Shown here: positions 1 through 64,000 of the stretch, piece after piece | How the letters are laid out: every line of letters begins with the position of its first letter | Position numbering within the stretch: position 1 is the first letter of the stretch | Virus record (IMG/VR): IMGVR_UViG_3300012943_000004 | Coordinates: 13,829 to 77,828 of that record | Length of the DNA: 64,000 bases | Strand: one strand, 5' to 3' | From: a virus | Lineage: Duplodnaviria > Caudoviricetes | Translations under genes and position numbers: made by a program | The notes under the pieces: model-generated | The model's database searches: none | Told to the model about the DNA's origin: nothing | The model's input: the letters and a program-made list of their open reading frames with translations, nothing else

Positions 1-178
1 CTCCCTCAAAAGTCTTAGCTTCTGGGGCGAACTCCTGTCCAGTTTCCGTCCACACCAGGTGCGAAGCTGTACCCAACAGGGGAGTGACCGTTACAGAGAT
101 AGAGAAATCATCGCCGAAGAAGTTGAGTGAAGAGCCAGCAGTAATTGTACAGACTGAAATACTCGGCGGAACAGCCAT
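1..178 (-). CDS. Hypothetical protein, 5' part only (runs off the window start); MAVPPSISVCTITAGSSLNFFGDDFSISVTVTPLLG...
   Basis: ATG at 178 with a GAAAGGA RBS just upstream and an open frame to position 1; absent from the ORF track because it is truncated. Confidence 0.75.
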   Translation of the reverse strand, partial: MAVPPSISVCTITAGSSLNFFGDDFSISVTVTPLLGTASHLVWTETGQEFAPEAKTFEG

Positions 179-220
179 CTTTGTCCTTTCCGTTCCTTTT
201 TCTTACTGCCGGTTGCCCAG

Positions 221-249
221 AGTCTAGATTCAAACTTGCAATTTGTCAA
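221..249 (-). promoter_or_regulatory. Housekeeping-sigma promoter TTGACA-N17-TAGACT
   Basis: Minus strand reads TTGACA (249-244), 17 nt, TAGACT (226-221), upstream of the ATG at 178. Confidence 0.75.
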
Positions 250-288
250 GGACGCTTACTGTACATTCTATGATCTTATCGGACTTCA

Positions 289-993
289 TCAGAGCATCGC
301 AAAGAACTGGCCGGGATTCGGAGTAGGACTACTGGCAGGCTTAAGTGCCAGGGATGCCATACCTCCCGATGCAGATATAGCATAGGAAGCGGTATACGGG
401 CCATAGGTGCCTGCTGCGCCTGGCGTAGTCAGTGTTCCTGCAGCGGCTGATGTATTAACCTGGCCTGAACCAAAGCCAGTAGCAACAGCGCCTCGGCCTG
501 TATGGCTACCTGGGACCGTAATTGAGGGCGGCGTTCCAGCACTATTGCGCCCCGCCCAGAAGTTCAGAATCCATGCGTTCGCTGACAATGAAGTGATCGC
601 AGATGCGTCATGCGTTGTGGCGGCGGCTTCATTAGTCATATCTTGTGCCTCGATAGGCGTTGTCGTATCAACACCAGAGAAACCCACCAGAATGCCACAA
701 GGTCGCTGAGCTGTAGCAACTGTCCAAGTCTTAGTACCTACGAGATCGCCAGATACGAGCACCTTGTAATAGACGTACATAGTGACTTGGTTGCCAGAGA
801 CTGGCGAAAGAGTAAGCTGCGACCATCCTGCGGGAGCCGAGGACATAACCACTCCGTTAGCCGAGCAGACGATTGCCGCCACGGCCAGGTCGTCGACCTG
901 CGAGCCGAGCGGCAGGGACAGGACGATGTTGGCGGTCGTGCTACTGATGCCGTTGTTGGCGACGTTCCCGCCACGGTAGCCGATGCCAGTCAC
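289..993 (-). CDS. Tail/virion accessory protein (beta-rich, Gly/Ala/Ser/Thr-rich)
   Basis: 234 aa; composition and position downstream of the tail fibre gene. Confidence 0.55.
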   Translation of the reverse strand: MTGIGYRGGNVANNGISSTTANIVLSLPLGSQVDDLAVAAIVCSANGVVMSSAPAGWSQLTLSPVSGNQVTMYVYYKVLVSGDLVGTKTWTVATAQRPCGILVGFSGVDTTTPIEAQDMTNEAAATTHDASAITSLSANAWILNFWAGRNSAGTPPSITVPGSHTGRGAVATGFGSGQVNTSAAAGTLTTPGAAGTYGPYTASYAISASGGMASLALKPASSPTPNPGQFFAML

Positions 994-994
994 G

Positions 995-2326
995 TCAGTA
1001 GCCTACCGCATCTGCAGCCATTACTACCCATTTAGTCGCAAACACTGCATCCCAGACGAGTAAGATTGTATGAACCATTCCAGAGACGGTAGTGGTCGGG
1101 AATGAAGCAACACCAGAACTAATGATAGACGAACCTGTCGTTATGGCGCGCGCCGTTCCGTTATCTTTAATTCGTAGAAGGAGCTGCTGGTTGTGTGTTG
1201 GCGTCCCGGTAATCGTAATACTTGTAATCGCAGCCGCCAATGCAGTTATGTCGTAACCGTCGTAAGAGTCGCCGTTGATACTCGGAGTAGCACTCGAAGT
1301 GGTCGTGCCGACCCTCTGCGTGACTCGCTTATTCGTGAGTGTTTGTGCATCCGCTGCCCCTACGACGGTCCCTGACGGTGGCGTCTTGGTGGCCCACGTG
1401 TCGAGATCGGCGTCCCAGGCTTGGACGTTAGTGCCGATGACCAGACCGAGGGTCGTCCGCACTTGGCTCGGGGTCCGTGACGCCCACGCAGACGAGACAG
1501 ACACAAGGAAGTTGTCGGTCGTCGCGGTCAGCCCGGCGATGGTTGTCAGGTCCGAGTCCAGCGGCTGCTTCGCTGCGAGGTCGGTCACGAGGTTCGTCAC
1601 GGCTGATTCTGGAATGCTAGTCAGCGATGCCCCGGAGCCGTTGGGTGCAAGGACGTCTACTCCGATCTGCAAGCCGAGGTTAACTCTTGCAGCGAGAGCG
1701 CCAGATGCGCCTGTTCCGCCGTCCGCCACAGCAACGTCAGTCGAGCCTGGCGCGTAGTAGTCAGAGCCCGCAGAGGCCGCAGAGAAGCCGCCGGAGCCGT
1801 TGCCCTTAAGGATGGCGGAACCTGACGTAGCTGGAGCATAGTCAGTACCAGAGCTAGCAATCGAGGCGACACCGCTAGCAACCTTCACGATACCCGAGCC
1901 GGTCATACGCTTAATGATCTTGCCGGTAGTCCCCGAGAAGAGGGCGATCTCTGAATCGACAGACGACGACTGTCCGGTTACGTCTCCAGTGCCACCGCCA
2001 CCGCCACCAAGGTTTGCAAGTCCCCAGGCCTTTGTTACTACGTCCTGAGAACTAACAGGATCCGCAACGTTTGTAAGTCTATTGCTTCCCATAGAGAAGT
2101 TAGCGGTCGGAGCGCCAATATCGGTTAGAGTTAAAGCCGAAAACAGATCGTCTACTTCATCTGGCGTATACCAGAGGAACGGAAGAGACATGGCATGAGT
2201 TGCGCCATCGCCTAGGACCGCCTTGCCGAGATCTGTAAAGAAGGACAGCTCACGTACGGCAAGGATTGGATCAGATATTGTGGCGTCAGCTAACGTACCG
2301 CCGCGAATCTGAATTAAAGTTGCCAT
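995..2326 (-). CDS. Tail fibre protein with Mtd-N/hyaluronidase-like N-terminal anchor
   Basis: N-terminus IQIRGGT...DPILAVRELSFFTDLGKAVLGDG matches the fibre anchor motif; internal LGLVIGTNVQAWDADL-type repeats. Confidence 0.7.
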   Translation of the reverse strand: MATLIQIRGGTLADATISDPILAVRELSFFTDLGKAVLGDGATHAMSLPFLWYTPDEVDDLFSALTLTDIGAPTANFSMGSNRLTNVADPVSSQDVVTKAWGLANLGGGGGGTGDVTGQSSSVDSEIALFSGTTGKIIKRMTGSGIVKVASGVASIASSGTDYAPATSGSAILKGNGSGGFSAASAGSDYYAPGSTDVAVADGGTGASGALAARVNLGLQIGVDVLAPNGSGASLTSIPESAVTNLVTDLAAKQPLDSDLTTIAGLTATTDNFLVSVSSAWASRTPSQVRTTLGLVIGTNVQAWDADLDTWATKTPPSGTVVGAADAQTLTNKRVTQRVGTTTSSATPSINGDSYDGYDITALAAAITSITITGTPTHNQQLLLRIKDNGTARAITTGSSIISSGVASFPTTTVSGMVHTILLVWDAVFATKWVVMAADAVGY

Positions 2327-2722
2327 TTACCAACCTCCACCATCGTAAGATCCATCTCCGGACCCAGATCCATCCCACAACCCGCCGTCTATATGCGTAG
2401 TTGTCGGAACATCTCCCGTGCCAGGCGACGTCATAACCTCTGAAATAAAGTATCCACTCTTAACCCTCGAGACTCTAACTATATCTGCATCGTCCCCATC
2501 ACTCAGAATACTATGCATCGGAGTGTTAGACCGAGAAGCACTTACCCTTAATGGAGCTGTATCTCCAGCAAACAAAATATCTGCCCAGCCCCCCTCTGCG
2601 CTGAAATCATATACGGCACCAACTCTTGGCTCAGGTCGCAACGACGCAACCTCTTTTCGAATCATAGATTTGATAACATCTCGCATCTCAAGTGCGAGAC
2701 TGTAATCATCGAAGCCGCCCAT
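2327..2722 (-). CDS. Minor tail protein
   Basis: 131 aa, coupled to neighbouring tail genes. Confidence 0.5.
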   Translation of the reverse strand: MGGFDDYSLALEMRDVIKSMIRKEVASLRPEPRVGAVYDFSAEGGWADILFAGDTAPLRVSASRSNTPMHSILSDGDDADIVRVSRVKSGYFISEVMTSPGTGDVPTTTHIDGGLWDGSGSGDGSYDGGGW

Positions 2723-4560
2723 TACGAAATGCTCGAAATACTCAAGTCAGGGATAGACCCAGGAGACGATTGAAACAGTCCCTGTAGCCCCTGATCATCA
2801 ACAAAGGTGACTCGTTTTCCTGTAGCAGTCATAGGCTCAAGTCCAAGTGGTATCGTCATGGTATCCATCAAAAATCGAGTAGGCTCAAAAGATAAACGCT
2901 CAGGATCTAGGAACGAGATAATCTCTGCAGCCTCCATCCACGGATAGACGAATGACCCAAAGTTAATTTCATATGATTCTAGAGCCATTAGCTTTAAAAG
3001 CTTACGAGCATACTTTGCACATTCATCGTTAGACTCAAATATTCCAGCCTCAAAGAAGTACGGCCTATCTCCAAGACGATCTACATTTGTAGGACTGGAC
3101 GGTTCATTATTAATAGCCTCGCCAAAGAAAGGCAGACTAGAATCCTGTCTGGTTCCAGTAACGATGATATGGTTATAGATTCTACTGTCGTCAACAGACC
3201 TCGAGAAGCTAGCCAAGTTCCCTTGCCTGCCGGTCTGGAACTTCCAGGAGATAGGACTAGTTGTAGGATCCAAGAACTCGCGCATAACGAGTGCATCGTC
3301 TGGACTGTAAAATAACTCGTACCCAAAAGGCGTAGCGCCATCTTTCATAGCCTGGAACCGAGGCGTACCCTTCTCGAAACTCATACGAGACTGAAACTCG
3401 TCGTCTACGTCAGGAACTTCGTACTTCGTAGTCCCATAGTTAGCTGCGATAGCTTTCACGTAATCGACTAATTTAGTACCGGCTGGAAAACTTTCATTCT
3501 GCTCGAAAGAAGACCGCAACCCCTTTGCGGTAAAGTCTCTTCCCGTTACATGGATCGTCTTTGGTTCATAATCCCAGCTAGGATTTTCAATACCGAAAGA
3601 TCCTATCTGCGCTTCCCATGTCTTGTAGGGACGCCTGGCTTCTAGCCAGCGCATGCCATTTGCCAACAGAATTCTTCCCTGAGCGCCGATGCTCCAAGTC
3701 TGAAAATTGAACCATCGACCGTGCGCTGAATTCGCTTCAATTGCGGCGGCTAAATTAGTCGCGGTCCCGTCAAAGTAGGTTGCACACACGGTTGCTGTGG
3801 CAGCCACGGCGGTAACGGAGCGGACGTTGGCGTGGCTCCCGTAGGATTCCGAACTCCATCCTCCGTTAAGTGGCGTATCTTTGTTGACAACATCTATTCC
3901 TGTGTTTCGGGTTGCAGAAGAAGTAACAGCCGTTACGAAAGGTATCTCGCTGTCCGTATTTCCTGCACCTGTGGTAAGGATCTTTTTACCGGCTGCATAG
4001 GCATTCTTTAAGAGGGTTGCCTTAGAGGTGCCCATAATATTGAGAGCCGAAACCAATATATCATACTGGCCAACTTCTTCAAGAGTTGTCACGTCAAGAT
4101 TCACGTCTACTTTGTTGTAGCCAATCCTTCCTAAAGTCTGCTTAAATGCATACGCATTGTCAAGGTCGCCAGCTTCAATAATGCAAATCTTTGGCGCCAG
4201 ATATCTCGTAGAATACTTAATGCCACGATATACCTTCATAGACTTGTCGTACCAAAATCCACCCTCTGGATTAGGACGCAGAAGGTTATCTGAATTATCA
4301 AGAACTACATCTATAGCCCGCCGCTCATCTCTGGTAGAATCAATAGTGACTGATCCAGAAACAAGTCGTGGCGCAGCGCCGTCAGCGGTTCCTTCAGGAT
4401 ACCAAGGCGTCTCTCGATCGTTCTCAAAGAATGCAACACGCCGAGTAATCTTCGCCCAGCCACCCTCGATCGCATCAATGACTTCTTGAGTAGGCGGACC
4501 CGCCTGAAGTGTAACCGGACCCTCGTCCTGAGATAAGGGCATCGTTGGAGGACTAGACAC
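2722..4560 (-). CDS. Minor tail (baseplate hub-like) protein
   Basis: 612 aa; GSVTIDSTRDERR, SFSRSVDDSRIYNHIIVTG and LGDRPYF motifs resemble actinophage hub/minor tail proteins; follows the tape measure region. Confidence 0.65.
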   Translation of the reverse strand: MSSPPTMPLSQDEGPVTLQAGPPTQEVIDAIEGGWAKITRRVAFFENDRETPWYPEGTADGAAPRLVSGSVTIDSTRDERRAIDVVLDNSDNLLRPNPEGGFWYDKSMKVYRGIKYSTRYLAPKICIIEAGDLDNAYAFKQTLGRIGYNKVDVNLDVTTLEEVGQYDILVSALNIMGTSKATLLKNAYAAGKKILTTGAGNTDSEIPFVTAVTSSATRNTGIDVVNKDTPLNGGWSSESYGSHANVRSVTAVAATATVCATYFDGTATNLAAAIEANSAHGRWFNFQTWSIGAQGRILLANGMRWLEARRPYKTWEAQIGSFGIENPSWDYEPKTIHVTGRDFTAKGLRSSFEQNESFPAGTKLVDYVKAIAANYGTTKYEVPDVDDEFQSRMSFEKGTPRFQAMKDGATPFGYELFYSPDDALVMREFLDPTTSPISWKFQTGRQGNLASFSRSVDDSRIYNHIIVTGTRQDSSLPFFGEAINNEPSSPTNVDRLGDRPYFFEAGIFESNDECAKYARKLLKLMALESYEINFGSFVYPWMEAAEIISFLDPERLSFEPTRFLMDTMTIPLGLEPMTATGKRVTFVDDQGLQGLFQSSPGSIPDLSISSIS

Positions 4561-4562
4561 AC

Positions 4563-7500
4563 TCAGCTCCGGGAGACTTGACTGTAGGGGATAGTGACAG
4601 TTGCATATTCACTTTGCCCAACACCTGCGAGCCGAGAAACCTGAAGATTCCCAACGTAGACAAAGTAGATATCACCAAACGGAGTACGCAGATAGAACAG
4701 TGTGACACGAGACTTAAGATTCTCGAGCCGCTGCTTCTTGGATCGAGCGGTAGTGCCGCTATCATCGCGGAGCTGCAAAGTCATTGAACCAGTAATACCC
4801 CAATGACTACCTTGCTCGTAATGCCTTCCGCGACCGATGATGTCGTACTCTGCTTCTTCGTATTCATCTGTATACTCGTCGGCTGTGACAATAGACAGCT
4901 TAAATGCTGTATCGCCAGGCGCCGGCGGATCAGGGTCAATCAGCCAGTAGCCGTCAGACTCTGGGAAAACAATTATTGAGCCTTCGTCGTCAGACTCTAC
5001 TTCATCTCCATACTCAGTGATGATCTGCGAAACTCGATAACTAATACGCGAACCAGTCGGCGCGAAGTAATCATCGTATTCGTAATCATCCTGAATAGTA
5101 AAGTCCCTAAAAACTTCTTCTTCCTCTCCTACCTCATAAACAGGAAGGTCGTCACCAAATCCAGGACTTACGAGAACGTCGACCTGACGGTAGATAACCC
5201 AACAAAGGAAGGCGGCATCCCGATCATCGTCAGACCAAGTTACAGCGATATATCCCTTGTCGGGAGTATTGTACAACGCCACGTTAACACTCTGGTCGGC
5301 TGGGGTCGCAGGGGGCGTCCATGCCGTATGGAATTGAACTCTATCTTCTGACTCCACTTGGTGCGCGTCACGCACCTGCGCAACGGCAGTATAGTTGTTA
5401 TCATTGTGAAGTACTGACGTAGCAAGTCTGTAGTTAATCGAATACGAACCAGAAGCTGAGTACGGAACCCAATCTGAATCGTAAACTAACTGACCGCTCT
5501 GCTCGATAGAGACTCGATAAAAAGTGATGTCCGCAAGAGGGCTAGCGTCTCCCTCAAAGATGATATACGGTCGCGGAGTTATAACATCTGTTACTCCATC
5601 AGGCGAAATGATTCCAATGGTGGCTGGATCTACCTCTACAAAAGTAACCCACTTAGAGTAAGCACCTTCGATATCATCCTTATCCCAGAGCTTAACTCGC
5701 CACTTCAGGAGCTCGTTCTTGTGTCCACTCCCAATCGGATCAGACAGATAGTTAGTCTGTCCTGAAGTAAGTTTTCCTGTATCCTCGAGAACGGATCCTG
5801 TTTCGTTAACAGCGATCTGAATCTGGAACGCAGTCTGTAGATCCTTGTCGTACGGATCGGTAAACTCCCAACTTAAGAATACAGATCCATTCGTACCGTA
5901 AGAAACAGCCTGCCCATTTGTCGGCTGCAAGTTCGCTGCTGCTGGAGGATGAGAGATAATAAACCCAGCGCTATTAACCTCCCACGGAGAAAGGTTGCCA
6001 AACTGATCGAGAGACGCTCCTCGAATATACCAAGTAACGCCCTGCTCTAGCTCCATAGACGAAGGCCAAGTATCTGTAAACTTGTGGTAAACCCCATCTA
6101 CATCTGTCCCCTCGACCTTGGCAAACTTATCATCAGTCTGCTGGAACTTCATTGGGTCAGGGAATCCCGAGCTGGTATCAATATGCCAGACGCCCTTCAT
6201 GAGGGCCTCTGGTGACCGCATATCAATATCTGCATCCAGGGAAACAGGAGGGGTCGAAGTCGTCATTGTAGAGCTATCTTTAGGCGAGACTGCGTGCGGC
6301 GCCACGTTCTGAAAAGCATGCCTATGAACCAGAGTAAACTTATTATCGTTGTACTCATGGTAGTAAATAGAATCATGAGTCGTTTGGTCTGTGTTTCTTC
6401 CGGTTCCACCGAGAATATAAGAAACAGTTACAGGGTCTCCGTTGTTGTTCCAATGGAAGAATCCACTCCAACTGATCGTATCTAAATCTCTATCAATTGT
6501 TGCAACGTAATTCACTGGATCCTCTTGACCAACAGATCTTCCGCCAGTCTGCGCTGCAGTAATGAAGTTGAAGACATCCGACCCAAACGTCATTGAAAGG
6601 TTGTTCTCGCCATACAGCCTTCCGAACCCAGGCTTAAATGTCGATGGCTGAATCTTGGTCGTAAAATCCGTACCATCCCAGCCATAGATAGCTGCAATAA
6701 ACCTTGGATCCGTATACCATGTCATAAGTCCAAAAGCGAACTCGTTCGTTCCGCTCCTGAAAATATAAGTCTTTCGAGGACGCCCTGGCCAACTGATGTT
6801 ATTAGGAATATCTCCTATATCAAGAGTTCTACGATCCGACCAGCCCGACATAGCGCCAGTTGACTCGTTAAGAGTTCCTGCATAGATAGTAACGCCGTAG
6901 TCGTGATTCTGTCGACAATAACTTACTGACAAAGCAATAGGACGCGCGGTGCCCGAGCCTCCGTCTAGCGACTGAAGGCTAATGTCCTGAGTCCCTCCCT
7001 GAAGAGCGACATCGGTTAACAAAATCGTCTGTTGAGAAAGAACCCACGTGGAATCACTAGTCCGTCTGGTATGCACGCGCAGACCACAATAGTTTGCGCC
7101 TCCCCCGCCTGTCGAGTCTCCGTAGAACAAAGCAACCGAAGGCACGTTGTTTCCGATAGTGATATCGCAGTCGTTATAACCAGGCGAGCCTGAATGCGCA
7201 GGAGCAATCTCCTCCTGCGAGCCGGCTGTCCAGTCACCGCCGCCAACGTTGTTAACTTTGCAGTACTTTACTTCTTTATCGTCGTTTATCCAGACAACGC
7301 CAAGAGAATCATCATCGAAAAGATCTGCGTTAACGATCATCGGCATGCGTAGCGGATCGTCTGGAACGATAGTCGCTACTCTGGTAAAGGTCACTCGGTC
7401 TGACGAATGGTAGACGAAGATCTTCTGATCGTCAGTTCCAGTTCCCCAGCCCGATGGACAGTCGCTATCATTAGTATCTCCAACGACAATAAGAAGATCC

Positions 7501-7592
7501 CCGTTAGACATATAGAGGGCATTTCTGCGGCTGCTCGTCGGAGTATGGTTTCCACCACGGCTAAGCCCGGACTGGTATACTTCGTGAGCCAT
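4563..7592 (-). CDS. Large minor tail protein (FN3-like repeats; distal-tail-like C-terminus)
   Basis: 1009 aa directly downstream of the tape measure; VFLSWEFTDPYDKDLQTAFQIQI FN3-like segments. Confidence 0.6.
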   Translation of the reverse strand: MAHEVYQSGLSRGGNHTPTSSRRNALYMSNGDLLIVVGDTNDSDCPSGWGTGTDDQKIFVYHSSDRVTFTRVATIVPDDPLRMPMIVNADLFDDDSLGVVWINDDKEVKYCKVNNVGGGDWTAGSQEEIAPAHSGSPGYNDCDITIGNNVPSVALFYGDSTGGGGANYCGLRVHTRRTSDSTWVLSQQTILLTDVALQGGTQDISLQSLDGGSGTARPIALSVSYCRQNHDYGVTIYAGTLNESTGAMSGWSDRRTLDIGDIPNNISWPGRPRKTYIFRSGTNEFAFGLMTWYTDPRFIAAIYGWDGTDFTTKIQPSTFKPGFGRLYGENNLSMTFGSDVFNFITAAQTGGRSVGQEDPVNYVATIDRDLDTISWSGFFHWNNNGDPVTVSYILGGTGRNTDQTTHDSIYYHEYNDNKFTLVHRHAFQNVAPHAVSPKDSSTMTTSTPPVSLDADIDMRSPEALMKGVWHIDTSSGFPDPMKFQQTDDKFAKVEGTDVDGVYHKFTDTWPSSMELEQGVTWYIRGASLDQFGNLSPWEVNSAGFIISHPPAAANLQPTNGQAVSYGTNGSVFLSWEFTDPYDKDLQTAFQIQIAVNETGSVLEDTGKLTSGQTNYLSDPIGSGHKNELLKWRVKLWDKDDIEGAYSKWVTFVEVDPATIGIISPDGVTDVITPRPYIIFEGDASPLADITFYRVSIEQSGQLVYDSDWVPYSASGSYSINYRLATSVLHNDNNYTAVAQVRDAHQVESEDRVQFHTAWTPPATPADQSVNVALYNTPDKGYIAVTWSDDDRDAAFLCWVIYRQVDVLVSPGFGDDLPVYEVGEEEEVFRDFTIQDDYEYDDYFAPTGSRISYRVSQIITEYGDEVESDDEGSIIVFPESDGYWLIDPDPPAPGDTAFKLSIVTADEYTDEYEEAEYDIIGRGRHYEQGSHWGITGSMTLQLRDDSGTTARSKKQRLENLKSRVTLFYLRTPFGDIYFVYVGNLQVSRLAGVGQSEYATVTIPYSQVSRS

Positions 7593-10500
7593 TACTGCTT
7601 ACCTCCAGCTAGAACCTTCAAGTTCCTCACAAACTCCTTTGCGTCCTTGCCGGACTCGATGTTCGGGAAGCTGAGGTCGCCATTAAAGATGAATGTATTA
7701 CCGCCGGAGCGTGACGGCGCATTAAATCTTTCTTCAGAATCAAGCGCGCCGCGGTTTACGATTCTACGAAGAGTTCCCCACTGATTAGTAGTAAAGACCG
7801 GCTCTACTCCGCTAGTCCCATTATATGCAAGACCTGGAGGCATATAGCCTCCCTTGTCGAAGTGGAACAAATGCTTGAAGCCTTCAACGACTCCGATACC
7901 AAGGGGACTATGAGCGATATCACCGACAGCTTGCGAGACGGCGTTCTTAATCACAGGGTATCCCATATGAACCATATCGGAAGTCATTCCCATTATCTGC
8001 TTTGGAAATAAGCCGGGCATATCATCTAAGCCATCATGCGCCTTGTCGATCAAGCCAAGGAACTCTTTTGGCAATCCGATAAGATTCTTAATGGTATCCC
8101 AGCCCTTAGTGCTACCCCCGCTAGACATATGGAGGAACTGCGACGTTGCGGGGCCGAGGTGCATCATTTGAGTAAAGTATGGATCGAGCGGACTACGAGC
8201 GCCTGAGCCAACGGCTGGCCCATGCCCTCCGTAGGACTCAACATTAAGTCCCATGATGTTTCCTGCAGTATGTCCAATCCCTGACATACTCCAGTCCGGC
8301 GTCCAGGCGATAGTGAAGAATCCCGGCCCTGGCTGAAATCCAGCCCAAGGCATCGAAGCTGTAGAACCAAGTCGACTATATGGATACTCGCCGCGCATCA
8401 CGTTAGTCAGTGCGCTCATGAATCCAGAACAGTCATATCCGCTCGGCCCAACGCCGCCCCATAGATAAGGCTTGCCAACCTGCTGTTTAGCGAACGCCTG
8501 CGCATCACTGTAAGCAAAGCCACCAGTGCCTCCGCTGCCGCCAGTGTCGCCTCCGTGCGCAAACGCAGGAACATATCTTCCTGTATTAAGTGCATCGAGG
8601 AAGCCGGGGCGCTCCTTCTGGAGTCTACGAGTAGCCTTCTGCTTAATAACATACTCGTTAGGCATGAACATTCCAAGTTGAGAATCCTTGAATCCAGATC
8701 CCGGAATCCTGCCGCCAGACTTAAGGTCAAGCATACCACCAGCCGCGTGACCTAATGGATAGATCTTATCTAGAGCCTGGTCAACCTTCCCTAAACTGAA
8801 AACACTGATAATACGGTTTACGATGGGAACAACCCCTTCATCATAAACAGTATTGATGAAGAACTTCAGTGGCGACTCAAGAATAGAGCGCAGATCATTC
8901 CAGTGTCCCTTGATGGCCGCAACTGCATCCCTGAATACTCGCGGAAGCCTGTCAGTAACGAAGCTCGCAACAGCATTCAACGTATGAGAAATATGGTCTG
9001 TCCATATACTTGCAATAGTCTGCCATAGGTTTCTCAAGTACCCAAGAATCAGACCTACGCCATTCATAAACGCTTGCGGTAAAGTACTAAGAATGAAGTT
9101 GCGAATCCTGTCAAACCATGTAATCACAAAGTTAACTGCCGGGCGAACAATAGCGACAAGACGGTTATACATCCAGACGAACCAGCCGATAACTCCATGC
9201 ACAGCAAGACTTATGATCCCAAGTATAGTCCTTCTCCACCTGGACCAAGTATCATTGAGCCAATTCAGTACGCCGAGAATTACATCCTTAATTCGCCCAG
9301 CCAGCCACTTAAAGGCAGCAAGCAAGGGCTTAATGAACGCCCATAGAATAGCCCATATAAGCTTTAATATAGCCTTTAGAGAGTCGTAGAAATACTGGAA
9401 TGGCGCAATCATAAGATCAAACAGATTATCCCATGCGCCCGCAAAGTCTCCTGCCAGGAGATCAATAATTATATTGAACACGTCAACAATGATTCGAGCA
9501 AAAAACTTAATATTGATAATAATGATATCAAGTGCTGGACCAATAACTTTGTTGAACGCCCACAGGACCGCCGCAGCAAAGACTACAACTGACGCAAGCG
9601 CCGCAGCAAAGACAATCTTGAATACGAACCACAAGTGCTGAAGTGCTGGAATGAGATTCTTGAACGACTCCTGTACCCTTGCTAACTCTGGCCCAACCTC
9701 CATAAAGAACTTGACTAACTTATCGCCAATAATCTGAAGTGTATCGATAATACCCGGACCAACAATTTTCCAGATAAACCCAAGAAGATTACTGAAATAC
9801 TTGACCGGAGGAGCAGCCTTTGCTAGAGATTCATTTAAGTTGTCTCCAAGCCCCTTGAATGGACTCCCGAAGGAATGACTCCTTGACTCAATCTTGTCCA
9901 TCCAGCCGGTGACAGCTGGCGTAATGTTTTTGCTGATCCAGTCAACTGCGTCAGTCCAGTACTGCTTGAATGGAGCGAACGGATTGAGGTCTCCAAACGA
10001 TCCCTCAAGTTGCTTATTAAGCTGATCAGTAAACTTATCGATTTGCGGAACCTGAGATTTCCAGTTCTTTCGGAGAGCAGTTCCAGTTCCTCCTACAGCA
10101 GGGAATCCGCCCTTGTTTGCATTGAGAGCGAGATCGAACGCCGACTGATCCTTCTTGCCACCTGCGGCTTTATTAAGCTTTTGATACTGCGCAGTCAGCG
10201 CGGCGAGGATCTTCTTCTCGTCGTCAAGTTTATTCTGATAAGCATCCCTACGAGCGGTAAGTTGATCGACAACGCGCTGCTGGCGCTCGACCGCTCTCGA
10301 TGCTTCGTCAACCTTCTGACTATAGTAATCAATCTGCTGATTAGACTTTTTAATACCCTGCATGATCTGCTGAAAAGACAGTTCCTTGAGTTGATTAGCG
10401 GCCTGGTCGATCCTGCGCTGTAACGCATCAAAGCGCATAGCCTTTACGAGGTCAAGCCTCTGTGCTTCTGTTTGTAAAGCATCAAGCTTTGCCTGAAGCT

Positions 10501-13500
10501 TCTCAAGTGCCCTGGCCTGCTCTTCGTACTTGTCTTTCTGCTGATCCAGCTTCTTGATCTGATCGTCGTAGCCCTTTAGGATCTCACTTCCCGCGCCAGC
10601 CTGACGAAGGTTTTCTTGAGTTCCACGAAGGATCTCCTGAGCCCCATTGATCGAATCAAGCTTGGCCTTAATGTCATCCAAGGAGCCGTACGCCTTGGAC
10701 ATCTTCAGGATAGCAAGATTAAGCTTGTTCTGTGCCTGCTCGTTACGGAAGATCTTATCCTCCATAGCGCCCATTCCCTTGAGCGGAGCGTTAGCATAGT
10801 ACTGGAGCATGTCCTGCGCTTGCGCAAGCTTGTCCTGATAGTCCTGCAGTGTCTTTTGGAGAGCCTCTAGCTTTGCCTGCTCGATAACAAGTCGAGCGTT
10901 AAGCGCATCTACTGCATGCTGCCACTTGGCGACAACTGCAGCCTGTGCATTAATAAGGCCCTGTGTTACCCGCAAGCCTGAATTAATTCGATCTATCTCA
11001 GCTTCGAGTGCCTTGAGAGCCGCAAGGCTCGTCGCGGACGATATAGGTAGCTGTATCGCTTGACCTTGCGAGCCGCCGCCTCCACCGCCACCTCCCGAGA
11101 AGCCTTGCTGCGCAACTTGCTTAAAAGCGCCATGTACTTCCTTAGCGTGACCTTGGGCCTTCTTTGAAGTATCTGCGTGATGCTGCTGTACCTGGCCCAT
11201 TCCCTTCTGAGTGTTCTCAATCAGAGAAGGAGAGTGATGGGCGAACGGGTTGAGGTAACTAAACCACTCATAAACCTGAAGTGCCGCATCACGAACGACT
11301 CGCACAACAGCGATCATTGCGCCTTGAATCGAAACAGGCAAAGACATAAATCGATCGACAATAAAGCCAATCAAATTATCGAAGTAAGAACGAACAGAGT
11401 TAAAGGCTGTTCTGATCCAGTTAATTAGCTGGAAGAATAACTGCGTAATCTTATCCCTGAAAATATACAGAAGACTGACTACGGCGAGGACAGCGTAAGT
11501 CCAAGGACTAGTAAGCACAGCGACTATCGCAGTTCCTACTGCGGCTAGAATCGGCGGGAGACCTGCGTAGATAAGAGCAAGCGAAGCGGTTCCGGCTGCC
11601 CAGATAACCTTTAATGCATTCCACATTCCAGTAGTCGCGGCAAGCATCCAGAGCCTAAACTTCGTAAAAAGACTCAACTGCTCTGTAACGCCTACGATAC
11701 TGATAATTCTTAGCCATGTCCAGGTGGCTGCCCATATTCCCATAAGGGAGGCGCGTAGCGCTCCGAAGATTGCAGGAATTGCACCAAAGCCCGTAAGAAT
11801 TACTCTTACGATTCCAGTTGTAAATAACTGCGTCATAGCAGTAATTGCGATCCAGCCCAACTGCCAGATCTTCCCCCACACCAGCAGCATCTTTTGGAAA
11901 ATACTACCCTGTGCTCCAAGAAGCATGAACTCGAATGCGAGTTGCACGCGAGCCGCAGCAACCATGCCTCGCATGAAAGCCCAGAACGCAATCCATGCAA
12001 CCTCCATAGTCCTAAGCCAAGCAAAAAAAGCAATCCCGGCTGTCCTCATAAATACAAACGCAGCCTGGACTCCCTTTGCGCCAGCCATTGCGACTTTAGG
12101 AAGAAGCTTAAACTTAACAAGCAAAAAATCTAACACAAGCGCTACGCCATTATAGATCCGAACTGCAGATCCCCAAAGTACCTGAACTGCAATGAACTCA
12201 ACAAACGAAGCTATTGCGCCCCCAATTGCAATTCCAAGCTTTACGAAAGCTTTCGCAAGAAGATAGGGAGCAAGAACAATATACTTAATTCCCTCAGCGA
12301 AGGTAACAAACAAAGTGATAAACGAGCCAAGGTAACGAAGAAGTGGTCCGACCACAGCGAGAAGTAGCAGGCTCAATGCGATGAACTTCTGTATCTCAGG
12401 ATTCAACTGACTAAACTTCTGAACCCAACGCTCGATCATTCCTGCAATACCAATAAGGTACGGAAGAAGTGGCGCGATTACATTTGCCATCGCATTCTGA
12501 AGCATAACCCAAATCTGCTTAAGCTTCTGTGGGTTAGACGACAGAACAGTATTGAGCTCTTTCTGAGCGATCGTGAAAACTTGCGCTCGCGTTGCAGTTG
12601 CATTTAATGCTGCTGCGTAATAACTCTGCTTGTCGCCAATAGCATCAAGTAGGGTAGTAAGCTTGTTGACCTGATACCTTCCGGCAATAGTGGAAGCAAT
12701 AGCAAGACGCTGGCCCTCGTTAACTTCCTTCCAGCCGTCCGCCATCTGAATAAGCTTGTCTTGCGCACTTCCTGAACGCCAAGCAACTCCATCAATGTTA
12801 ACTCCGAGAGCTTCTAGAGCCTCATTGACCGCCTTGGTTGGCGCCTCGATTCGACTGATAATAGTCTTAAGGGCGTTACCGGCTTGCGCGGCAGAGCCTG
12901 ACGCGGGAACAAGCGCCGCAATATCTGCACCAAGGTATCGAGTGCTAATTCCAGCCTGCTTCGCAACAGACGCTACGCGAGCAAACGCTGTAATTAAGTC
13001 TGGCATTGTTACAGCAGTTTGGTTCTCAATCGCATTCATCTGTGAGAGAACATAGTTAAGCTGAATAGCACTTAGCTTATACTGTGCCTGAATTGAGATA
13101 AGAGCCTTGGTAGCCTCGACTGCATCCATGTCACCAATAACGATAGCCTTCATCGTTAGTTCCACAGAACGCGCTAAAGCAATTCCAGACGCGCCAGCAG
13201 CCGCCCATGCAGCAGCGATGTCGATAACGTCCTTACGAGACTTACCGTACTTGTTTGAGAGCGCCTCGAACGCATTACCAAGTGCTGTAATCTCGTCGGT
13301 TGCAATCTTTGCTGCCTTATCCTCCGCCATCTGGCGGGAAAGATCTTTGTTCTGCTTCATTAGATAGCGAACGGCCGCAGCCTGGTTACCGTAGACCTTA
13401 GTAAGGTTTGCAGTAGACTTTTCGATATCTAACTGGAACTTAGTCGCAGCTCCTGCAGCAAGCAGGATAGGCAAAGTAAAGTTGTACTGGATCTGTCGAC

Positions 13501-13684
13501 CAGTCCACTGGAGTCTATTTCCGAACTTGAGCAAGTTCGACATCTGGCCTTGCCCAATAATAGGCGTGCGAGAAGCACGAGCCGCAGATGCGGCCACGGC
13601 GTCGGTCTCGGCCTTAATGCCGGCAAGTTTAGCTTGAGCATTAGTGGTTACCGCTCGGACCTGGATGGTCATATAAGAATACAA
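7592..13684 (-). CDS. Tape measure protein with C-terminal NlpC/P60 peptidoglycan peptidase domain
   Basis: 2030 aa; TP901-like core, hydrophobic helical repeats, coiled coil, GKPYLWGGVGPSGYDCSG...GHTAG NlpC/P60 motif. Confidence 0.92.
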   Translation of the reverse strand: MYSYMTIQVRAVTTNAQAKLAGIKAETDAVAASAARASRTPIIGQGQMSNLLKFGNRLQWTGRQIQYNFTLPILLAAGAATKFQLDIEKSTANLTKVYGNQAAAVRYLMKQNKDLSRQMAEDKAAKIATDEITALGNAFEALSNKYGKSRKDVIDIAAAWAAAGASGIALARSVELTMKAIVIGDMDAVEATKALISIQAQYKLSAIQLNYVLSQMNAIENQTAVTMPDLITAFARVASVAKQAGISTRYLGADIAALVPASGSAAQAGNALKTIISRIEAPTKAVNEALEALGVNIDGVAWRSGSAQDKLIQMADGWKEVNEGQRLAIASTIAGRYQVNKLTTLLDAIGDKQSYYAAALNATATRAQVFTIAQKELNTVLSSNPQKLKQIWVMLQNAMANVIAPLLPYLIGIAGMIERWVQKFSQLNPEIQKFIALSLLLLAVVGPLLRYLGSFITLFVTFAEGIKYIVLAPYLLAKAFVKLGIAIGGAIASFVEFIAVQVLWGSAVRIYNGVALVLDFLLVKFKLLPKVAMAGAKGVQAAFVFMRTAGIAFFAWLRTMEVAWIAFWAFMRGMVAAARVQLAFEFMLLGAQGSIFQKMLLVWGKIWQLGWIAITAMTQLFTTGIVRVILTGFGAIPAIFGALRASLMGIWAATWTWLRIISIVGVTEQLSLFTKFRLWMLAATTGMWNALKVIWAAGTASLALIYAGLPPILAAVGTAIVAVLTSPWTYAVLAVVSLLYIFRDKITQLFFQLINWIRTAFNSVRSYFDNLIGFIVDRFMSLPVSIQGAMIAVVRVVRDAALQVYEWFSYLNPFAHHSPSLIENTQKGMGQVQQHHADTSKKAQGHAKEVHGAFKQVAQQGFSGGGGGGGGSQGQAIQLPISSATSLAALKALEAEIDRINSGLRVTQGLINAQAAVVAKWQHAVDALNARLVIEQAKLEALQKTLQDYQDKLAQAQDMLQYYANAPLKGMGAMEDKIFRNEQAQNKLNLAILKMSKAYGSLDDIKAKLDSINGAQEILRGTQENLRQAGAGSEILKGYDDQIKKLDQQKDKYEEQARALEKLQAKLDALQTEAQRLDLVKAMRFDALQRRIDQAANQLKELSFQQIMQGIKKSNQQIDYYSQKVDEASRAVERQQRVVDQLTARRDAYQNKLDDEKKILAALTAQYQKLNKAAGGKKDQSAFDLALNANKGGFPAVGGTGTALRKNWKSQVPQIDKFTDQLNKQLEGSFGDLNPFAPFKQYWTDAVDWISKNITPAVTGWMDKIESRSHSFGSPFKGLGDNLNESLAKAAPPVKYFSNLLGFIWKIVGPGIIDTLQIIGDKLVKFFMEVGPELARVQESFKNLIPALQHLWFVFKIVFAAALASVVVFAAAVLWAFNKVIGPALDIIIINIKFFARIIVDVFNIIIDLLAGDFAGAWDNLFDLMIAPFQYFYDSLKAILKLIWAILWAFIKPLLAAFKWLAGRIKDVILGVLNWLNDTWSRWRRTILGIISLAVHGVIGWFVWMYNRLVAIVRPAVNFVITWFDRIRNFILSTLPQAFMNGVGLILGYLRNLWQTIASIWTDHISHTLNAVASFVTDRLPRVFRDAVAAIKGHWNDLRSILESPLKFFINTVYDEGVVPIVNRIISVFSLGKVDQALDKIYPLGHAAGGMLDLKSGGRIPGSGFKDSQLGMFMPNEYVIKQKATRRLQKERPGFLDALNTGRYVPAFAHGGDTGGSGGTGGFAYSDAQAFAKQQVGKPYLWGGVGPSGYDCSGFMSALTNVMRGEYPYSRLGSTASMPWAGFQPGPGFFTIAWTPDWSMSGIGHTAGNIMGLNVESYGGHGPAVGSGARSPLDPYFTQMMHLGPATSQFLHMSSGGSTKGWDTIKNLIGLPKEFLGLIDKAHDGLDDMPGLFPKQIMGMTSDMVHMGYPVIKNAVSQAVGDIAHSPLGIGVVEGFKHLFHFDKGGYMPPGLAYNGTSGVEPVFTTNQWGTLRRIVNRGALDSEERFNAPSRSGGNTFIFNGDLSFPNIESGKDAKEFVRNLKVLAGGKQ

Positions 13685-13748
13685 GACTTACCTGTCCGAT
13701 CTTAGAAGATCTTTATGGACCTCTTGTGTCCGAATGACTTGTACAGCA

Positions 13749-13793
13749 TAGAGCGCGTTCCCGGCATATGTCCAGCACCGGGAACGCGCTCTA
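13749..13793. terminator. Perfect 16-bp inverted repeat between the tail chaperone and tape measure genes
   Basis: TAGAGCGCGTTCCCGG (13749-13764) / CCGGGAACGCGCTCTA (13778-13793); no clear U-tract on the coding strand. Confidence 0.55.
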
Positions 13794-13798
13794 ATGAA

Positions 13799-14544
13799 TC
13801 AATGCGGCCTTGATCCGCCTCTGCCCATCCTTGCGTTCCTCTTTGACTCCTCTGCCTTGCGCTGCTTTTCATCTTCAGCGGCACGTTCCATAAGAACGTA
13901 ATATGCCTTCTCTACGAAATCAGGATGCTGATCATAGAGTCCACCGGCTGCAGGAAGATGTCTCCAGCTAGTTAAGTCACAGAGAGTAAATATTCTAAAG
14001 AACGGATGAGGTCTACCTGGGATTTCTTTTCCGCGAACAAAGAGATCTACTTGTTCGCGGAACCAGATTCCCCCGCTTCTCGGTCAATCGCCTGCTGAAG
14101 GAGGTCTTGGAGCTCTTCGATCTGCTCTCGAATCATATCGGCTGTCATGTCACCCTGAATCCAGGGGTTCGCCTTACGAATCGCCATCTCCAACTTTTCG
14201 ACCAGAGCGACCGGGGCCGTCTCGAGCCACTTGCGAAGCATCTGTTTACTGAACAGAATCGCCTCGCCGCCCTTATAAAGATTCCAGCCAGTAACGCTGG
14301 TCTCAATAAGTGCGTGACGCTCCTTGCCTGGGTCCATCTTGATTTGCGAGTTACCGCCTCGAGTCATTGTAACGTCGACGCGGTTCTTACTCTGATACTC
14401 GGTCTTCTGGCCTTCATTCATCACCTGAATGATGAAGTACTGCTTTCCGTCAGGAAGCATATGCTTTGCGGTCTCGTCTGTGCCCCAATAGTCCACGTAC
14501 TCGACTACAACTTCATCCTGCAGCAAGCCTGGTGCTTCAGTCAT
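13799..14544 (-). CDS. Tail assembly chaperone, long form made by a -1 programmed frameshift
   Basis: After GGGGGAA the -1 frame reads GIWFREQVDLFVRGKEIPGRPHPFFRIFTLCDLTSWRHLPAAGGLYDQHPDFVEKAYYVL... to TGA at 13801-13799; LP..GG..DQ is typical of these extensions. Confidence 0.85.
14029..14074 (-). other. -1 ribosomal frameshift signal (slippery heptamer plus 12-bp hairpin)
   Basis: G GGG GAA at 14074-14068, a 5-nt spacer, then stem UUCCGCGAACAA/UUGUUCGCGGAA (14062-14029). Confidence 0.85.
14047..14544 (-). CDS. Tail assembly chaperone, short form
   Basis: 165 aa between the tail tube and tape measure genes. Confidence 0.85.
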   Translation of the reverse strand: MTEAPGLLQDEVVVEYVDYWGTDETAKHMLPDGKQYFIIQVMNEGQKTEYQSKNRVDVTMTRGGNSQIKMDPGKERHALIETSVTGWNLYKGGEAILFSKQMLRKWLETAPVALVEKLEMAIRKANPWIQGDMTADMIREQIEELQDLLQQAIDREAGESGSANK

Positions 14545-14598
14545 GTCCTGTGCCCCTTTCGATGGGCTATTTGGATTTTCGCTTTAGTTTTCATGGAA

Positions 14599-14645
14599 CA
14601 TCCCATCGACTAGACTCCAGCGATACGAGCCTAGCCGATGGGATG
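14599..14645 (-). terminator. Hairpin immediately after the major tail gene
   Basis: CATCCCATCG (14599-14608) / CGATGGGATG (14636-14645) plus an inner CTAG/CTAG. Confidence 0.5.
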
Positions 14646-14648
14646 CGC

Positions 14649-15671
14649 TTACGCGATAGTGTCTGCACCACTTCTTACAGTAACCGTTGCCGCCGGAGTG
14701 GCAACGGCAGGACGAAGTGCCCGCCAGGTGATGTCTGACTCGATAACATCGTCGCCAGAAGGACCGAACGCGAAAGGCTCTAGAGCAACCTTCGGCATAG
14801 TAAGCGTAAGGACTTCCTTCGTTCCAGCTGGAGTCGCGCCTACAATGTCCTCGTAGGTAGTACAGGTGACAATCAACTGATTCTTGGTAGTAAGACCGCC
14901 TGGTGAGGTAGCTGCCGTAGTACCATAAACAGCCTGTCGCCACAAGTCCGAATCCTGCGGACGAATATGAACCGTGCCTGTGATCTCACGACGCATGGCC
15001 GTAAGGTCACCCAGGTAGAACGAACCTAGCCTGTAGTCGTCGTCTGAGAAGTTGTTGTTCAAGTCCCAGGCAAAAGACTTTGCAGGCAGCGTGACGCCAT
15101 TGTAAGTAACCGTAATGTTTGTACCTACGGTCAAGAACGAGTCGTCCCACATAGGAGTCAGCGTAGGCGTGATTCCTGCAACCTGCTTTCGAGCAATAAC
15201 TCCCGCAGTCCCCATGAGGAACCCGTTTGCATCTGCCTCGAAATGCAGTGTGTTCACTACACCGTCTGTGTAGTTGTAACACTCAAGATGTGTTGCAGCT
15301 CCGCCGATAGACTCCTGGATAGCAAGGAACGGAAGTGTCGCAGAGTCTTTCGGAGTGATGGTATGAACCGTAGCGCCAGTTGTGGTTACGCTCGACGCCT
15401 GTCCCATCGCGGCCTTCAGAAGGGTTGTGATGCCCTCCATGCGAACGTAGTACTCAAGATCGCCAGACCAGTGAACAGCTCCCAGGTAAGCGTCAACGAC
15501 ATCCCTGCCGCCGCCAATCTCAGGATCCGTAATCAGAAGGTCTCGGTTCGGTCCAAGTGACCCCGAACGAAGCTTCATCGCAGTGTTGTTTGCGTCGAAC
15601 GCAACCGGGAAAGTGTCTGGTGAAGCCTGCGTCATAAATGCGACTTGACCGGCTTGCGAAGAGAATCCCAT
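14649..15671 (-). CDS. Major tail (tube) protein
   Basis: 340 aa; tail tube motifs (YNYTDGVVNTLHFEAD, WDLNNNFSDD, REITGTV) and position. Confidence 0.85.
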   Translation of the reverse strand: MGFSSQAGQVAFMTQASPDTFPVAFDANNTAMKLRSGSLGPNRDLLITDPEIGGGRDVVDAYLGAVHWSGDLEYYVRMEGITTLLKAAMGQASSVTTTGATVHTITPKDSATLPFLAIQESIGGAATHLECYNYTDGVVNTLHFEADANGFLMGTAGVIARKQVAGITPTLTPMWDDSFLTVGTNITVTYNGVTLPAKSFAWDLNNNFSDDDYRLGSFYLGDLTAMRREITGTVHIRPQDSDLWRQAVYGTTAATSPGGLTTKNQLIVTCTTYEDIVGATPAGTKEVLTLTMPKVALEPFAFGPSGDDVIESDITWRALRPAVATPAATVTVRSGADTIA

Positions 15672-15672
15672 C

Positions 15673-16164
15673 TTACTTCACCCCTCCCTTTCCGAAACCT
15701 TGTTCACGCGGAGGCCGATGAGTCGTCGGAGGATGAGTCGTCGGAGGATGGCCCTGCTCGGTGGTGGGCGGATCTCCCTGCTCTGTCGTCGGAGGATGGC
15801 CCTGCTCGGTAGTGGGCGGATCTCCCTGCTCGGTAGTGGGCGGATCTCCCTGCTCGGTAGTGGGCGGATCTCCCTGCTCGGTAGTGGGCGGATCTCCCTG
15901 CTCGTTCGTAATTGCGCTTTCGGTCACTGCAGTCTTCGCCTTCTCCTCGTCGAGCTCCTTCTTGAGCCGCCCGATCTCTGTATCAAGGCGAGCCGCATCT
16001 GCAACACGCGAGGCAGCCTCGATATTCACTGACTGCTTCGCCTGCTCGCCTGCGATCTGCTTGCGAAGATCCTCTGCCTCTGCGCGCTTCGCGTCAAGGA
16101 CATCTTCGGATGAAGTGCCATCAACAGCGGCGTCGCCAGGAGTTTCGTCTTTAGTTTCTGACAT
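15673..16164 (-). CDS. Hypothetical coiled-coil protein with C-terminal EQG(D/H)PPTT tandem repeats
   Basis: 163 aa ORF between the tail terminator and tail tube genes. Confidence 0.7.
   Translation of the reverse strand: MSETKDETPGDAAVDGTSSEDVLDAKRAEAEDLRKQIAGEQAKQSVNIEAASRVADAARLDTEIGRLKKELDEEKAKTAVTESAITNEQGDPPTTEQGDPPTTEQGDPPTTEQGDPPTTEQGHPPTTEQGDPPTTEQGHPPTTHPPTTHRPPREQGFGKGGVK
15716..15905 (-). repeat. 24-bp tandem repeat (about 7 units) plus two 15-bp units, in frame
   Basis: Unit GGTAGTGGGCGGATCTCCCTGCTC on the plus strand, repeated with few substitutions. Confidence 0.9.
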
Positions 16165-16665
16165 CTACTGTACCACCGTTTCTACCCAAAACTCGAGTGT
16201 CGAGAGAAAGATGAAAGTTCCACCTATCTCGTTGTTGATATACCGCTGTTGATTAACTCCCCATCGCATCGGTCGCTCGGTATTCAGTCCGTCTGTTACT
16301 ACAAGCTGTGGTAACTCTACAGCAATTGTAGAACTACGGTAAAGGATCGACCGTATCATGTTCGCTAAAATCGCATGTACAGCAAGTCCTATTTCTTCAT
16401 CCCCATGAGAAACCAATCCTTGAACACCAACATTATACCTTCCCAAAGTTGGCTCATGCGGATTCCTGTGACCCATCTCAAGAGACTCGTCATTCGGAGT
16501 CCACATAGTAGAAAAGATACCAATAGACTGGTTTGGGTCAGTAGCTCGAAGAGGACGCTTTTTGATCGTTGTATCTGATGGATCAATAACGCCCAGCTCG
16601 TCGACAAGTAACGAGACGATGTTGTTAGGAAAGACTACTGTAGACTCAGATAGCAACTGACTCAC
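16165..16665 (-). CDS. Tail terminator / completion protein
   Basis: 166 aa; position before the tail tube gene. Confidence 0.55.
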   Translation of the reverse strand: MSQLLSESTVVFPNNIVSLLVDELGVIDPSDTTIKKRPLRATDPNQSIGIFSTMWTPNDESLEMGHRNPHEPTLGRYNVGVQGLVSHGDEEIGLAVHAILANMIRSILYRSSTIAVELPQLVVTDGLNTERPMRWGVNQQRYINNEIGGTFIFLSTLEFWVETVVQ

Positions 16666-17170
16666 CCATCAAGATATGCTTTACGAGAGCAAGTTGCATG
16701 TATATCATATCAGCCTCGTTCATTCCTAAAACGGGTCGAGCAACTGTTCTAGGATTAGAAGAACCTGTCTGAGCTGTTTTCATCTTATCTCGAATAGTCC
16801 TCTTTGTGGACGGACGAGCTGGATACTGCATCTGAGCGCCAAGATCATTCGGGCGAACAAGAGCGTTCGATCCAATGATGTAATTCTCAAGTTCGTGAGT
16901 ACGAACGTTAATTGGATGATCTGGCCCTACGTTCCAGTCTGGATTTCCAGCACGAATAGCCTGCGTAGCAGGCTTAAGCGGCTCCCACTTGCCTGAAACG
17001 TCGTCTCCCTCGTCCTCGAACCTCTCCTTGGCTCTGTCCTTTAAATACGGAACCATGACTACACTCATGAAAGCAGACATGCCTTCAGGAGAGAGGGCGC
17101 CCGTAATCCCAATAAGACTTTTTTGGAGTTCTTTATCTAAGACCTCAACAAGGAGTCCTACGTTAACCAT
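16646..17170 (-). CDS. Virion morphogenesis / neck protein (Mu gpG-like)
   Basis: ERFEDEGDDVSGKWEPLKPAT and ARPVLGM motifs. Confidence 0.7.
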   Translation of the reverse strand: MVNVGLLVEVLDKELQKSLIGITGALSPEGMSAFMSVVMVPYLKDRAKERFEDEGDDVSGKWEPLKPATQAIRAGNPDWNVGPDHPINVRTHELENYIIGSNALVRPNDLGAQMQYPARPSTKRTIRDKMKTAQTGSSNPRTVARPVLGMNEADMIYMQLALVKHILMGESVAI

Positions 17171-17703
17171 CAGACGCCACTCTCTACAGTCTGAATTGGC
17201 GGATTATGATAACCTTCGCGAGGAGCATAAGGCCCCAATGGCGCATAAGGCCCACGTACCTCGTTCCAGGTTACCTGCTGATAAAAGCCCTCTACCAACG
17301 ACTCGGGATCCTGCTGAAGAATGATCAGCTTGTCCGGGAGGCCTTCTTCGTCCAGAGGAACGGCTCCCCTGAGCGGGAACGATCCGTCAAGTACCTTCAT
17401 CAATAAAGACATTCCCTCGTCAAAGAGGGACTTTCCATATTTATGAAGGTCCATGTCTTCTGATTTAGCTGCCATGTCCATAAGCAGCCTGCCAGAAGCG
17501 ATCAGAGAATTAATCTGACGAAGCAGGACGACAGTGGAATGCGTCTGAGGTGTATCGCTAATAACAATTGGAGTCTCATAAAGTTGCCCAAGCTGGACAT
17601 CCATCTGCTCGGATACAGTTGTGATGGTATTCGAGCCGTCCCCCAACCTCGGAGGAAGGGGAATGTCTCCAATTGTTAAATCTGATACCTCAGCGTATGC
17701 CAC
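17170..17703 (-). CDS. Head-tail adaptor (Mu gp36-like)
   Basis: MAYAEVSDL N-terminus and position after the capsid gene. Confidence 0.65.
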   Translation of the reverse strand: MAYAEVSDLTIGDIPLPPRLGDGSNTITTVSEQMDVQLGQLYETPIVISDTPQTHSTVVLLRQINSLIASGRLLMDMAAKSEDMDLHKYGKSLFDEGMSLLMKVLDGSFPLRGAVPLDEEGLPDKLIILQQDPESLVEGFYQQVTWNEVRGPYAPLGPYAPREGYHNPPIQTVESGV

Positions 17704-17725
17704 TGTCGCCCTGTCGCTCGTCTAC

Positions 17726-18121
17726 TTACTGAAGACCAGAAAGATCGTCTGTATCTTCAGTGTCGTCCTCGTCGGACGCTTCTACTGCTGTCGGAGCGTT
17801 GCGCTCCTCCCAGGCTTCGTAGTCGTACGGCTTCTGAGACTCCTTGAACTTAGCCTCAGCTAACGCCTCGGGAGAATCACCAGTAGCCGCGTAAGGCTTC
17901 TGAGTCGGATCTCCGTATCCGGCGTACTCAGGAGAAACTCCGACATAAGCATCAGTGTCATTATCCTCGACACCGAAGTTACGAGCGTTGCCGTCGTCCT
18001 CTTCGACATGCGTACCGTCTACAACGTGCTTCGCACGAGTAGATTCGTAGTCACGCTTCTGCAGCGCCCGGAGGGACTGCGTAGAAGTCGGCTCTGTGTA
18101 AACTGCCCTCTTTGCGGTCAT
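17726..18121 (-). CDS. Hypothetical acidic protein
   Basis: 131 aa with GGAGG RBS, following the capsid gene. Confidence 0.7.
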   Translation of the reverse strand: MTAKRAVYTEPTSTQSLRALQKRDYESTRAKHVVDGTHVEEDDGNARNFGVEDNDTDAYVGVSPEYAGYGDPTQKPYAATGDSPEALAEAKFKESQKPYDYEAWEERNAPTAVEASDEDDTEDTDDLSGLQ

Positions 18122-18132
18122 TTCGCCTCCTC

Positions 18133-19464
18133 TTAGGTGAGCTTCGCGTTGACTGCGTAGGTGTACTCCATGTGCGGATACACCGGGAACGCCTTGATGC
18201 CGTTACCCTTATCGTAGCCCCAAGGATCGGTACGGCTCTTCTCCCACTCGTAGAAGCCAGGCTCCCAATTGCCCTCGGGGTGAGGACTCGTAAGAGTCTT
18301 CGCAAAGCCGATATCGGTGTCATCGAACTCGCTCACCGAAGCCGCAGACGGCAGGAACACCATCTCGTCGTTCGGGAAGAAGCGGTTACTGGTAACCGTG
18401 TTAGATCCGACTGGCCGCGTACGATACACGGAGTCGTAAATAACAAACTCAATACCAGTCGCATTCGTAATGACATCGAGTGCGGCCTGCGGACCCCAAC
18501 CATCCAGGAGATAGTGGAGGTTCGGCATCTGTGGTGCGCCAGCCGGATCGTAACGAGCGCCAAGGCCCGCACGCTGGCTAAACTGAGCGGAGTTGACCAT
18601 CTTCCGAGACACGGCCTTGGTCGTGAGAACACGATCAAGGACAATGCCGTAAGTGTCAAAGAAGAACTGCTTGATGTCGAGGAAGAATCCGATTGGATCG
18701 TGAGTAGTCGTACTCACGTCCCAAACTCCATCCACGACATGCGGAGCGAAGTCGTTCGCAGCGTTACCGTTTGACTGAGAAGCAGGACGCCCGTAATCAA
18801 CGGTAAACTTGATCTTTCCGTCGTTGTAGGCGATGACGCCCGCAGAAAGGGCAGTCATAATCAGCAACTCAAGACGGTTGTCAAGCTTCCGCTTACGAAG
18901 CTGCTCGTCCTTAGCCAACTTCGTTGCCCAATCTTCGAGCGCCGAAGTAACGTAGATCGGAAGGTTGCCGCCCTGGCCCTGCATGATCTCCAGGATACGA
19001 CTCGCCTCGCGGTAACGGTTGACGTCAGAAGGCGCGTAACGATCCTTCGTTGACCAGTCGATAACGCTTGCGCGACCCGTACCGGCAAACGCTTCGTCCT
19101 TCTGCGACAGCTCAGCCTCGGCGTCCTCTGCGCGAGCAGGCGCAAGGCCGTCGGTTGCAACAGGAAGGTAGTCAAAGACAACCTCATCAGTTGCAACCTC
19201 AAGGAACGGCGCGATCTGCGCCAGTCCGATATGCGTGTCAGGCAGAAGGAAGTTGCGAATAGAGCCAAGCGAAACTTCCTTGCGAATCAGTCGATCAAGA
19301 CCGATTGCGCTAGCGAACTCCATGCGCCCTGCGTCGTTCCCCGAGAATGCCTCGAGGAGCTGATCCAGCGCGCTGCCCTTCTCGATACTGTCACCAGCCT
19401 GCGCAAACATGCCTAGAAGGTCGTCGGCACTCGCGCGACTAAAGCGCTTAATACTCATTGTCAA
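18133..19464 (-). CDS. Major capsid protein (lambda gpE-like family)
   Basis: 443 aa; LAPARAEDAEAEL, KIKFTVDYGRP, KAFPVYP motifs; follows the decoration gene. Confidence 0.88.
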   Translation of the reverse strand: MTMSIKRFSRASADDLLGMFAQAGDSIEKGSALDQLLEAFSGNDAGRMEFASAIGLDRLIRKEVSLGSIRNFLLPDTHIGLAQIAPFLEVATDEVVFDYLPVATDGLAPARAEDAEAELSQKDEAFAGTGRASVIDWSTKDRYAPSDVNRYREASRILEIMQGQGGNLPIYVTSALEDWATKLAKDEQLRKRKLDNRLELLIMTALSAGVIAYNDGKIKFTVDYGRPASQSNGNAANDFAPHVVDGVWDVSTTTHDPIGFFLDIKQFFFDTYGIVLDRVLTTKAVSRKMVNSAQFSQRAGLGARYDPAGAPQMPNLHYLLDGWGPQAALDVITNATGIEFVIYDSVYRTRPVGSNTVTSNRFFPNDEMVFLPSAASVSEFDDTDIGFAKTLTSPHPEGNWEPGFYEWEKSRTDPWGYDKGNGIKAFPVYPHMEYTYAVNAKLT

Positions 19465-19469
19465 CTCCC

Positions 19470-19922
19470 TTACTTGAAGGTCACGTCAAGTGACTTGAGG
19501 GCGAACATACCGGCAGCTGTGGTGTTACTGAGAACGATTCGAGCTCCACCTGCATCACGCTCAAAGCACCAAGCCTGGACGGCAGTTCCTACATAAGCTA
19601 CGGAAATCTGCTCGTCATGTTCAATCAACTGCCAGGGGAGGAAGGTGTCATTCAGGCCAACGACGTTCGCCAAAGTCTGACGCCCATCCGCAACGCCCGC
19701 CATGAACGGTCCAACCTTGCCAGATTCTCCAGTGGAGGTAATCTTTGCCATTACCTCGCCGGGCTGAAGGATCTTCTGTACAATAGTGTCGATCGTCTCA
19801 GACGGCGTAGCTGCCGCCGAGCAGGTATACGACTCAAACTGCACGTGATCAGTGTTTCGCAGATATACGTTCTTACCGAACGGACTGCGAACAGATCCTG
19901 GCCCCTTAGTAAATGAAGGCAT
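19470..19922 (-). CDS. Head decoration protein
   Basis: 150 aa; LQPGEVMAKITS..GKVGPF motif; position before the capsid gene. Confidence 0.75.
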   Translation of the reverse strand: MPSFTKGPGSVRSPFGKNVYLRNTDHVQFESYTCSAAATPSETIDTIVQKILQPGEVMAKITSTGESGKVGPFMAGVADGRQTLANVVGLNDTFLPWQLIEHDEQISVAYVGTAVQAWCFERDAGGARIVLSNTTAAGMFALKSLDVTFK

Positions 19923-19932
19923 CTGCTATCCT

Positions 19933-21192
19933 TTACTTCTTGAGGGCAAGGAGCCCTTGAAGCTCCTTGTATGCTGGGGTCGCTTCGACGTTGTTGCCTG
20001 TCCGCGAGTGCATCGCTACGATGGACTGAAGATCTTCAACACGCTTAGCGTACTGCGCTTCGGTCATATTGCTTCCGACGACGACCTTTGAAGCTTCGGG
20101 CTTCGACTTAGAATGAGCAGAAGTCTGCCCGTTCTCGCCGGTGCTCGACTCTTCCTCGGGATCTTCGTTGGTCTCAACCTGACCGAAAAGTGGAGCACTG
20201 CCTGCCGACTCGTAAGCCGACTTCCAGTTAGTCCACTGCTGATCGTTCAACGAGAGAGCGTGCTCTGTCATTGAATCGATCATAGTAGCCGGAATCTTCT
20301 TGGCAGCAGCGAGCTGCTTGACAAAATCAGTCCGGCTCGACTTGATGGTCTCAGCCGCAAACTCCTCTAGAACATTGAGCTGCTTCTGGACCGCGGCGTA
20401 GTCAGTAGTCGACTCGCCGCCGAGAGTAAATTGGTAAACAGGAGCGACTACGGCAGGAGCGGCGGGCACAGCAGCGCTGTGCTGCGTGTCGCTCTTACTC
20501 CCCTCGTCAGCCGCACCAGGCTCGGCAACCGTTCCAGCCAGAGCCTGAGTATCTTTGGTTGCTAAATTACCCACAGGGGTCTCCTTTGGATTCTCGAACA
20601 TCAGGCTGAAACTAGCCGTGTTGTTTGACTGAAACGCACGCAGGCCCTCAACTGCCGAGAAGTCTACATACGCTACACCCTGATACACAGGCCAATACTC
20701 AGCTTCGCTATTTGTTATCCATGTCCCGATCTCGCTAGACTGGTTCCGCCACAGACCGGACTGGATCTTTTGAATAGCCTGCGGGTCGAGGATCTCGTAG
20801 TCAGCAAGAAGGTATGTCTCCCTTGAGCCATCGACCGGGTTCTTATGAACCATCGTTCGAAGGTTCGTGTGCCAGCCTATGACTTCTCCGCCTCCTCCAA
20901 AGAGTGACGGATGTCCAGCACGAACTGGAACCGACTCAAGAATCTTGTCTTCCCTGAGTTGATTCCAGTTATCTACCAACTGCTTCATATGTAGAGGCTC
21001 CCAGGTGTGCTGCTCGCCTCGTGAATCCCTAAACGTGCCAGACCTGAAGACCGGCACGCCCTTCTTGACAAGCAGCTGTGTTCCGTCGTCCGCCTTTGTG
21101 AAGGTGGTTTCTACTTCAAAACCATCTGCGAAGGAAAGGCTAGAGAACAACACTACGCTGCGCTCTAAATCTGGAATCAGGGTGTCAGTCAT
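19933..21192 (-). CDS. Capsid maturation protease / scaffold (Mu gpI-like)
   Basis: VPVRAGH, EVIGW, QSSEI, VAYVDFSAVEGL protease motifs followed by a low-complexity scaffold region. Confidence 0.75.
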   Translation of the reverse strand: MTDTLIPDLERSVVLFSSLSFADGFEVETTFTKADDGTQLLVKKGVPVFRSGTFRDSRGEQHTWEPLHMKQLVDNWNQLREDKILESVPVRAGHPSLFGGGGEVIGWHTNLRTMVHKNPVDGSRETYLLADYEILDPQAIQKIQSGLWRNQSSEIGTWITNSEAEYWPVYQGVAYVDFSAVEGLRAFQSNNTASFSLMFENPKETPVGNLATKDTQALAGTVAEPGAADEGSKSDTQHSAAVPAAPAVVAPVYQFTLGGESTTDYAAVQKQLNVLEEFAAETIKSSRTDFVKQLAAAKKIPATMIDSMTEHALSLNDQQWTNWKSAYESAGSAPLFGQVETNEDPEEESSTGENGQTSAHSKSKPEASKVVVGSNMTEAQYAKRVEDLQSIVAMHSRTGNNVEATPAYKELQGLLALKK

Positions 21193-21204
21193 TAGTTCGA
21201 TACC

Positions 21205-21516
21205 TTACGTTATGGCGGTTGTGTTCGGCAAGGATTCCGCTTCATTATTGCAAAAATTATTCATCTCGGTAAGAGTTGATTCAGAAAGTTTAGCTTCATC
21301 CTGAGTGATATTAACCGTGTGAACTCTCAGGCATTCTCTACACCTGAGCATCACCTTGCCGCCTTCTACAAAGACCTCCCCAAAGATCCTGTGCTGTTTA
21401 TAGACCTTGACGTGTACAAACAGTTTACCTCTTCGTACACCGTAAGTGGCTAACAAAGGATTTCGGTTACAAAAGCACCGAAGCTCCTTTTCACGAGAGG
21501 ATCGTCCCGCACTCAC
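21205..21516 (-). CDS. Small Cys-containing hypothetical protein
   Basis: CFC and CREC motifs; ATGA overlap with the portal gene. Confidence 0.65.
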   Translation of the reverse strand: MSAGRSSREKELRCFCNRNPLLATYGVRRGKLFVHVKVYKQHRIFGEVFVEGGKVMLRCRECLRVHTVNITQDEAKLSESTLTEMNNFCNNEAESLPNTTAIT

Positions 21517-23210
21517 ATCTTCTCCAGCACCAGGTCGATTTCACTAAACATGGCAGTCCTGAACTCTAACATAAATGCACTCAGGCCGTTTACGAACCCC
21601 ATAGAGGTCTTATCGCTAAGGTATCCTCCGAGAATTGTAAAGAACCTGACCACTTGCTGCTGTGCGTCCTGAATACCATATTCCTCCAAAGCTTCACCAA
21701 GCTGCTTTGCAAACCCAAACGAAGGCTCGTAGCTTCCGAGTCTATCGTCTAGATTTGCCTTGGAGACCTGTGCTTCAATTCTAGAAGAGATGTTTTCGAG
21801 TACTGAATAGACTCTCCTTTGATTGTCGGTTTTTGCTTTACTCTTTGGAGTAACCTTCTTTGAAGGTTCGTCTTTGGGCTGCGATGGAGTATTTGGATCA
21901 ACTTGAGGCTCGGTGAGGATGTTGACCTCCTCTAGCGGAACTCCAATAATCTCGCCAAGCAGCCGAAGATCAGGCTTTGCGCGACCTGCTGTAATCATCG
22001 CGGTTGCGATGTTCTGGAGCATCTCCTGATTATCGTTATTCAAAGGAGCAAACTCAATCTCGGCCTGTGGCGCATTAAGTCCATAGTTCCAGTCGTGCAA
22101 GGGCTTGACAATGTACTTATCAATATAGTACTTAAAGTCGCCCGCGATAGCATTGAGCATCCAGAGGTAGACCTTCATATGTCCTACGCCCAGGTTATAT
22201 GAGCCTACGTCGGCGGTACGAAGAAGCAAGATCGGAGTGAATAGCGCCAGCGACATTTCTTCATCGAGCCTCTGCATGTAGCGCTCGAAATCAGCGCCAC
22301 GCATCTGAGACTCCATGTACTCAAGAGTGTAATCGTAATTCGGATTATTTTCTTGGCCGACTGGAGTTCTATCGTTTGGCAAAACCACGACAGAACGATT
22401 ACGAAGCTGCTGGATCAAGCCCGCCATCATTGTATTGCCGTAGATTTCTTCACCGTTCACTGTAACTGTATCGTCGTATGGCGCGCGTCCTACAGGAGTC
22501 GGCTCCCCGAACCGCTCGTAGTAGCGGTTAGCGAAGAGATGCATGAGGATCGAGAAGAACCAACTCTGAAACGCTGGCCGAAGAAGCTTTCGTCCTGCGT
22601 AATCACCGTTCTCCATCAGGAGCGGATACCAATACGAATACTCTACTGGAATATTAGCCGGAGCGCCGAATTGAGTAATACCGTCAAACCTGCGAACCTT
22701 TGGAGCCACCGAGCGTCCCTCGGGCTTAAATCCGTTTACCCACTTCCAATGAACGCAGCAATCTTCAGGAAAGAGATCTTTAACCTTCGACAGAACGATA
22801 GCCTTGTTATCGACATCGTTATCCCACTCGAGAATATTTGGAGAATACCCAGCCCAAAACGACTGCGCCATTCCACGAATTAGTCGAGTCCAAACCTTAC
22901 GAAGGTTCTCTTCAATCTGATCTGCGATACTCTTTTTAGAGCACTTGATATGCCACTGCATCTGATGCAACAAGAACGTCAACACTGATAATGAAGAATT
23001 AATCTGATAATGATCCTTCATCTGTCGGAAATCCTGAAGCGTCAGATTATCCAAGTTAAACGAGATGGCCCCGCCGCCGGGAAGCTGAGTGAGTGGCCGC
23101 ATGTTTTCGCCAGCCCAAACTCCTACGCCCTCTCCAAGCTTAGGAGGCTTTTCTTTTCTGTACTGCAGAGAACTAATTGGCTGACCGTTAGGACCGAGGA
23201 GTCCACTCAC
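21513..23210 (-). CDS. Portal protein (DUF935/Mu gp29-like)
   Basis: 565 aa; GRKLLRPAF..WFF...YERFGEPTPVGR motif; follows the terminase. Confidence 0.88.
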   Translation of the reverse strand: MSGLLGPNGQPISSLQYRKEKPPKLGEGVGVWAGENMRPLTQLPGGGAISFNLDNLTLQDFRQMKDHYQINSSLSVLTFLLHQMQWHIKCSKKSIADQIEENLRKVWTRLIRGMAQSFWAGYSPNILEWDNDVDNKAIVLSKVKDLFPEDCCVHWKWVNGFKPEGRSVAPKVRRFDGITQFGAPANIPVEYSYWYPLLMENGDYAGRKLLRPAFQSWFFSILMHLFANRYYERFGEPTPVGRAPYDDTVTVNGEEIYGNTMMAGLIQQLRNRSVVVLPNDRTPVGQENNPNYDYTLEYMESQMRGADFERYMQRLDEEMSLALFTPILLLRTADVGSYNLGVGHMKVYLWMLNAIAGDFKYYIDKYIVKPLHDWNYGLNAPQAEIEFAPLNNDNQEMLQNIATAMITAGRAKPDLRLLGEIIGVPLEEVNILTEPQVDPNTPSQPKDEPSKKVTPKSKAKTDNQRRVYSVLENISSRIEAQVSKANLDDRLGSYEPSFGFAKQLGEALEEYGIQDAQQQVVRFFTILGGYLSDKTSMGFVNGLSAFMLEFRTAMFSEIDLVLEKM

Positions 23211-25105
23211 CGTCTATTACCTCTTCCTGGTAGAAGTCGAGCCGGTAGTGGAAACACAATGCTTTGAGAGCCGTCATTAATCGAAGATGGAGGGCGCGGT
23301 GCGTGCATGCCCGGCATACCAAGATCTGGCAATCGAGGATCTCCAGTACCGTATCCGTCTGTACCTGTGCCGAGCATTTCTTTCTCTACTCGTGCCTTAT
23401 CCATAGAGATTACATTACGGCGGAAGCTCCTGTCACCCATCAGGGTGAACACAACCCCAGCCATAGAATCCGCGACGTCTTTACTACCCTGTGCCGGGTG
23501 GTCGACCTTGTTGTCCTTCTGCTCAAGTGCATACAATTCACGCTTTGCTATCTCAACTAACTCGCCGTCACCCTGGCGAATATAAGTCATATATGGAGGC
23601 ATTTCTACTCTGTCCTCATAGAACGCCTCTCGGAGATCCTCATAAGGAAGCATAGACTTATCAATCGATACATAGTCAACTGCGAATCTACGCTTTGCTA
23701 ACTGCTGCATCGTGTCGGTACTCTGAAAGCCATCCATCGTGACCATACGAATTCTGAACCCATAATGATCCTTGAGCTCGTAAATAATTCGCCGCACGTC
23801 CTGAATCATAATCTCAGTGCCGGGCGCCGCGTGAATACGCATCAGGAAATCAAAGACAATATATGGCTTCTTGTCTCCGTCAACCTCTACGACATGACTA
23901 ACGTGTCCCATTGATAAGCCGAGAGAGTCTCCATCAGCTGAATATGCAAGATCAATATGGACAGCTCTCTTAAGTGGAGTTTTGCATGTAAACCAAGATT
24001 CAAACTTTGGACGACTGACTCCTGTATCTACAGGAGATCCAAGGTTATCATAGCGCTCGTTCCAGCGCTCAACGGCCTGGTCGATCTTGTAAGTAAGACT
24101 GATAAACGGATCGCCAGCCGCAGGCGGAATGCCGGCCAGATCACGAAGCGCCTTCTCGGGACTATTTTCGAAGTTACTTCGATACGCTTCTGGAACCTCG
24201 ATTATCTGACTTACGTCGTTAATCAGCAAAGCGGCATCGGTAGGAATAATCTGCTTACGCTTGATACTATACCAGAAAGAAAGTCGCTTCCCCCTGGCGT
24301 CCGAGAATCTCTTCCAGCCGAGCGAATCCCAAAGCGTCATTCTGACTGTATGGGCGTCAGGATCCTTCTCGAACTCGGCAAGCTTTCGAGCTGCGAAACC
24401 AGACGCTTTTTTCATCTGCCCAACTACCAGAAGGAATCCTCTGTCTTGGAATCGTGAATCAATACGAGTATAGATCGTATTGTATCCATCCTCCGCGTAG
24501 TCCTTCTCTTCTGTGACCTTGTGCGAATCGGCCTCGTCTAGAATGCCGCCCAGGATGTTATAACCCTCGAAGGTAGTTTCCTTGCTATTTCCCGGCAGAA
24601 CCCAAATATCCTTCTCGAATCGAAGTTGCTTAGTGAACTTCGGATCGAAGGGGTAGTTATTTGCAAACCATTCACAATGCTCAATTCGAGCTTTGATATC
24701 ACCGAATACGGTTTCGACCGCCTGGTCGGACGTTGTGCTCATCTGCATAAACGCAATACGCGCGCCGGGAAGAAGATCGTAATAATCCTGCGGATCCTTC
24801 AGGCATAGAATCCAGTGCGTCATATAAGGTATGACCACACTCGCCATTGTGGTCTTTCCGATTCCAATAGCGCCTGTGAACATAGCCTTACGATAGCGCG
24901 CAATTCGCGCATTGTTTACATTCTCGCCAAATATCTCAACGAGTTCCGCCACGACGCCGGGACGCATCTTCGACATGATGTTGCAGTAGCCTGGGCCGAG
25001 AAACTCTTTTACACTCGCAGGCTTCTCGTGAAAGTGCGGATTCCTCTGGAGCCAACGAAGTTGCGCTGCAGCCTTCTTAGCGTCCCATCCCGGCGAAGGC
25101 GTCAT
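23207..25105 (-). CDS. terL: Terminase large subunit
   Basis: Walker A GAIGIGKTT, Walker B ILDEAD, nuclease HIDLA / DGFQS / KDVADS. Confidence 0.93.
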   Translation of the reverse strand: MTPSPGWDAKKAAAQLRWLQRNPHFHEKPASVKEFLGPGYCNIMSKMRPGVVAELVEIFGENVNNARIARYRKAMFTGAIGIGKTTMASVVIPYMTHWILCLKDPQDYYDLLPGARIAFMQMSTTSDQAVETVFGDIKARIEHCEWFANNYPFDPKFTKQLRFEKDIWVLPGNSKETTFEGYNILGGILDEADSHKVTEEKDYAEDGYNTIYTRIDSRFQDRGFLLVVGQMKKASGFAARKLAEFEKDPDAHTVRMTLWDSLGWKRFSDARGKRLSFWYSIKRKQIIPTDAALLINDVSQIIEVPEAYRSNFENSPEKALRDLAGIPPAAGDPFISLTYKIDQAVERWNERYDNLGSPVDTGVSRPKFESWFTCKTPLKRAVHIDLAYSADGDSLGLSMGHVSHVVEVDGDKKPYIVFDFLMRIHAAPGTEIMIQDVRRIIYELKDHYGFRIRMVTMDGFQSTDTMQQLAKRRFAVDYVSIDKSMLPYEDLREAFYEDRVEMPPYMTYIRQGDGELVEIAKRELYALEQKDNKVDHPAQGSKDVADSMAGVVFTLMGDRSFRRNVISMDKARVEKEMLGTGTDGYGTGDPRLPDLGMPGMHAPRPPSSINDGSQSIVFPLPARLLPGRGNRR

Positions 25106-26532
25106 TAGTCAACCAGCTCTCCGGTGACAACTTCGGATTTAGAGAACTCCTCCATCTTGGCTTCGATCATTTGAGGAGTGATCTTAGCTCGAGGGATTCC
25201 GTCGGCCTCGTATTGAGAAATAACCTGAGAAACAAACTGATTAGGCGTGATCGCAGTGATCGCAGCTGCGGCCCCATTAGTATTAACTCCAATTGCAATC
25301 TTTGCGCCACCGCGCAGGTTGGGATCAAGTAGCTTAGCAAGCTGAACACCTTCAGTAAAGATCGTACTAAGCATCTTTGTCACTTCAGGATCAGTTTCGC
25401 CAAACTCCTCTTCATCCTCAATAGCACGTTCAGCGCGCTCGACCTGAACCCCAATGATAGCTCCTAAGCCATCGATAATCTTTGAACTATCGCGTGATTT
25501 GAATGCTGTAATAAGCTTTGATGTTTCGGCTCCCGGCACGCTACATACGCTCCCTACTCTGAAGTAATTACAAGTGAGATTGATAGAACAGGTGTCACAC
25601 AAAAACTTGTCTCCCTGTTCTGCGCGCCCCGTACTTGATCTATAAGATTTCGACAAGGCAGGCTTTCGCTGTACGTCTAACTGATGCTGAAGTGAGTCGT
25701 AAGGACCGCGTGTTCTAAACTTAAGGTTCTCATGCCAGTGTTCGCCCGCCCACTGAGCTGACTTGATGTTATACATGCATCGATTCCGTGGAATCTTAAG
25801 ATCTACTACCTGAAAACCTAAAAGGTGGATCCATGCCTGACAATGAGAAGTTCTTTCCCAAAACATAACCTTCCCAGGAGGGAGAATAACCTTGCCCTTC
25901 TGTGCATCCCAACGCGGATCAATATCAGCTGCCGCGAAGCCTAGTCCGAAAGCAATTCGCCAGCTATATGTTCCATGCAGATGAATTATGCAGTTTGGAT
26001 TCTCCTCCTGCATGATAGCTAATTCTTTAAGGAATTGCTTTCCCTGCATCGTCTGTGACGGAGGCCACTCCGTTACGATAACTCTATGCTCTTGGCCTAA
26101 TACTGGAGTTTCGTCGATAGCGGTTCCGTTTAGCTTTGCATCACAAGATTGCGGATCCTCCCCCACGGGAAACTCAATCATTTCTCTCAGGAGCTCAATT
26201 GGCTCACCGAATGTCCAGGTTGGATAAACAGCTTTTGGATTAGTCAGATCGTGATCCTGATCCAATTCTGCTGTACCCTGATCTCCTACCAAGAGAAGCC
26301 GGAAAGGATTAATTTCTCCAAAGTAGAGCTTTGCATGAACGAATGGCTCGATCCGCCTCTTGGTAAGCGCTCCGCGATCCCAAGAAACCGTATTGCCTCC
26401 GGCCTCTACGAGCTCCTTGATATAGGAGTGTGGGTTTCTATACCATACTTCTGTCACAATAAAGTCCAATCGGATCACTGATCTATATCGCGTTACGCGC
26501 GCGTATAGGTCCAAACTATACACCGCTAGCAA
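25105..26532 (-). CDS. Candidate terminase small subunit fused to a TGT-like domain and a Cys4 motif (real start possibly GTG at 26457)
   Basis: TAATG coupling to terL; HLHG...AADIDPRWDAQKG resembles the TGT C-terminal motif; CDTC...C...C; helical C-terminus. Confidence 0.5.
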   Translation of the reverse strand: MLAVYSLDLYARVTRYRSVIRLDFIVTEVWYRNPHSYIKELVEAGGNTVSWDRGALTKRRIEPFVHAKLYFGEINPFRLLLVGDQGTAELDQDHDLTNPKAVYPTWTFGEPIELLREMIEFPVGEDPQSCDAKLNGTAIDETPVLGQEHRVIVTEWPPSQTMQGKQFLKELAIMQEENPNCIIHLHGTYSWRIAFGLGFAAADIDPRWDAQKGKVILPPGKVMFWERTSHCQAWIHLLGFQVVDLKIPRNRCMYNIKSAQWAGEHWHENLKFRTRGPYDSLQHQLDVQRKPALSKSYRSSTGRAEQGDKFLCDTCSINLTCNYFRVGSVCSVPGAETSKLITAFKSRDSSKIIDGLGAIIGVQVERAERAIEDEEEFGETDPEVTKMLSTIFTEGVQLAKLLDPNLRGGAKIAIGVNTNGAAAAITAITPNQFVSQVISQYEADGIPRAKITPQMIEAKMEEFSKSEVVTGELVD

Positions 26533-26549
26533 AGGTAGTCAACCCCAGC

Positions 26550-26586
26550 AAGAAACGCCCCCTCGCCGCAGAGGAGGCGTTTCTTT
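26550..26586. terminator. Bidirectional terminator-like hairpin
   Basis: AAGAAACGCC-CCTC / GAGG-AGGCGTTTCTT with T-rich runs on both strands. Confidence 0.65.
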
Positions 26587-26775
26587 GCACCTAGACATTT
26601 CCTCAACCCGAACCAAACAACAACCCAACAAGACGAACCATACCTCAGTTATCGGGCCATTGTCCAGGGATACCGCGAATCCCTATTATCGCGCATAAAA
26701 GGACGCCTTATTAATAAGCTATTTGGAGTTTTTCCACTCAAAAAATTACCATTCTTAAGATATGATTATCGGTCC

Positions 26776-26805
26776 TTGACGAAGGGTTTTAGTAACCTGT
26801 AGGGT
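26776..26805 (+). promoter_or_regulatory. Putative promoter TTGACG-N18-TAGGGT for the replication operon
   Basis: Actinobacterial sigma-A-like hexamers about 50 nt upstream of the primase ATG. Confidence 0.5.
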
Positions 26806-26854
26806 TGTGGTTATACGGTGGCGATCCATGCGCCTAATCTTTTGCGGAGGTCGA

Positions 26855-27736
26855 ATGTCAGAAGAACTTGCTGCCTTAGTGGCTAAGCGATTCATTCAAA
26901 GGCGCGATATTAAGGCAATTCAGTTTGCAGATGGCAAGTGGTCGCCCGATACCAAAGTTCAGCGCAATCTAAGCCTATACGCGCCACTTGGATTCAAGAT
27001 GCAACACTTGCGGGATCATATAGCAGGCGAAAGAACATACGGACACTACTTACTTGACGAGAATGATCTCTGTCGAGTTTTCGTCTTTGACATCGATCTT
27101 ATTGAAATGAAGGTCAATACCTCTACCGGCGAGATCACGCAGTCTGGCACTTGGGTTGAGATTCCAGAAATTAATACGCTAAGCCCTGACGCTACTGATA
27201 ATGAAGTGGATCAGGGCTTTCTTGTTCATAGCGAAATCTCCCCAAGGCACCTTTGGCACGATCGTAAACAACCTGGCCCGCGCGCTTGGTATAAGTACCA
27301 GATGCGAATGCTCGCACAAAAGTTTGCACGAGTAATCACAGAGGATCTTGGTATCGATTGTGCTGTTTCTTATAGCGGCAGTAAGGGCATTCACGTATAT
27401 GGCCTTACTGGACCGATTGCAGCCAGGGAGGCGCGCGAGGGAGCTGCTCTAGTGTTGGATCTTCTGGACGAGTTCGAACCCTCGCGTGGCAACAACTTCT
27501 TCAGGCACAAGAATGCTGATCCCGTTCAGGGATTTCAAAACTTTGAGATTGAAGTATTCCCCAAGCAAGATTCACTCGAGAACAAAGACTTGGGAAATCT
27601 CGTCAGACTCCCCTTTGGGAGAAATCAGAAATCCCCTGACCCCTGTTTTCTTTTAGATCTCAGAACCCCAATGTCGCAGCTTACGCCACACCCCGAACCC
27701 GAGAGACTCTTAGAGTCCGGCAACCCCTACCTTTAA
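26855..27736 (+). CDS. Archaeo-eukaryotic primase (AEP, TOTE-like clade)
   Basis: HIAGERTYGHY, VFDID (motif I), SYSGSKGIHVY (motif II), EVFPKQD...GNLVRLPFG; GGAGG RBS before the ATG at 26855. Confidence 0.85.
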   Translation: MSEELAALVAKRFIQRRDIKAIQFADGKWSPDTKVQRNLSLYAPLGFKMQHLRDHIAGERTYGHYLLDENDLCRVFVFDIDLIEMKVNTSTGEITQSGTWVEIPEINTLSPDATDNEVDQGFLVHSEISPRHLWHDRKQPGPRAWYKYQMRMLAQKFARVITEDLGIDCAVSYSGSKGIHVYGLTGPIAAREAREGAALVLDLLDEFEPSRGNNFFRHKNADPVQGFQNFEIEVFPKQDSLENKDLGNLVRLPFGRNQKSPDPCFLLDLRTPMSQLTPHPEPERLLESGNPYL

Positions 27737-27748
27737 CGAGAGTAGTAC

Positions 27749-29746
27749 ATGACAGACCCTTCAAGCAGGGTTGTCTCATTCTCGGAGCGCCGCAGGCAAC
27801 TTCAAGAAGAACGCGGACTACTCAAAGAAGATACAACTCATGCACCAAGCGAATATGTAGTTAATCCATTCGAGGGAAGCGAGAACAGTGAACCGTTAGA
27901 GATAACGCAAGCGATCGATCGGATCGATATTCTCGATGCATACAAGCGCTGGTGCGGCAAGTCTATTGATAAAGCCACAGCTAAGCGTCGAGAAGGAATC
28001 AAGATCTCGTGCCCAAAGCCGGATCATCCCGACACAGACCCATCGGCCTGGATTAACGCCGACAAGGGTGTCTGGTATTGCGGGGGTTGCCAGGAGGGTG
28101 GCGACAAGTTCGATATCGCAGCTTATCACTTCGGGTACGATGTTCCAGGTTATAAGACTGGACAGAACTTCCCAAAGCTTCGTCAAGAGATGGCCGAGTC
28201 GCTCGGAGTACTTGTCCGAAGAATAAATGGACAAACGTATGCAGTCGCTCCCGAAGAATCCATAGCGGAGGAGCCAGTCAAACCGGACACTCCGCTCGAA
28301 GCGGACACTCCTGACACACTGGACAATTCGGACAATTCGGACACTGCTCGGAACGCTCAGGATCCTGTGCAGGAAAATCCTGAGCAGCAGCCCGAGGGTT
28401 CTTTGGGACCAGTCGAATTAACTAACGTAGTCAACATCATGAGAAAGGACGACGTAGATGAGGACGAAGAATCTCTTCCTACCGTTTATCCTACGATCGA
28501 CTGGCGTTCCCTTGTACCGCACGACACTTTTCTACGAGACTACTTGGAAGCTTGCTCTAATGATGATTCTCCAGAAGAATACCACTTTTGGCACGGCCTA
28601 CTGGCCTTGGGGCACGCAGCGGGAAGGCGTGTAAAGTTAGATGATACTACACCAGTCTACGGCAACCTCCTTCTTTGTCTCCTCGGTGGCACTGGCTACG
28701 GCAAATCTCGTTCTCGCGGCTGGCTTAATAATGTCATTTCGAGAGTACTCCCGTTTAAAGACATTAGCTCTCAGACAACGGGCGTCAAGATCATTTCAAT
28801 CCCGGCTTCTGGCGAGTACCTTGTTCGCTCTTTCCAGCACACTGTTCTTGATCCGGGAAACCCTAAGATCGTCCTGGGCCAATCGCCCGTAAACGGAGTA
28901 GTTGACTTCGACGAGTTCGCAGCTTTGATGGGTCGCGCCCAGCGACAAGGCAATACGCTCAAAACAACTCTGATGCAGTTTGCCGACTGTCGCAACCGCG
29001 TAACAACAGGATCGTTGACTCATGGCGACTATATCGCAATCGATCCCTTCTGTTCGATCACAGCGACGACACAGCCCAAGGCCCTACGGTCTCTGCTAAC
29101 CCGGTATGATGCCGGGTCGGGTTTCTTGAATCGCTGGGTATTCGCGGGTGGCCCTCCTAAAGAGAGGGAAATCATCGGAGGGTCGCATTCGTCTAGAGTT
29201 ATCGATCTTGACGCAGCTTGCGAGAAATTAGAGCGAGTTCACGCTTGGGCCGCAGGTGGCCGAACAGTTGTTATGTCAGCGACCGGCCTGAAGGAGCTAA
29301 CGCGCTTCTTTAGAATCAGATTGTATCCGCAGCAACATCAGGATGATTCTGATCTACTCAAGCGCCTAGACCTTCTTTTTAAGAAGATCATCCTACTGTT
29401 TGCAATCAACGAGCACAAGCAGGAGGTCGGGCCAGAGTTAGTATATAAAGCCGAACAGCTGTTTGAGTACATCATTAATTGCTACGCGATTCTTGATACA
29501 GAAATCGGCGTTACACTTAGCCACGAGATTGTTGCAGACGTCTTGCGAGTAACAGAGCAGATTACAGACAAAAGTCGCCGTGGAGCATCTGCTCGTGATA
29601 TAACGCGGCAGCTAGCTAGAAAGAACTATCCGCCCGACCTACTCAAGAGAACGCTAGACAATATGATTGCTCTTGATCTAATCGAGATCGAAAAGCAACA
29701 CAAGGGTCCAGGGCGACCGACTATCAGATACCTGGTGGTGGCCTAA
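27749..29746 (+). CDS. Primase-type zinc-binding domain fused to a DUF3987-like P-loop helicase domain and a C-terminal winged helix
   Basis: CPKPDHPDTDPSAW...WYCGGCQEGGDKFD; GGTGYGKS Walker A; VDFDEF Walker B; GSGFLNRW. Confidence 0.8.
   Translation: MTDPSSRVVSFSERRRQLQEERGLLKEDTTHAPSEYVVNPFEGSENSEPLEITQAIDRIDILDAYKRWCGKSIDKATAKRREGIKISCPKPDHPDTDPSAWINADKGVWYCGGCQEGGDKFDIAAYHFGYDVPGYKTGQNFPKLRQEMAESLGVLVRRINGQTYAVAPEESIAEEPVKPDTPLEADTPDTLDNSDNSDTARNAQDPVQENPEQQPEGSLGPVELTNVVNIMRKDDVDEDEESLPTVYPTIDWRSLVPHDTFLRDYLEACSNDDSPEEYHFWHGLLALGHAAGRRVKLDDTTPVYGNLLLCLLGGTGYGKSRSRGWLNNVISRVLPFKDISSQTTGVKIISIPASGEYLVRSFQHTVLDPGNPKIVLGQSPVNGVVDFDEFAALMGRAQRQGNTLKTTLMQFADCRNRVTTGSLTHGDYIAIDPFCSITATTQPKALRSLLTRYDAGSGFLNRWVFAGGPPKEREIIGGSHSSRVIDLDAACEKLERVHAWAAGGRTVVMSATGLKELTRFFRIRLYPQQHQDDSDLLKRLDLLFKKIILLFAINEHKQEVGPELVYKAEQLFEYIINCYAILDTEIGVTLSHEIVADVLRVTEQITDKSRRGASARDITRQLARKNYPPDLLKRTLDNMIALDLIEIEKQHKGPGRPTIRYLVVA
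28284..28345 (+). repeat. Clustered GGACA(C/A)T iteration in the helicase linker
   Basis: Five GGACA and one TGACA within 62 bp (encodes DTPLEADTPDTLDNSDNSDT). Confidence 0.7.
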
Positions 29747-30060
29747 TGACTATGCGGCCAGACGTAGAAACCACTAGTCTCACTGAGGACTTCCTAGACG
29801 AGCTTTGGGCTGAGATCATCAAAGAGTTACTCGACCCGAAGCTAACCAAGTGGACTCACGGCAATTACAGAACTTATGTCAAGGGATGCCGCGGCCCTGT
29901 CTGTAGCAAGGGTACGCGCGATTATTACCATACTAAGCAGCCCTCTTCCCAAAAGCGAGCTCGGTACGCCGAGCTTGATCCTATCATTGATATCTTCGAG
30001 GAGGCAGGGAAGCGCGCTATCTTGCGTGCCCACGCCGGTATCCTGGAAAGGCTTACCTAA
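29746..30060 (+). CDS. Hypothetical protein with HG..TY..GCR..C metal-binding motif
   Basis: HGNYRTYVKGCRGPVC; TAATG coupling. Confidence 0.75.
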   Translation: MTMRPDVETTSLTEDFLDELWAEIIKELLDPKLTKWTHGNYRTYVKGCRGPVCSKGTRDYYHTKQPSSQKRARYAELDPIIDIFEEAGKRAILRAHAGILERLT

Positions 30061-30329
30061 TGTCAAACCTTCTTAACAACAACACTCACTATACCGGCCC
30101 GGAGATCGACGTAGACGGATTACTAAGAATGAGGTGCGCCTGGTGCGGAACTAAGCTCTTTGAAACACAGCTACCCACTGGCAACGGTGGACCAGTACAG
30201 GATTCACCGTTTCCGCCGCCTGGGATCTTCGTAAAGTTCTCCGACCTCGAGATCATGCCAATCAGCGTACCTCCGGGCCAGATCCCAGCTGACTCCTGTA
30301 TGCGACTAGACAACCTGTTCACCAACTAA
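30060..30329 (+). CDS. Hypothetical protein (CxxC)
   Basis: 89 aa; TAATG coupling. Confidence 0.7.
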   Translation: MSNLLNNNTHYTGPEIDVDGLLRMRCAWCGTKLFETQLPTGNGGPVQDSPFPPPGIFVKFSDLEIMPISVPPGQIPADSCMRLDNLFTN

Positions 30330-30341
30330 GAAAGAAGTAAT

Positions 30342-31079
30342 ATGTCAGACACCACACAGCCTGACCCTATGCAGGGCAAGATCGATATCTCGACCAATGA
30401 AGATATCCTAATCCTAGCGAACCACAGTCCCGAGGTTCCCCAAGAGTCTCTTGGTGCGCTCAGGGGCACAGTTTGTATGCTCTGCGAGGTAAAGCGCACT
30501 GAGCACAAGGTGTTCAGCGGCGAGACCGTTGCCTACACAACGCCAGTAATCAGGGGCCTAGAAAGCCTGGTAGGCCACTACAAGAGGGTCCATCCGGGCG
30601 AAGATCTTGTCTACGCGCAGGTGAGTCCCGACGCTGTATATCAGGCAAAACTACAGAAGCCTAAGTCTCCTACAAAGAACGACTACGACGTGCCGGGCGG
30701 CTCAATGCCGCTCATTATCGAGCACGGCCTGTCTCGTCTACAGCGCTTCGTAAAGGAGTGGTCAGAACACAACTTCCCCAACAGCGCGTCCCACAGGCCG
30801 ACTATCGGGGTCAGTGAAGAGATCGGAGAGCTTGTCGCCGCGCTCGTCGTGGCGAACGGCAAGCTGTCTCACGCAACGCTCAAGGCTGACCAGAATATCC
30901 GAGGCACCACCGAAGAGCACGCGCTTGAAGCGCAGGATGCTGTCGGGGATATTCTGATCTATCTGCTACACCTGTGTGTTGTCAAGGAGTGGAGCATGGC
31001 AGAGATCATGGCGGGAGTTATCAAAGAGCTCTGCGAGAGGGACTGGATCAACTTCCCTCTAAACGGTAAGACAGAGTAG
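30342..31079 (+). CDS. MazG-like nucleotide pyrophosphohydrolase (C-terminal) with an unknown N-terminal domain
   Basis: SEEIGEL...DAVGDILIYL acidic motif. Confidence 0.78.
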   Translation: MSDTTQPDPMQGKIDISTNEDILILANHSPEVPQESLGALRGTVCMLCEVKRTEHKVFSGETVAYTTPVIRGLESLVGHYKRVHPGEDLVYAQVSPDAVYQAKLQKPKSPTKNDYDVPGGSMPLIIEHGLSRLQRFVKEWSEHNFPNSASHRPTIGVSEEIGELVAALVVANGKLSHATLKADQNIRGTTEEHALEAQDAVGDILIYLLHLCVVKEWSMAEIMAGVIKELCERDWINFPLNGKTE

Positions 31080-31105
31080 AAACTACAAGCAGGGAGAGGT
31101 TAGAA

Positions 31106-31600
31106 ATGACAGCTACAGACAAAGAAAAGATCCAAATCGCCGCGAACCTGGGGATCAAGATGCCCTTCCGCGCGATGAAGGTTTCCCACGCGGTGCCGAT
31201 TCCTTACGGGGTTCTGTGTGCGTTCCTCGAGCAGGAATCTGGCGGCGGCCAGAACATTTACGGCCACGATCCGGGCTGGTTCTGCGGCAAGGGTCCGGTC
31301 ACCCGCGAAAATTACGCGGTCTACAAGGCGGGCCGCGCGGCGCACAACTCGCAGGGAGTCGGCCCAATGCAGCTGACTTACTACGCTTTTCAGGATCGCG
31401 CCGACGCGCTGGGCGGCTGCTGGAGGCCGTACGTCAACATGCTGGTCGGCGCGCAGATTCTGAAAGAGTACTTCGTAAAGTACAAAACCTGGCACCTCGC
31501 AGCCTACCATTACAACGGTTCGGGCGAAGCCGCCGAGAGGTACGCCGACGCTGTGACCGAAAAGATCAAGAAGTACGTTTCCCGTATGCAGGCCGACTAG
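31106..31600 (+). CDS. Lysozyme-like lytic transglycosylase (candidate endolysin)
   Basis: LEQESGG catalytic Glu, GVGPMQL, NMLVGAQILK, AAYHYNG. Confidence 0.8.
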   Translation: MTATDKEKIQIAANLGIKMPFRAMKVSHAVPIPYGVLCAFLEQESGGGQNIYGHDPGWFCGKGPVTRENYAVYKAGRAAHNSQGVGPMQLTYYAFQDRADALGGCWRPYVNMLVGAQILKEYFVKYKTWHLAAYHYNGSGEAAERYADAVTEKIKKYVSRMQAD

Positions 31601-31627
31601 ACTGGATTAGTTTCTAGAAAAACCAAG

Positions 31628-31684
31628 AATAGGCTGGTTTCTGGATAGAATCTGTCTAGAAACCAGCCTATTTCTTTGTCTTTT
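31628..31684 (+). terminator. Intrinsic terminator after the lysin gene
   Basis: AATAGGCTGGTTTCTGGA / TCTAGAAACCAGCCTATT stem followed by a T-rich tract. Confidence 0.8.
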
Positions 31685-31812
31685 TCAGTAAAATACTACT
31701 AAACCAGTACACATACTCCATCTTATAGTTAGTCTTGTGTTCGGCCAAGGATCGGTGGATATGCTCCACCGCTTTTGGCTAAGAGGTGGAGCATATTCGT
31801 AGAAAAAGCAAC

Positions 31813-32311
31813 TGTTGACAATATTATTGAAGTCCAAACGGATGTTGACAATATTCTTACGACTGGTGTTTTTTCAAAGATTGTAAGGGGCATTTGACGG
31901 GGGTAGTCCTTACTAAGAATATTGGCAACGGGCTGCCTATTTCGTCAACGCTTACCCCCTCCTGTTGACGAAATGTTGCCAATATTCCTTGCTCCACCGC
32001 GCCATAAAAAACCCCAGGTCAGCGTAGTGGAGCACGGTTTCAGGGTGATGATAAATCGGACATTTCGAATTAATTATGGCAACGGGATCGGACCCTCCCT
32101 CACTCCCCCCTGAAATACGTTTTGACTTGGGGTCTCTTAAAGATGTGGGGACATTGGGAAAATCAAAGATGGATTCGGCCATGACCGGATAACTAGACCC
32201 TGCCGATAACACGAAGGGATCACGGTAGGGTGTTGTGTGCTGCCAATACCCATATATATGTACCTAAACCCCCTTTGACCTGCATATATATATGTCAACA
32301 ATTATGGCAAC
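31813..32311. repeat. Dispersed GTTG(A/C)CA(A/T)A(T/A)TT repeat array in an AT-rich non-coding region
   Basis: Copies at 31814, 31844, 31918 (rc), 31975, 32072 (rc), 32300 (rc); (AT)n runs near 32250 and 32283; hairpin at 31759-31796. Confidence 0.8.
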
Positions 32312-33270
32312 ATATCGTCTACGGTTACGTCAACATGCATGTCATAATTAGTATCTTATAAAATCGACTGTATTTTCCCAATCCCTGGGTGACAGGATTA
32401 GCTAGTATACGGGACGTCTTTGGGGTCTTTAGAATGAGAGAACTTTGGCGAAAATATTCTGTGCACAGAAGAGTGGCTAAGTGTTGCGCGCGACCGGGGG
32501 GTCGGGATTTTATCTCAAACCGGACAGATCGCCCATCTCGGTCATTCGAGGGCATTTCGGACATGCAGCCGTAACGGGACAGACGTACTATCCGGCCCGA
32601 TAATGCCCATTATCGGGCCGGATCGGGCCATCTTTGTGCAATCTCGGACAATTCGGACTTCGAACGCGCGTTCTAGTTCGCGCCACGCCACGCCACGGGA
32701 TCATGTCGGACATGTCCGACTTTGTCCATCTTTGTCCTATAGTTTACGCAAAAGATATGATAAGATAACCAACCGCGCGCGCCGATCGTTCGATGTCCGT
32801 TTCGTACCACTCTGTACTAGATGCCCGTTTTGCTATACATCGCACCTTTTTGTCACAGTTTACGGTAGTTCGGCTAGGTCGGGACTATTCGAACAACTAT
32901 TCGAGAGACAAAACGGACTTTCCACCCATAACGGATTCGGACATTTCGCCACATAATTTCGGGGCAACTCGGACATACCGGACTTCCCACACTAAACGGA
33001 CTCGTACGTCTGTTCGAATAAAACCAAACCGTGTCCGTTTTGTCTCGAACTGTCCGTTTTGTCTTCGAACACAATGTCACGGTTGCATAACATCGCGTGT
33101 CCGTTTTGCCCTACTTTGCACCAGTACGACATACAACGTCCCTCTTTGTACCGAGTTAGGCTGGTCGCGTGCGACCAACCGAATCCGTCCGAAAGAGCGC
33201 CTACGCGCGCGCCGATCTAACGCGCGCGCCGATCCACGAAAACGGACTTTCTACCCGAAAGGCACAAACC

Positions 33271-33567
33271 ATGACAACCGTCTCAACACCGACCCATGCG
33301 GACATTCTGTCCTACATGGGTCAGACCGTGACAATCCGTTACATGAAGACATATAACGGACTCGGCGCGACACAACACACCGTAACGGGCTACATGACCA
33401 ACTCGGACATTGACGACATCCCGTCTGTAATCGTCCTAGACAGCCCAAACGGGACTTGGTTGCCATTAGCGGCCATTCTCGACATCAAGCCCGAATCGGA
33501 CATCTCGGACGGGCCTTCATGGTTCGATGGATGGTCCGACGACGGTTCGGTGTTCGTCGGCATCTAG
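33271..33567 (+). CDS. Hypothetical early protein (MTTVSTPTHAD...)
   Basis: GAAAGG RBS before the ATG at 33271. Confidence 0.75.
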   Translation: MTTVSTPTHADILSYMGQTVTIRYMKTYNGLGATQHTVTGYMTNSDIDDIPSVIVLDSPNGTWLPLAAILDIKPESDISDGPSWFDGWSDDGSVFVGI

Positions 33568-33672
33568 GTCGCGCGCGTGGCGCCGAACCCGCCAAAACGG
33601 ACTTTCGGCGCCTAACGGACGATCTAGCCAAACCCGGCCAGAACGCCACAATCCACCTGAAAGGTGCGAATC

Positions 33673-34431
33673 ATGTCGGAACAGACAATCTCCCCGGAAT
33701 CGACCGAATCGGCCGAATCGACCGAATCGACCGAAACCGCCCAGGTCGACCCAAAGGCCGCATGGGCGGCATTCGTCGCAGACCTGCACAACATGGACAT
33801 CTCGGACATCACCGACCGAATCACCGCGCGCTACGGCGACGCCGACCGATCCGGCAAGGCCCGAATCCGGGCATCGGTGGCGGACCTACGGGACGCCGCC
33901 ATCGAATCGGGTGACCTGATCCGGGCGATGGTCTACGTCAACCTGTCGAAAACCCTCAAGTCCGATTCGTCCAAGAAGTCCGAAATCGACCCGAACGTCT
34001 GGGTTGTCGCGAGAGTCGCAACCCTACGGTTGGCGGCCGACCTGTTGGAATCCGGGGCATACGGTCCAACAGCCGGAACCGTCACCGCGCAACCGTTGGA
34101 CGAAAACGGACAGATCGTCCTTTCCGCCCAGATCATCGCAGACGCCACAATCATGGCATCCCAGGCAATCGTGACGAAGCGGGGCGATGTACCAGATTTC
34201 ATCGCATTCGCCATGAACAACCTCGAAGCGGACGTTTGGCACAAAGTGTCCGCAATCGGGCGGATCGACCAGAACGGATATTCGCCATCATCTGGTGCAA
34301 TCTCCGCATCCATCGCAACTCTCCGCGAATCCGGCAAACTGGACGAAATGGGACTTTCCTACACGGACAGCCCGAACGTCGCACTACGTCGCAACTCGGA
34401 CGACACGGACAACGCGCCTGAATCGGACTAA
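33673..34431 (+). CDS. Putative DNA-binding protein (PSSGAISA HTH-like family, copy A)
   Basis: GAAAGG RBS; aligns by eye with the 40753-41703 protein in both its helical and C-terminal domains. Confidence 0.7.
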   Translation: MSEQTISPESTESAESTESTETAQVDPKAAWAAFVADLHNMDISDITDRITARYGDADRSGKARIRASVADLRDAAIESGDLIRAMVYVNLSKTLKSDSSKKSEIDPNVWVVARVATLRLAADLLESGAYGPTAGTVTAQPLDENGQIVLSAQIIADATIMASQAIVTKRGDVPDFIAFAMNNLEADVWHKVSAIGRIDQNGYSPSSGAISASIATLRESGKLDEMGLSYTDSPNVALRRNSDDTDNAPESD

Positions 34432-34893
34432 CCCGACACGCGACTACCCGAACCGCCTACCGTTCCCAACGGTAGGCGGTTCGTCGCTTCCTATGCCACG
34501 TGGCACGCGCTAGGCGCCGATCTAACGGGCCAACAGCCATAGCGGGTACGCGGATACCCGCCACGGTAAAGAGGCCCGTAAAACGGCACCTAGCGCGTGC
34601 CACGTGGCGCGCCGCTAGCGGCGCGCGTCGCCCGATCCGGCCTAGCCGCAATCCAGACAAAACGGACTTTCCGGCCGTACCGTGACAAATCGGTACAAAA
34701 CAGTCACATCCACCTTTCTAGCCCATTCAGGTCAAAACGGACAGTCGTTCGTAGACCTGAATGGGCTAGAAAGTGGGACGTTGGCGCAAAGTCGCCCTGT
34801 TCCACACAGGTTAGCCCTTGAGTCTGGCTAACCGAAATAAACCTGGGTCCACACGGATTCAGGTCCATTCTCGTTTTTAGGAGGCAATCTTTC

Positions 34894-35154
34894 ATGCCAC
34901 GGTTCGAATACGAGGTGCAGGATCAGCTCGTTGGGATCTTGCAGTTCTACGCTCCCACAGGCGCCGAGCAGGCGCTCGTCTCGCAGATGGTCTGGGACAT
35001 GTTCCAAGACATCGAAACTGGCGGCGACCGCCAGGTGGTTATCCGCAAGCTCGTCGGCGTTCTGCACGACGGTCTGCAGCACGGAAACTGGCCGTGGACA
35101 CAGTACACGGTCACCGACCCCACCGACCCCGACCAGAACGACCCCGACGACTGA
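34894..35154 (+). CDS. Hypothetical protein
   Basis: 86 aa; AGGAGG RBS. Confidence 0.8.
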   Translation: MPRFEYEVQDQLVGILQFYAPTGAEQALVSQMVWDMFQDIETGGDRQVVIRKLVGVLHDGLQHGNWPWTQYTVTDPTDPDQNDPDD

Positions 35155-35167
35155 ACCGATCTAGCCA

Positions 35168-35251
35168 TAGCCCGCCAGGTTTGAAACAACCTGGCGGGCT
35201 ACGGCTGTATCGTATACAGTCGGAACCAACCGAGCTTTAGGAGGCTCCAGA
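35168..35251 (+). promoter_or_regulatory. Repeated hairpin leader, copy 1
   Basis: 14-bp perfect IR TAGCCCGCCAGGTT/AACCTGGCGGGCTA, a second small hairpin, then GAGCT..AGGAGGCTC. Confidence 0.75.
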
Positions 35252-35590
35252 ATGGCAGAATTCGAGGTGTTGCGCGAGGTATGGCGCATCACAGAGTACC
35301 GTAACGGCGATGTCTACCGTACTGAGTACGTCGAGGACAGATGGTCCGACAGCGGCGTCTTCGGTAGGCCGGACGACGACGACCAGGATCTGATCTGGGT
35401 TACCAAGTCCGACCCCAACGTGCAGGTCATTCGCAGGAAGGTCGACCCGACAACAGTCCTAGTCGACTGTGGTGGCGACTTCACCTGGGTCAATCACCTT
35501 CGAGAGCGGGATGGCACGCAGGGCAACTGCTATCGGTGCGGCGAGATCGTCCTGTGGGACACCGATGAGCGCGCCTGGGATCACTCATGA
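35252..35590 (+). CDS. Hypothetical protein with a C-terminal zinc ribbon
   Basis: DCGG...CYRCG; strong RBS. Confidence 0.8.
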   Translation: MAEFEVLREVWRITEYRNGDVYRTEYVEDRWSDSGVFGRPDDDDQDLIWVTKSDPNVQVIRRKVDPTTVLVDCGGDFTWVNHLRERDGTQGNCYRCGEIVLWDTDERAWDHS

Positions 35591-35805
35591 GCAGGCGCCC
35601 TGCACGTCCGCACAGGAAACTGACCACCGACCAGGCGATCATGTTGCATCGTTCTGCGGTCGCGGCTAACGAACGGAAGCGTGACTTTGTCGGCCGTGAG
35701 TGGCCGTACGAAGAAGAGCTGATGTTCCGTGCCGAGGACGGCGACCAGGCTGCCCTCGAGTACATGGAAGAGCACCTGGCTCCCTGGATGACACCTGCCA
35801 GCTAG
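35587..35805 (+). CDS. Hypothetical protein
   Basis: 72 aa; ATGA overlap. Confidence 0.75.
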   Translation: MSRRPARPHRKLTTDQAIMLHRSAVAANERKRDFVGREWPYEEELMFRAEDGDQAALEYMEEHLAPWMTPAS

Positions 35806-35812
35806 CTCCCGC

Positions 35813-35899
35813 CATAGTCTGTCGGGTTAGAAATAACCTGGCAGGCTATGGGTGCGCTATCTGTTCACCCATTCGAATCAAGAGCTATAGGAGGCTCGC
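35813..35899 (+). promoter_or_regulatory. Repeated hairpin leader, copy 2
   Basis: CATAGTCTGTCGGGTT/AACCTGGCAGGCTATG 16-bp stem with three G-U pairs, then AAGAGCTATAGGAGGCTC. Confidence 0.75.
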
Positions 35900-36112
35900 A
35901 TGAAGATCCGAAAGGTCACCTTCAGTACGCCGTTCGGCGAGAAAACGGAAAAGATCCGCGTTCTCTCGCACAACGAGAGTATGCCGCCAGGATACTGGCG
36001 GGAGTTCGGTATCGTCCGAGGCGACTGCGGCTACGGCTGCAAGGTCTATCGTCGCTTCGACACAGGCTCCCTCATCGTGTGCCACAACTCCAGCTACGGC
36101 TGCAGCGCATGA
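35900..36112 (+). CDS. Hypothetical protein (Cys/His-containing)
   Basis: 70 aa; strong RBS. Confidence 0.8.
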   Translation: MKIRKVTFSTPFGEKTEKIRVLSHNESMPPGYWREFGIVRGDCGYGCKVYRRFDTGSLIVCHNSSYGCSA

Positions 36113-36450
36113 CACACTACTCGATCCTTCTCGACGAGATTTCTCGCGGGGAATATGACCTCGACCTCGACCGCATCGAAGAGATGATCCGGTCCCGCAA
36201 GAAGGCCTTGGCGTATGACGCCACAGCCCGACTCGAGATTGGCGACACGTTCGTTGTCAAGAACTGCTCCCCGAAATATTGGGAGGGAGTCCGGGTCAAG
36301 TTCGTCATGCATGACGGCGCCTGGCTCGTGTGCCTGGTTGACAGCTGGTACACGGTCAATGGAAAGTACAAGAAGGGCGACCGCGTGAGGTTCCGCCCGG
36401 AGCACGTGTCAGAGATCGTCAAGTTCGCAGATCAGCCGGAGCCGAGATGA
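36109..36450 (+). CDS. Hypothetical protein (SH3/KOW-like beta domain)
   Basis: ATGA-coupled start MTHYSILL; LEIGDTFVV...YKKGDRVRF. Confidence 0.7.
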   Translation: MTHYSILLDEISRGEYDLDLDRIEEMIRSRKKALAYDATARLEIGDTFVVKNCSPKYWEGVRVKFVMHDGAWLVCLVDSWYTVNGKYKKGDRVRFRPEHVSEIVKFADQPEPR

Positions 36451-36557
36451 TCGGCTGGCTGTTCTTCATCGTTCTTTCGGTATGGCTCCCTGTGGCCGTA
36501 CTTCACGTCCGTTGGTCACTCAACGGCACCTACCAGAAATGGGGTAAGAAGTCATGA
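36447..36557 (+). CDS. Small membrane protein (36 aa)
   Basis: MIGWLFFIVLSVWLPVAVLHVRW...; ATGA overlaps at both ends; below the ORF-track cutoff. Confidence 0.65.
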   Translation: MIGWLFFIVLSVWLPVAVLHVRWSLNGTYQKWGKKS

Positions 36558-36970
36558 AGGTCCGTCTGACTCCGTTCACCAAGACGAGCTGTTCGGTTCC
36601 GATCTGCTCGTCCGTCGCATTGTGGAGGTTGACTTCTGGCGCGACTGACGTCGCGCGCCTCGATGCCTGTCTCTGCAGTCGACACGCCGACGAGATCTAT
36701 CACTGGAACAAAAAACAAGTCGAGCGAGCCAGGATCCAGCTCGAGCGAGACAGGCTGCTAGCAAACAGCACGCACCAGGTGCTCTGGAACGGCAAACTGA
36801 TCACGAACCTGTACATGTCCGAGGATGCAGCTGTCGGCTACGCTCAGGGTTTCATGCAGGCGCTCTTCGAGACCCTCGATCCCGACGCGAGTGGCTATCC
36901 GAACATCGAGCTGATCGACATCAAAGACGAGGCGTCGATCGCCTACATGGATGTCGAGCTCATGCCATGA
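36554..36970 (+). CDS. Hypothetical protein (N-terminal Cys motif)
   Basis: 138 aa; ATGA coupling. Confidence 0.75.
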   Translation: MKVRLTPFTKTSCSVPICSSVALWRLTSGATDVARLDACLCSRHADEIYHWNKKQVERARIQLERDRLLANSTHQVLWNGKLITNLYMSEDAAVGYAQGFMQALFETLDPDASGYPNIELIDIKDEASIAYMDVELMP

Positions 36971-37206
36971 TCAGCTCTCGGGAAGTCATGGTCGGCGTGC
37001 CGACTGTCGCCGTGCCGGAAGGTGGAACCTATTCCGACACAGACGGCACGAAGCTCGCCACCTGCGAACAATGCGGAGTTGAGATCAAACTCTGCCACTT
37101 CGAATGGCGGCATCAGCTGACCGGAGTCCGGCGCTGTTCAGAGCGAAACAAGATCCACCGTCGCGCGGTGATGATCGTTCAAGAATCCAACCTGACCGCG
37201 ATCTGA
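36967..37206 (+). CDS. Hypothetical zinc-ribbon protein
   Basis: CEQCG...WRH...RC. Confidence 0.75.
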   Translation: MISSREVMVGVPTVAVPEGGTYSDTDGTKLATCEQCGVEIKLCHFEWRHQLTGVRRCSERNKIHRRAVMIVQESNLTAI

Positions 37207-37217
37207 TCAAGACTCAC

Positions 37218-37298
37218 CATAGTCTGGCAGGTTTGAAAAAAACCTGCCAGTCTACGGGTATCTTGCCCGGAATCAACAAGAGCTGGGAGGCTCAAAAG
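37218..37298 (+). promoter_or_regulatory. Repeated hairpin leader, copy 3
   Basis: CTGGCAGGTT/AACCTGCCAG perfect stem with TGAAAAA loop, then AACAAGAGCTGGGAGGCTC. Confidence 0.75.
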
Positions 37299-37814
37299 AT
37301 GAAGAGGATTGTTCGTCTCAACGATAGGTACCTCTGCGAGAGTACCTCCGAGACCTGCACCAGTCGACCTGACCATGTGGCGAGTTACCTTCTGCTCGCG
37401 CCTCGCGCGCACTACGTCTGCAAGGACGGCTTCGTGGAGTTCTTCCTGTCCGTCAACCAGACCATCGCTATGCAGATCGGCTCGTTCCGCGACTACAGCA
37501 ACGATCGAGGCGAGTACGTCAGGCCTCGTGAGTCCAACGTCAGGCCCGACGCCGACGCGCAGAAGTGTTCCTGCGGGACTGAGATCGTCGTCTGGCAGAA
37601 GTCGGAGGACGATCACTACGTCTGGGCCGTGCATCAAGGCGGAACCCGCAGCAACGTCGGGTTCTGTCCAGAGGTCAACGGCCTGCGCGCCGCCAAGAAG
37701 ATGGCCGGAGCGTACCTGACTACGTTCGTCTGTCAGTGGCAAGGCAGAAACTACAGCACCATCACAGGCAAGCTGGTGTCGCTCGTGGACGGCGCCTGGC
37801 GGGAGGTAGCATGA
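37299..37814 (+). CDS. Hypothetical Cys-rich protein
   Basis: Start MKRIVRL after a GGAGG RBS. Confidence 0.75.
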   Translation: MKRIVRLNDRYLCESTSETCTSRPDHVASYLLLAPRAHYVCKDGFVEFFLSVNQTIAMQIGSFRDYSNDRGEYVRPRESNVRPDADAQKCSCGTEIVVWQKSEDDHYVWAVHQGGTRSNVGFCPEVNGLRAAKKMAGAYLTTFVCQWQGRNYSTITGKLVSLVDGAWREVA

Positions 37815-38497
37815 CCGTTCAGACCGTATCGACTCGAGCCAGGACTTGGCTGGTCGAGCACTCGGGAAGTTCCCTGTTCGCGGGAATGACGACAGCTGAG
37901 CTGATTCCCTGGATGGACACTCTCTATCCGACTGGATGGGCTGGCTTCAGTGAGATCTGGGGTCCGACGATCAAGAAGGAAGTCGACCTGACTCCAACAC
38001 AGCCACAGCTCAAGTCGGAACTGAAGAGAAAACTCGGTGCGCGACTCGGGTCGTTGCCGCACTACTCGGAGATCCTTCAGTTGGAAATCCAGGAGAATTC
38101 AGTCAAACTCCAGGTCGCGCACTACTCGGTGACTGAGCTCCTGACTCGAACGAAGTACAAGTCTCGGACTATCGAGCTGTTGAGCTTCGTCAGAAAGAAC
38201 CAGGGATCTAACTGGCACTGTGAGTTCTCGGAGGAGGTTCTTGACAGGAACTTCGTGTCGTACGATACAGTCAACAACAGAGATTCGGTCATGACCGAAG
38301 AGCGTCTTGCCGACAAAAATTGGCAAGAGGACAACTGCTACCGTCCTGGCACGAGTCAATCTCCCCAGGACGGGCCGCTCAGAAGACTCGATGCGTGCCG
38401 CGAAGACTTCCCGCTGGACTTCAACAAGCCTGGGGGAGACCCGTTCTCGTCCAGCCACCGCAGGCGGCACCTCAATCAGCGATTCCCAACCCGGTAA
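37811..38497 (+). CDS. Hypothetical protein
   Basis: ATGA-coupled start MTVQTVST; GGAGG RBS. Confidence 0.75.
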   Translation: MTVQTVSTRARTWLVEHSGSSLFAGMTTAELIPWMDTLYPTGWAGFSEIWGPTIKKEVDLTPTQPQLKSELKRKLGARLGSLPHYSEILQLEIQENSVKLQVAHYSVTELLTRTKYKSRTIELLSFVRKNQGSNWHCEFSEEVLDRNFVSYDTVNNRDSVMTEERLADKNWQEDNCYRPGTSQSPQDGPLRRLDACREDFPLDFNKPGGDPFSSSHRRRHLNQRFPTR

Positions 38498-38509
38498 GGA
38501 GCTAGTCAG

Positions 38510-38743
38510 ATGATTCGTTCAGAATACTCGACGTACACCAACGGAGAACGTATCCATCATGGAGATTCTCTCGAGGAGGCAGTTCGCATCTGGAACGACC
38601 AGACTCACGGTATGCCTGCGCCAGCAGGTGGAGTCAAGGTCGAGAGCTTCAACACTGAGCCTGGTGTCCTGGTGCGCGTTGACTGGATTCTTTACGTCCG
38701 AAAGAACGGCTCGGTCTACCTGAACCCCGGAATCAAGTCCTAA
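38510..38743 (+). CDS. Hypothetical protein
   Basis: 77 aa; AAGGAG RBS. Confidence 0.75.
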   Translation: MIRSEYSTYTNGERIHHGDSLEEAVRIWNDQTHGMPAPAGGVKVESFNTEPGVLVRVDWILYVRKNGSVYLNPGIKS

Positions 38744-38756
38744 GGAGGCAAGTCTC

Positions 38757-38912
38757 ATGCCAGAACGGTGTCCAGTCTGTGGCGAGTACTCTGACTACTG
38801 TCAGGGTCATGGCGAGATCGATGATCCGATCGGTCACGCAGTCATGCTCAAGCACGATCAGGGAGATCACTCTGAGTGTGCATTCCCGAAAGAAATCTGC
38901 GAGGAAGGTTAA
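38757..38912 (+). CDS. Small Cys/His-rich protein (51 aa)
   Basis: MPERCPVCGEYSDYCQGHG...; AGGAGG RBS; below the ORF-track cutoff. Confidence 0.7.
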   Translation: MPERCPVCGEYSDYCQGHGEIDDPIGHAVMLKHDQGDHSECAFPKEICEEG

Positions 38913-38915
38913 GTC

Positions 38916-39281
38916 ATGGCAATATTCAGGCTAGTAATCGAGGTCAAGGCAGACAATTCGGATCAGGCTATGAGTCGAGTTAAGCGCGAATGCGTGAAGA
39001 TCATCAGTACGGTCGAAGTCAGGCCACCGCTCACTCTCGTTAGATTCTTCAACGATGTTCACAAGGATCTTTCTGAGCCTTCTGTATGGCGACTCGGACA
39101 GCGTTACTTCAACACGCTGTATAGGCTGCGTCCTGACTTCGCCAACAAGATCCGTAGCACCGAGGCCGATTGTTTCTTTGACGACCGAAAGATCGGCGCG
39201 TTTATCACCAAGCTTCAGCTCCTGATCGCTGCGGAGAGGGACGAAAGTGCGACGTTGGCGCAAAGGCCACCTTCGGACTGA
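38916..39281 (+). CDS. Hypothetical protein
   Basis: 121 aa; LGQRYFNTL...RP...I..T..DCFF motif seen in many phage ORFs. Confidence 0.75.
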   Translation: MAIFRLVIEVKADNSDQAMSRVKRECVKIISTVEVRPPLTLVRFFNDVHKDLSEPSVWRLGQRYFNTLYRLRPDFANKIRSTEADCFFDDRKIGAFITKLQLLIAAERDESATLAQRPPSD

Positions 39282-39298
39282 ACGTAGCCGCAAGAGCA

Positions 39299-39371
39299 GT
39301 CCGCGTAGCCCAACGGCAGAGGCGGCTCCCTTAAAAGGAGTTCAGTGCGAGTTCGAATCTCGTCGCGGACA
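39299..39371 (+). tRNA. trnL: tRNA-Leu (anticodon UAA) with a 5-nt variable loop; CCA not encoded
   Basis: Acceptor GTCCGCG/CGCGGAC, D-arm GCC/GGC, anticodon arm GCTCC-CTTAAAA-GGAGT, T-arm GCGAG-TTCGAAT-CTCGT, discriminator A. Confidence 0.88.
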
Positions 39372-39421
39372 CGTAGGAAAAGTCGATCCTACCCTTAAGT
39401 CTCCCGAAAGGAGATAATTCC

Positions 39422-40057
39422 ATGTCCAACTTTCTTGCTGAAGAAGGCTACAAGCTGAGTGACCTGGCTGTGCCCTCCAAGAAGCTTCTCTCCGCAGTCT
39501 TTGTGGAGCAGATCCATACCTGCTCGACAGAGCCCGCTCTTCATGTCGGGAGCTACGGAAACTCTGTGAATCTGCCTCTTCCGGCACTGGAAAGGGAGCG
39601 CATCGCAAAGTGGGTCGAGCTTCTTCGGACGCCAGGCCTCAAGCAGACTCGCTGGAACCTGACCGACATCGGTCCCCACTTAGGCAAGACGCTGAACTCT
39701 GCACTCAGGGAGGCCACGGTCGAGAACACGAAGAACTGTTGCCTTGGGGTTGCCTGCTTCGCAGCTAAGGGCGACCTCAGGCTCAAGCTGATGACCTTCG
39801 ACAGCAAGCCGAGCTTCGTCCATCTCGACAGGCACTTCGTGGAAGTAAGTCGCTCGGCAGCCATCCTTCCGTCCAGCGTAGCTCAGTACTATGGGTTCGG
39901 CTTCAATGCCGCGCCGCCAGTCTTCGTCACGAAAGATCTGAAGTACTTCGCCAACCTCACGACGCTCAACGACTCCGTGAGGCTCTCCTTCCGCCAGATC
40001 GCCACTCTGGTCGAGTTCACGTACCTGAAGGACCACAGCGAGGCTTGGGCGGCATGA
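39422..40057 (+). CDS. Hypothetical protein
   Basis: 211 aa; RBS; NCCLGVAC motif. Confidence 0.8.
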   Translation: MSNFLAEEGYKLSDLAVPSKKLLSAVFVEQIHTCSTEPALHVGSYGNSVNLPLPALERERIAKWVELLRTPGLKQTRWNLTDIGPHLGKTLNSALREATVENTKNCCLGVACFAAKGDLRLKLMTFDSKPSFVHLDRHFVEVSRSAAILPSSVAQYYGFGFNAAPPVFVTKDLKYFANLTTLNDSVRLSFRQIATLVEFTYLKDHSEAWAA

Positions 40058-40179
40058 CAGGCTTTCTGTGGGGCCTGTTGATCGGCGTTCTGTGCTTCTT
40101 CTGCCTCATGGTCGCACACGAGAACTCAAAGCTCGGCCAGGTCGAGTACTACAACCCTTCAGTCGAGCAAGTCAAATAA
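40054..40179 (+). CDS. Small membrane protein (41 aa)
   Basis: MTGFLWGLLIGVLCFFCLMV...; ATGA overlap. Confidence 0.6.
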   Translation: MTGFLWGLLIGVLCFFCLMVAHENSKLGQVEYYNPSVEQVK

Positions 40180-40319
40180 ATCGGGGCCAAAAAGAATTCT
40201 GCGGTTTTCAAAAGAATTCTTGGAAATATACCATATAACCTCGCAAGGTCATGGTATAATCGAAGTATCGCGGGCGAGGTTTGCCCTTTTTCAGAAGTCC
40301 CAGACAGACTGGAGAAACT

Positions 40320-40499
40320 ATGTCAGCATTCTCAGGCAAGCATATGAAGGGCGCAAAGGCCCTCCATAAGGCTCAGAAGCGTGTCGCTGCGAAGGCTCGC
40401 GACGAGGCGCTTCCACAAGACTCGCCCCGAAGGAAGCGTAATCACGCTCTTGCGACGCCAGAGAGCGCGACACCTTCCCACAAGATCAACTCCATCTAG
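40320..40499 (+). CDS. Small basic protein (59 aa)
   Basis: GGAGA RBS; K/R-rich; a TATAAT box lies at 40255-40260 upstream. Confidence 0.6.
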   Translation: MSAFSGKHMKGAKALHKAQKRVAAKARDEALPQDSPRRKRNHALATPESATPSHKINSI

Positions 40500-40508
40500 A
40501 AGCCGCCA

Positions 40509-40720
40509 GCATGGCAGGCAGTGTTATATTGCCTCCTAGCTCCACTGTCTGCCGTGCCGGATTCTTCAAGATGTTGAATCCCAAGTCGTGATATCGGGAC
40601 CGATAAGTGATACCTAATCACCTCGGTTTTTATGCTTGCTCTACGCCAAGTGTGGGAGTAGAGTTGGCGATAGCACGACAACAGCACAACCCATCCAGGG
40701 GTGAATCGTCCGATTCACCC
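40509..40720 (+). ncRNA. Structured intergenic RNA or long 5' leader (unassigned)
   Basis: 15-bp stem with G-U pairs, a three-way junction closed by GTCGTG/CACGAC, and a 9-10 bp terminal hairpin. Confidence 0.5.
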
Positions 40721-40752
40721 GAAGCGGCTCAATCCCTCTCAAGGAGTACCAA

Positions 40753-41703
40753 ATGTCTCGCCGCAACCCGCAGAACCCCGACCAGTCCGCCGAGTCCACC
40801 GAGACCGACGCGCAGGTCGACCAGTCCGCCTCGACCGAGGACTCCACGCAGGAGTCGACGACCGAGACCCCAACCGAAGAGACGAAGGCCGCTGCGCCCG
40901 ACACCTCTTCCTTCAAGTCGGCGCTCGACGCTGCGGTCGCCACCGCAGACCCGGCTGACGGTTCCGTCAGCGACGAGAACCTGAAGCCGGTTCTCGAGGC
41001 CTTCGGAAAGCTCGACGGCCAGAAGGCACGCAACGCCGCCAAGCGACTGATCGAGGACGGCGTGACCGCCGAGGTCAGTAACGGGAACCTCATCGGAGCT
41101 CGTTCGTACATCGCAGTCCGCAACGCCGTCTCGTCCGCAACCGTCACCTCCGCGCCGAAGCCGCCCGCTGACCCGACTGCTGCCTACGTGCAGCGTCAGA
41201 CCGCGGTTCGTCTCGCCGTCGCCGTCCTGGGTCTCAAGGTGCCCGAGGGTGTCTCCGACGAGTGGGCCGACAAGGTGAAGGCCGCTGTCGAGACCGACAA
41301 GCCCCAGCTGGAGGCGTACGCCGCCTGGCTCGCCACTGGCGAGTCGGAGGGCGAGCCCGAGGTCAGCCGTTCGGTCAAGGCTGCCTTCAAGATCGCCTCC
41401 GGAAAGGGCATGGGCGGTGGAGGCGGCAAGAAGTCCGGCGACGTCTACAGCGGCCCGCGCCGAGACGTCGGAACTCACATCGGTCAGGTCTTCGCCAAGC
41501 TCGAGGTCGGTTCGTTCCTGACCGTGAACGAGATCGCCAAGGCTGCGTCCGAGGAGTACGGCAACGAGCGGCCCTCGTCCGGCGCGATCAGCGCTCGCCT
41601 CTTCCCGAAGCCCGGAAAGAACGGCGACCGCAAGCCCAACCTGCCCAGCGGCATCGAGTCGGACGCCACTGGTGCATCGCGAGGCGCCCGCAAGGTCGCC
41701 TAA
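40753..41703 (+). CDS. Putative DNA-binding protein (PSSGAISA HTH-like family, copy B)
   Basis: AAGGAG RBS; LTVNEIAK...RPSSGAISARL C-terminal HTH-like segment; strongly GC3-biased codons. Confidence 0.72.
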   Translation: MSRRNPQNPDQSAESTETDAQVDQSASTEDSTQESTTETPTEETKAAAPDTSSFKSALDAAVATADPADGSVSDENLKPVLEAFGKLDGQKARNAAKRLIEDGVTAEVSNGNLIGARSYIAVRNAVSSATVTSAPKPPADPTAAYVQRQTAVRLAVAVLGLKVPEGVSDEWADKVKAAVETDKPQLEAYAAWLATGESEGEPEVSRSVKAAFKIASGKGMGGGGGKKSGDVYSGPRRDVGTHIGQVFAKLEVGSFLTVNEIAKAASEEYGNERPSSGAISARLFPKPGKNGDRKPNLPSGIESDATGASRGARKVA

Positions 41704-41717
41704 CCGAAAACGTCAAG

Positions 41718-41760
41718 AGGCGGTCTGTTGAAGCTGGGGAAGCTAAACAGACCGCCTTTT
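41718..41760 (+). terminator. Intrinsic terminator
   Basis: AGGCGGTCTGTT/AACAGACCGCCT stem plus TTT. Confidence 0.8.
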
Positions 41761-41779
41761 GGCACTTCGGTCCAAAATC

Positions 41780-41977
41780 GTACTGCGCGCCAGGCTTTTG
41801 CTCGACTGTCCAATCGCTCTCGGTCAAGCAAACACCCGAGCCTGGCGCGCAGTACCCTCCAGACCTGACTGATCTAGTCAGACTGGTTCATATGGCTGTA
41901 TCTGATGAAGTCCTTCAGCTGGATACTAATCAGGTGCAGCTTTCTGAACCAGGAATTAAAGATTCTGGTTCAGAAAG
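41780..41977. ncRNA. Array of four adjacent strong hairpins (unassigned structured element)
   Basis: 17-bp perfect IR (41780-41796/41839-41855), hairpin 41859-41886, 12-bp stem with G-U (41895-41940), 13-bp perfect IR (41940-41977). Confidence 0.45.
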
Positions 41978-42130
41978 AAAAGAGCTGGGTCGACTATCCG
42001 GTAACGAGACAGAAAAAAATAATCAAGACGGGTTAACAAGGTTTAGATGGAACTCATAATTCCCTGATCCTGTCTGTCTGACCTAGCTCCCATTACTCGA
42101 TTCAATCCTCCGAAAGGAGAGTAAAGCATC

Positions 42131-42967
42131 ATGGCTATCAAGTGCGGTAACTGTACGCAGTATCACGACACCATTCAAGATGTCCGAAAGTGCTGCGTTG
42201 GCGCAAAGTCTGTTTTGTCTACCGACCAGACAGTCGTCCTCGTACGCCCGGAGCCTCCTGTCGCTCCGTACGTGCCTGAGTTCCAGATCTATCCAGGCCG
42301 ACACAAGAGGTACACCTTCAACCGACCCCAAGGGCCTCCGAGTCAGCGTCAGTTGTCCTGGTACGAGGATCTCGGCGGCGACCCCGAGTGGGCGGCGACA
42401 GAGTTGTCCTGCCAGGAGCTGGCCGACCGGATCACTGACCGATTGAACCGCAGGGACGCTGGCGTGGACATGGCTGGCGATGCCGTCGTGACCACCACAA
42501 GCGCGCCTGTAGTGTTCGGTGACCGAACGCGCAACACGACTAAAGTGCCCCTGGTGATGCTCCGGGAGATCCCTGATGGGTACTACGCAGCACAGATGGA
42601 TACGACGCAGCCTTGGCAGTTTCTGCGCGTAAGTCGGCCAAAGAAGAATAAACTGGCGGGCTGCATCAAGATCCAGTCGCAGCACAGCGATGTTCTCAAG
42701 AACATCATGCTGGTCTACCCTGACGACTCGCTCGCGGTGTTCGACAGGTCGTACGAAGATGCGATCCTTCTGTCGGCACTCGACCCGGTGACTGCGCATA
42801 TCGCCTATGGTCGAAAGATGGGCTACTGCTGCTGCTGCGGCAAGCAGCTCACTGACCCGCGCTCTCGCTACTATGGTATCGGACCAGACTGCGAGAAGCG
42901 CAACGAACTCATCATCATTCGCACCAACGAGACAGACGGGCCTTACGTCCCTGGTGACGATGAGTAA
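42131..42967 (+). CDS. DUF6011-like zinc-binding domain protein
   Basis: C-terminal GYCCCCGKQLTDPRSRYYGIGPDC; N-terminal CGNC...C. Confidence 0.75.
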   Translation: MAIKCGNCTQYHDTIQDVRKCCVGAKSVLSTDQTVVLVRPEPPVAPYVPEFQIYPGRHKRYTFNRPQGPPSQRQLSWYEDLGGDPEWAATELSCQELADRITDRLNRRDAGVDMAGDAVVTTTSAPVVFGDRTRNTTKVPLVMLREIPDGYYAAQMDTTQPWQFLRVSRPKKNKLAGCIKIQSQHSDVLKNIMLVYPDDSLAVFDRSYEDAILLSALDPVTAHIAYGRKMGYCCCCGKQLTDPRSRYYGIGPDCEKRNELIIIRTNETDGPYVPGDDE

Positions 42968-43433
42968 GAGGCAGATGTCGAAGGCTACCTTCGTTACGTT
43001 GGCCTCTTTCGTTGTCGCCGGAGGCGGCTTCGTTCTCGGAGTGACCGCTGCAACCTTGAGTGTTACCCCAGAGGTCGATGTCGTCAAGAGTCCAACGACA
43101 GTCGTCGTGACAAAAGAAGTCCCGGTCGCTACGACAAAGACTGTGACCAATCACGATGTTCCACAGTCATGCTTGAACTTGATTGCCGAGTCCGAGCAGG
43201 CCGTTAGGTCGGCACAAAGTCTTGGAGAATCGGGAGACGCTCAAATCCTGATCCTCGAGGAAGTTCGAGTTGCAATCGGGTCTGGCAAGATCAACTCGGT
43301 TGAGTTCAACACCGAACTTCAGGATAAACAGAACGCCCTTAATAACAAGACACTTCACTCTGTGCAAAACCTGTCTGAGTTTCAGGCATCGTTCGACGAG
43401 CTTAAAGCTTTGTGCGAACAAGATCTGGACTAG
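42960..43433 (+). CDS. Membrane-anchored or secreted hypothetical protein
   Basis: Start MSKRQ overlapping the upstream stop; hydrophobic N-terminus. Confidence 0.7.
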   Translation: MSKRQMSKATFVTLASFVVAGGGFVLGVTAATLSVTPEVDVVKSPTTVVVTKEVPVATTKTVTNHDVPQSCLNLIAESEQAVRSAQSLGESGDAQILILEEVRVAIGSGKINSVEFNTELQDKQNALNNKTLHSVQNLSEFQASFDELKALCEQDLD

Positions 43434-43436
43434 ACA

Positions 43437-43815
43437 GCCTCAAAGAAATGAGGTAGTATTGAGCATGACCAATAACTCCAGAGCGCCGCCGAATGGTGAG
43501 CCTTAAAGGTACTAATTGTGTAGTATATTATTGGGTTAGGTAAGGCCGCAATCTCGTGAGCGCCTCTGCAACAAGCGCGAAAGGTCCTCGGGTTAGTACC
43601 GTGGGATAGAGTCTTCTGCGAAATAGGAAGACAAGATGCAATTACATAAAGGACTTCCGGTGAAGCCTGATTGAGGCTTACGTGGAGGAAGCGCCTGTTG
43701 TTCGCCTTTCTGTCAAATTGAAACGAGAATTGTGGATCGAGCTCCTATAAGTCGTGGTGAATATAGATCCTGCGCACTGGAGCTCGGTTCAGAAATCTCG
43801 TAGCAAACTCGATTA
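43437..43815 (+). ncRNA. Candidate large (~380 nt) structured ncRNA with a pseudoknot
   Basis: ORF-free gap; many complementary pairs including long-range stems and an H-type pseudoknot at 43734-43796. Confidence 0.6.
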
Positions 43816-43837
43816 ACAAACTCTCAAAGGAGAAGTA

Positions 43838-44428
43838 ATGAAGATCACCGACGCTTGGGTCTATGACCCTCTGGATGAAGGAAAGGTTGCGCGTCCTCTT
43901 CTGGAGCTTGAACTCGATTCAATTCCAGAAGAGAAGGAATCGATCAAGATCGAGAATCATGGAACCTGGAAATACACCAGGTTTGGCTTTCTCGTGAAGA
44001 TCGACCGCATGCCTGAAGCCTCAAACCCCGAGTATGCAATTGGAGCTTGGAATCGATTCAGGCATTCTTCTGCAAACATTTTCCCGATGGTTCTAGCCAG
44101 AGCGTACTATGACCATGACTTCGAGATGTTGCTCGGAATGTCGCTAGGCAGAGCTCGGGGCGTCCTTCGGAAGAGCGACCCGGAGTGGAAGTATTCACTT
44201 TCGGACAAGGACGCTCAGCACGGCAGAATCTATTGGGATCTCATCCAACGAGAGCCGATCTGCAAGTTCTGGATCAAGAACATCGGTGACGACGGCGACA
44301 TCTGCGCCGTTCCGTCTGCTGGCCGAATCACAGAGGATCTGACCGAGATCACTCTCTGCAAGAAGCACCTCGAAAAGCACAATTCAGATCAGGCGAAGCG
44401 GCGAATCGCTTCGGAATCCTCCAAGTAA
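43838..44428 (+). CDS. Hypothetical protein with a C-terminal Cys/His motif
   Basis: 196 aa; AAGGAG RBS. Confidence 0.8.
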   Translation: MKITDAWVYDPLDEGKVARPLLELELDSIPEEKESIKIENHGTWKYTRFGFLVKIDRMPEASNPEYAIGAWNRFRHSSANIFPMVLARAYYDHDFEMLLGMSLGRARGVLRKSDPEWKYSLSDKDAQHGRIYWDLIQREPICKFWIKNIGDDGDICAVPSAGRITEDLTEITLCKKHLEKHNSDQAKRRIASESSK

Positions 44429-44439
44429 GGAGAGTAACA

Positions 44440-46026
44440 ATGCCGTTCCAAAAGGCGCCATCGTGCGCTGATTGTCCGTCCTGTCTGACCGCGGGAGACG
44501 CAAGTAGCTTCTTTCGCAAGGGTATTGGCGTATCTGCCTGCGCAAGGTTCGGTACACCAATGGCAAGGCCGGACTCGAGTCCCGACGAGATCGCAGCTCG
44601 TCAGCGCCACTTCGCTTCCAAGTGCCCCAAGTTCGGAGAGCCGAAGCCTCAGATCCCCAACTTCGAGACCGTCAAGATGGAAGTTCTTCTCGGTATGCCG
44701 CAAGTCGGAAGCGGTGAAGGCTACGCGCCGGAACTCGTCTCGTCATGCAAGGCGTGCGTCCACTACCTCAATGAGGACAAGGTTGCAAACGAGTGGGGCT
44801 GGAGCGTTCCTATCTGCGCCGCAAAGGGAACGCTGCTTCTCGGCAATCGATTGACCGTGGAGTCGAAAGACTGCGAATACAAGTCTTTCGCCGGCATATC
44901 CCTCGGTAACGGCACCCCCAACGGTGACGGCTTTTCTACAGGCTGGTACAAGTCGCTCCAGTTCCTTCCGGAGTATGCGCCTGGATTTACAGGATCGGTT
45001 GCGACAGCGTTCGTTCAGGTTCAGCAAGAGCTGATCGAGCCGTCGACTTACGAGACCGACGCTCCAGTCAGCGCAGACGATGCAGCCAGCGGGATTCGTG
45101 CCTGGCGCAAGATCGTGTCGCAGGAGGATGAAGTCTTCTCGGTGATGATCCCGGTCTACGAGCGGAGCTTCTTTACTCCCTTGGAGCAGCGAAAGATCCC
45201 GAACACTGGCGACTCTGAGCACCCTGAGCACTATGTCGACCACTTCGACGGAGTATATACAGCCTCCTTCTGCTGGCAGGTGACCGACCAGACTCCAGCT
45301 TTTTGGGGTCAGCCCGGAACCGGAAAGACCGAGTTTCTGCGCCATATGGCATGGCTCATGCAGATTCCGTACGAGCGCTTCAGTATCACAGCCTCGTCGG
45401 AGCTCGAGGATCTCGCCGGAAAGATCATGGTTAACCCGACTGACGGAACATACTTCCAGTACGGGCGGTTCGTCAAAGCCTGGCAGCGTCCCTGCGTGCT
45501 CGTCGTGGACGAACCGAACACTGGCCAGAATGACGTCTGGCAGTTCTTCCGTCCACTGACCGACGACTCCAAGCAACTCATTCTCGACATGAACGACGGC
45601 GAGACGCTGGATAGGACCGACGGAACCTTCCTGGCCTTCTGTATGAACCCAGCCTGGGACGTCAAGAACGTTGGAGCGAATCCGATCTCGGACGCCGACG
45701 TGAACAGGCTCATGCACAACGAGATCCCTCTGCCTGACGAATCGGTGGAGATGGAGATCATCAAGCAGGCCTGCGAAGATGGCGGATTCGAGCTCCGTCA
45801 AGACCAGCTCGAGACGATCATGGCGATCGGCACAGAGATCCGCGGACTGTGTGACAACGGCACTCTCCCAATCACCTGGGCGATCCGACCACAGATCAAA
45901 GTGGCCCGCGCACTGCAGGGCTTCAAGCCTCTCAAGGCATATAGTCTGGCGGTTGCAGATTTTCTGGAGCCGTCCGTTCGTGAGCAGATTCTCGACGTAG
46001 TGAACGCTCACGTGTCCGAAGGATAG
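44440..46026 (+). CDS. MoxR/CbbQ/CobS-type AAA+ ATPase with Cys-rich N-terminal domains
   Basis: GQPGTGKT Walker A, VVDEPN Walker B, FCMNP, DVNR; N-terminal CxxCxxC clusters. Confidence 0.88.
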   Translation: MPFQKAPSCADCPSCLTAGDASSFFRKGIGVSACARFGTPMARPDSSPDEIAARQRHFASKCPKFGEPKPQIPNFETVKMEVLLGMPQVGSGEGYAPELVSSCKACVHYLNEDKVANEWGWSVPICAAKGTLLLGNRLTVESKDCEYKSFAGISLGNGTPNGDGFSTGWYKSLQFLPEYAPGFTGSVATAFVQVQQELIEPSTYETDAPVSADDAASGIRAWRKIVSQEDEVFSVMIPVYERSFFTPLEQRKIPNTGDSEHPEHYVDHFDGVYTASFCWQVTDQTPAFWGQPGTGKTEFLRHMAWLMQIPYERFSITASSELEDLAGKIMVNPTDGTYFQYGRFVKAWQRPCVLVVDEPNTGQNDVWQFFRPLTDDSKQLILDMNDGETLDRTDGTFLAFCMNPAWDVKNVGANPISDADVNRLMHNEIPLPDESVEMEIIKQACEDGGFELRQDQLETIMAIGTEIRGLCDNGTLPITWAIRPQIKVARALQGFKPLKAYSLAVADFLEPSVREQILDVVNAHVSEG

Positions 46027-46030
46027 AAAG

Positions 46031-46333
46031 ATGAAGCTCTTCCCCTTATTGGCAGCTGTGGCATGTATTGCTTCAGTGCCAGCCTGTCACTCCGATTCGC
46101 CTCCCCCTGTTGTGCTGTCGCAGAGGGCAATCATACAGATCGCAAAAGCTCATGAAGTCAAGATCTGCATGATCGTGGGACACAGCGCTGATCCAGTCAG
46201 CGAGTCCGAGGCCTTAGTCAAAGGCGCGATGCCTGGAATCAGTGACCATGACACTGGAGTCGTCATTGGCTGGGCAGTCAGCGACCGCTGTCCGCTCTAC
46301 ATTCTCAAGCTCGCCTCTCAGTTAGGAGAGTAG
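46031..46333 (+). CDS. Putative lipoprotein (DUF732-like helical domain)
   Basis: Signal peptide ending in VPAC; ...AVSDRCP motif. Confidence 0.55.
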   Translation: MKLFPLLAAVACIASVPACHSDSPPPVVLSQRAIIQIAKAHEVKICMIVGHSADPVSESEALVKGAMPGISDHDTGVVIGWAVSDRCPLYILKLASQLGE

Positions 46334-46334
46334 T

Positions 46335-46784
46335 ATGCCCGATGCTCTGCCCCAGGATACCGAATCTTTTTGGGCAGGCGAGGACGCAAGTCTCTATCGG
46401 TTCGGCTGGGACGTTATGCCTTACGCCGTTGCGAGTCGCTTCTTCGCTAAGGTCGAAAAGAATGTAGACCTCGGCTGGATTGACCCTTCCACCCAGGAAT
46501 TGTCTCCTTGCTGGATATGGACCGCTGGCACGCACGATAAAGGCTACGGTCGCTTCTGGCTAGGAATGATCGACGGCAAGAGGGTATGGGCATATTCTCA
46601 CCGTATCTCGTGGGAGCACTTCAATGGCCAGCGCGTCCCGAAGGGCTGCATTGTCGACCACAAGTGCAATCACAAGCTTTGCTGCAATCCCGAGCACCTG
46701 GAGCCGATCACAAACCTCGAGAACATCGAGCGCGCTCGAAAGCGCAGGCCGTGGAAAACTCGCAACCAGTACAGCAAGGAGTAA
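46335..46784 (+). CDS. HNH endonuclease
   Basis: CWIWTA...GYGRF...SHRISW...VDHKCNHKLCCNPEHL...EN. Confidence 0.9.
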   Translation: MPDALPQDTESFWAGEDASLYRFGWDVMPYAVASRFFAKVEKNVDLGWIDPSTQELSPCWIWTAGTHDKGYGRFWLGMIDGKRVWAYSHRISWEHFNGQRVPKGCIVDHKCNHKLCCNPEHLEPITNLENIERARKRRPWKTRNQYSKE

Positions 46785-46786
46785 CA

Positions 46787-47014
46787 ATGCCGATCGTAGA
46801 GAACGTGACTCAAGTCACGAGATATACATGCGATAATCCAGACTGCGAAAAAGAGGTTCTGACAGACACTCCAGAGGACATCATCGGATGGTATTTCGGA
46901 AGTGTAATCCATCATCACTTAACAGGTGGCGATGGGGGAGATTGGGTCGCCTGTTCAAAGAAGTGCATCCAGAAAGCCGTGCTTGAAGTTATCTTTAGGA
47001 AGGATTACGAATGA
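46787..47014 (+). CDS. Small zinc-binding hypothetical protein
   Basis: AAGGAG RBS; CDNPDC...CSKKC. Confidence 0.75.
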   Translation: MPIVENVTQVTRYTCDNPDCEKEVLTDTPEDIIGWYFGSVIHHHLTGGDGGDWVACSKKCIQKAVLEVIFRKDYE

Positions 47015-47331
47015 CAGACCAAATCACGACTATGCAGATCATTCTTGACGAAGAGAGTGCGCTCAATGAGTTTCAGCGAAACTCGTTCATTCGTACCTTC
47101 AGGTCTGAGCTCTCCGTAGTTAACGGGATGCTTGACCTTCGAAGTCGTGGCACGTCGATTTCCAAGGCTAAGATCAAGCTTCGCTGGGAGCGCCTGTTGG
47201 GGATCGTTGGAATCTACATGATTCTCGATGCACAGGCTCTTCACGCAGGCGCTGGCGCCCTAGCGAAGCTTCCGACCCAAGAGCTTCAGGATCTGTTCGC
47301 TTCGGTCAGTGCCAGGATGCGCGACCTCTAA
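47011..47331 (+). CDS. Hypothetical protein
   Basis: 106 aa; ATGA overlap. Confidence 0.75.
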   Translation: MTDQITTMQIILDEESALNEFQRNSFIRTFRSELSVVNGMLDLRSRGTSISKAKIKLRWERLLGIVGIYMILDAQALHAGAGALAKLPTQELQDLFASVSARMRDL

Positions 47332-47366
47332 GTAAGTTCGCTAACTCTCCCCAAGGAGAAGTATTC

Positions 47367-50144
47367 ATGTCAACAGATGTTTTTAGGTCAGATCAAGCGA
47401 TAGACCTAACTCAAGCTCGCGCACGCGAGGCGGTCCGTAAGTTCCGGCCCATGCAGGCTGGACTTACGGGCTTTGCGCGTGCGCTCACAGGGCGAAACGT
47501 CACAGTCGAACTCGCTGTCGGGATACCTCGAACCGATGGGAAGAGGATTTACTACCATCCTCCCATCGCTCTGGGTGACAACCATACTCACGTCAGGAGT
47601 CTCTGTAACAAGCGTGATCCAGAGACGTTAGTCCTGAAGTGCAAGGCCTGTGATGTTCACGAAGAAATCATGGTGGACATCTACCATGAGATCGGGCATA
47701 TCGCAGGCGGCTCATTCGAGAAGCCGTCACAAGAAGATATCGACGTGATGATTAAGGCCTCAATCGACGAGCGCGGCTCGAAGTACTCGAAGCTGGTTCA
47801 GGACGCCCTTAAGCAGAGGCAGACTCAAGCTGGTTACGGCTACATCTCAGTGAGTTCTCTACTGAGTGAGTACATGCCGATTCTTGTGAACGTTCTCGAG
47901 GACTGTCGAGTCGACGTTGCTATGCATCGCGCTCGCAAGGGCACAAAGATCATGTTTGACTCGCAGACTCAGAAGTTGTTCCGCGACGGCAAGGAAGCTG
48001 ACGACGGCACTATTCTTCACTGGATCGACAGGCCCGTCAATCATCAGGCGGTAATCGGAATCCTGCTGATTGCCTGCAAGTACAAGTACGACGGCTGGCT
48101 TTTGCCGGAAATCGAGGAGATGCTCAAAGATGAAGAACTCAACAGAATTGTCCGACGAATCGACTCGGCAACCCGAGCCAAAGACGCCTATCGGCTCGCC
48201 TTTCCGGTTCTCGACCGACTTCGGGAACTTGGGTATTGTAAGCTCCCTGAAGACCCTATCCAGGATGAGCCCGAAGATGAGCCTGAAGAGTCAGGCGAGC
48301 CTGGTGAATCTGGAGAGTCAAGTCAGGAAGAGTCTGATGAAAGTGGATCGTTGGATGAAAGTGGCGATCCAGGCCCTGCGTCAGAAGATGGCTCAGGTTC
48401 TTCTGGATCTCCTGAGTCCGATCCTGGAGAAGAATCTGCGTCTGAAGAAGGCGATGACTCCACTGATGGTTCGCCTGGAGATGGCAGCGAGTCCTCTGAT
48501 GATTCTTCGGATAGTAGCGATGGATCTGGGAGTGGAGAGTCAGATCCTGACGGTGATGCTGGATCGTCAGACGGCAGCGGTACTGAAAGTGGAAGAAACG
48601 ATTCGTCAAACGAAGAACAGGAGCAGGTAGATGGCACAGATAGTGACTCGGTATCTCCAGGATCTGTCGATGGTGAGGGATCTCCGTCCGTGGAGGGACG
48701 CGGCGCCGGAGGCACAGCAGATGAATCTCCTCAGTCCGGGAGCTCGCAGCGAGCGCCGGAAGGTAGTGATCCTGGGGAGGATTCAGAAGAGGGGAGAGCC
48801 GACTCGTTACATCAAGGTGACGAAGATGGAGCACCATGCGGAAGTCCAGATCAAGCTGGGTCCGGAGGTGGAGCTGGTGACGGTAACGAGCTCGTACTGG
48901 AAGGATCCAGCGATGAGGCTGTCCCTGGACGACACGACGAGAGCGGCGAGCCAGATGGTGAGGGAGATCGCGGAAGCGGAAATGGCCAGGAGGATTCTGG
49001 CAGATCTGAACAGGCATCTGAACAAGCATCTGAACTAGACCCTGTTGAGTCTGGCGAGGACCGCGGGATGGGCGGCGTTCAGACTAATGCTGCGGACGGC
49101 GGAAGAGCTGCTGATCTGAATGCAGAGATCAAGGTCTTTGCGCATCACGATCTGGACTTCAGTAACATAACACCTGAAGATCATGGTTCGTCCGCCGCCG
49201 AGGAAGCTGCGATGGAAGTTGCAATCATGCAGAGTCTGTACTTTGAGACTGCATCGCAGAACGTTGCAGGAGTCAGGATCCATAAGTTCGGTCAGCCAAT
49301 ATTAGACAGTAATGGCGACATCCTTTCCGAGGGCTGGCCCGTGCCTGGAATGTCACAGGCGACTTTAGTCAGGAAGGGCTTCTCGTGCGACATGTCTGTA
49401 GACGAGGCTGTAATCGGCCCGATGCTTCTGCAAATGCGAGCAGTCTTTGCCGAGAACCGCAGAGCTGAAATGCTTCGCAACCAGCGGTCAGGCAGAGTTC
49501 GCACCAAGAGTTTGGGCCGAAGGTTTGCGATCCAGGACGACAGGCTCTTCCAGAAGAAGCGGATTCCCGGCAAGAGATCCTACGGAGCGATTCTTGGAAT
49601 CGACATCTCAGGGTCGACAACTGGTACGAACGTTATCCTTGCCAAGCGTGCCGCTAAGTATCAGGCAGAGCTATTCTTTAGAACAGGCGTAGAGTTTGCT
49701 ATCTACGCCCATACTGCATGGCGAACCACACAGAAGTCTACTCTTGGCGATTCGTCGCTGTGGCTGGACATGTACGAGATCAAGCGATTCGACGAACTCT
49801 GGAACGAGGACACGAAGAGCCGTCTCGACTCCATTGGACCAGACGCGCTTAACCTTGACGGACACGGTTTGGAGTATTACCGTAAAGTCATCGAAAAGAC
49901 GAGCTACACGGATCTCCTTATCGAGTATTTCACTGACGGCGAGATGCCTGCAGCTAATCACGACGAGGAGCTCGAGATCCTTCAGCGCGAAATCAAGGTC
50001 TGTGCGCAGAAGAAGATTCATCTAGTCGGCGTAGGCATCCATACTGATTCTCCGATTCGTCACGGCTTGGATACGGTTCAGATCGATAGTGAAAATGATC
50101 TCAAGAAAGTCATTACTCATATCGGTCAGTTATTCATGCGCTGA
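47367..50144 (+). CDS. CobT-like vWA-domain protein with an N-terminal HExxH domain and a long acidic linker
   Basis: MIDAS DISGS, FTDG; HEIGH and NVLEDCRVD in the N-terminus; D/E/S/G-rich linker of about 270 aa. Confidence 0.85.
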   Translation: MSTDVFRSDQAIDLTQARAREAVRKFRPMQAGLTGFARALTGRNVTVELAVGIPRTDGKRIYYHPPIALGDNHTHVRSLCNKRDPETLVLKCKACDVHEEIMVDIYHEIGHIAGGSFEKPSQEDIDVMIKASIDERGSKYSKLVQDALKQRQTQAGYGYISVSSLLSEYMPILVNVLEDCRVDVAMHRARKGTKIMFDSQTQKLFRDGKEADDGTILHWIDRPVNHQAVIGILLIACKYKYDGWLLPEIEEMLKDEELNRIVRRIDSATRAKDAYRLAFPVLDRLRELGYCKLPEDPIQDEPEDEPEESGEPGESGESSQEESDESGSLDESGDPGPASEDGSGSSGSPESDPGEESASEEGDDSTDGSPGDGSESSDDSSDSSDGSGSGESDPDGDAGSSDGSGTESGRNDSSNEEQEQVDGTDSDSVSPGSVDGEGSPSVEGRGAGGTADESPQSGSSQRAPEGSDPGEDSEEGRADSLHQGDEDGAPCGSPDQAGSGGGAGDGNELVLEGSSDEAVPGRHDESGEPDGEGDRGSGNGQEDSGRSEQASEQASELDPVESGEDRGMGGVQTNAADGGRAADLNAEIKVFAHHDLDFSNITPEDHGSSAAEEAAMEVAIMQSLYFETASQNVAGVRIHKFGQPILDSNGDILSEGWPVPGMSQATLVRKGFSCDMSVDEAVIGPMLLQMRAVFAENRRAEMLRNQRSGRVRTKSLGRRFAIQDDRLFQKKRIPGKRSYGAILGIDISGSTTGTNVILAKRAAKYQAELFFRTGVEFAIYAHTAWRTTQKSTLGDSSLWLDMYEIKRFDELWNEDTKSRLDSIGPDALNLDGHGLEYYRKVIEKTSYTDLLIEYFTDGEMPAANHDEELEILQREIKVCAQKKIHLVGVGIHTDSPIRHGLDTVQIDSENDLKKVITHIGQLFMR

Positions 50145-50162
50145 TTGCCGGATAACACTTCT

Positions 50163-50197
50163 ATGCGGGTACGGTTGCCAGGTAGCCGTACCCGCAT
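50163..50197 (+). terminator. Strong hairpin after the vWA gene
   Basis: ATGCGGGTACGGTTGCC / GGTAGCCGTACCCGCAT, 17 bp with two G-U pairs. Confidence 0.55.
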
Positions 50198-50280
50198 TAG
50201 GATGGAGCCTAAACCCGCGCCACGCTGGCGCGCCTCAATCCGTCCCGCCTGAATTGGCGTATCATAGGAGAACTTAAGAA

Positions 50281-50769
50281 ATGGTAGATCCCACGGAACT
50301 TGCAGAGTACAAGGGCAAGAATGTCATCATGCATCTCATTCAGCCTGATGGATCGTTGGAGGAAGTCGAGGCCCATATCGAGGGCGCGTCTCCCGCTGGC
50401 GTTGCATACAAGGTCAAGGGCAAGCGTGAGGTGCAGCTCGCTGAGCCTGACGGCATCGAGCAGATCGAGATTGCTCCTGTCAAGGAGAAGAAAGCCAGCC
50501 AGAAGAAGCTCGGAATCATCGAGGCTCACAACGTCCGTTCCCACTTGGTCGACAGGCACGGCTATAGCCTGAGCAAGGCCAACTCTATGGACGACGCGGC
50601 CTGTGAGAGCATTCACAGCATGATCGACCACACCGACCTCGGTCACCGACACCTCACTGCAGCAGACAAGGTGCGTGAGGCCGAGGCAAAGGAAGCGGCT
50701 AAGGCTAAGGCCAAGGCTGAGCGGGATGCAAAGGCTGCGGCTGAAGCTGAGGCTGGAGCCAGCGAGTAG
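50281..50769 (+). CDS. Hypothetical protein with an Ala/Lys/Glu-rich tail
   Basis: AGGAG RBS; high-expression-like codon usage; HLVDRHG...HSMIDHTDLGHRH. Confidence 0.8.
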   Translation: MVDPTELAEYKGKNVIMHLIQPDGSLEEVEAHIEGASPAGVAYKVKGKREVQLAEPDGIEQIEIAPVKEKKASQKKLGIIEAHNVRSHLVDRHGYSLSKANSMDDAACESIHSMIDHTDLGHRHLTAADKVREAEAKEAAKAKAKAERDAKAAAEAEAGASE

Positions 50770-50778
50770 GCCGCAATA

Positions 50779-50892
50779 GTCCTGGGAGGGCGCTAAGCGA
50801 AATACGCCAGGACGACCTGACTAATAAAAGACAGAACTTCTGCTTTCTAGCGAGAGACAGAAAGTGATGAAGCCGCCCGAGAATATCAGGTC
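50779..50892 (+). ncRNA. Small structured intergenic RNA candidate
   Basis: GTCCTGG/CCAGGAC, GACCTGA/TCAGGTC and nested CTTC/GAAG, CTTTCT/AGAAAG stems. Confidence 0.45.
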
Positions 50893-50900
50893 ACCTAGAC

Positions 50901-50942
50901 AGTAACGGCGCAAGGATCTTCGGCCATCCTTGCGCCGTTACT
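50901..50942 (+). terminator. 17-bp perfect hairpin
   Basis: AGTAACGGCGCAAGGAT / ATCCTTGCGCCGTTACT. Confidence 0.7.
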
Positions 50943-50959
50943 CTACCTTAAGGACTTTA

Positions 50960-51619
50960 ATGTTTGTCCAAAACGAATCAATGACTGCTTCCAGATTGCC
51001 TATTCAGTTTACTTGCGACAATCCAGGCTGTTACTGGACGACAGGCCATAAGACAATCGAAGATGCAGAGCGGGTCGAAGCTCAACATCTTGCAAACACC
51101 TGTCCTCTGAAAGGAATTAAGCCTGTGGATAAGAATGAACAGCCTACGACTCCTGTACTTCATGGCAGGTCTGTTAGTGAAAAGATTTGGGAAGAACTCG
51201 ACGCCATAATCGCAGCCATCAAGATTCACGATCCCATGCGAACTGAGATCGATATGTTTCGCCTTCAGGGAAAGGCGCAGGGGATTGCTTTCTCGCTCGC
51301 AAAACTTCAGTTCAACTACTATCCAGACGAGCAAGCGGTTCTCCGTCAGGCGCAACGTCGCTGGAAGATGGATCAAAAGCTTATCGAGTGGGAGCCGACT
51401 CTAGGCTACAAGTACAATCCACCGCCTCCTGGAACTCTCGCCAAAAACAGTCCTGCTCCAAAGTCCAGTACTGCTAGGAAACCTGCGACTCCTCGCTCTA
51501 GGCTTTCACCTGAAAGGCAGCAAGCCATTATCAATGGCAGGGCTGGTGGAATGACCGACGAGGACATGGCTTCAATCTTCTTGGTCTCCCTGGAGGAGGT
51601 AAGGGCAATTCAGTCTTGA
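50960..51619 (+). CDS. Hypothetical protein with an N-terminal C2H-type zinc finger and a C-terminal HTH-like segment
   Basis: CDNPGC...HLANTC; GMTDEDMASIFLVSLEEVRAI. Confidence 0.7.
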   Translation: MFVQNESMTASRLPIQFTCDNPGCYWTTGHKTIEDAERVEAQHLANTCPLKGIKPVDKNEQPTTPVLHGRSVSEKIWEELDAIIAAIKIHDPMRTEIDMFRLQGKAQGIAFSLAKLQFNYYPDEQAVLRQAQRRWKMDQKLIEWEPTLGYKYNPPPPGTLAKNSPAPKSSTARKPATPRSRLSPERQQAIINGRAGGMTDEDMASIFLVSLEEVRAIQS

Positions 51620-51648
51620 TTGACAAAGCCGTAAGGTTGTGCTAGAAT
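51620..51648 (+). promoter_or_regulatory. Near-consensus promoter TTGACA-N17-TAGAAT with extended -10 TG
   Basis: TTGACA at 51620-51625, TG at 51640-51641, TAGAAT at 51643-51648. Confidence 0.85.
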
Positions 51649-51673
51649 AGTAGTAACAGAACAGGGAGTCTCT

Positions 51674-51991
51674 ATGAAAAGACGGCAATTCGATCTTTGT
51701 ATCCTCTGTGGAGAGTCTCCTTGTATTTGCAATCAGGCTGTTGTGCCAACAAAGTCTTCTAAAGTCCAGGACCAAGGAAAAAACCCGACTAAATCTCAAA
51801 GAACCAAGAAGCTGGCGTCGCTGCCGACCGGCGGTGCAACACGAGATCTTTCGCTAGAGTCGGCACTTCGTAACTTACTTCCTATTCTGCATAGCTCCGA
51901 GAAACCAAAGGTCGAACGAATGCTGAACGCTCATCGTACAGCCGAAGTCGAACGGAAACTTCACGAATGGCGTGATAAGAATGCGCCATAA
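51674..51991 (+). CDS. Hypothetical protein (CILCGESPCIC)
   Basis: 105 aa; GGGAG RBS. Confidence 0.75.
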   Translation: MKRRQFDLCILCGESPCICNQAVVPTKSSKVQDQGKNPTKSQRTKKLASLPTGGATRDLSLESALRNLLPILHSSEKPKVERMLNAHRTAEVERKLHEWRDKNAP

Positions 51992-52217
51992 CTATAAAGG
52001 AAAGTCGCCGAAGCCTCTCTCTAATAGAGATGTAAAACGAATGACAGCCGCCGTATCGGATCCTCTTCTGTCGGCCAAGGACGCCCTGACTCTATCCGAA
52101 TATCTTCGTAGAGAGAGTCCGTATCGCTGGAAGCGCATGCAGAAGGACTTCGCCTGGGCGCAAAAGAAGTTAGCTAAGGCTGGCGTAAACCCCGAGCAAC
52201 TTAGACTGCTCCTATGA
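51972..52217 (+). CDS. Hypothetical protein
   Basis: 81 aa, overlapping the operon neighbours. Confidence 0.65.
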   Translation: MIRMRHNYKGKSPKPLSNRDVKRMTAAVSDPLLSAKDALTLSEYLRRESPYRWKRMQKDFAWAQKKLAKAGVNPEQLRLLL

Positions 52218-52900
52218 TCGTCGCTAGCGATGGTGTTCTTCTTTTTCTAAACCAAGACTACTCTCACTTCCGTACCTGGGTATGCGCGCCGTGCCAGAGT
52301 CAATGGTGCAGCCATGTTGAGGATTTTATCTCTTCAAATGGAGACGTCAACTTTTATGCACCTGATCAAGTGATATCGCTGCCGTTTATGCCAGACTCGA
52401 GGATCTACGTTCTGATCAGAATCACGTCTGATAGTAAAACACTTCTTGAATACCTAACCTTCGAGGGCTCGACCTTAAGTATCCCACTTGGAACATGGTT
52501 TCAAGGTGAGGGGATAATCTCCTGGAGATATCTTATTTACGAATACGTTCGTAACGAGTTTTCTAGAAAAATCATACTGTGTGAATCGCATCTTCATTCT
52601 AAGAGGATCGACAGTCTTTTTAATACACAATTAAAGACAGCCTCTTACTTCTACCTTGCGCATGGGATTAGGCTGCTTCTAGATGGCTGCTGTAATCTTT
52701 GTTATAGGCAACTTATAAAGTCAGCTGACGAAGCCTCGCGAGCCATCGCTGGAGCAGTAGCGAAGCCGAGTTCTGCGCATCCGAAAGCAGAGCCAACGTC
52801 TGTATACGATCATCGTAACGGATACATCAATCCGGTATCTCTGAAAGGATGGGTCGATCTTAGAGATGAGTACAACAGAAGAGCCTATACGTCCACCTAA
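52214..52900 (+). CDS. Hypothetical protein with a SWIM-like Cys/His motif
   Basis: WVCAPCQSQWCSHV; ATGA overlap. Confidence 0.65.
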   Translation: MIVASDGVLLFLNQDYSHFRTWVCAPCQSQWCSHVEDFISSNGDVNFYAPDQVISLPFMPDSRIYVLIRITSDSKTLLEYLTFEGSTLSIPLGTWFQGEGIISWRYLIYEYVRNEFSRKIILCESHLHSKRIDSLFNTQLKTASYFYLAHGIRLLLDGCCNLCYRQLIKSADEASRAIAGAVAKPSSAHPKAEPTSVYDHRNGYINPVSLKGWVDLRDEYNRRAYTST

Positions 52901-53513
52901 TGAAGATGATGGCTCGGATCCTCCAAAGCCCCCCGAGCGCCTCTATAAGCCTGGCGCTCGACGGTCGAGCCCCTCAATGCGAAACCGAAAATCGGTAGGG
53001 AACTTTGACCCCAGCAGATACGCATGGGTCAACATTCGTGAACTTGAAGTAGTTCTTCAAGTCTCTGAAGATCCTGAATCGGGCGTCGGGGTTGGACCAG
53101 AAATCGTTCTGGTGGTTAGAGCGTTCCCTCGAAGTTACGTGTACCTAAACCTGTCTAACATGAACCATATAGAGCTTGAGGCTCTAAAGGAAATATTTAC
53201 AACTGCCATCGATTGGGCAGAGCCTATCTGCATCGCACGAGACAAGGAAGCCGAAGATGCCGCAAGAGAAGGTGACGACTCTTACATTAGGAACTATCGA
53301 CCAATTCCGCAATTGGTTTTTAGAAAGAGGCTTGAGCGAGAACGGAGCGAAGGCTTATTGCACGGATCTCAGGATGTTACTCCAGGCAGCGAAGGTGGAA
53401 GCGATTCCGCAGGACCGCTTCGAGAGGGCGTCGGCTCTGTGGCTGAACTCGACGAAATCCCTTCTAGCTCCGAGAACAACACAGAGGAGACTGGCGGCAC
53501 TCAGGTCTTATAG
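52866..53513 (+). CDS. Hypothetical protein
   Basis: 215 aa; the 3' end overlaps the recombinase gene in another frame. Confidence 0.65.
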   Translation: MSTTEEPIRPPNEDDGSDPPKPPERLYKPGARRSSPSMRNRKSVGNFDPSRYAWVNIRELEVVLQVSEDPESGVGVGPEIVLVVRAFPRSYVYLNLSNMNHIELEALKEIFTTAIDWAEPICIARDKEAEDAAREGDDSYIRNYRPIPQLVFRKRLERERSEGLLHGSQDVTPGSEGGSDSAGPLREGVGSVAELDEIPSSSENNTEETGGTQVL

Positions 53514-54093
53514 CAAGTGGGCCGGCTGGGGAGACTATCTTCTCAATGATTACAAGGCTCCAAAGCCAGGCAAGTCGATTCCGCACCCTCTTCCTGAAGG
53601 CATAGATGGGATTGATCGCCTTATTGAAGTCTGCGGAAACGACAAACAGCGAGCCGTAATTGGCCTTTGCGGATACGCTGGCCTTCGCGTGGGCGAAGCG
53701 ATTAGTATTAGTCCTCGCGACATCGAACCTCGGGACATGATGCTGACGGTTCGAGGGAAGGGCGATAAGGTCCGTAAGATTCCCATGTCGCAGAAGTGTT
53801 GGGAAGCTCTCAACGGAGCTTATGTAACCGCTTGCTTAACAAAGCAAAAGACACTCGTTTCCTACAATGACAGGTCAGTACGAAGAATGATAACCCTTCT
53901 AGGCGAGAGGGCCGGCTTATCGAGGCCGATCGCAAGCCACGATCTGCGAGCTACCTTCGGGACCGCTGTCTTTAATAAGACTGGCAACCTTCGAACGGCC
54001 CAGGAGCTCCTTGGACACAGTAGTTCGGCCACGACCGAGATCTATACCGGAGTCGACCTCAAGCAGATGCGTGATGGAGTTGATTTCGAATGA
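53257..54093 (+). CDS. Tyrosine recombinase (XerC/D-like)
   Basis: AGLRVGE (R), RGKGDKVR (K), HDLR, LLGHSS, TEIY catalytic residues. Confidence 0.92.
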   Translation: MPQEKVTTLTLGTIDQFRNWFLERGLSENGAKAYCTDLRMLLQAAKVEAIPQDRFERASALWLNSTKSLLAPRTTQRRLAALRSYSKWAGWGDYLLNDYKAPKPGKSIPHPLPEGIDGIDRLIEVCGNDKQRAVIGLCGYAGLRVGEAISISPRDIEPRDMMLTVRGKGDKVRKIPMSQKCWEALNGAYVTACLTKQKTLVSYNDRSVRRMITLLGERAGLSRPIASHDLRATFGTAVFNKTGNLRTAQELLGHSSSATTEIYTGVDLKQMRDGVDFE

Positions 54094-54452
54094 GTCTTAC
54101 GCCGAGTTATTTTGTTCTAGTTGGCGACCCAGACTCTGACTGCTGGAGTATTGCGGTAAACTCTAAGCTTCGTAACGAAGCTGTCGTTGAGTATAACCTC
54201 TTGAAGTCTGACGGAACGCCGTCCATCTTCATTGATACTTCAGATTTTATAGACAGTACCGAAATGGCGTTCCAAAAGGCAAATATCAAGAAGGAGCCAG
54301 GAGGATACTCCTGGTGCCTAACCTGCCCATGCGGACAAGTTAAGGGTTTCTACACTCAAACCAATGCTCTGTTCTTTTTTGATTTTCATAGGAGAAACGC
54401 ATGCCTGTATTACCGCGGCCTGGAACGAAAGTCAAACGCACAGGGCGAATGA
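54090..54452 (+). CDS. Hypothetical protein (CPCG...HRRNAC zinc motif)
   Basis: 120 aa; ATGA overlap. Confidence 0.7.
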   Translation: MSLTPSYFVLVGDPDSDCWSIAVNSKLRNEAVVEYNLLKSDGTPSIFIDTSDFIDSTEMAFQKANIKKEPGGYSWCLTCPCGQVKGFYTQTNALFFFDFHRRNACLYYRGLERKSNAQGE

Positions 54453-55126
54453 AGTTCCTGACAGGCTTCTGTGGCCTTGGCCAGTGTGAGGGAACTAAGT
54501 TTAAATCTCCAGCAGGGACGCCGTATCCCACTTGTCCCTGGTGGGATACTTGCCCCTGCAAGTGCCATGCAGATCTTGACGAGATGTACGAGATGGCAGG
54601 CATCGAAAGAGTCCTGGTCAGGTCCGATTATGTTCCAGATTTAGGCAGCTTTGTGCCTATTGACGTCATAATCGATGAGGTCAATGCGACCCGCTTTAAT
54701 TCCGTCGGTACAATCGCACCCCATAGCCACGAGGGAACCGTGGCGACACCAGCGGTTGTCGTGGCTGGGCATGCATTCGCGGACACACCGACCGGCAGGA
54801 AGGCCCGAGGTAGGCTAGAATACGAAGTTCTCGAGGTCTGTCTAGCATGGGATATGGGAGTCTATGATTGGGATGCATGTACTCCAAAGAATATCTCAGA
54901 AGAGCTTGCGACCCGCAATCAGTCGATCCCGCCTTCGACCGGAGCGATTAGTGCCGTGTGGGAAAGATGGGCTTCTATTGGGTTCTGCGAGACAGCGAAG
55001 AAGCCACTTCGGATGGTGAGATCCGAGTTCAAGTTCAGCGCTCAGGAGCTCGACAAGCTAAAGTCAAGCGCTCGCAAAAAATCTGCCATGTTTAAGTCAG
55101 CCCAAAAGAGGGGTATAAAAGTATGA
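54401..55126 (+). CDS. Cys-rich N-terminus plus winged-HTH-like protein (PSTGAISA family, copy C)
   Basis: FCGLGQC...CPWWDTCPCKCH; TPKNISEEL...PSTGAISAVWERWASIGF. Confidence 0.7.
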   Translation: MPVLPRPGTKVKRTGRMKFLTGFCGLGQCEGTKFKSPAGTPYPTCPWWDTCPCKCHADLDEMYEMAGIERVLVRSDYVPDLGSFVPIDVIIDEVNATRFNSVGTIAPHSHEGTVATPAVVVAGHAFADTPTGRKARGRLEYEVLEVCLAWDMGVYDWDACTPKNISEELATRNQSIPPSTGAISAVWERWASIGFCETAKKPLRMVRSEFKFSAQELDKLKSSARKKSAMFKSAQKRGIKV

Positions 55127-55329
55127 ACGAAGCGGGCCAAGCAGAGATCATGCGCCTCGCGGCGGATCCTGACTTTATCGAGCTTGTAAATACCAAAGCG
55201 GGCGAGGCTATGGCAGACCTCCTTTCTTTCGGCGAAGCGACAGTCATTCACAACGGGTGGATTATCAACATCACAGTTGTAAACGACGTTCTTAACTTCG
55301 AGATTATCCCTCCAGGAGCTATTGCATGA
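55123..55329 (+). CDS. Hypothetical protein
   Basis: 68 aa; ATGA overlaps. Confidence 0.7.
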   Translation: MNEAGQAEIMRLAADPDFIELVNTKAGEAMADLLSFGEATVIHNGWIINITVVNDVLNFEIIPPGAIA

Positions 55330-55808
55330 GGCATATAGGCTTTACTGGAACCCGAAAGGGCATGACCGAAGAGCAGCGGTTAGCCTTGGTCGACCTCTTT
55401 TATAGCATTGACCTACTTCGAACCCTGGATCCGTACACAGGTCACTACCGTAATGAGATGTATTTTCATCACGGAGATTGCAAAGGATCAGACGTTACGG
55501 CTCATGCGCTTGCGCGCTCTGTCGGATGGCTAGTTATTTCTCATCCCCCCGAGAACTCCGGGCATCGCGCATGGTGTACAGGCAGTTATCAGGTACGCTC
55601 AGCTGCGCCCTACTTGACTCGCAACCTTAATATCGTGAATGAGTCCGACCTCTTAATTGCAACTCCATTGGAGTCTGAGATGATTACGAGGTCGGGCACG
55701 TGGACGACAATTCGTAGAGCTTACGATAGAGGCCTTCATACTAAGATTATCTTCCCCGATGGACGAACCGAGGATTTTATGAGTGGCTATGACCTACACA
55801 AAAGGTGA
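55326..55808 (+). CDS. SLOG-superfamily (YspA/DprA-like Rossmannoid) protein
   Basis: IGFTGTR, HHGDCKGSD, RNLNIVNESDLLIATP, SGTWTTIRRA. Confidence 0.78.
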   Translation: MRHIGFTGTRKGMTEEQRLALVDLFYSIDLLRTLDPYTGHYRNEMYFHHGDCKGSDVTAHALARSVGWLVISHPPENSGHRAWCTGSYQVRSAAPYLTRNLNIVNESDLLIATPLESEMITRSGTWTTIRRAYDRGLHTKIIFPDGRTEDFMSGYDLHKR

Positions 55809-56064
55809 GCGAATCGAGTTGCCAAACAAGTATTTCTTCTATACGTTTGATCAGATTCGTGGATTCCTCCAGGTGAGCGAGATTACTTTCAGTAGGTTTA
55901 TTCACTATGAAGGAATCTCGCCAGGCTTCTGCCCAAAGACCATGATTAAAGCAGTAAACCTTGCCCCAACTGACGAGGAGCCTGTTTGGAGGGTATCCGA
56001 GCAGGCATTTAAGAACTTCCTTCGTGCGAAGGGAATCAAGTTCTATACACGAGGCTTCGTATAA
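55783..56064 (+). CDS. Excisionase/MerR-like HTH protein
   Basis: YTFDQIRGFLQVSEITFSRFI...IKAVNL...WRVSEQAFKNFL. Confidence 0.65.
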   Translation: MAMTYTKGERIELPNKYFFYTFDQIRGFLQVSEITFSRFIHYEGISPGFCPKTMIKAVNLAPTDEEPVWRVSEQAFKNFLRAKGIKFYTRGFV

Positions 56065-56138
56065 CATGACTGATTCTTCAGAGTCCGATAACTCAATGAG
56101 TTGCTAGATATCATGCTAAATGATACGATTGGACAACA

Positions 56139-56609
56139 ATGAGTAACAAGGCAGTCCGATACGCCGAGGATATCCTTGAGGTGCATGAGGTCTTTGATAA
56201 GGCCTCTTCTGTCCTCGAGGACATGGATCGTCTTCGGGCTAATATCACCAAGTTGGTTTCAGAGAAGCGAGAGCTAGCTGACAAGATTTTGGATCGTGAA
56301 GCTGTTCTTACGATCGAAGAGCGCGGAAACAATCCTCAGATGTCGGCCACGGCATTCGAATCTCATATCAAGACTGCACGACGAAATGATGCACAGCTGA
56401 TGATCTATAGACACCAGCAGCGTGAAGTTCAGGGCGGTCTTGATGAGTCTGATTCTAGCTTAGCGCACCTTAAAGAAGTTCTGGAAACCCTCCGGGCTCG
56501 AATGGTCGAGCTCAATGGCTACTTGGTTTATCTTGCAGCCGCTAAGAATGCAGAAACTCAAGCAAAGGAACCTCATGACAGTAGCTCCAACTGGCCCTCA
56601 ATCAACTGA
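56139..56609 (+). CDS. Coiled-coil hypothetical protein
   Basis: 156 aa heptad-rich sequence. Confidence 0.75.
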   Translation: MSNKAVRYAEDILEVHEVFDKASSVLEDMDRLRANITKLVSEKRELADKILDREAVLTIEERGNNPQMSATAFESHIKTARRNDAQLMIYRHQQREVQGGLDESDSSLAHLKEVLETLRARMVELNGYLVYLAAAKNAETQAKEPHDSSSNWPSIN

Positions 56610-57726
56610 TGTTGTTGCGTATGATCGATCTTCTTACGCTGGAATGGAACAGTTCGGCATGCAGGACGCCATTGTTCCAAGGCTCAACATCGTTCACAAA
56701 GAAGTAAAGTTTAAGGATTCACTTGCGCCTGACACTCTCTTTGATGTCCTAGACTGCATTGTTCTTGGTCTCGTAAAGCAGCGGCTCCTCTGGTTCCACA
56801 AGATTACAAACGAGGCCAACGTCAAGCCGATGTGTCAAGCACCATTCTTCTCCCTCGGCGTGCCGAACGTAAGCGAGGACACTCCTCGCGACCGGAGGTT
56901 TCCCTGGGAGCTTACCGCCTTCAATCCAGCAGACTATCCACCTCAGTCTGATGGAAACATTCATCTCCCCTGCGAAGCCTGCTCTCTGAAGGAGTGGGGC
57001 TCGCATCCTGCTGGCGACAAGCCGTATTGCCAGGAAACTTGGACGCTGCCTATCATGCGGCATTACGGCGATGGAGTCTTTTCTCCGGCAATTATCTCCT
57101 TCGCTAAGTCAGGGCTCGGGCCGCTCAAGTCGTTCTTCACTGTTTTCCTCCAGCGAAACGCTGCGCCATTCGAGAAGCTGACTCGAATCACGCTTAAAGA
57201 GCATTCAATGGGGGGGAACACTTACTCTAAGCCCGTATTTTCTATCGGCGAAGAAACCGATAGAAACGAATGGCGCACTTATGCTGTTCAGTACGGCCAG
57301 ATGAAGGGCTTTATCGAGCGCATGCCTGGACAGACCTCGTACGATGATGAGTATGAGGATCGAGGCGTAAGTGATGCGCAGTCGATCATCAATGATCAGA
57401 CGCAGGTAGTCGATCCTTGGGATACGCCTGATCCGTTCGCTACTGCAGCGTCACCGCCGCCCGTTGCTACGCCGCCAGCGCCGCCAGCGATGCCCGTTCA
57501 GCAGCCCGTAGCGGCCCCGCCAACGGCCCAGCAGCCCGTAGCCGTACCTCCGGTCCAGCAGCCGATTTCGACCCCACAAACGGCCACGCAACCCGTTGCG
57601 CCGCCACCTCCGCAAGCGCCTGTCGCACAGCCCTTAGTTGCGCCACCTCCGCAAGCGCCTGTCGCACAGCAGCCGGTAGCTGTTACCGCTCCGGCTGACG
57701 ACGATGATGATGATTTGCCTTTCTAA
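56575..57726 (+). CDS. Putative single-stranded DNA-binding / recombination protein
   Basis: Acidic DDDDDLPF C-terminus after a Pro/Ala/Gln linker; core with CEAC...C motif. Confidence 0.6.
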   Translation: MTVAPTGPQSTDVVAYDRSSYAGMEQFGMQDAIVPRLNIVHKEVKFKDSLAPDTLFDVLDCIVLGLVKQRLLWFHKITNEANVKPMCQAPFFSLGVPNVSEDTPRDRRFPWELTAFNPADYPPQSDGNIHLPCEACSLKEWGSHPAGDKPYCQETWTLPIMRHYGDGVFSPAIISFAKSGLGPLKSFFTVFLQRNAAPFEKLTRITLKEHSMGGNTYSKPVFSIGEETDRNEWRTYAVQYGQMKGFIERMPGQTSYDDEYEDRGVSDAQSIINDQTQVVDPWDTPDPFATAASPPPVATPPAPPAMPVQQPVAAPPTAQQPVAVPPVQQPISTPQTATQPVAPPPPQAPVAQPLVAPPPQAPVAQQPVAVTAPADDDDDDLPF

Positions 57727-57744
57727 GTAAAGGTATCCCTTTTC

Positions 57745-57787
57745 TGCCGGATTCCCTCGTTAATACCTGTATCGAGGGAATCCGGCA
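57745..57787 (+). terminator. 15-bp perfect hairpin after the SSB-like gene
   Basis: TGCCGGATTCCCTCG / CGAGGGAATCCGGCA. Confidence 0.65.
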
Positions 57788-57805
57788 CTCCTCTAAGGAC
57801 ACTCT

Positions 57806-58372
57806 TTGTTTAATATGAGTTTTGACGATTTGCCAGAGGAAGCCAAGCAGCAGGTCATTGAGCAAATAGCTCAGCAAAAGATGTATGCCGACCAGCAAGA
57901 CGAAGTGCAGCAGCAGATGATCGCTGATCTTCATTCGTTAAAACAGTTCCTTCATAGCCTTAATGAGGATCAGCTTAGCTTCATGGGCGCCTTCTTAAAG
58001 AGTGTACGAATGAATCCAGAGTACACTCTTTATATTGAAGGGCTGATTATGTCGAGACTCTCTTATGAGTTCCAAAGGTGTCTCGGATGTGGTAGAAACC
58101 ACGACGCCGAACTTGAGTCTGTTGTAGGCGACGGTTCCTCGGAGTCATATGAAACAGATCAGTCTACCCCCGCTGGCTGGGCGAACCTCGTTTCGAAGCT
58201 CGATTCCGAGTATGTCGCTAATATGGCTACATACAGGATGTCCCTAGTTGAGGGCAAGTTTCCGAAAGTAAAGTGCGCTAAGTGTGAAATGGTCTACGTT
58301 TCACTCGAAGACAGAATGCTCAATCAGCCGGACGAATGCTCCGGGTGTTACGTGAAGGATGGTTGGGGTTAA
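57806..58372 (+). CDS. Hypothetical protein with several CxxC motifs
   Basis: CLGCG, CAKC, CSGC. Confidence 0.75.
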   Translation: MFNMSFDDLPEEAKQQVIEQIAQQKMYADQQDEVQQQMIADLHSLKQFLHSLNEDQLSFMGAFLKSVRMNPEYTLYIEGLIMSRLSYEFQRCLGCGRNHDAELESVVGDGSSESYETDQSTPAGWANLVSKLDSEYVANMATYRMSLVEGKFPKVKCAKCEMVYVSLEDRMLNQPDECSGCYVKDGWG

Positions 58373-58857
58373 TGGGAAAGAAGCATAACCGCAAAGAGGG
58401 AGATTTCCCTCAGAAGGAACTCGATCCGGCTATTGAAAAGACAAAGAACTCCACAGAGAAACTCATGGCGGCGAATGCTGCTATGTGGAGGAATCTAGTC
58501 GAGCGTTGCTCTACGTTTGGTGCAACTCCAAACCTCGATGGAAACGAACTTCGATTCCAGGCTCTTCTCAAAACGCTTCTTGATTATCAGATCATCGACG
58601 AAGGCTTCATGGCAGACGTTGATAACACGTATCAGGTAACCGTCTCTAACATGATCGCTGGATTACTCGAACAGGCCAAGCAAGCCGAAGCGGAAATCCA
58701 AGCACGAAAGGCTTTCGTTAGGCCCGCTGGAGCAGCCGCTTCGAACTCTGCAGGCGCACTACATCTCCCGAACGGAAGAGTCCACAATGTCCCCAAGGCC
58801 GTCCCGCCCGTTTCCGAAGTCGTCCACCAAGCCGCGAACCAGGAGTCAGGTTCTTAG
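58372..58857 (+). CDS. Hypothetical protein
   Basis: TAATG-coupled start MGKKHNR. Confidence 0.75.
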   Translation: MGKKHNRKEGDFPQKELDPAIEKTKNSTEKLMAANAAMWRNLVERCSTFGATPNLDGNELRFQALLKTLLDYQIIDEGFMADVDNTYQVTVSNMIAGLLEQAKQAEAEIQARKAFVRPAGAAASNSAGALHLPNGRVHNVPKAVPPVSEVVHQAANQESGS

Positions 58858-59013
58858 TAGTCTAGTCACTACTTGCCCTGCATGCGAGGGCGACTTTTGT
58901 CAAAAGTGTATTGACGTAATACGTGGAGTGTATTCACGTGATCCTATCTGCACTTGCGAGAAGGTTTCTCATAGCCTCGCTGTACAAGCGGCTTTGGCTA
59001 TTCGTGGCGTTCA

Positions 59014-60513
59014 GTGGAGGGAGCAGGTCAAGTGACCTCCCCGTATAGCCGCAAGAGTCTCGAGCCGTATCTCTACGATACTGTAGAGTTCTACCCTCAT
59101 CAGGTAGACGGAGTTCGGACCCTTGCGCGTAAGCCTAGTTTCATTCTAGCCGACGATATGGGGCTTGGCAAGTCTCTTCAGTCATTGACTATCGTCGCCA
59201 TTGATGCTAAGTTACATCGAGCCTCAAAGATTCTTGTTGTATGTCCAGTCACTCTGAAGGGAAATTGGGCTGACGAGATTGAGAAGTTTACTCGATTCAA
59301 GTATCTCATCTTTGGCGAGGAAATTAACTCCAAGGGTAAGCGAAAAGCTCTCACTCCTCAGCAAAGAACCATTCAACTTCTTGAGTTCTTGGGCCATGAT
59401 GATACTGAAGTCAAGATCGTAATTGCCAACTATGAGCAGCTTACTAAGCATGTTCATGAGTTCAATCTTCATGGATTCGATATTGCGATCTTCGACGAAG
59501 CGCATTACTTACAGAACGCTGGAGCGAAGCGTACCGAAGCTGCGGTAGATCTCTCTACCAAGAGAACATTTCTACTTTCGGGCACTCCGATGTTGAATCA
59601 GGTAGATGGGCTCTGGGCACTTCTTTATAAATGCGATCCTGCTCGAACTGGAAACAACTGGTCTTTTACTAACCGATACTGCGTGTTCGGGGGATATAAA
59701 AACAAGCAGATAATTGGCGTCAAGAATGAAAAAGAACTTCGTGGACTCCTGCACAGCTACATGCTGCGCAGGATGAAGAAGGATGTTCTTGATCTACCTG
59801 ATGTCCAAATCATTCAGCGCAGAGTCGATTTGAAGGATGAGCAGAAAGAGCTCTATGACGAGGTAATCGAAGAGCTTAAACTTTCGGTGTTCGACCAGGA
59901 TGACCCGCAAGAGATAGAGAATGCGCTCACGAAGTTCCTCAGGCTGAAACAGATCTGCGGAACTACGTTCCCCTTTAGCGGAATTGATAACTCATCTAAG
60001 CTCGATCTTGCTATCGAGGATTCCGTCGAGATTCTCAAGCAGGAACCTAACAAGTTGGTCGTCTTTACGCAGTTTAGAGACGTACTAGAGTGTTATGCAA
60101 GTCGTCTAGAGGCTGCTAATCCAGATATTAATATCTGGGAGTTACATGGCGATATTCCAAAGGCAGATCGTATGCCTGTGGTTCGCGAGTGGTCAGCATG
60201 TAAGGAGCCAGCGGTTCTAGTTTGCATGCTCCAAGTAGCTGGCGTGGGCTTAAATATGACAACGGCCCGCCATGCCTTTTTCTTGGACAAACTGTTCACT
60301 CCTGGAATGAACCAGCAGGCAATCGACAGGCTTCATAGAATCGGGGCTTCCACTACGCAGGCCGTACAGGTTTTTGAGTACATCTGTAGAAACACAATCG
60401 AGAATCGTGTTGAACAGATTCTTCATCAGAAACGAAAGTTGTTCGGCATGGTGGTCGAGAAGTCTGATTTCAAAAAGCGGCTCATCGCTGCTCTTATGGC
60501 AGAGGAAGATTGA
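59014..60513 (+). CDS. SNF2-family (SF2) helicase
   Basis: ADDMGLGKS, FDEAH, LSGTPMLN, GVGLNMT, QAIDRLHRIG. Confidence 0.93.
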   Translation: MEGAGQVTSPYSRKSLEPYLYDTVEFYPHQVDGVRTLARKPSFILADDMGLGKSLQSLTIVAIDAKLHRASKILVVCPVTLKGNWADEIEKFTRFKYLIFGEEINSKGKRKALTPQQRTIQLLEFLGHDDTEVKIVIANYEQLTKHVHEFNLHGFDIAIFDEAHYLQNAGAKRTEAAVDLSTKRTFLLSGTPMLNQVDGLWALLYKCDPARTGNNWSFTNRYCVFGGYKNKQIIGVKNEKELRGLLHSYMLRRMKKDVLDLPDVQIIQRRVDLKDEQKELYDEVIEELKLSVFDQDDPQEIENALTKFLRLKQICGTTFPFSGIDNSSKLDLAIEDSVEILKQEPNKLVVFTQFRDVLECYASRLEAANPDINIWELHGDIPKADRMPVVREWSACKEPAVLVCMLQVAGVGLNMTTARHAFFLDKLFTPGMNQQAIDRLHRIGASTTQAVQVFEYICRNTIENRVEQILHQKRKLFGMVVEKSDFKKRLIAALMAEED

Positions 60514-60707
60514 TGGGAGATACACCTGAAACTCTATACCGAACGGGACAGGTCGCCAAGTTCTTTGGCGTCAAGACTGTAACCGTAGCTCGATGGATCA
60601 AGGAAGGAAAGATTAAAGCATATAAGCCTCTCGGAGAAAACGCTCACTGGAGAGTCCCAGAGTCTGAGGTAAAACGACTCCTCAATAAGAAGTACGGAGA
60701 CGAGTAA
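60510..60707 (+). CDS. MerR/excisionase-like HTH DNA-binding protein
   Basis: YRTGQVAKFFGVKTVTVARWIKEGKI...HWRVPESEV. Confidence 0.88.
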   Translation: MMGDTPETLYRTGQVAKFFGVKTVTVARWIKEGKIKAYKPLGENAHWRVPESEVKRLLNKKYGDE

Positions 60708-61279
60708 TGTCAGATTTGATGTTTTGGGTAGACCTTGAAACTACAGGACTGAATCCTGAAAAGGACGCTATCCTCGAGATTGGATTCAAGGTTACCGATC
60801 CGCAGGGCAGTACCGTAGATCAGTTCTCTAGAGTCCTTCGTGGCACGTCTGGTTACTACCATGACGCAATCGCTACAGCGAAGCTCAATCCGGTCGTAAA
60901 CGATATGCACTCATCGTCTGGCCTGTGGTCGGATCTTGAGTCTGTAAATATTTCAACTCCGTTCTGGACGGGATTCCAGGAGACTCGCGATTGGATTCAT
61001 GATCTCGTAGGTGACTCGAAGCCTCCCCTGTGTGGATCCTCTGTTGACTTTGACAGAGGATTTCTGAACAGGCACTGTCCTAGCTTGGCGGCGCTTTTTC
61101 ACTACCGCGTTGTTGATGTCTCTTCGATTTGTGAAGCCATGAAGTACAGCAACTACTCCTTATGGAAGCGCGCTGAGGAGGAGTGTGAATCTCGAAAGAT
61201 CCACAGAGTGATCCCCGACCTGGTTGACTCCATTGGGTACTGGAAGTGGCTATGCCAGAATTACCTTCGCACGTCCTGA
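60707..61279 (+). CDS. orn: Oligoribonuclease (DEDDh exonuclease)
   Basis: WVDLETTGL, ILEIG, PLCGSSVDFDRGFL, FHYRVVDVSS, HR...D. Confidence 0.85.
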   Translation: MSDLMFWVDLETTGLNPEKDAILEIGFKVTDPQGSTVDQFSRVLRGTSGYYHDAIATAKLNPVVNDMHSSSGLWSDLESVNISTPFWTGFQETRDWIHDLVGDSKPPLCGSSVDFDRGFLNRHCPSLAALFHYRVVDVSSICEAMKYSNYSLWKRAEEECESRKIHRVIPDLVDSIGYWKWLCQNYLRTS

Positions 61280-61545
61280 ACGAAATTAAAACGCTCAACA
61301 TTGTAACTTGGAATGAGCGTTCCGAAGAACTTAACGGCTTCGTAATCATAGAGGACGGACGAGTTCTTGAAGTAAGATCAAACAAGGGTGAACTTATCGA
61401 TATGAATAAGTTTCCAATCCTTAGAGGCGAATTACAGACCCTTGTTCAGCGACAAACATATCTCCGTGGACAGGAGATTCAAAAACAAGTCCATCAACAA
61501 GCTCGGGATGCTTCTTTAGCAGGAGGAGATTCTAATGAAAATTAA
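61246..61545 (+). CDS. Hypothetical protein
   Basis: 99 aa within the operon. Confidence 0.65.
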   Translation: MAMPELPSHVLNEIKTLNIVTWNERSEELNGFVIIEDGRVLEVRSNKGELIDMNKFPILRGELQTLVQRQTYLRGQEIQKQVHQQARDASLAGGDSNEN

Positions 61546-62053
61546 ACTCTTTTGTGTAGCGCTGTCTGGCCTTATGGTCGGAACCGCGATGCTCGCGTCA
61601 TCTGCGAAAGCAGATACAAACGGCGAGGGTGGCGAGAAGCCTACCTGTATCGTGATGGGTGGATACAGTGGACACTGTACCAATAATGGAAAGGTAGCCG
61701 AAGGTGTAATCTTTGGCTGTCAGACCGATTTCAGTGGCGAGAAGCATTTTGCCACAATCGGAGCATCTTTTCATTTGGGTGCAATTCGCATGCTTGTTCA
61801 CGCGCCGTTCCACGACAAGCACACCTTCTGGAATGAATCAAAAAACTTCCACTCTATTGAGTGGAACGATGGCGAGCGCCTTGACAATCCAGGTATTCAG
61901 TTCTCGATCATTCGTGAGCCTGGTGCGACCAGTACGTGGATTCAGCGAGCCTGGATTCGTTGCTGTGCGTGCGACGGATTAAAGCTGAGCCCCAAAGAAC
62001 ATACCCTTGATCTCGCCGCTACAGCACAGCGTCGATACGCTCTTATCAGGTAG
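61535..62053 (+). CDS. Secreted hypothetical protein
   Basis: Signal peptide ending in AKA; AGGAGG RBS. Confidence 0.75.
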   Translation: MKIKLFCVALSGLMVGTAMLASSAKADTNGEGGEKPTCIVMGGYSGHCTNNGKVAEGVIFGCQTDFSGEKHFATIGASFHLGAIRMLVHAPFHDKHTFWNESKNFHSIEWNDGERLDNPGIQFSIIREPGATSTWIQRAWIRCCACDGLKLSPKEHTLDLAATAQRRYALIR

Positions 62054-62060
62054 CAGAAAA

Positions 62061-62153
62061 ATGAACTCAGGTTGTTGTCTTATGATATTCGCTGCCGTTG
62101 CAGTCTTTCTGTACTTCTTGGTTAGCATTATCGTAGGAATGTTAGTCCTATGA
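62061..62153 (+). CDS. Small membrane peptide (30 aa)
   Basis: Hydrophobic MNSGCCLMIFAAVAVFLYFLVSIIVGMLVL; ATGA overlap with the next ORF. Confidence 0.45.
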   Translation: MNSGCCLMIFAAVAVFLYFLVSIIVGMLVL

Positions 62154-62329
62154 GGCGGTGGCGTTGTCTGCTTAGACACAGATGGGAACCGCGTGCGCAT
62201 TGGGTTACTCGACGGATCTGTAGACGGTGCAACATTTATCAGACCCTCGACTCTGACGGCAAGCGATGGTTAGAACATGGTTACTATCCAAAAGGACTTA
62301 ACCGCGCCGACATGGAGGCCGAGCGATGA
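62150..62329 (+). CDS. Small zinc-binding protein (59 aa)
   Basis: CLLRHRW...ICRRC motif; ATGA overlaps at both ends. Confidence 0.6.
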   Translation: MRRWRCLLRHRWEPRAHWVTRRICRRCNIYQTLDSDGKRWLEHGYYPKGLNRADMEAER

Positions 62330-62514
62330 AAGGCGACTGGTGCCCCATCGGCCCTCTGAACCTACATACGCTCAACTACGAGCGGACTGAGTGCATCTGG
62401 TGTGGCCCGAATCGGCTCGCGTGGAAGCCGGGCCGTTGGGTTGACATCGGCAACGACTCTCGCGCCTGGTCGGCAACACCTCAAGAACCTGTGAACTCTA
62501 CTGAAAAGAAGTGA
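62326..62514 (+). CDS. Small hypothetical protein
   Basis: CPIG...H...CIWCG; GGAGG RBS. Confidence 0.7.
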   Translation: MKGDWCPIGPLNLHTLNYERTECIWCGPNRLAWKPGRWVDIGNDSRAWSATPQEPVNSTEKK

Positions 62515-62520
62515 TCCCAA

Positions 62521-62952
62521 TTGGTCGCCAGAAAAGGCATGCGGGTTTCTTTTAGAAGTGGAATTATCACCGTAGGACTCAGAACAGTTCTTGCGCGTAC
62601 CTGTTTCAAGTGTGACGAGTTCAAGCCTGCGAGCGACTTTCCCAAGACGGATCGCAAGTACCTCGAGTCTATGTGTTTTAAATGTCATGCGATTTTCTCA
62701 AAGAAAGCGCTTAATGAGTACTTTGACGAGACAATCGAGAAAGCTGACAAACATAGAAACGCTTGGACTACCGAGGAACAAGAGTTTCTCGAACAAACTA
62801 GAGATCTTCCTGCGCTAGAAGTAGCACTCGCTCTAGGGAGAACATATTACGCAGTCACGTGCCGTCGCTCACTCTTAAAACGCGATAGCGACAAAGAGGG
62901 CGAAGCAAGCAAAGATGATTCTATTCAGCAGAAAATAAGCGACCTGGAGTGA
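62521..62952 (+). CDS. Zinc-finger plus HTH (HNH-associated-like) protein
   Basis: CFKCDEFKPASDF...CFKC; WTTEEQEFL...EVALALGRTYYAV. Confidence 0.7.
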   Translation: MVARKGMRVSFRSGIITVGLRTVLARTCFKCDEFKPASDFPKTDRKYLESMCFKCHAIFSKKALNEYFDETIEKADKHRNAWTTEEQEFLEQTRDLPALEVALALGRTYYAVTCRRSLLKRDSDKEGEASKDDSIQQKISDLE

Positions 62953-62953
62953 A

Positions 62954-64000
62954 ATGCGAGCCGTATTTGAAACCTCGACTATTGCTGATGCGGTAGGAAA
63001 GGCAGCAAGCGTTGCGCCGACTAAGGGAAATAACTTCGATAAGTGCGCAGGTGTTCTATTTCTCCTGGATAGCAACGGTACGTTTACTGTTAAGGCTACT
63101 AATCTGGATATCTTCTATCTCCAGGCGGTCAACGTACTAGAGACTGAAGGACAGGGAGAATGGCGACTCCCGAGTACCATTATCTCAGCCATGCTCGCTA
63201 AGTTGCCTATCGGGTCAGGAAAGACCGTAGAATTAATCCAGAACGGCAACGAGGTAAATCTCCTCTCTGGCCGAACAAAGTGTCGAATGCGGCTTATGGA
63301 TTCCTCCTACTTTCCACAGTGGGAGGGCTTTGATCCTCTCGGGCTAGAAGTTATTCCTGGCCTCGGCGGAAAAATCAAGATGGTGGAATGGGCTGCAGAT
63401 ACTAAGGGAACTCCTCCTCTCAGCGGCGTTCATCTTGATTCTACAAAGATTATCGCTACAGATCGATATCGCGTAGCCACGGTTCCAATCGAGGCTAGTC
63501 CTATCTATGAGCCGATAACAGTACCCGTTGGAATCTTTGATCCAATTATCAAAACCATGAATGACGTTTCGGTAGGCATTAGTCAGGGACAATTCTTGCT
63601 AATGCCAGATGCTTCAACCCAAATCAGAGCAACGATCTTTGGTGACGCTTACCCGAATATCAATCGAGTTTTAAAGCGCGAATATCCAAACTCGTTCAAG
63701 ATTCGCAAATCAACTTTCATCGAAATGATTGATCGAGCACTTGTGTTCGCCCAGGGAGACCGGGTTGCAGATCTATCTGTATATATCGGTCGTGAAGAAC
63801 TTGCGGTGTCTATGAAGGACGCAGAGGTCGGTCTGTTTGGAGACGTTACCGATATCCCTGGATACGCAGATCATAAACGTGTCGAGCTGCTCTTTACTCC
63901 AACAAACTTAACCGAGCCTCTCAGTAATGCGCCGTCAGAAGAATTGATCTGTCATTACAACGCTGATGATGCGCATGGATCTTTCTATATAGACGGCGGC
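62954..64000 (+). CDS. dnaN: DNA polymerase III beta sliding clamp, 5' part (runs off the window end)
   Basis: My translation: MRAVFETSTIADAVGKAASVAP...KATNLD...LSGVHLD...ATDRYRVA...; absent from the ORF track because no stop lies in the window. Confidence 0.88.
   Translation, partial: MRAVFETSTIADAVGKAASVAPTKGNNFDKCAGVLFLLDSNGTFTVKATNLDIFYLQAVNVLETEGQGEWRLPSTIISAMLAKLPIGSGKTVELIQNGNEVNLLSGRTKCRMRLMDSSYFPQWEGFDPLGLEVIPGLGGKIKMVEWAADTKGTPPLSGVHLDSTKIIATDRYRVATVPIEASPIYEPITVPVGIFDPIIKTMNDVSVGISQGQFLLMPDASTQIRATIFGDAYPNINRVLKREYPNSFKIRKSTFIEMIDRALVFAQGDRVADLSVYIGREELAVSMKDAEVGLFGDVTDIPGYADHKRVELLFTPTNLTEPLSNAPSEELICHYNADDAHGSFYIDGG

Follow-up and report, generated by a model that had tools for sequence, protein, structure and literature searches.

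A DpdA-derived barrel in the protein encoded upstream of terL in a 78-kb phage, a probable small-terminase equivalent

The gene directly upstream of terL in a 78-kb phage encodes a 450 aa protein, the front half of which is a barrel descended from DpdA, the DNA guanine transglycosylase of the TGT superfamily. We consider it probable (at roughly 0.6) that this protein is the small-terminase (TerS) equivalent of its lineage, built on a DpdA-derived pseudoenzyme barrel, in which case the fold of a modification enzyme has apparently been co-opted for DNA handling when packaging is initiated. Canonical TerS proteins are ring oligomers of 8-12 subunits that bind pac or cos DNA specifically, and recognition of viral DNA by small terminases is attributed to helix-turn-helix (HTH) domains.

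Within the window, the 64,000 nt stretch of the phage genome that was analysed, the gene lies in a minus strand open reading frame (ORF) at 25105..26532, which gives 475 aa when counted from a TTG codon. Translating this ORF yields every string quoted in the original prediction (IIHLHGTYSWRIAFGLGFAAADIDPRWDAQKGKVILPPG, MYNIKS and CDTCSINLTCNYFRVGSVC) as well as the acidic helical stretch, and the TAATG coupling to terL is likewise as described: the junction reads gacTAATGacg, with the TAA stop codon and the terL ATG overlapping by 1 nt. Translation almost certainly begins at the GTG at 26457 (coding sequence 25108..26457) rather than the TTG at 26532, because the gene is called at 450 aa in the database, the N-termini of homologues sit one to three residues before a conserved TEVW(F/Y)RNP motif, and the TTG falls within the spacer of a sigma70-like promoter. 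The ORF is not a chance reading frame, as one database contains 526 relatives at E ≤ 1e-3, and the ORF belongs to a family of 376 clusters at 50% identity in a second. It is also matched over its full length by the phrog_6902 HMM (E = 1.9e-73, with residues 28-475 of the 475 aa translation covering positions 11-463 of the 469 in the profile), and the family includes cultured phages of Gordonia, Rhodococcus and Tsukamurella. An AlphaFold2 model of the 450 aa protein (pLDDT 90.8, pTM 0.82) has four parts, the coordinates of which are given below with those of the surrounding features.

Table. Features of the terL-upstream gene and its surroundings; positions are those of the window and residue numbers those of the 450 aa protein
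Feature	Position	Strand	Remarks
Whole gene, 450 aa plus TAA stop codon (25105-25107)	25105..26457	minus	phrog_6902 member, labelled 'terminase small subunit'
Sigma70-like promoter, TTGACT-16-TATAGT, 5' of the GTG start and overlapping the TTG of the longer ORF	26515..26542	minus	10/12 consensus matches; a consensus match only
terL, 632 aa, translationally coupled	23207..25105	minus	residues 7-40 (24986-25087) are the predicted docking site
Residues 1-243, (beta/alpha)8 TIM barrel, TGT/DpdA superfamily	25729..26457	minus	
Residues 75-246 (beta5 to alpha8), segment with significant profile-profile homology to phage DpdA	25720..26235	minus	hhalign
D178 codon, aligned to the DpdA/TGT nucleophile Asp (9g DpdA D215, S. 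Montevideo DpdA D256)	25924..25926	minus	
Residues 244-282, variable linker of lower confidence	25612..25728	minus	pLDDT 56-77 over 251-270; poor conservation
Residues 283-312, Cys4 knuckle D283-x3-C287-x2-C290-x5-C296-x3-R300-x4-C305, presumed Zn site	25522..25611	minus	
Residues 313-379, short helix and long antiparallel helical hairpin (324-352, 357-377), candidate oligomerisation core	25321..25521	minus	
Residues 380-404, Gly/Ala-rich flexible linker	25246..25320	minus	pLDDT <50 for 390-401
Residues 405-450, two terminal helices (405-441), predicted to bind the TerL N-terminus	25108..25245	minus	

The suggestion of a TGT-like barrel, made originally from the sequence, proved to be right: residues 1 to approximately 243 form a TIM barrel, the nearest solved and predicted neighbours of which are TGT, ArcTGT and DpdA. 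TGTs fill all of the top 40 places when the model is compared with the PDB using Foldseek, and the first neighbours outside the family in a BFVD structure search are phage queuine tRNA-ribosyltransferases. Aligning the family profile with that of 15 diverse phage DpdAs using hhalign gave a probability of 94.9% (P = 4.1e-8 over 139 columns), against P values of 0.22-0.71 for controls consisting of one reversed and five shuffled profiles; an earlier comparison with DpdA had given 87.7% in the same register. The motif originally flagged (HLHG...AAD.DPR...NRCMYN) corresponds to the region aligning significantly with phage DpdA, and D178 lies opposite the DpdA nucleophile. Significance was reached only with diverse DpdAs: a shallow profile of phage 9g DpdA alone matched the right region at a non-significant P of 0.028, and one of five bacterial TGTs aligned in the wrong register (P = 0.12). 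Pfam TGT (PF01702) did not match the protein even at E < 1, phmmer and a 110-sequence profile returned only noise from all PDB sequences (E of 0.037 or worse), and the best score of an ESM Atlas feature search with residues 1-312 (0.76) was also at noise level. Searching phages with E. coli TGT by tblastn recovered true tgt genes only, and no DpdA. An alignment with DpdA that was made to include the N-terminal half of the barrel had no confidence in that part, which was left out of the residue mapping.

Were the likeness to TGT and DpdA only the generic similarity of TIM barrels, this one could be of unrelated origin, for instance from a sugar-phosphate enzyme. This is highly improbable, given that the hhalign match (P of 4e-8, with clean controls) has a register matching the HG, D and RxxxN motifs, that TGT-family matches lead in two independent methods and two libraries, and that the TGT alignments run around 40 residues further, into the Cys region, whilst those with generic barrels end at residue 243. 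Phage DpdA, such as Enterobacteria phage 9g gp03 or Mycobacterium phage Bipper gp3, shares with the 450 aa protein the (beta/alpha)8 fold and the motifs P-x-(W/F), HG, nucleophile Asp and R-x3-N; both are phage-encoded, and actinophage DpdA likewise adjoins terL on the upstream side. However, the 450 aa protein has a Cys4 knuckle and a 140 aa helical C-terminal module that are both absent from DpdA, and it is without the conserved general-acid Asp, the base-recognition Asp and His, and the accompanying FolE or QueCDE genes. The TGTs themselves (bacterial 1q2r and 1p0b, archaeosine TGT 1iq8) and the non-catalytic subunit QTRT2 (6fv5) show no sequence-level signal to this protein, the presumed substrate of which is dsDNA in packaging, rather than the tRNA acted upon by TGT in translation.

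The DpdA and TGT families have three invariant Asp residues (D95, D130 and D256) in addition to H181, and either D95A or D256A abolishes activity (PMC10164549). In S. Montevideo (Sm) DpdA numbering, D95, within the DSGAFS motif, is the general acid/base, D130 recognises the base and D256, equivalent to D280 of Zm TGT, is the nucleophile. Only the last of this catalytic set is retained in the 450 aa protein, as D178, which is 91% conserved in the family. The His at the base edge (Sm DpdA H181; 9g H141, in PLPxFHxGE) aligns to the variable T82, a position at which S, E and D are the commonest residues. No Asp or Glu column in the family alignment reaches 80% within residues 1-74, and the topological position following beta3 is occupied by G58 (70% Gly). 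The general-acid and base-recognition Asp residues hence appear to have been lost, although this is argued from the absence of a conserved acid and not from superposition, as the N-terminal half cannot be aligned residue by residue. The barrel was fittingly called 'degenerate' at the outset: conserved counterparts are missing for the base-reading His and for two of the three Asp residues that are invariant in the DpdA and TGT families. In the clade of Gordonia phage Monty, position 178 is a Cys and both HxHG and RxxxN are gone, with the whole C-terminal module kept. In the clade of the phage studied here, D178, H161, R226 and N230 remain 75-94% conserved, and could confer residual activity.

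The observation that Que and FolE genes are missing from the window holds for the other 13.8 kb of the genome as well, and TGT, QueC, FolE and QueD were all searched for in this genome and none was found. Neither QueC nor FolE is present in four near-complete relatives or Gordonia phage Monty, and a Streptomyces assembly holding a relative, and likely to represent the host, has no TGT and no real QueC. It had been proposed that the protein might modify DNA; this is disfavoured because the catalytic residues are lost and the preQ0 pathway is absent, and the barrel has probably lost the guanine-exchange activity of DpdA. The other original proposal, that it reads guanine, is purely conjectural.

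Downstream of the barrel lies the putative Zn motif of the original prediction. Across 110 sequences its four Cys, together with D283, are 100% conserved, and the invariant cluster is predicted to pack on the barrel as its subdomain, having a pLDDT of 92-96 in the full model against 42-57 when folded without the barrel; TGT-family structural alignments reach residues 299-332. However, its C-x2-C-x5-C-x8-C spacing differs from the CxCxxC...H of TGT, and Zn binding is presumed. A phrog_887 match to this region is weak (E = 0.045). In the helical region that follows, R322, R341, E349 and P379 are 94-99% conserved, and the hairpin matches generic helical hairpins only, whilst the terminal helices contain the conserved residues G420 (100%), I426 (90%) and T427 (94%).

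The C-terminal region is predicted to bind the N-terminus of TerL. The complex of residues 313-450 with TerL scored an ipSAE of 0.61, compared with 0.01 for the best of three controls; the runs, for which our own alignments were used, agree in at least 49% of their contacts, and partner pLDDT is at least 62. The score is the model's own confidence, and 58 of 80 solved complexes attain this mark, as do two of 110 mismatched pairs. The predicted interface joins residues ~401-435, in the last two helices, to TerL residues 7-40. A TerS C-terminus contacting a TerL N-terminus is the classic arrangement, known from lambda Nu1-gpA.

Comparison with canonical TerS (lambda Nu1, P22 gp3, SPP1 G1P, Sf6 gp1, G20C TerS 4xvn and T4 gp16) reveals a common gene position and translational coupling to terL. 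The central antiparallel helical hairpin is of the kind that forms TerS rings, and would be compatible with an oligomerisation core, and the C-terminal segment is placed on the TerL N-terminus by prediction as it is in canonical TerS. In contrast, the N-terminus is a TIM barrel with no HTH DNA-binding domain, the protein is two to three times larger, and there is no significant sequence or fold similarity; the TerS-like character originally ascribed to the tail is not supported. Pfam and NCBIfam scans of the protein found nothing relevant, including no match to a TerS family. No claim of TerS homology is made, because the significant matches in a BFVD fold search with the C-terminal region were family members only (a T4-type gp16 was at E = 0.73 and a putative Vibrio TerS at E = 1.3). 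The putative link of the tail to packaging rests on synteny and the predicted TerL interface. Stand-alone short homologues of residues 306-450 were sought, and yielded a single 109 aa protein that is probably a fragment.

The order of this gene, TerL and portal is found in 43/43 related loci, about half of which have overlapping codons. ORFs in the gaps are heterogeneous, with no conserved small gene between or beside this gene and terL. Four Pfam TerS families had no match in the genome, and no canonical TerS was found. TerS proteins are diverse, such that failure to find another is not proof of absence. Repeats and motifs that might form a pac-like array were sought near the gene, but none exceeded chance, GGTTGTTG having 43 matches against 37.5 expected.

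These results bear on two alternative functions. The protein might be a TerL-binding accessory factor, acting in packaging specificity, anti-defence or regulation, with the true TerS being an unrecognised small protein elsewhere; this would accommodate the absence of any part detectably homologous to canonical TerS, a length two to three times that usual for TerS, and the many unannotated small ORFs in the genome. It is nevertheless rather unlikely, considering the strictly conserved position directly upstream of terL, with no small gene conserved alongside, the absence of the four TerS families, and a predicted interface that reproduces the Nu1-gpA arrangement. Alternatively, an active DNA-modifying or cutting enzyme could be tethered to the terminase: a DpdA-like transglycosylase or glycosylase with D178 as nucleophile and another residue (e.g. 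E64, H124, H159 or H161) as general acid, with guanines as its target, either during threading of the DNA into the capsid or where packaging starts. The nucleophile register of D178 and its conservation would suit this, as would the 75-94% conservation of H159, H161, G162, R226 and N230; the predicted TerL docking would set the barrel at the motor, and mycobacteriophages Bipper, Qyrzula, PenguinLover67 and CRB2, which have genuine DpdA and Que genes directly upstream of terL, provide a precedent for a link between DpdA and packaging. However, the missing counterparts of two invariant Asp residues and the base-reading His, the retention of the gene in the same place in the Monty clade despite the Cys at 178, the absence of preQ0 pathway genes from six genomes of the group, with a likely Streptomyces host lacking TGT and a real QueC, and the failure of Pfam TGT to match make an active enzyme distinctly unlikely.

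The preferred reading is hence of a TerL partner that would initiate packaging, in which the usual N-terminal HTH has been replaced by the DpdA-derived (beta/alpha)8 barrel. With most of its catalytic residues gone, the barrel would no longer exchange bases but would bind DNA, as a pseudoenzyme module; the invariant Cys4 knuckle, presumably binding Zn, would brace it in the manner of the Zn subdomain of TGT, the long helical hairpin may mediate oligomerisation, and the last two helices would dock on TerL, as the controlled in silico interface suggests. A lineage this widespread (about 376 clusters at 50% identity), having swapped the HTH for a barrel inherited from a DNA-hypermodification enzyme, would represent a novel means of recognising DNA for packaging, and would plainly illustrate how an enzyme can turn into a pseudoenzyme within a virus. 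A bolder and very doubtful extension is that the barrel still flips guanine, or damaged or modified guanine, from duplex DNA into the relic base pocket, with D178 engaging the sugar. Recognition by base flipping, or even a covalent or abasic intermediate formed where packaging starts, would then control initiation. If so, DNA would be selected or cut for encapsidation in a manner that no known terminase uses.

The original GenBank records are mostly annotated 'hypothetical protein', and the 'terminase small subunit' label of phrog_6902 and RefSeq appears to be annotation by position. Gordonia phage Monty gp8 and Rhodococcus phage ReqiDocB7 gp001 and gp002, of the phrog_6902 family, have the same architecture and the same neighbourhood (primase, this gene, TerL, portal), and phrog_16015, the 'TerS' of Gordonia phage Jumbo, is a more distant relative; however, identity to the 450 aa protein is just 28-33%, and their records have the positional label without a fold assignment. 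The presence of DpdA has been put forward as an indicator of 7-deazaguanine in DNA (PMC10516641), and this family would be a DpdA relative from which no such modification is to be predicted.

The original prediction placed a gene at 25105-26532, coupled to terL through TAATG. A minus-strand ORF with a TTG start is present there, its translation holding every string quoted, and the junction reads gacTAATGacg, one base being common to the TAA stop and the terL ATG. The TTG at 26532 is unlikely to be the start and the GTG at 26457 is favoured, since the public gene call is a 450 aa protein from that GTG, the N termini of homologues sit one to three residues before a conserved TEVW(F/Y)RNP, and the TTG falls between the two hexamers of a good sigma70-like promoter (TTGACT-16-TATAGT) upstream of the gene. 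The virus record, of which the window is part, is 77,828 bp long, has terminal repeats and was judged complete; structural genes lie leftward of the gene, and replication genes (AEP primase, primase-helicase) rightward. In the divergent intergenic region separating it from the primase is a GC-rich inverted repeat (window 26550-26585; 15-nt arms, 6-nt loop, T/A runs on both flanks), which might serve as a terminator-like or operator-like element acting in both directions.

Against phrog_6902 ('terminase small subunit') the protein aligns over its whole length (E 2e-73), and its last 190 residues match phrog_16015 as well; Pfam and NCBIfam scans gave no match, and the queuine tRNA-ribosyltransferase PHROG matched faintly, over the Cys region only (E 0.045). 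The proposed TGT/DpdA resemblance was examined by profile-profile comparison. A shallow DpdA profile built from 9g only gave P 0.028, 11 DpdA sequences gave 87.7% probability (P 3.4e-6), and 15 gave 94.9% (P 4.1e-8, 139 columns), all in the same register; the aligned segment, residues 75-246, is exactly the stretch in which the original prediction saw the resemblance and forms the second half of the barrel. The DpdA set came from annotated records of phages 9g, BcepGomr, ZHS, Bipper, Dp-1, Qyrzula, phiFN37, PenguinLover67, Baskent_P4_1, Yong-L2-223 and vB_VibM_83AMN, plus four metagenomic sequences. A bacterial tRNA-TGT profile gave no signal, so in sequence the barrel stands closer to the DpdAs of phages than to enzymes acting on tRNA. 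Among such phages a DpdA origin is plausible. A genuine DpdA sits immediately upstream of terL in mycobacteriophages Bipper (L051:977-6342, locus-internal), Qyrzula (L053:1-6014), PenguinLover67 and CRB2. There it occupies the left genome end alongside QueC/D/E and FolE genes, often adjoined by a ParB-like nuclease or DNA-binding gene, and no TerS is annotated in this slot.

Segments of the family protein, residues aligned with 9g DpdA, and insertions between the family gene and terL (L-numbers are loci of relatives)
Feature	Location	Source
Eight beta-alpha units	residues 1-243	AlphaFold2 model
Weaker linker	residues 244-282	AlphaFold2 model
Compact Cys region	residues 283-312	AlphaFold2 model
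Short helix and long antiparallel hairpin	hairpin 324-352 and 357-377	AlphaFold2 model
Flexible Gly/Ala linker	residues 380-404	AlphaFold2 model
Two final helices	residues 405-441	AlphaFold2 model
VYPTW	PLPCF in 9g DpdA	profile alignment
H161-G162	H196-G197 in 9g DpdA	profile alignment
AAD178	CD215 in 9g DpdA	profile alignment
R226/N230	R284/N288 in 9g DpdA	profile alignment
HNH endonuclease	family gene-terL gap	L009
SNase-like nucleases	family gene-terL gap	L007, L008
Small membrane proteins, 85-120 aa	family gene-terL gap	L010, L015, L017, L019, L020, L037
Cys-rich ORFs, 100-130 aa	family gene-terL gap	L006, L011

We read the barrel as most probably a pseudoenzyme, given the loss of catalytic residues, the replacement of motifs in one phage, the pattern of conservation across the family and the lack of a substrate supply. 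The active-site aspartates D95, D130 and D256, invariant across TGT and DpdA, serve in DpdA as general acid/base, in base recognition and as nucleophile respectively, whilst H181 touches the base, and guanine exchange is lost with either D95A or D256A (PMC10164549). Across 110 family sequences the nucleophile position alone is kept (D178, 91% conserved); the position of H181 is T82, in a variable column, residues 1-74, which must hold the D95 and D130 equivalents, have no acidic column at 80% conservation, and the post-beta3 position, judged by topology to correspond to D95, is mostly Gly. In a pairwise alignment with Gordonia phage Monty, AADIDP becomes ASCLDP, HLHG becomes FIKP and RCMYN becomes GLLYC, and Monty keeps all conserved residues of the Cys knuckle and C-terminal module. 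Invariance is confined to the columns D283, C287, C290, C296, C305 and G420; next come G195, E349 and P379 (99%), P79 and R341 (98%) and R300 (96%). The reported absence of Que/FolE genes from the window extends to the whole genome, in which no TGT, QueC, FolE or QueD was found; QueC and FolE were likewise not found in four 92-100% complete relatives or in Monty, and in a Streptomyces assembly that carries a relative, TGT is missing and the sole QueC-like match is partial and spurious.

An AlphaFold2 model built with the 110-sequence alignment (pLDDT 90.8, pTM 0.82) divides the protein as tabulated. The Cys region, with the invariant pattern D-x3-C-x2-C-x5-C-x3-R-x4-C, has pLDDT 92-96 in the full model but only 42-57 when the C-terminal 179 residues are folded on their own; it therefore behaves as a subdomain seated on the barrel, a possible counterpart of TGT's zinc subdomain. 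The TGT subdomain has a CxCxxC...H spacing, unlike the family pattern, and phage DpdAs lack any Cys cluster of this type.

The order family gene, TerL (50-67% identical), portal holds in all 43 related viral loci, usually with a divergent primase upstream. Stop and start codons overlap in about half; elsewhere gaps of 50-1,580 bp contain unrelated, non-conserved insertions, tiny Zn-ribbon ORFs among them, the junction being an insertion hotspot among relatives (L005-L037). TerL of one relative (L013, 10342-13251 within the locus) has about 300 extra residues directly after the Walker A GIGK, which resemble an intein or some other insertion in frame. When residues 313-450 (40-row alignment) were modelled with TerL (31-row alignment), the complex scored 0.61, the best of three controls 0.01; among solved complexes 58 of 80 attained that mark, among mismatched pairs two of 110. 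Three runs share at least 49% of contacts, with partner pLDDT of at least 62. The predicted interface sets family residues ~401-435, including invariant G420 and conserved R423, I426 and T427, against TerL 7-40 and 145-150, including conserved L19, P23, P29, A30, E34 and Y40.

We favour, with a probability of about 0.6, a small-terminase equivalent in which a largely inactivated, DpdA-derived barrel would be braced by the Cys4 region, the helical hairpin could drive oligomerisation, and a flexible linker would lead to a two-helix tail docking on TerL. The protein may instead be an accessory factor that binds TerL, the true TerS lying unrecognised elsewhere, which we regard as unlikely; four Pfam small-terminase families found nothing in the genome. 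Somewhat less probable still is an active DNA transglycosylase or glycosylase tethered to the terminase: much of the catalytic set is gone, although D178, H161, R226 and N230 are well conserved in this particular clade, a caveat to the pseudoenzyme reading. In the 15-sequence comparison a reversed template and five with shuffled columns gave P 0.22-0.71, and a coincidental TIM-barrel resemblance seems very improbable.

A small-terminase equivalent of this kind would have a DNA-handling domain without precedent. PHROGs and RefSeq already label such proteins 'terminase small subunit', and most GenBank originals 'hypothetical protein'; the full-text literature searched held no description of a TIM barrel, TGT or DpdA fold in a terminase subunit, and terminases and Gordonia phages are both absent from a survey of DpdA subfamilies. 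As far as that literature goes, the fold assignment, catalytic degeneration and predicted TerL interface are new.

The family is large: one database gave 526 relatives at E<=1e-3 and a second 376 clusters at 50% identity. Almost every member is 430-500 aa long, and many come from contigs of ~77 kb. Cultured ones, at 28-33% identity, are Monty-type Gordonia phages, Rhodococcus phage ReqiDocB7 and Tsukamurella phages, sharing the order helicase/primase (divergent), family gene, terminase, Mu-like portal. A 40% relative lies on a phage-genome-sized 80,560-bp contig (L056) in the isolate assembly of Streptomyces sp. NPDC127100, probably a co-sequenced phage of the same group, which points to Actinomycetota hosts. 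BFVD contains larger, uncharacterised proteins of uncultured Caudovirales that match both barrel and tail of the model (A0A8S5QQE4, 722 aa; A0A6J5L5L3, 482 aa; A0A6J7XEC0, 539 aa), so the architecture probably reaches beyond actinophages. A further hit falls on a contig of 22.9 kb assigned to a Thioalkalivibrio bin (L055). In ReqiDocB7 (NC_023706), gp001 and gp002, both annotated 'terminase small subunit', are one family gene broken by a frameshift (L001:1030-1100) that reflects either faulty sequencing or a real or programmed shift; the Cys4 motif CNECSLWNSCTYYREGNMC lies in a different frame and spans the annotated gap between them.

Follow-up and report, generated by a model that had tools for sequence, protein, structure and literature searches.

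An ORF-free, folded gap before a MoxR-vWA gene block in a phage genome as a possible structured 5′ leader

The window analysed here, a stretch of 64,000 nt, comes from a complete 77.8 kb IMG/VR virus record with direct terminal repeats. Structural genes are located on the − strand up to ~26.5 kb, and from 26.8 kb on nearly all genes lie on the + strand, including those for an AEP-type primase and a DnaG-like protein, many small genes and one tRNA. A tyrosine recombinase/phage integrase is encoded at 53257-54093 (Pfam PF00589, E 3e-23), which together with the direct terminal repeats points to a temperate phage or to a role as a resolvase. The region under study has the following layout:

42131-42967, + strand: DUF6011 protein
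42807-43433, + strand: 208-aa ORF, the 5′ neighbour of the gap
43434-43837 (404 nt), + strand: ORF-free gap, from the stop of the 208-aa ORF to the ATG of the 196-aa ORF
43838-44428, + strand: 196-aa ORF, the 3′ neighbour of the gap, which opens the MoxR-like ATPase/vWA block
44440-46026, + strand: MoxR/CobS-like AAA+ ATPase
3′ of the ATPase, + strand: HNH endonuclease, then a 925-aa CobT/vWA-like protein

The nearest isolated relatives are phages of Tsukamurella, Gordonia and Rhodococcus, with an ATPase identity of ~40%, and the nearest metagenomic relatives reach an ATPase identity of about 50-52% at most. A protein search with the 196-aa ORF retrieved only itself, and a search for related loci with a single protein returned none. 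In L004-L009 and L016, tblastn with the 196-aa protein matched the ORF directly 5′ of the ATPase gene (E 2e-18 to 4e-5); the protein shares with these counterparts a common MKI..A.V.DP start, and its N-terminus is complete. The 208-aa protein matched ORFs in L004, L017 and L032. The flanking genes are conserved in distant relatives, whereas the gap is not. Since both flanking ORFs are conserved and the N-terminus of the 196-aa protein is complete, the gap is neither an intron nor the site of a split gene.

An earlier, sequence-only reading of this DNA had described the gap as free of ORFs, and this description holds: there is no + strand ORF of at least 30 aa, and the longest stop-free + frame spans 42 codons. 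Neither tblastx against related loci, nor tblastn with the small ORFs of the relatives, nor a Pfam search of the open frames revealed a decayed gene. The − strand contains a 104-codon stop-free frame (43430-43744) with no usable start, its longest started ORF being 37 aa; this frame, which is unusual in composition and matches nothing in Pfam, is probably due to chance. The GC content of the gap is ~47%, compared with 55-58% in its neighbours, and G exceeds C across it (G-C skew +0.14 to +0.23).

The + strand of the gap folds with a minimum free energy (MFE) of −135.9 kcal/mol (z −4.63), and none of 100 shuffles folded as well; the − strand fold reaches −110 kcal/mol (z −2.49). Pair probabilities were obtained from ViennaRNA, and the whole fold has low positional entropy. 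It consists of a small 5′ hairpin and three domains:

43437-43454, + strand: small 6-bp hairpin GCCUCA/UGAGGU just 3′ of the stop codon, mean pair probability 0.96
43479-43568, + strand: domain 1, an extended irregular stem with CAGAGCGC/GCGC-CUCUG as its closing helix
43569-43700, + strand: domain 2, a multi-branch junction with four arms, closed by CAACA-GCGC/GCGC-UGUUG
43718-43806, + strand: domain 3, a nested irregular 89-nt hairpin with arms at 43718-45 and 43779-806

The small 5′ hairpin carries no U tract, and domain 1 contains GCCUUA/UAAGGC and an A/U-rich tip. The domain limits were drawn from the fold itself, which flatters the z-scores of all three domains: −29.8 kcal/mol for domain 1 (z −2.0 on the + strand and −2.7 on the − strand, with 9 of 200 shuffles as good, a weak result), −47.4 kcal/mol for domain 2 (z −4.1 and −4.05) and −40.7 kcal/mol for domain 3 (z −6.6 on the + strand versus −3.5 on the − strand). 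With nearly the same z-score on both strands, domain 2 says nothing about which strand is functional.

The sequence-only reading had proposed a multi-domain ncRNA with a pseudoknotted 3′ domain. Its ORF-free + strand structure and its three domains are borne out here, and so are the helices it had traced as CCTCA/TGAGG, GCCTTA/TAAGGC, GTCTTC/GAAGAC and AAGCCT/AGGCTT, CAGAG-CGC/GCGC-CTCTG (43479-86/43560-68) and CAACAAGCGC/GCGCCTGTTG (43569-78/43691-700), all of which are present in the MFE structure with mean pair probabilities of 0.8-1.0. A further helix, AGGTCC/GGACTT, is absent from the MFE structure, which uses GUCCU/GGGAU instead. The three TAGTA words are at chance level, as one among 15 pentamers with at least three copies in the gap, and a suggested loop-loop (kissing) pair, AATTGTG/TGCAATT, is likewise at chance level. 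The pseudoknot itself is not supported, since the same bases form the nested hairpin of domain 3 at an energy about 20 kcal/mol better.

Domain 3 comprises 28 stem positions with a 13-bp helix (pair probability 1.00) and an inner hairpin, and contains four G·U pairs and zero A·C mismatches. In the predicted fold, this 89-nt hairpin appears to be the best-supported functional piece of the gap, and a strand-specific one. The 3′ partners of the proposed pseudoknot had been placed 10 nt too far downstream, GATCC lying at 43766-70 and GGAGCTC at 43779-85. The crossing GGATC/GATCC helix (P1) competes with the 13-bp helix. The helix GAGCTCC/GGAGCTC (P2) alone gives −11.5 kcal/mol, P2 together with the TATA/TATA stem (P3) −8.8 kcal/mol and P1 alone −5.2 kcal/mol, so that the crossing parts sum to ~−17 kcal/mol at best, which before any pseudoknot loop penalties already leaves them more than 20 kcal/mol behind the nested hairpin. 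The genome contains 75 crossing 5-bp/7-bp motifs of the same geometry, and shuffled genomes contain 22-51.

The order of these segments had also been likened to the topology of HDV-like ribozymes, a likeness that is not supported in view of a short P1, an energetically costly P3, the better nested hairpin and the frequency of such crossing motifs by chance. HDV-like ribozymes have a P1 of ~7 bp with a conserved G·U wobble at the cleavage site. P1 of the gap, GGAUC/GAUCC, has 5 bp and opens with the pair G43734-C43770, and cannot be lengthened by the flanking U43733 and U43771; P3 consists of four A-U pairs and raises the energy. The catalytic C of HDV-like ribozymes is the first position of J4/2 (PMC10879173). 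The joining strand in the gap, 43771-78, is UGCGCACU, which has a U first and three C, in a register left unfixed without P4 and P1.1. Minimal HDV-like ribozymes without P4 occur in phages (PMC10879173), so the absence of P4 alone is not decisive. The gap shares with the HDV-like and theta ribozymes (PMC10879173) three complementary segment pairs in the same order and an occurrence in a phage; it differs from them in having no covariance-model match, a short P1 without G·U, a weak P3, no tRNA neighbour and a pseudoknot that is out-competed by a nested hairpin.

Folding of this degree was compared with 26 control windows of 404 nt taken on the transcribed strand, which had a mean z of −2.6 (sd 3.4); 7 of the 26 lay at z ≤−3.5 and 4 at z ≤−4.6. 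The fold of the gap is better than that of its shuffles, mainly through the 3′ hairpin and the middle domain, and is not exceptional against the background of the genome. Five other gaps in the window are also structured:

41704-42130: structured gap, z −10.5
31601-31728: structured gap, z −9.8
34432-34596: structured gap, z −7.4
40500-40752: structured gap, z −5.9
50145-50280: structured gap, z −5.4

Since these gaps are equally or more structured (z −5 to −10), folded intergenic RNA is a habit of this genome. They form long perfect hairpins, in contrast to the many short helices of 43434-43837.

Known RNA families gave no match. In Rfam 15, cmscan found no match in the gap at the gathering thresholds (whole window) or at E≤10 (651 nt and 351 nt), including for riboswitch, T-box and group I/II intron models, and ARAGORN found no tRNA or tmRNA; the earlier statement that tmRNA, RNase P and intron signatures are lacking is upheld, and the suggestion of a divergent GOLLD or ROOL finds no Rfam match at either threshold. 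Tandem Repeats Finder reported nothing in the gap, the direct repeats are short and at chance level, there is no MITE and there are no iterons, and the rest of the genome contains no further copy of any part of it. A type III toxin-antitoxin RNA and a CRISPR-like or iteron array were rejected on the absence of tandem repeats and of direct repeats above chance level. The large ornate RNA classes GOLLD, ROOL, OLE and raiA are defined by many covarying members (PMC12286853, PMC5737381). The gap shares with them a size class of several hundred nt, a predicted multi-domain fold and a phage location; it differs in having no Rfam match and no homologues and in lying 4 kb from the only tRNA. As judged from its sequence, the gap falls outside all known RNA families.

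A blastn search of 50,697 phage records found no homologue of the gap, nor did nhmmer or blastn on 33 related loci that surround the orthologous ATPase. When these loci and 22 related phage genomes were scanned with a covariance model of domain 2, only domain 2 itself was recovered, and exact-word scans of IMG/VR and GTDB genomes gave no match to the gap. An exact-word scan of JGI metagenomes hit 84 contigs with matches of 20-22 nt inside a DnaE-like coding sequence, a location that marks them as chance matches. The 20-mer concerned, located where domain 1 meets domain 2, equals a conserved DnaE-like stretch (..RLCNKRVLEALIDAGA..) in 84 soil metagenome contigs (L035-L114); a GC-rich 20-mer can yield many false matches. 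The designation of a new ncRNA class, which would need relatives and covariation, is unsupported, as neither was found in the collections searched.

The same slot, between the counterparts of the 208-aa and 196-aa ORFs, was inspected in the relatives. In L004, it holds a 92-aa ORF followed by 241 nt with terminator-like hairpins and then TTGAGA-N17-TGcTATACT ~25 nt before the start codon; in L006, it holds TTGCGC-N17-TGgTATGAT and a small Zn-ribbon ORF; and in L007, several small ORFs. The segment L006:545-761 (also in L005), from a relative of ~50% ATPase identity, carries a strong extended −10 promoter and an uncalled 49-aa Cys/Arg-rich ORF. The syntenic gaps of the relatives are mostly coding or of a promoter-plus-terminator type, and none has the architecture of the gap described here. 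Leaders in the relatives are ~20 nt long. In this kin, the block headed by the 196-aa ORF appears to have its own strong σ70-type promoter in the slot.

At its two edges, the gap carries the following candidate signals for transcription and translation:

43431-43459, + strand: σ70-like promoter candidate TAGACA-N17-TAGTAT, 9/12 consensus matches, weak alone
43465-43506, + strand: 13-codon ORF M-T-N-N-S-R-A-P-P-N-G-E-P, 5 nt after the TAGTAT −10 candidate
43807-43837, + strand: translation leader ACTCGATT..CAA..CTCTC-AAA-GGAGA
39422, 40753, 42131, 43838, 44440, 46335 and 47367, + strand: starts of genes with an anti-SD-like word

The promoter candidate is the only one found for this slot in the phage; its −35 element overlaps the stop of the 208-aa ORF, and the predicted transcription start is at ~43465-43467; the candidate has no extended −10, and a hairpin lies within its spacer. 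In the 13.5 kb between 38.5 and 52 kb, all four promoter-like matches on the + strand lie in intergenic gaps. No promoter was found in the 31 nt between the long hairpin and the start of the 196-aa ORF. Given this, and the strong Shine-Dalgarno (SD) sequence, the mRNA of the 196-aa ORF must include domain 3.

The 13-codon ORF runs into the 5′ strand of domain 1 and ends inside this domain. Speculatively, it could be a leaderless upstream ORF, with a spacing that would arise by chance about 1 time in 10 by our estimate. Mycobacteria have leaderless upstream-ORF attenuators. The gap resembles these in its TANNNT −10 candidate followed after 5 nt by the ATG of the 13-codon ORF, and the relatives of the phage infect Corynebacteriales; it differs in lacking a run of regulatory codons, except for one Pro-Pro, and its spacing may be due to chance. 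An attenuator that combines the upstream ORF with the alternative pairing 43476-86/43772-82 was rejected, as it gave no coherent terminator/antiterminator scheme; a 10-of-11 inverted repeat is expected by chance ~0.65 times in 404 nt (estimate).

At the 3′ edge, the SD AAGGAG (43827-43832) lies 5 nt before the ATG and is partly paired to CUCUC (43821-43825). The last 30 nt of the gap hold a motif common to the leaders of the genes at 40753 and 42131. In seven consecutive + strand genes, the GGAG SD is preceded at 3-6 nt by the anti-SD-like word CUCC or CUCU, as in the mini-hairpin CCUCC-GAAA-GGAG before 42131. Such pairing was found in 8 of the 17 GGAG-SD genes in the window, compared with 1.7 ± 1.2 in shuffles, 0 of 500 of which reached 8. 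The SD mini-hairpins may constitute a module-wide translational gate.

Our preferred reading, to which we give an even chance, is that the gap comprises a promoter candidate, a long structured 5′ leader and a common SD mini-hairpin, and would serve as a cis-acting regulatory spacer in the rightward transcription unit of the phage, not as a free-standing RNA gene. The gap has a promoter-like site at its 5′ end, no ORF, an SD and start codon at its 3′ end and structure on the sense strand. What argues for the leader is the absence of an ORF or decayed gene, the + strand bias of the fold, the positive G-C skew and the strand asymmetry of domain 3 with its G·U pairs; the promoter-like site at the 5′ edge, the relatives' promoters in the same slot and the common SD motif point the same way, as does the equal structure of other gaps. 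Transcription from the 43431-43459 promoter, read-through from a promoter candidate at 42033, or both, would yield an mRNA with a leader of ~370 nt, which would fold into two branched domains and the very stable 89-nt hairpin and would end in the partly paired SD. RNase III cuts long hairpins in phage early mRNAs, such as the lambda N leader and the T7 early region. By analogy with such RNase III sites, the long hairpin could act as a processing, stability or pause element, and the hairpin and the SD mini-hairpin could together set the translation level of the 196-aa ORF, the MoxR-like ATPase and the vWA block. Like the lambda and T7 hairpins, the hairpin in the gap is non-coding, on the sense strand, within one transcription unit, long and irregular with more than 20 pair positions, and located some tens of nt 5′ of a ribosome-binding site, with a promoter nearby. 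It differs from them in the lack of a nut- or put-like motif and in a longer leader with two extra branched domains.

Several observations count against a leader. The leaders of the relatives show that the operon can do without a 370-nt leader, and the promoter candidate has only 9 of 12 consensus positions, no extended −10 and a hairpin in its spacer. In addition, the modelled build of domains 1 and 2, with its branched short helices, looks nearer to an RNA gene than to terminators or processing hairpins.

It is rather unlikely, in our view, that the gap is incidental, that is, a variable slot which arose when a gene was lost or replaced, which contains little beyond a promoter and an RBS and whose fold is what moderately G-rich spacers of this genome yield in any case. 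The slot does vary among relatives (L004, L006 and L007), the gap has a z-score in the range of the genome background, in which 7 of 26 windows are at z ≤−3.5, domain 1 has a z of only −2.0 and the GC content is below that of the neighbours. Against this, no remnant of the relatives' neighbouring ORFs is detectable, phage genomes seldom retain 400 nt of idle DNA, and the −40.7 kcal/mol of domain 3, with compensating G·U pairs on one strand only, makes an accident unlikely.

An unlikely alternative as well is a stand-alone, lineage-specific ncRNA of ~340 nt that is transcribed from the promoter candidate at 43431-43459, ends at the long hairpin and acts in trans or in an RNA-only assembly, the downstream genes being served by read-through. 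The multi-branched and well defined fold (mean pair probabilities of 0.8-1.0, low positional entropy), the z-scores of domains 2 (−4.1) and 3 (−6.6), the lack of an ORF and the promoter candidate at the 5′ edge are all in keeping with such an RNA. The hairpin without a U tract could be an I-shaped terminator if the host is actinobacterial, as is suggested by relatives that infect Gordonia, Tsukamurella and Rhodococcus. However, no collection searched holds a homologue and hence there is no covariation, the overall z-score is ordinary for the genome, no Rfam model matches at E≤10, and termination at the hairpin cannot be complete, because no separate promoter for the downstream ORF was found 3′ of it. 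That 43466-43806 (~340 nt) is the singleton founder of an unseen class of phage ncRNA, with its own promoter and maybe working with the MoxR-vWA proteins, is quite improbable.

A DNA-level element, either a replication origin or a single-strand initiation site, is very unlikely. Cumulative GC skew over the whole genome is lowest at 42.2-43.2 kb, adjoining the gap, the GC content dips locally and domain 2 folds equally on both strands; but this skew minimum is a shallow one within a flat basin that extends from 33 to 47 kb, the gap has no iterons, tandem or direct repeats and no part repeated elsewhere in the genome, the primase genes are 14 kb off, and domain 3 is strand-asymmetric, as an RNA would be.

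Finally, a minimal HDV-like self-cleaving ribozyme without P4 at 43734-43785 is scarcely credible: the order GGAUC, GAGCUCC, UAUA, UAUA, GAUCC, GGAGCUC fits P1-P2-P3-P3′-P1′-P2′ and P4-less minimal forms are found in phages (PMC10879173), but no Rfam HDV-like model matches at E≤10, the 5-bp P1 opens with G-C instead of G·U, adding P3 costs energy (−8.8 kcal/mol, against −11.5 kcal/mol for P2 alone), the crossing parts reach ~−17 kcal/mol against −40.7 kcal/mol for the nested hairpin on the same bases, crossing motifs of this size are common (75 in the genome, 22-51 in shuffles) and no tRNA adjoins.

If the gap did encode a free-standing RNA, it would be a new large phage ncRNA beside a MoxR-vWA system. 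As a structured leader, the gap is one more example of a well-known type of element. Should the leader reading be true, the gap would reflect ordinary phage gene regulation, and the wider interest would lie only in the genome-wide folded intergenic RNA and in the SD/anti-SD pairing in seven consecutive genes.
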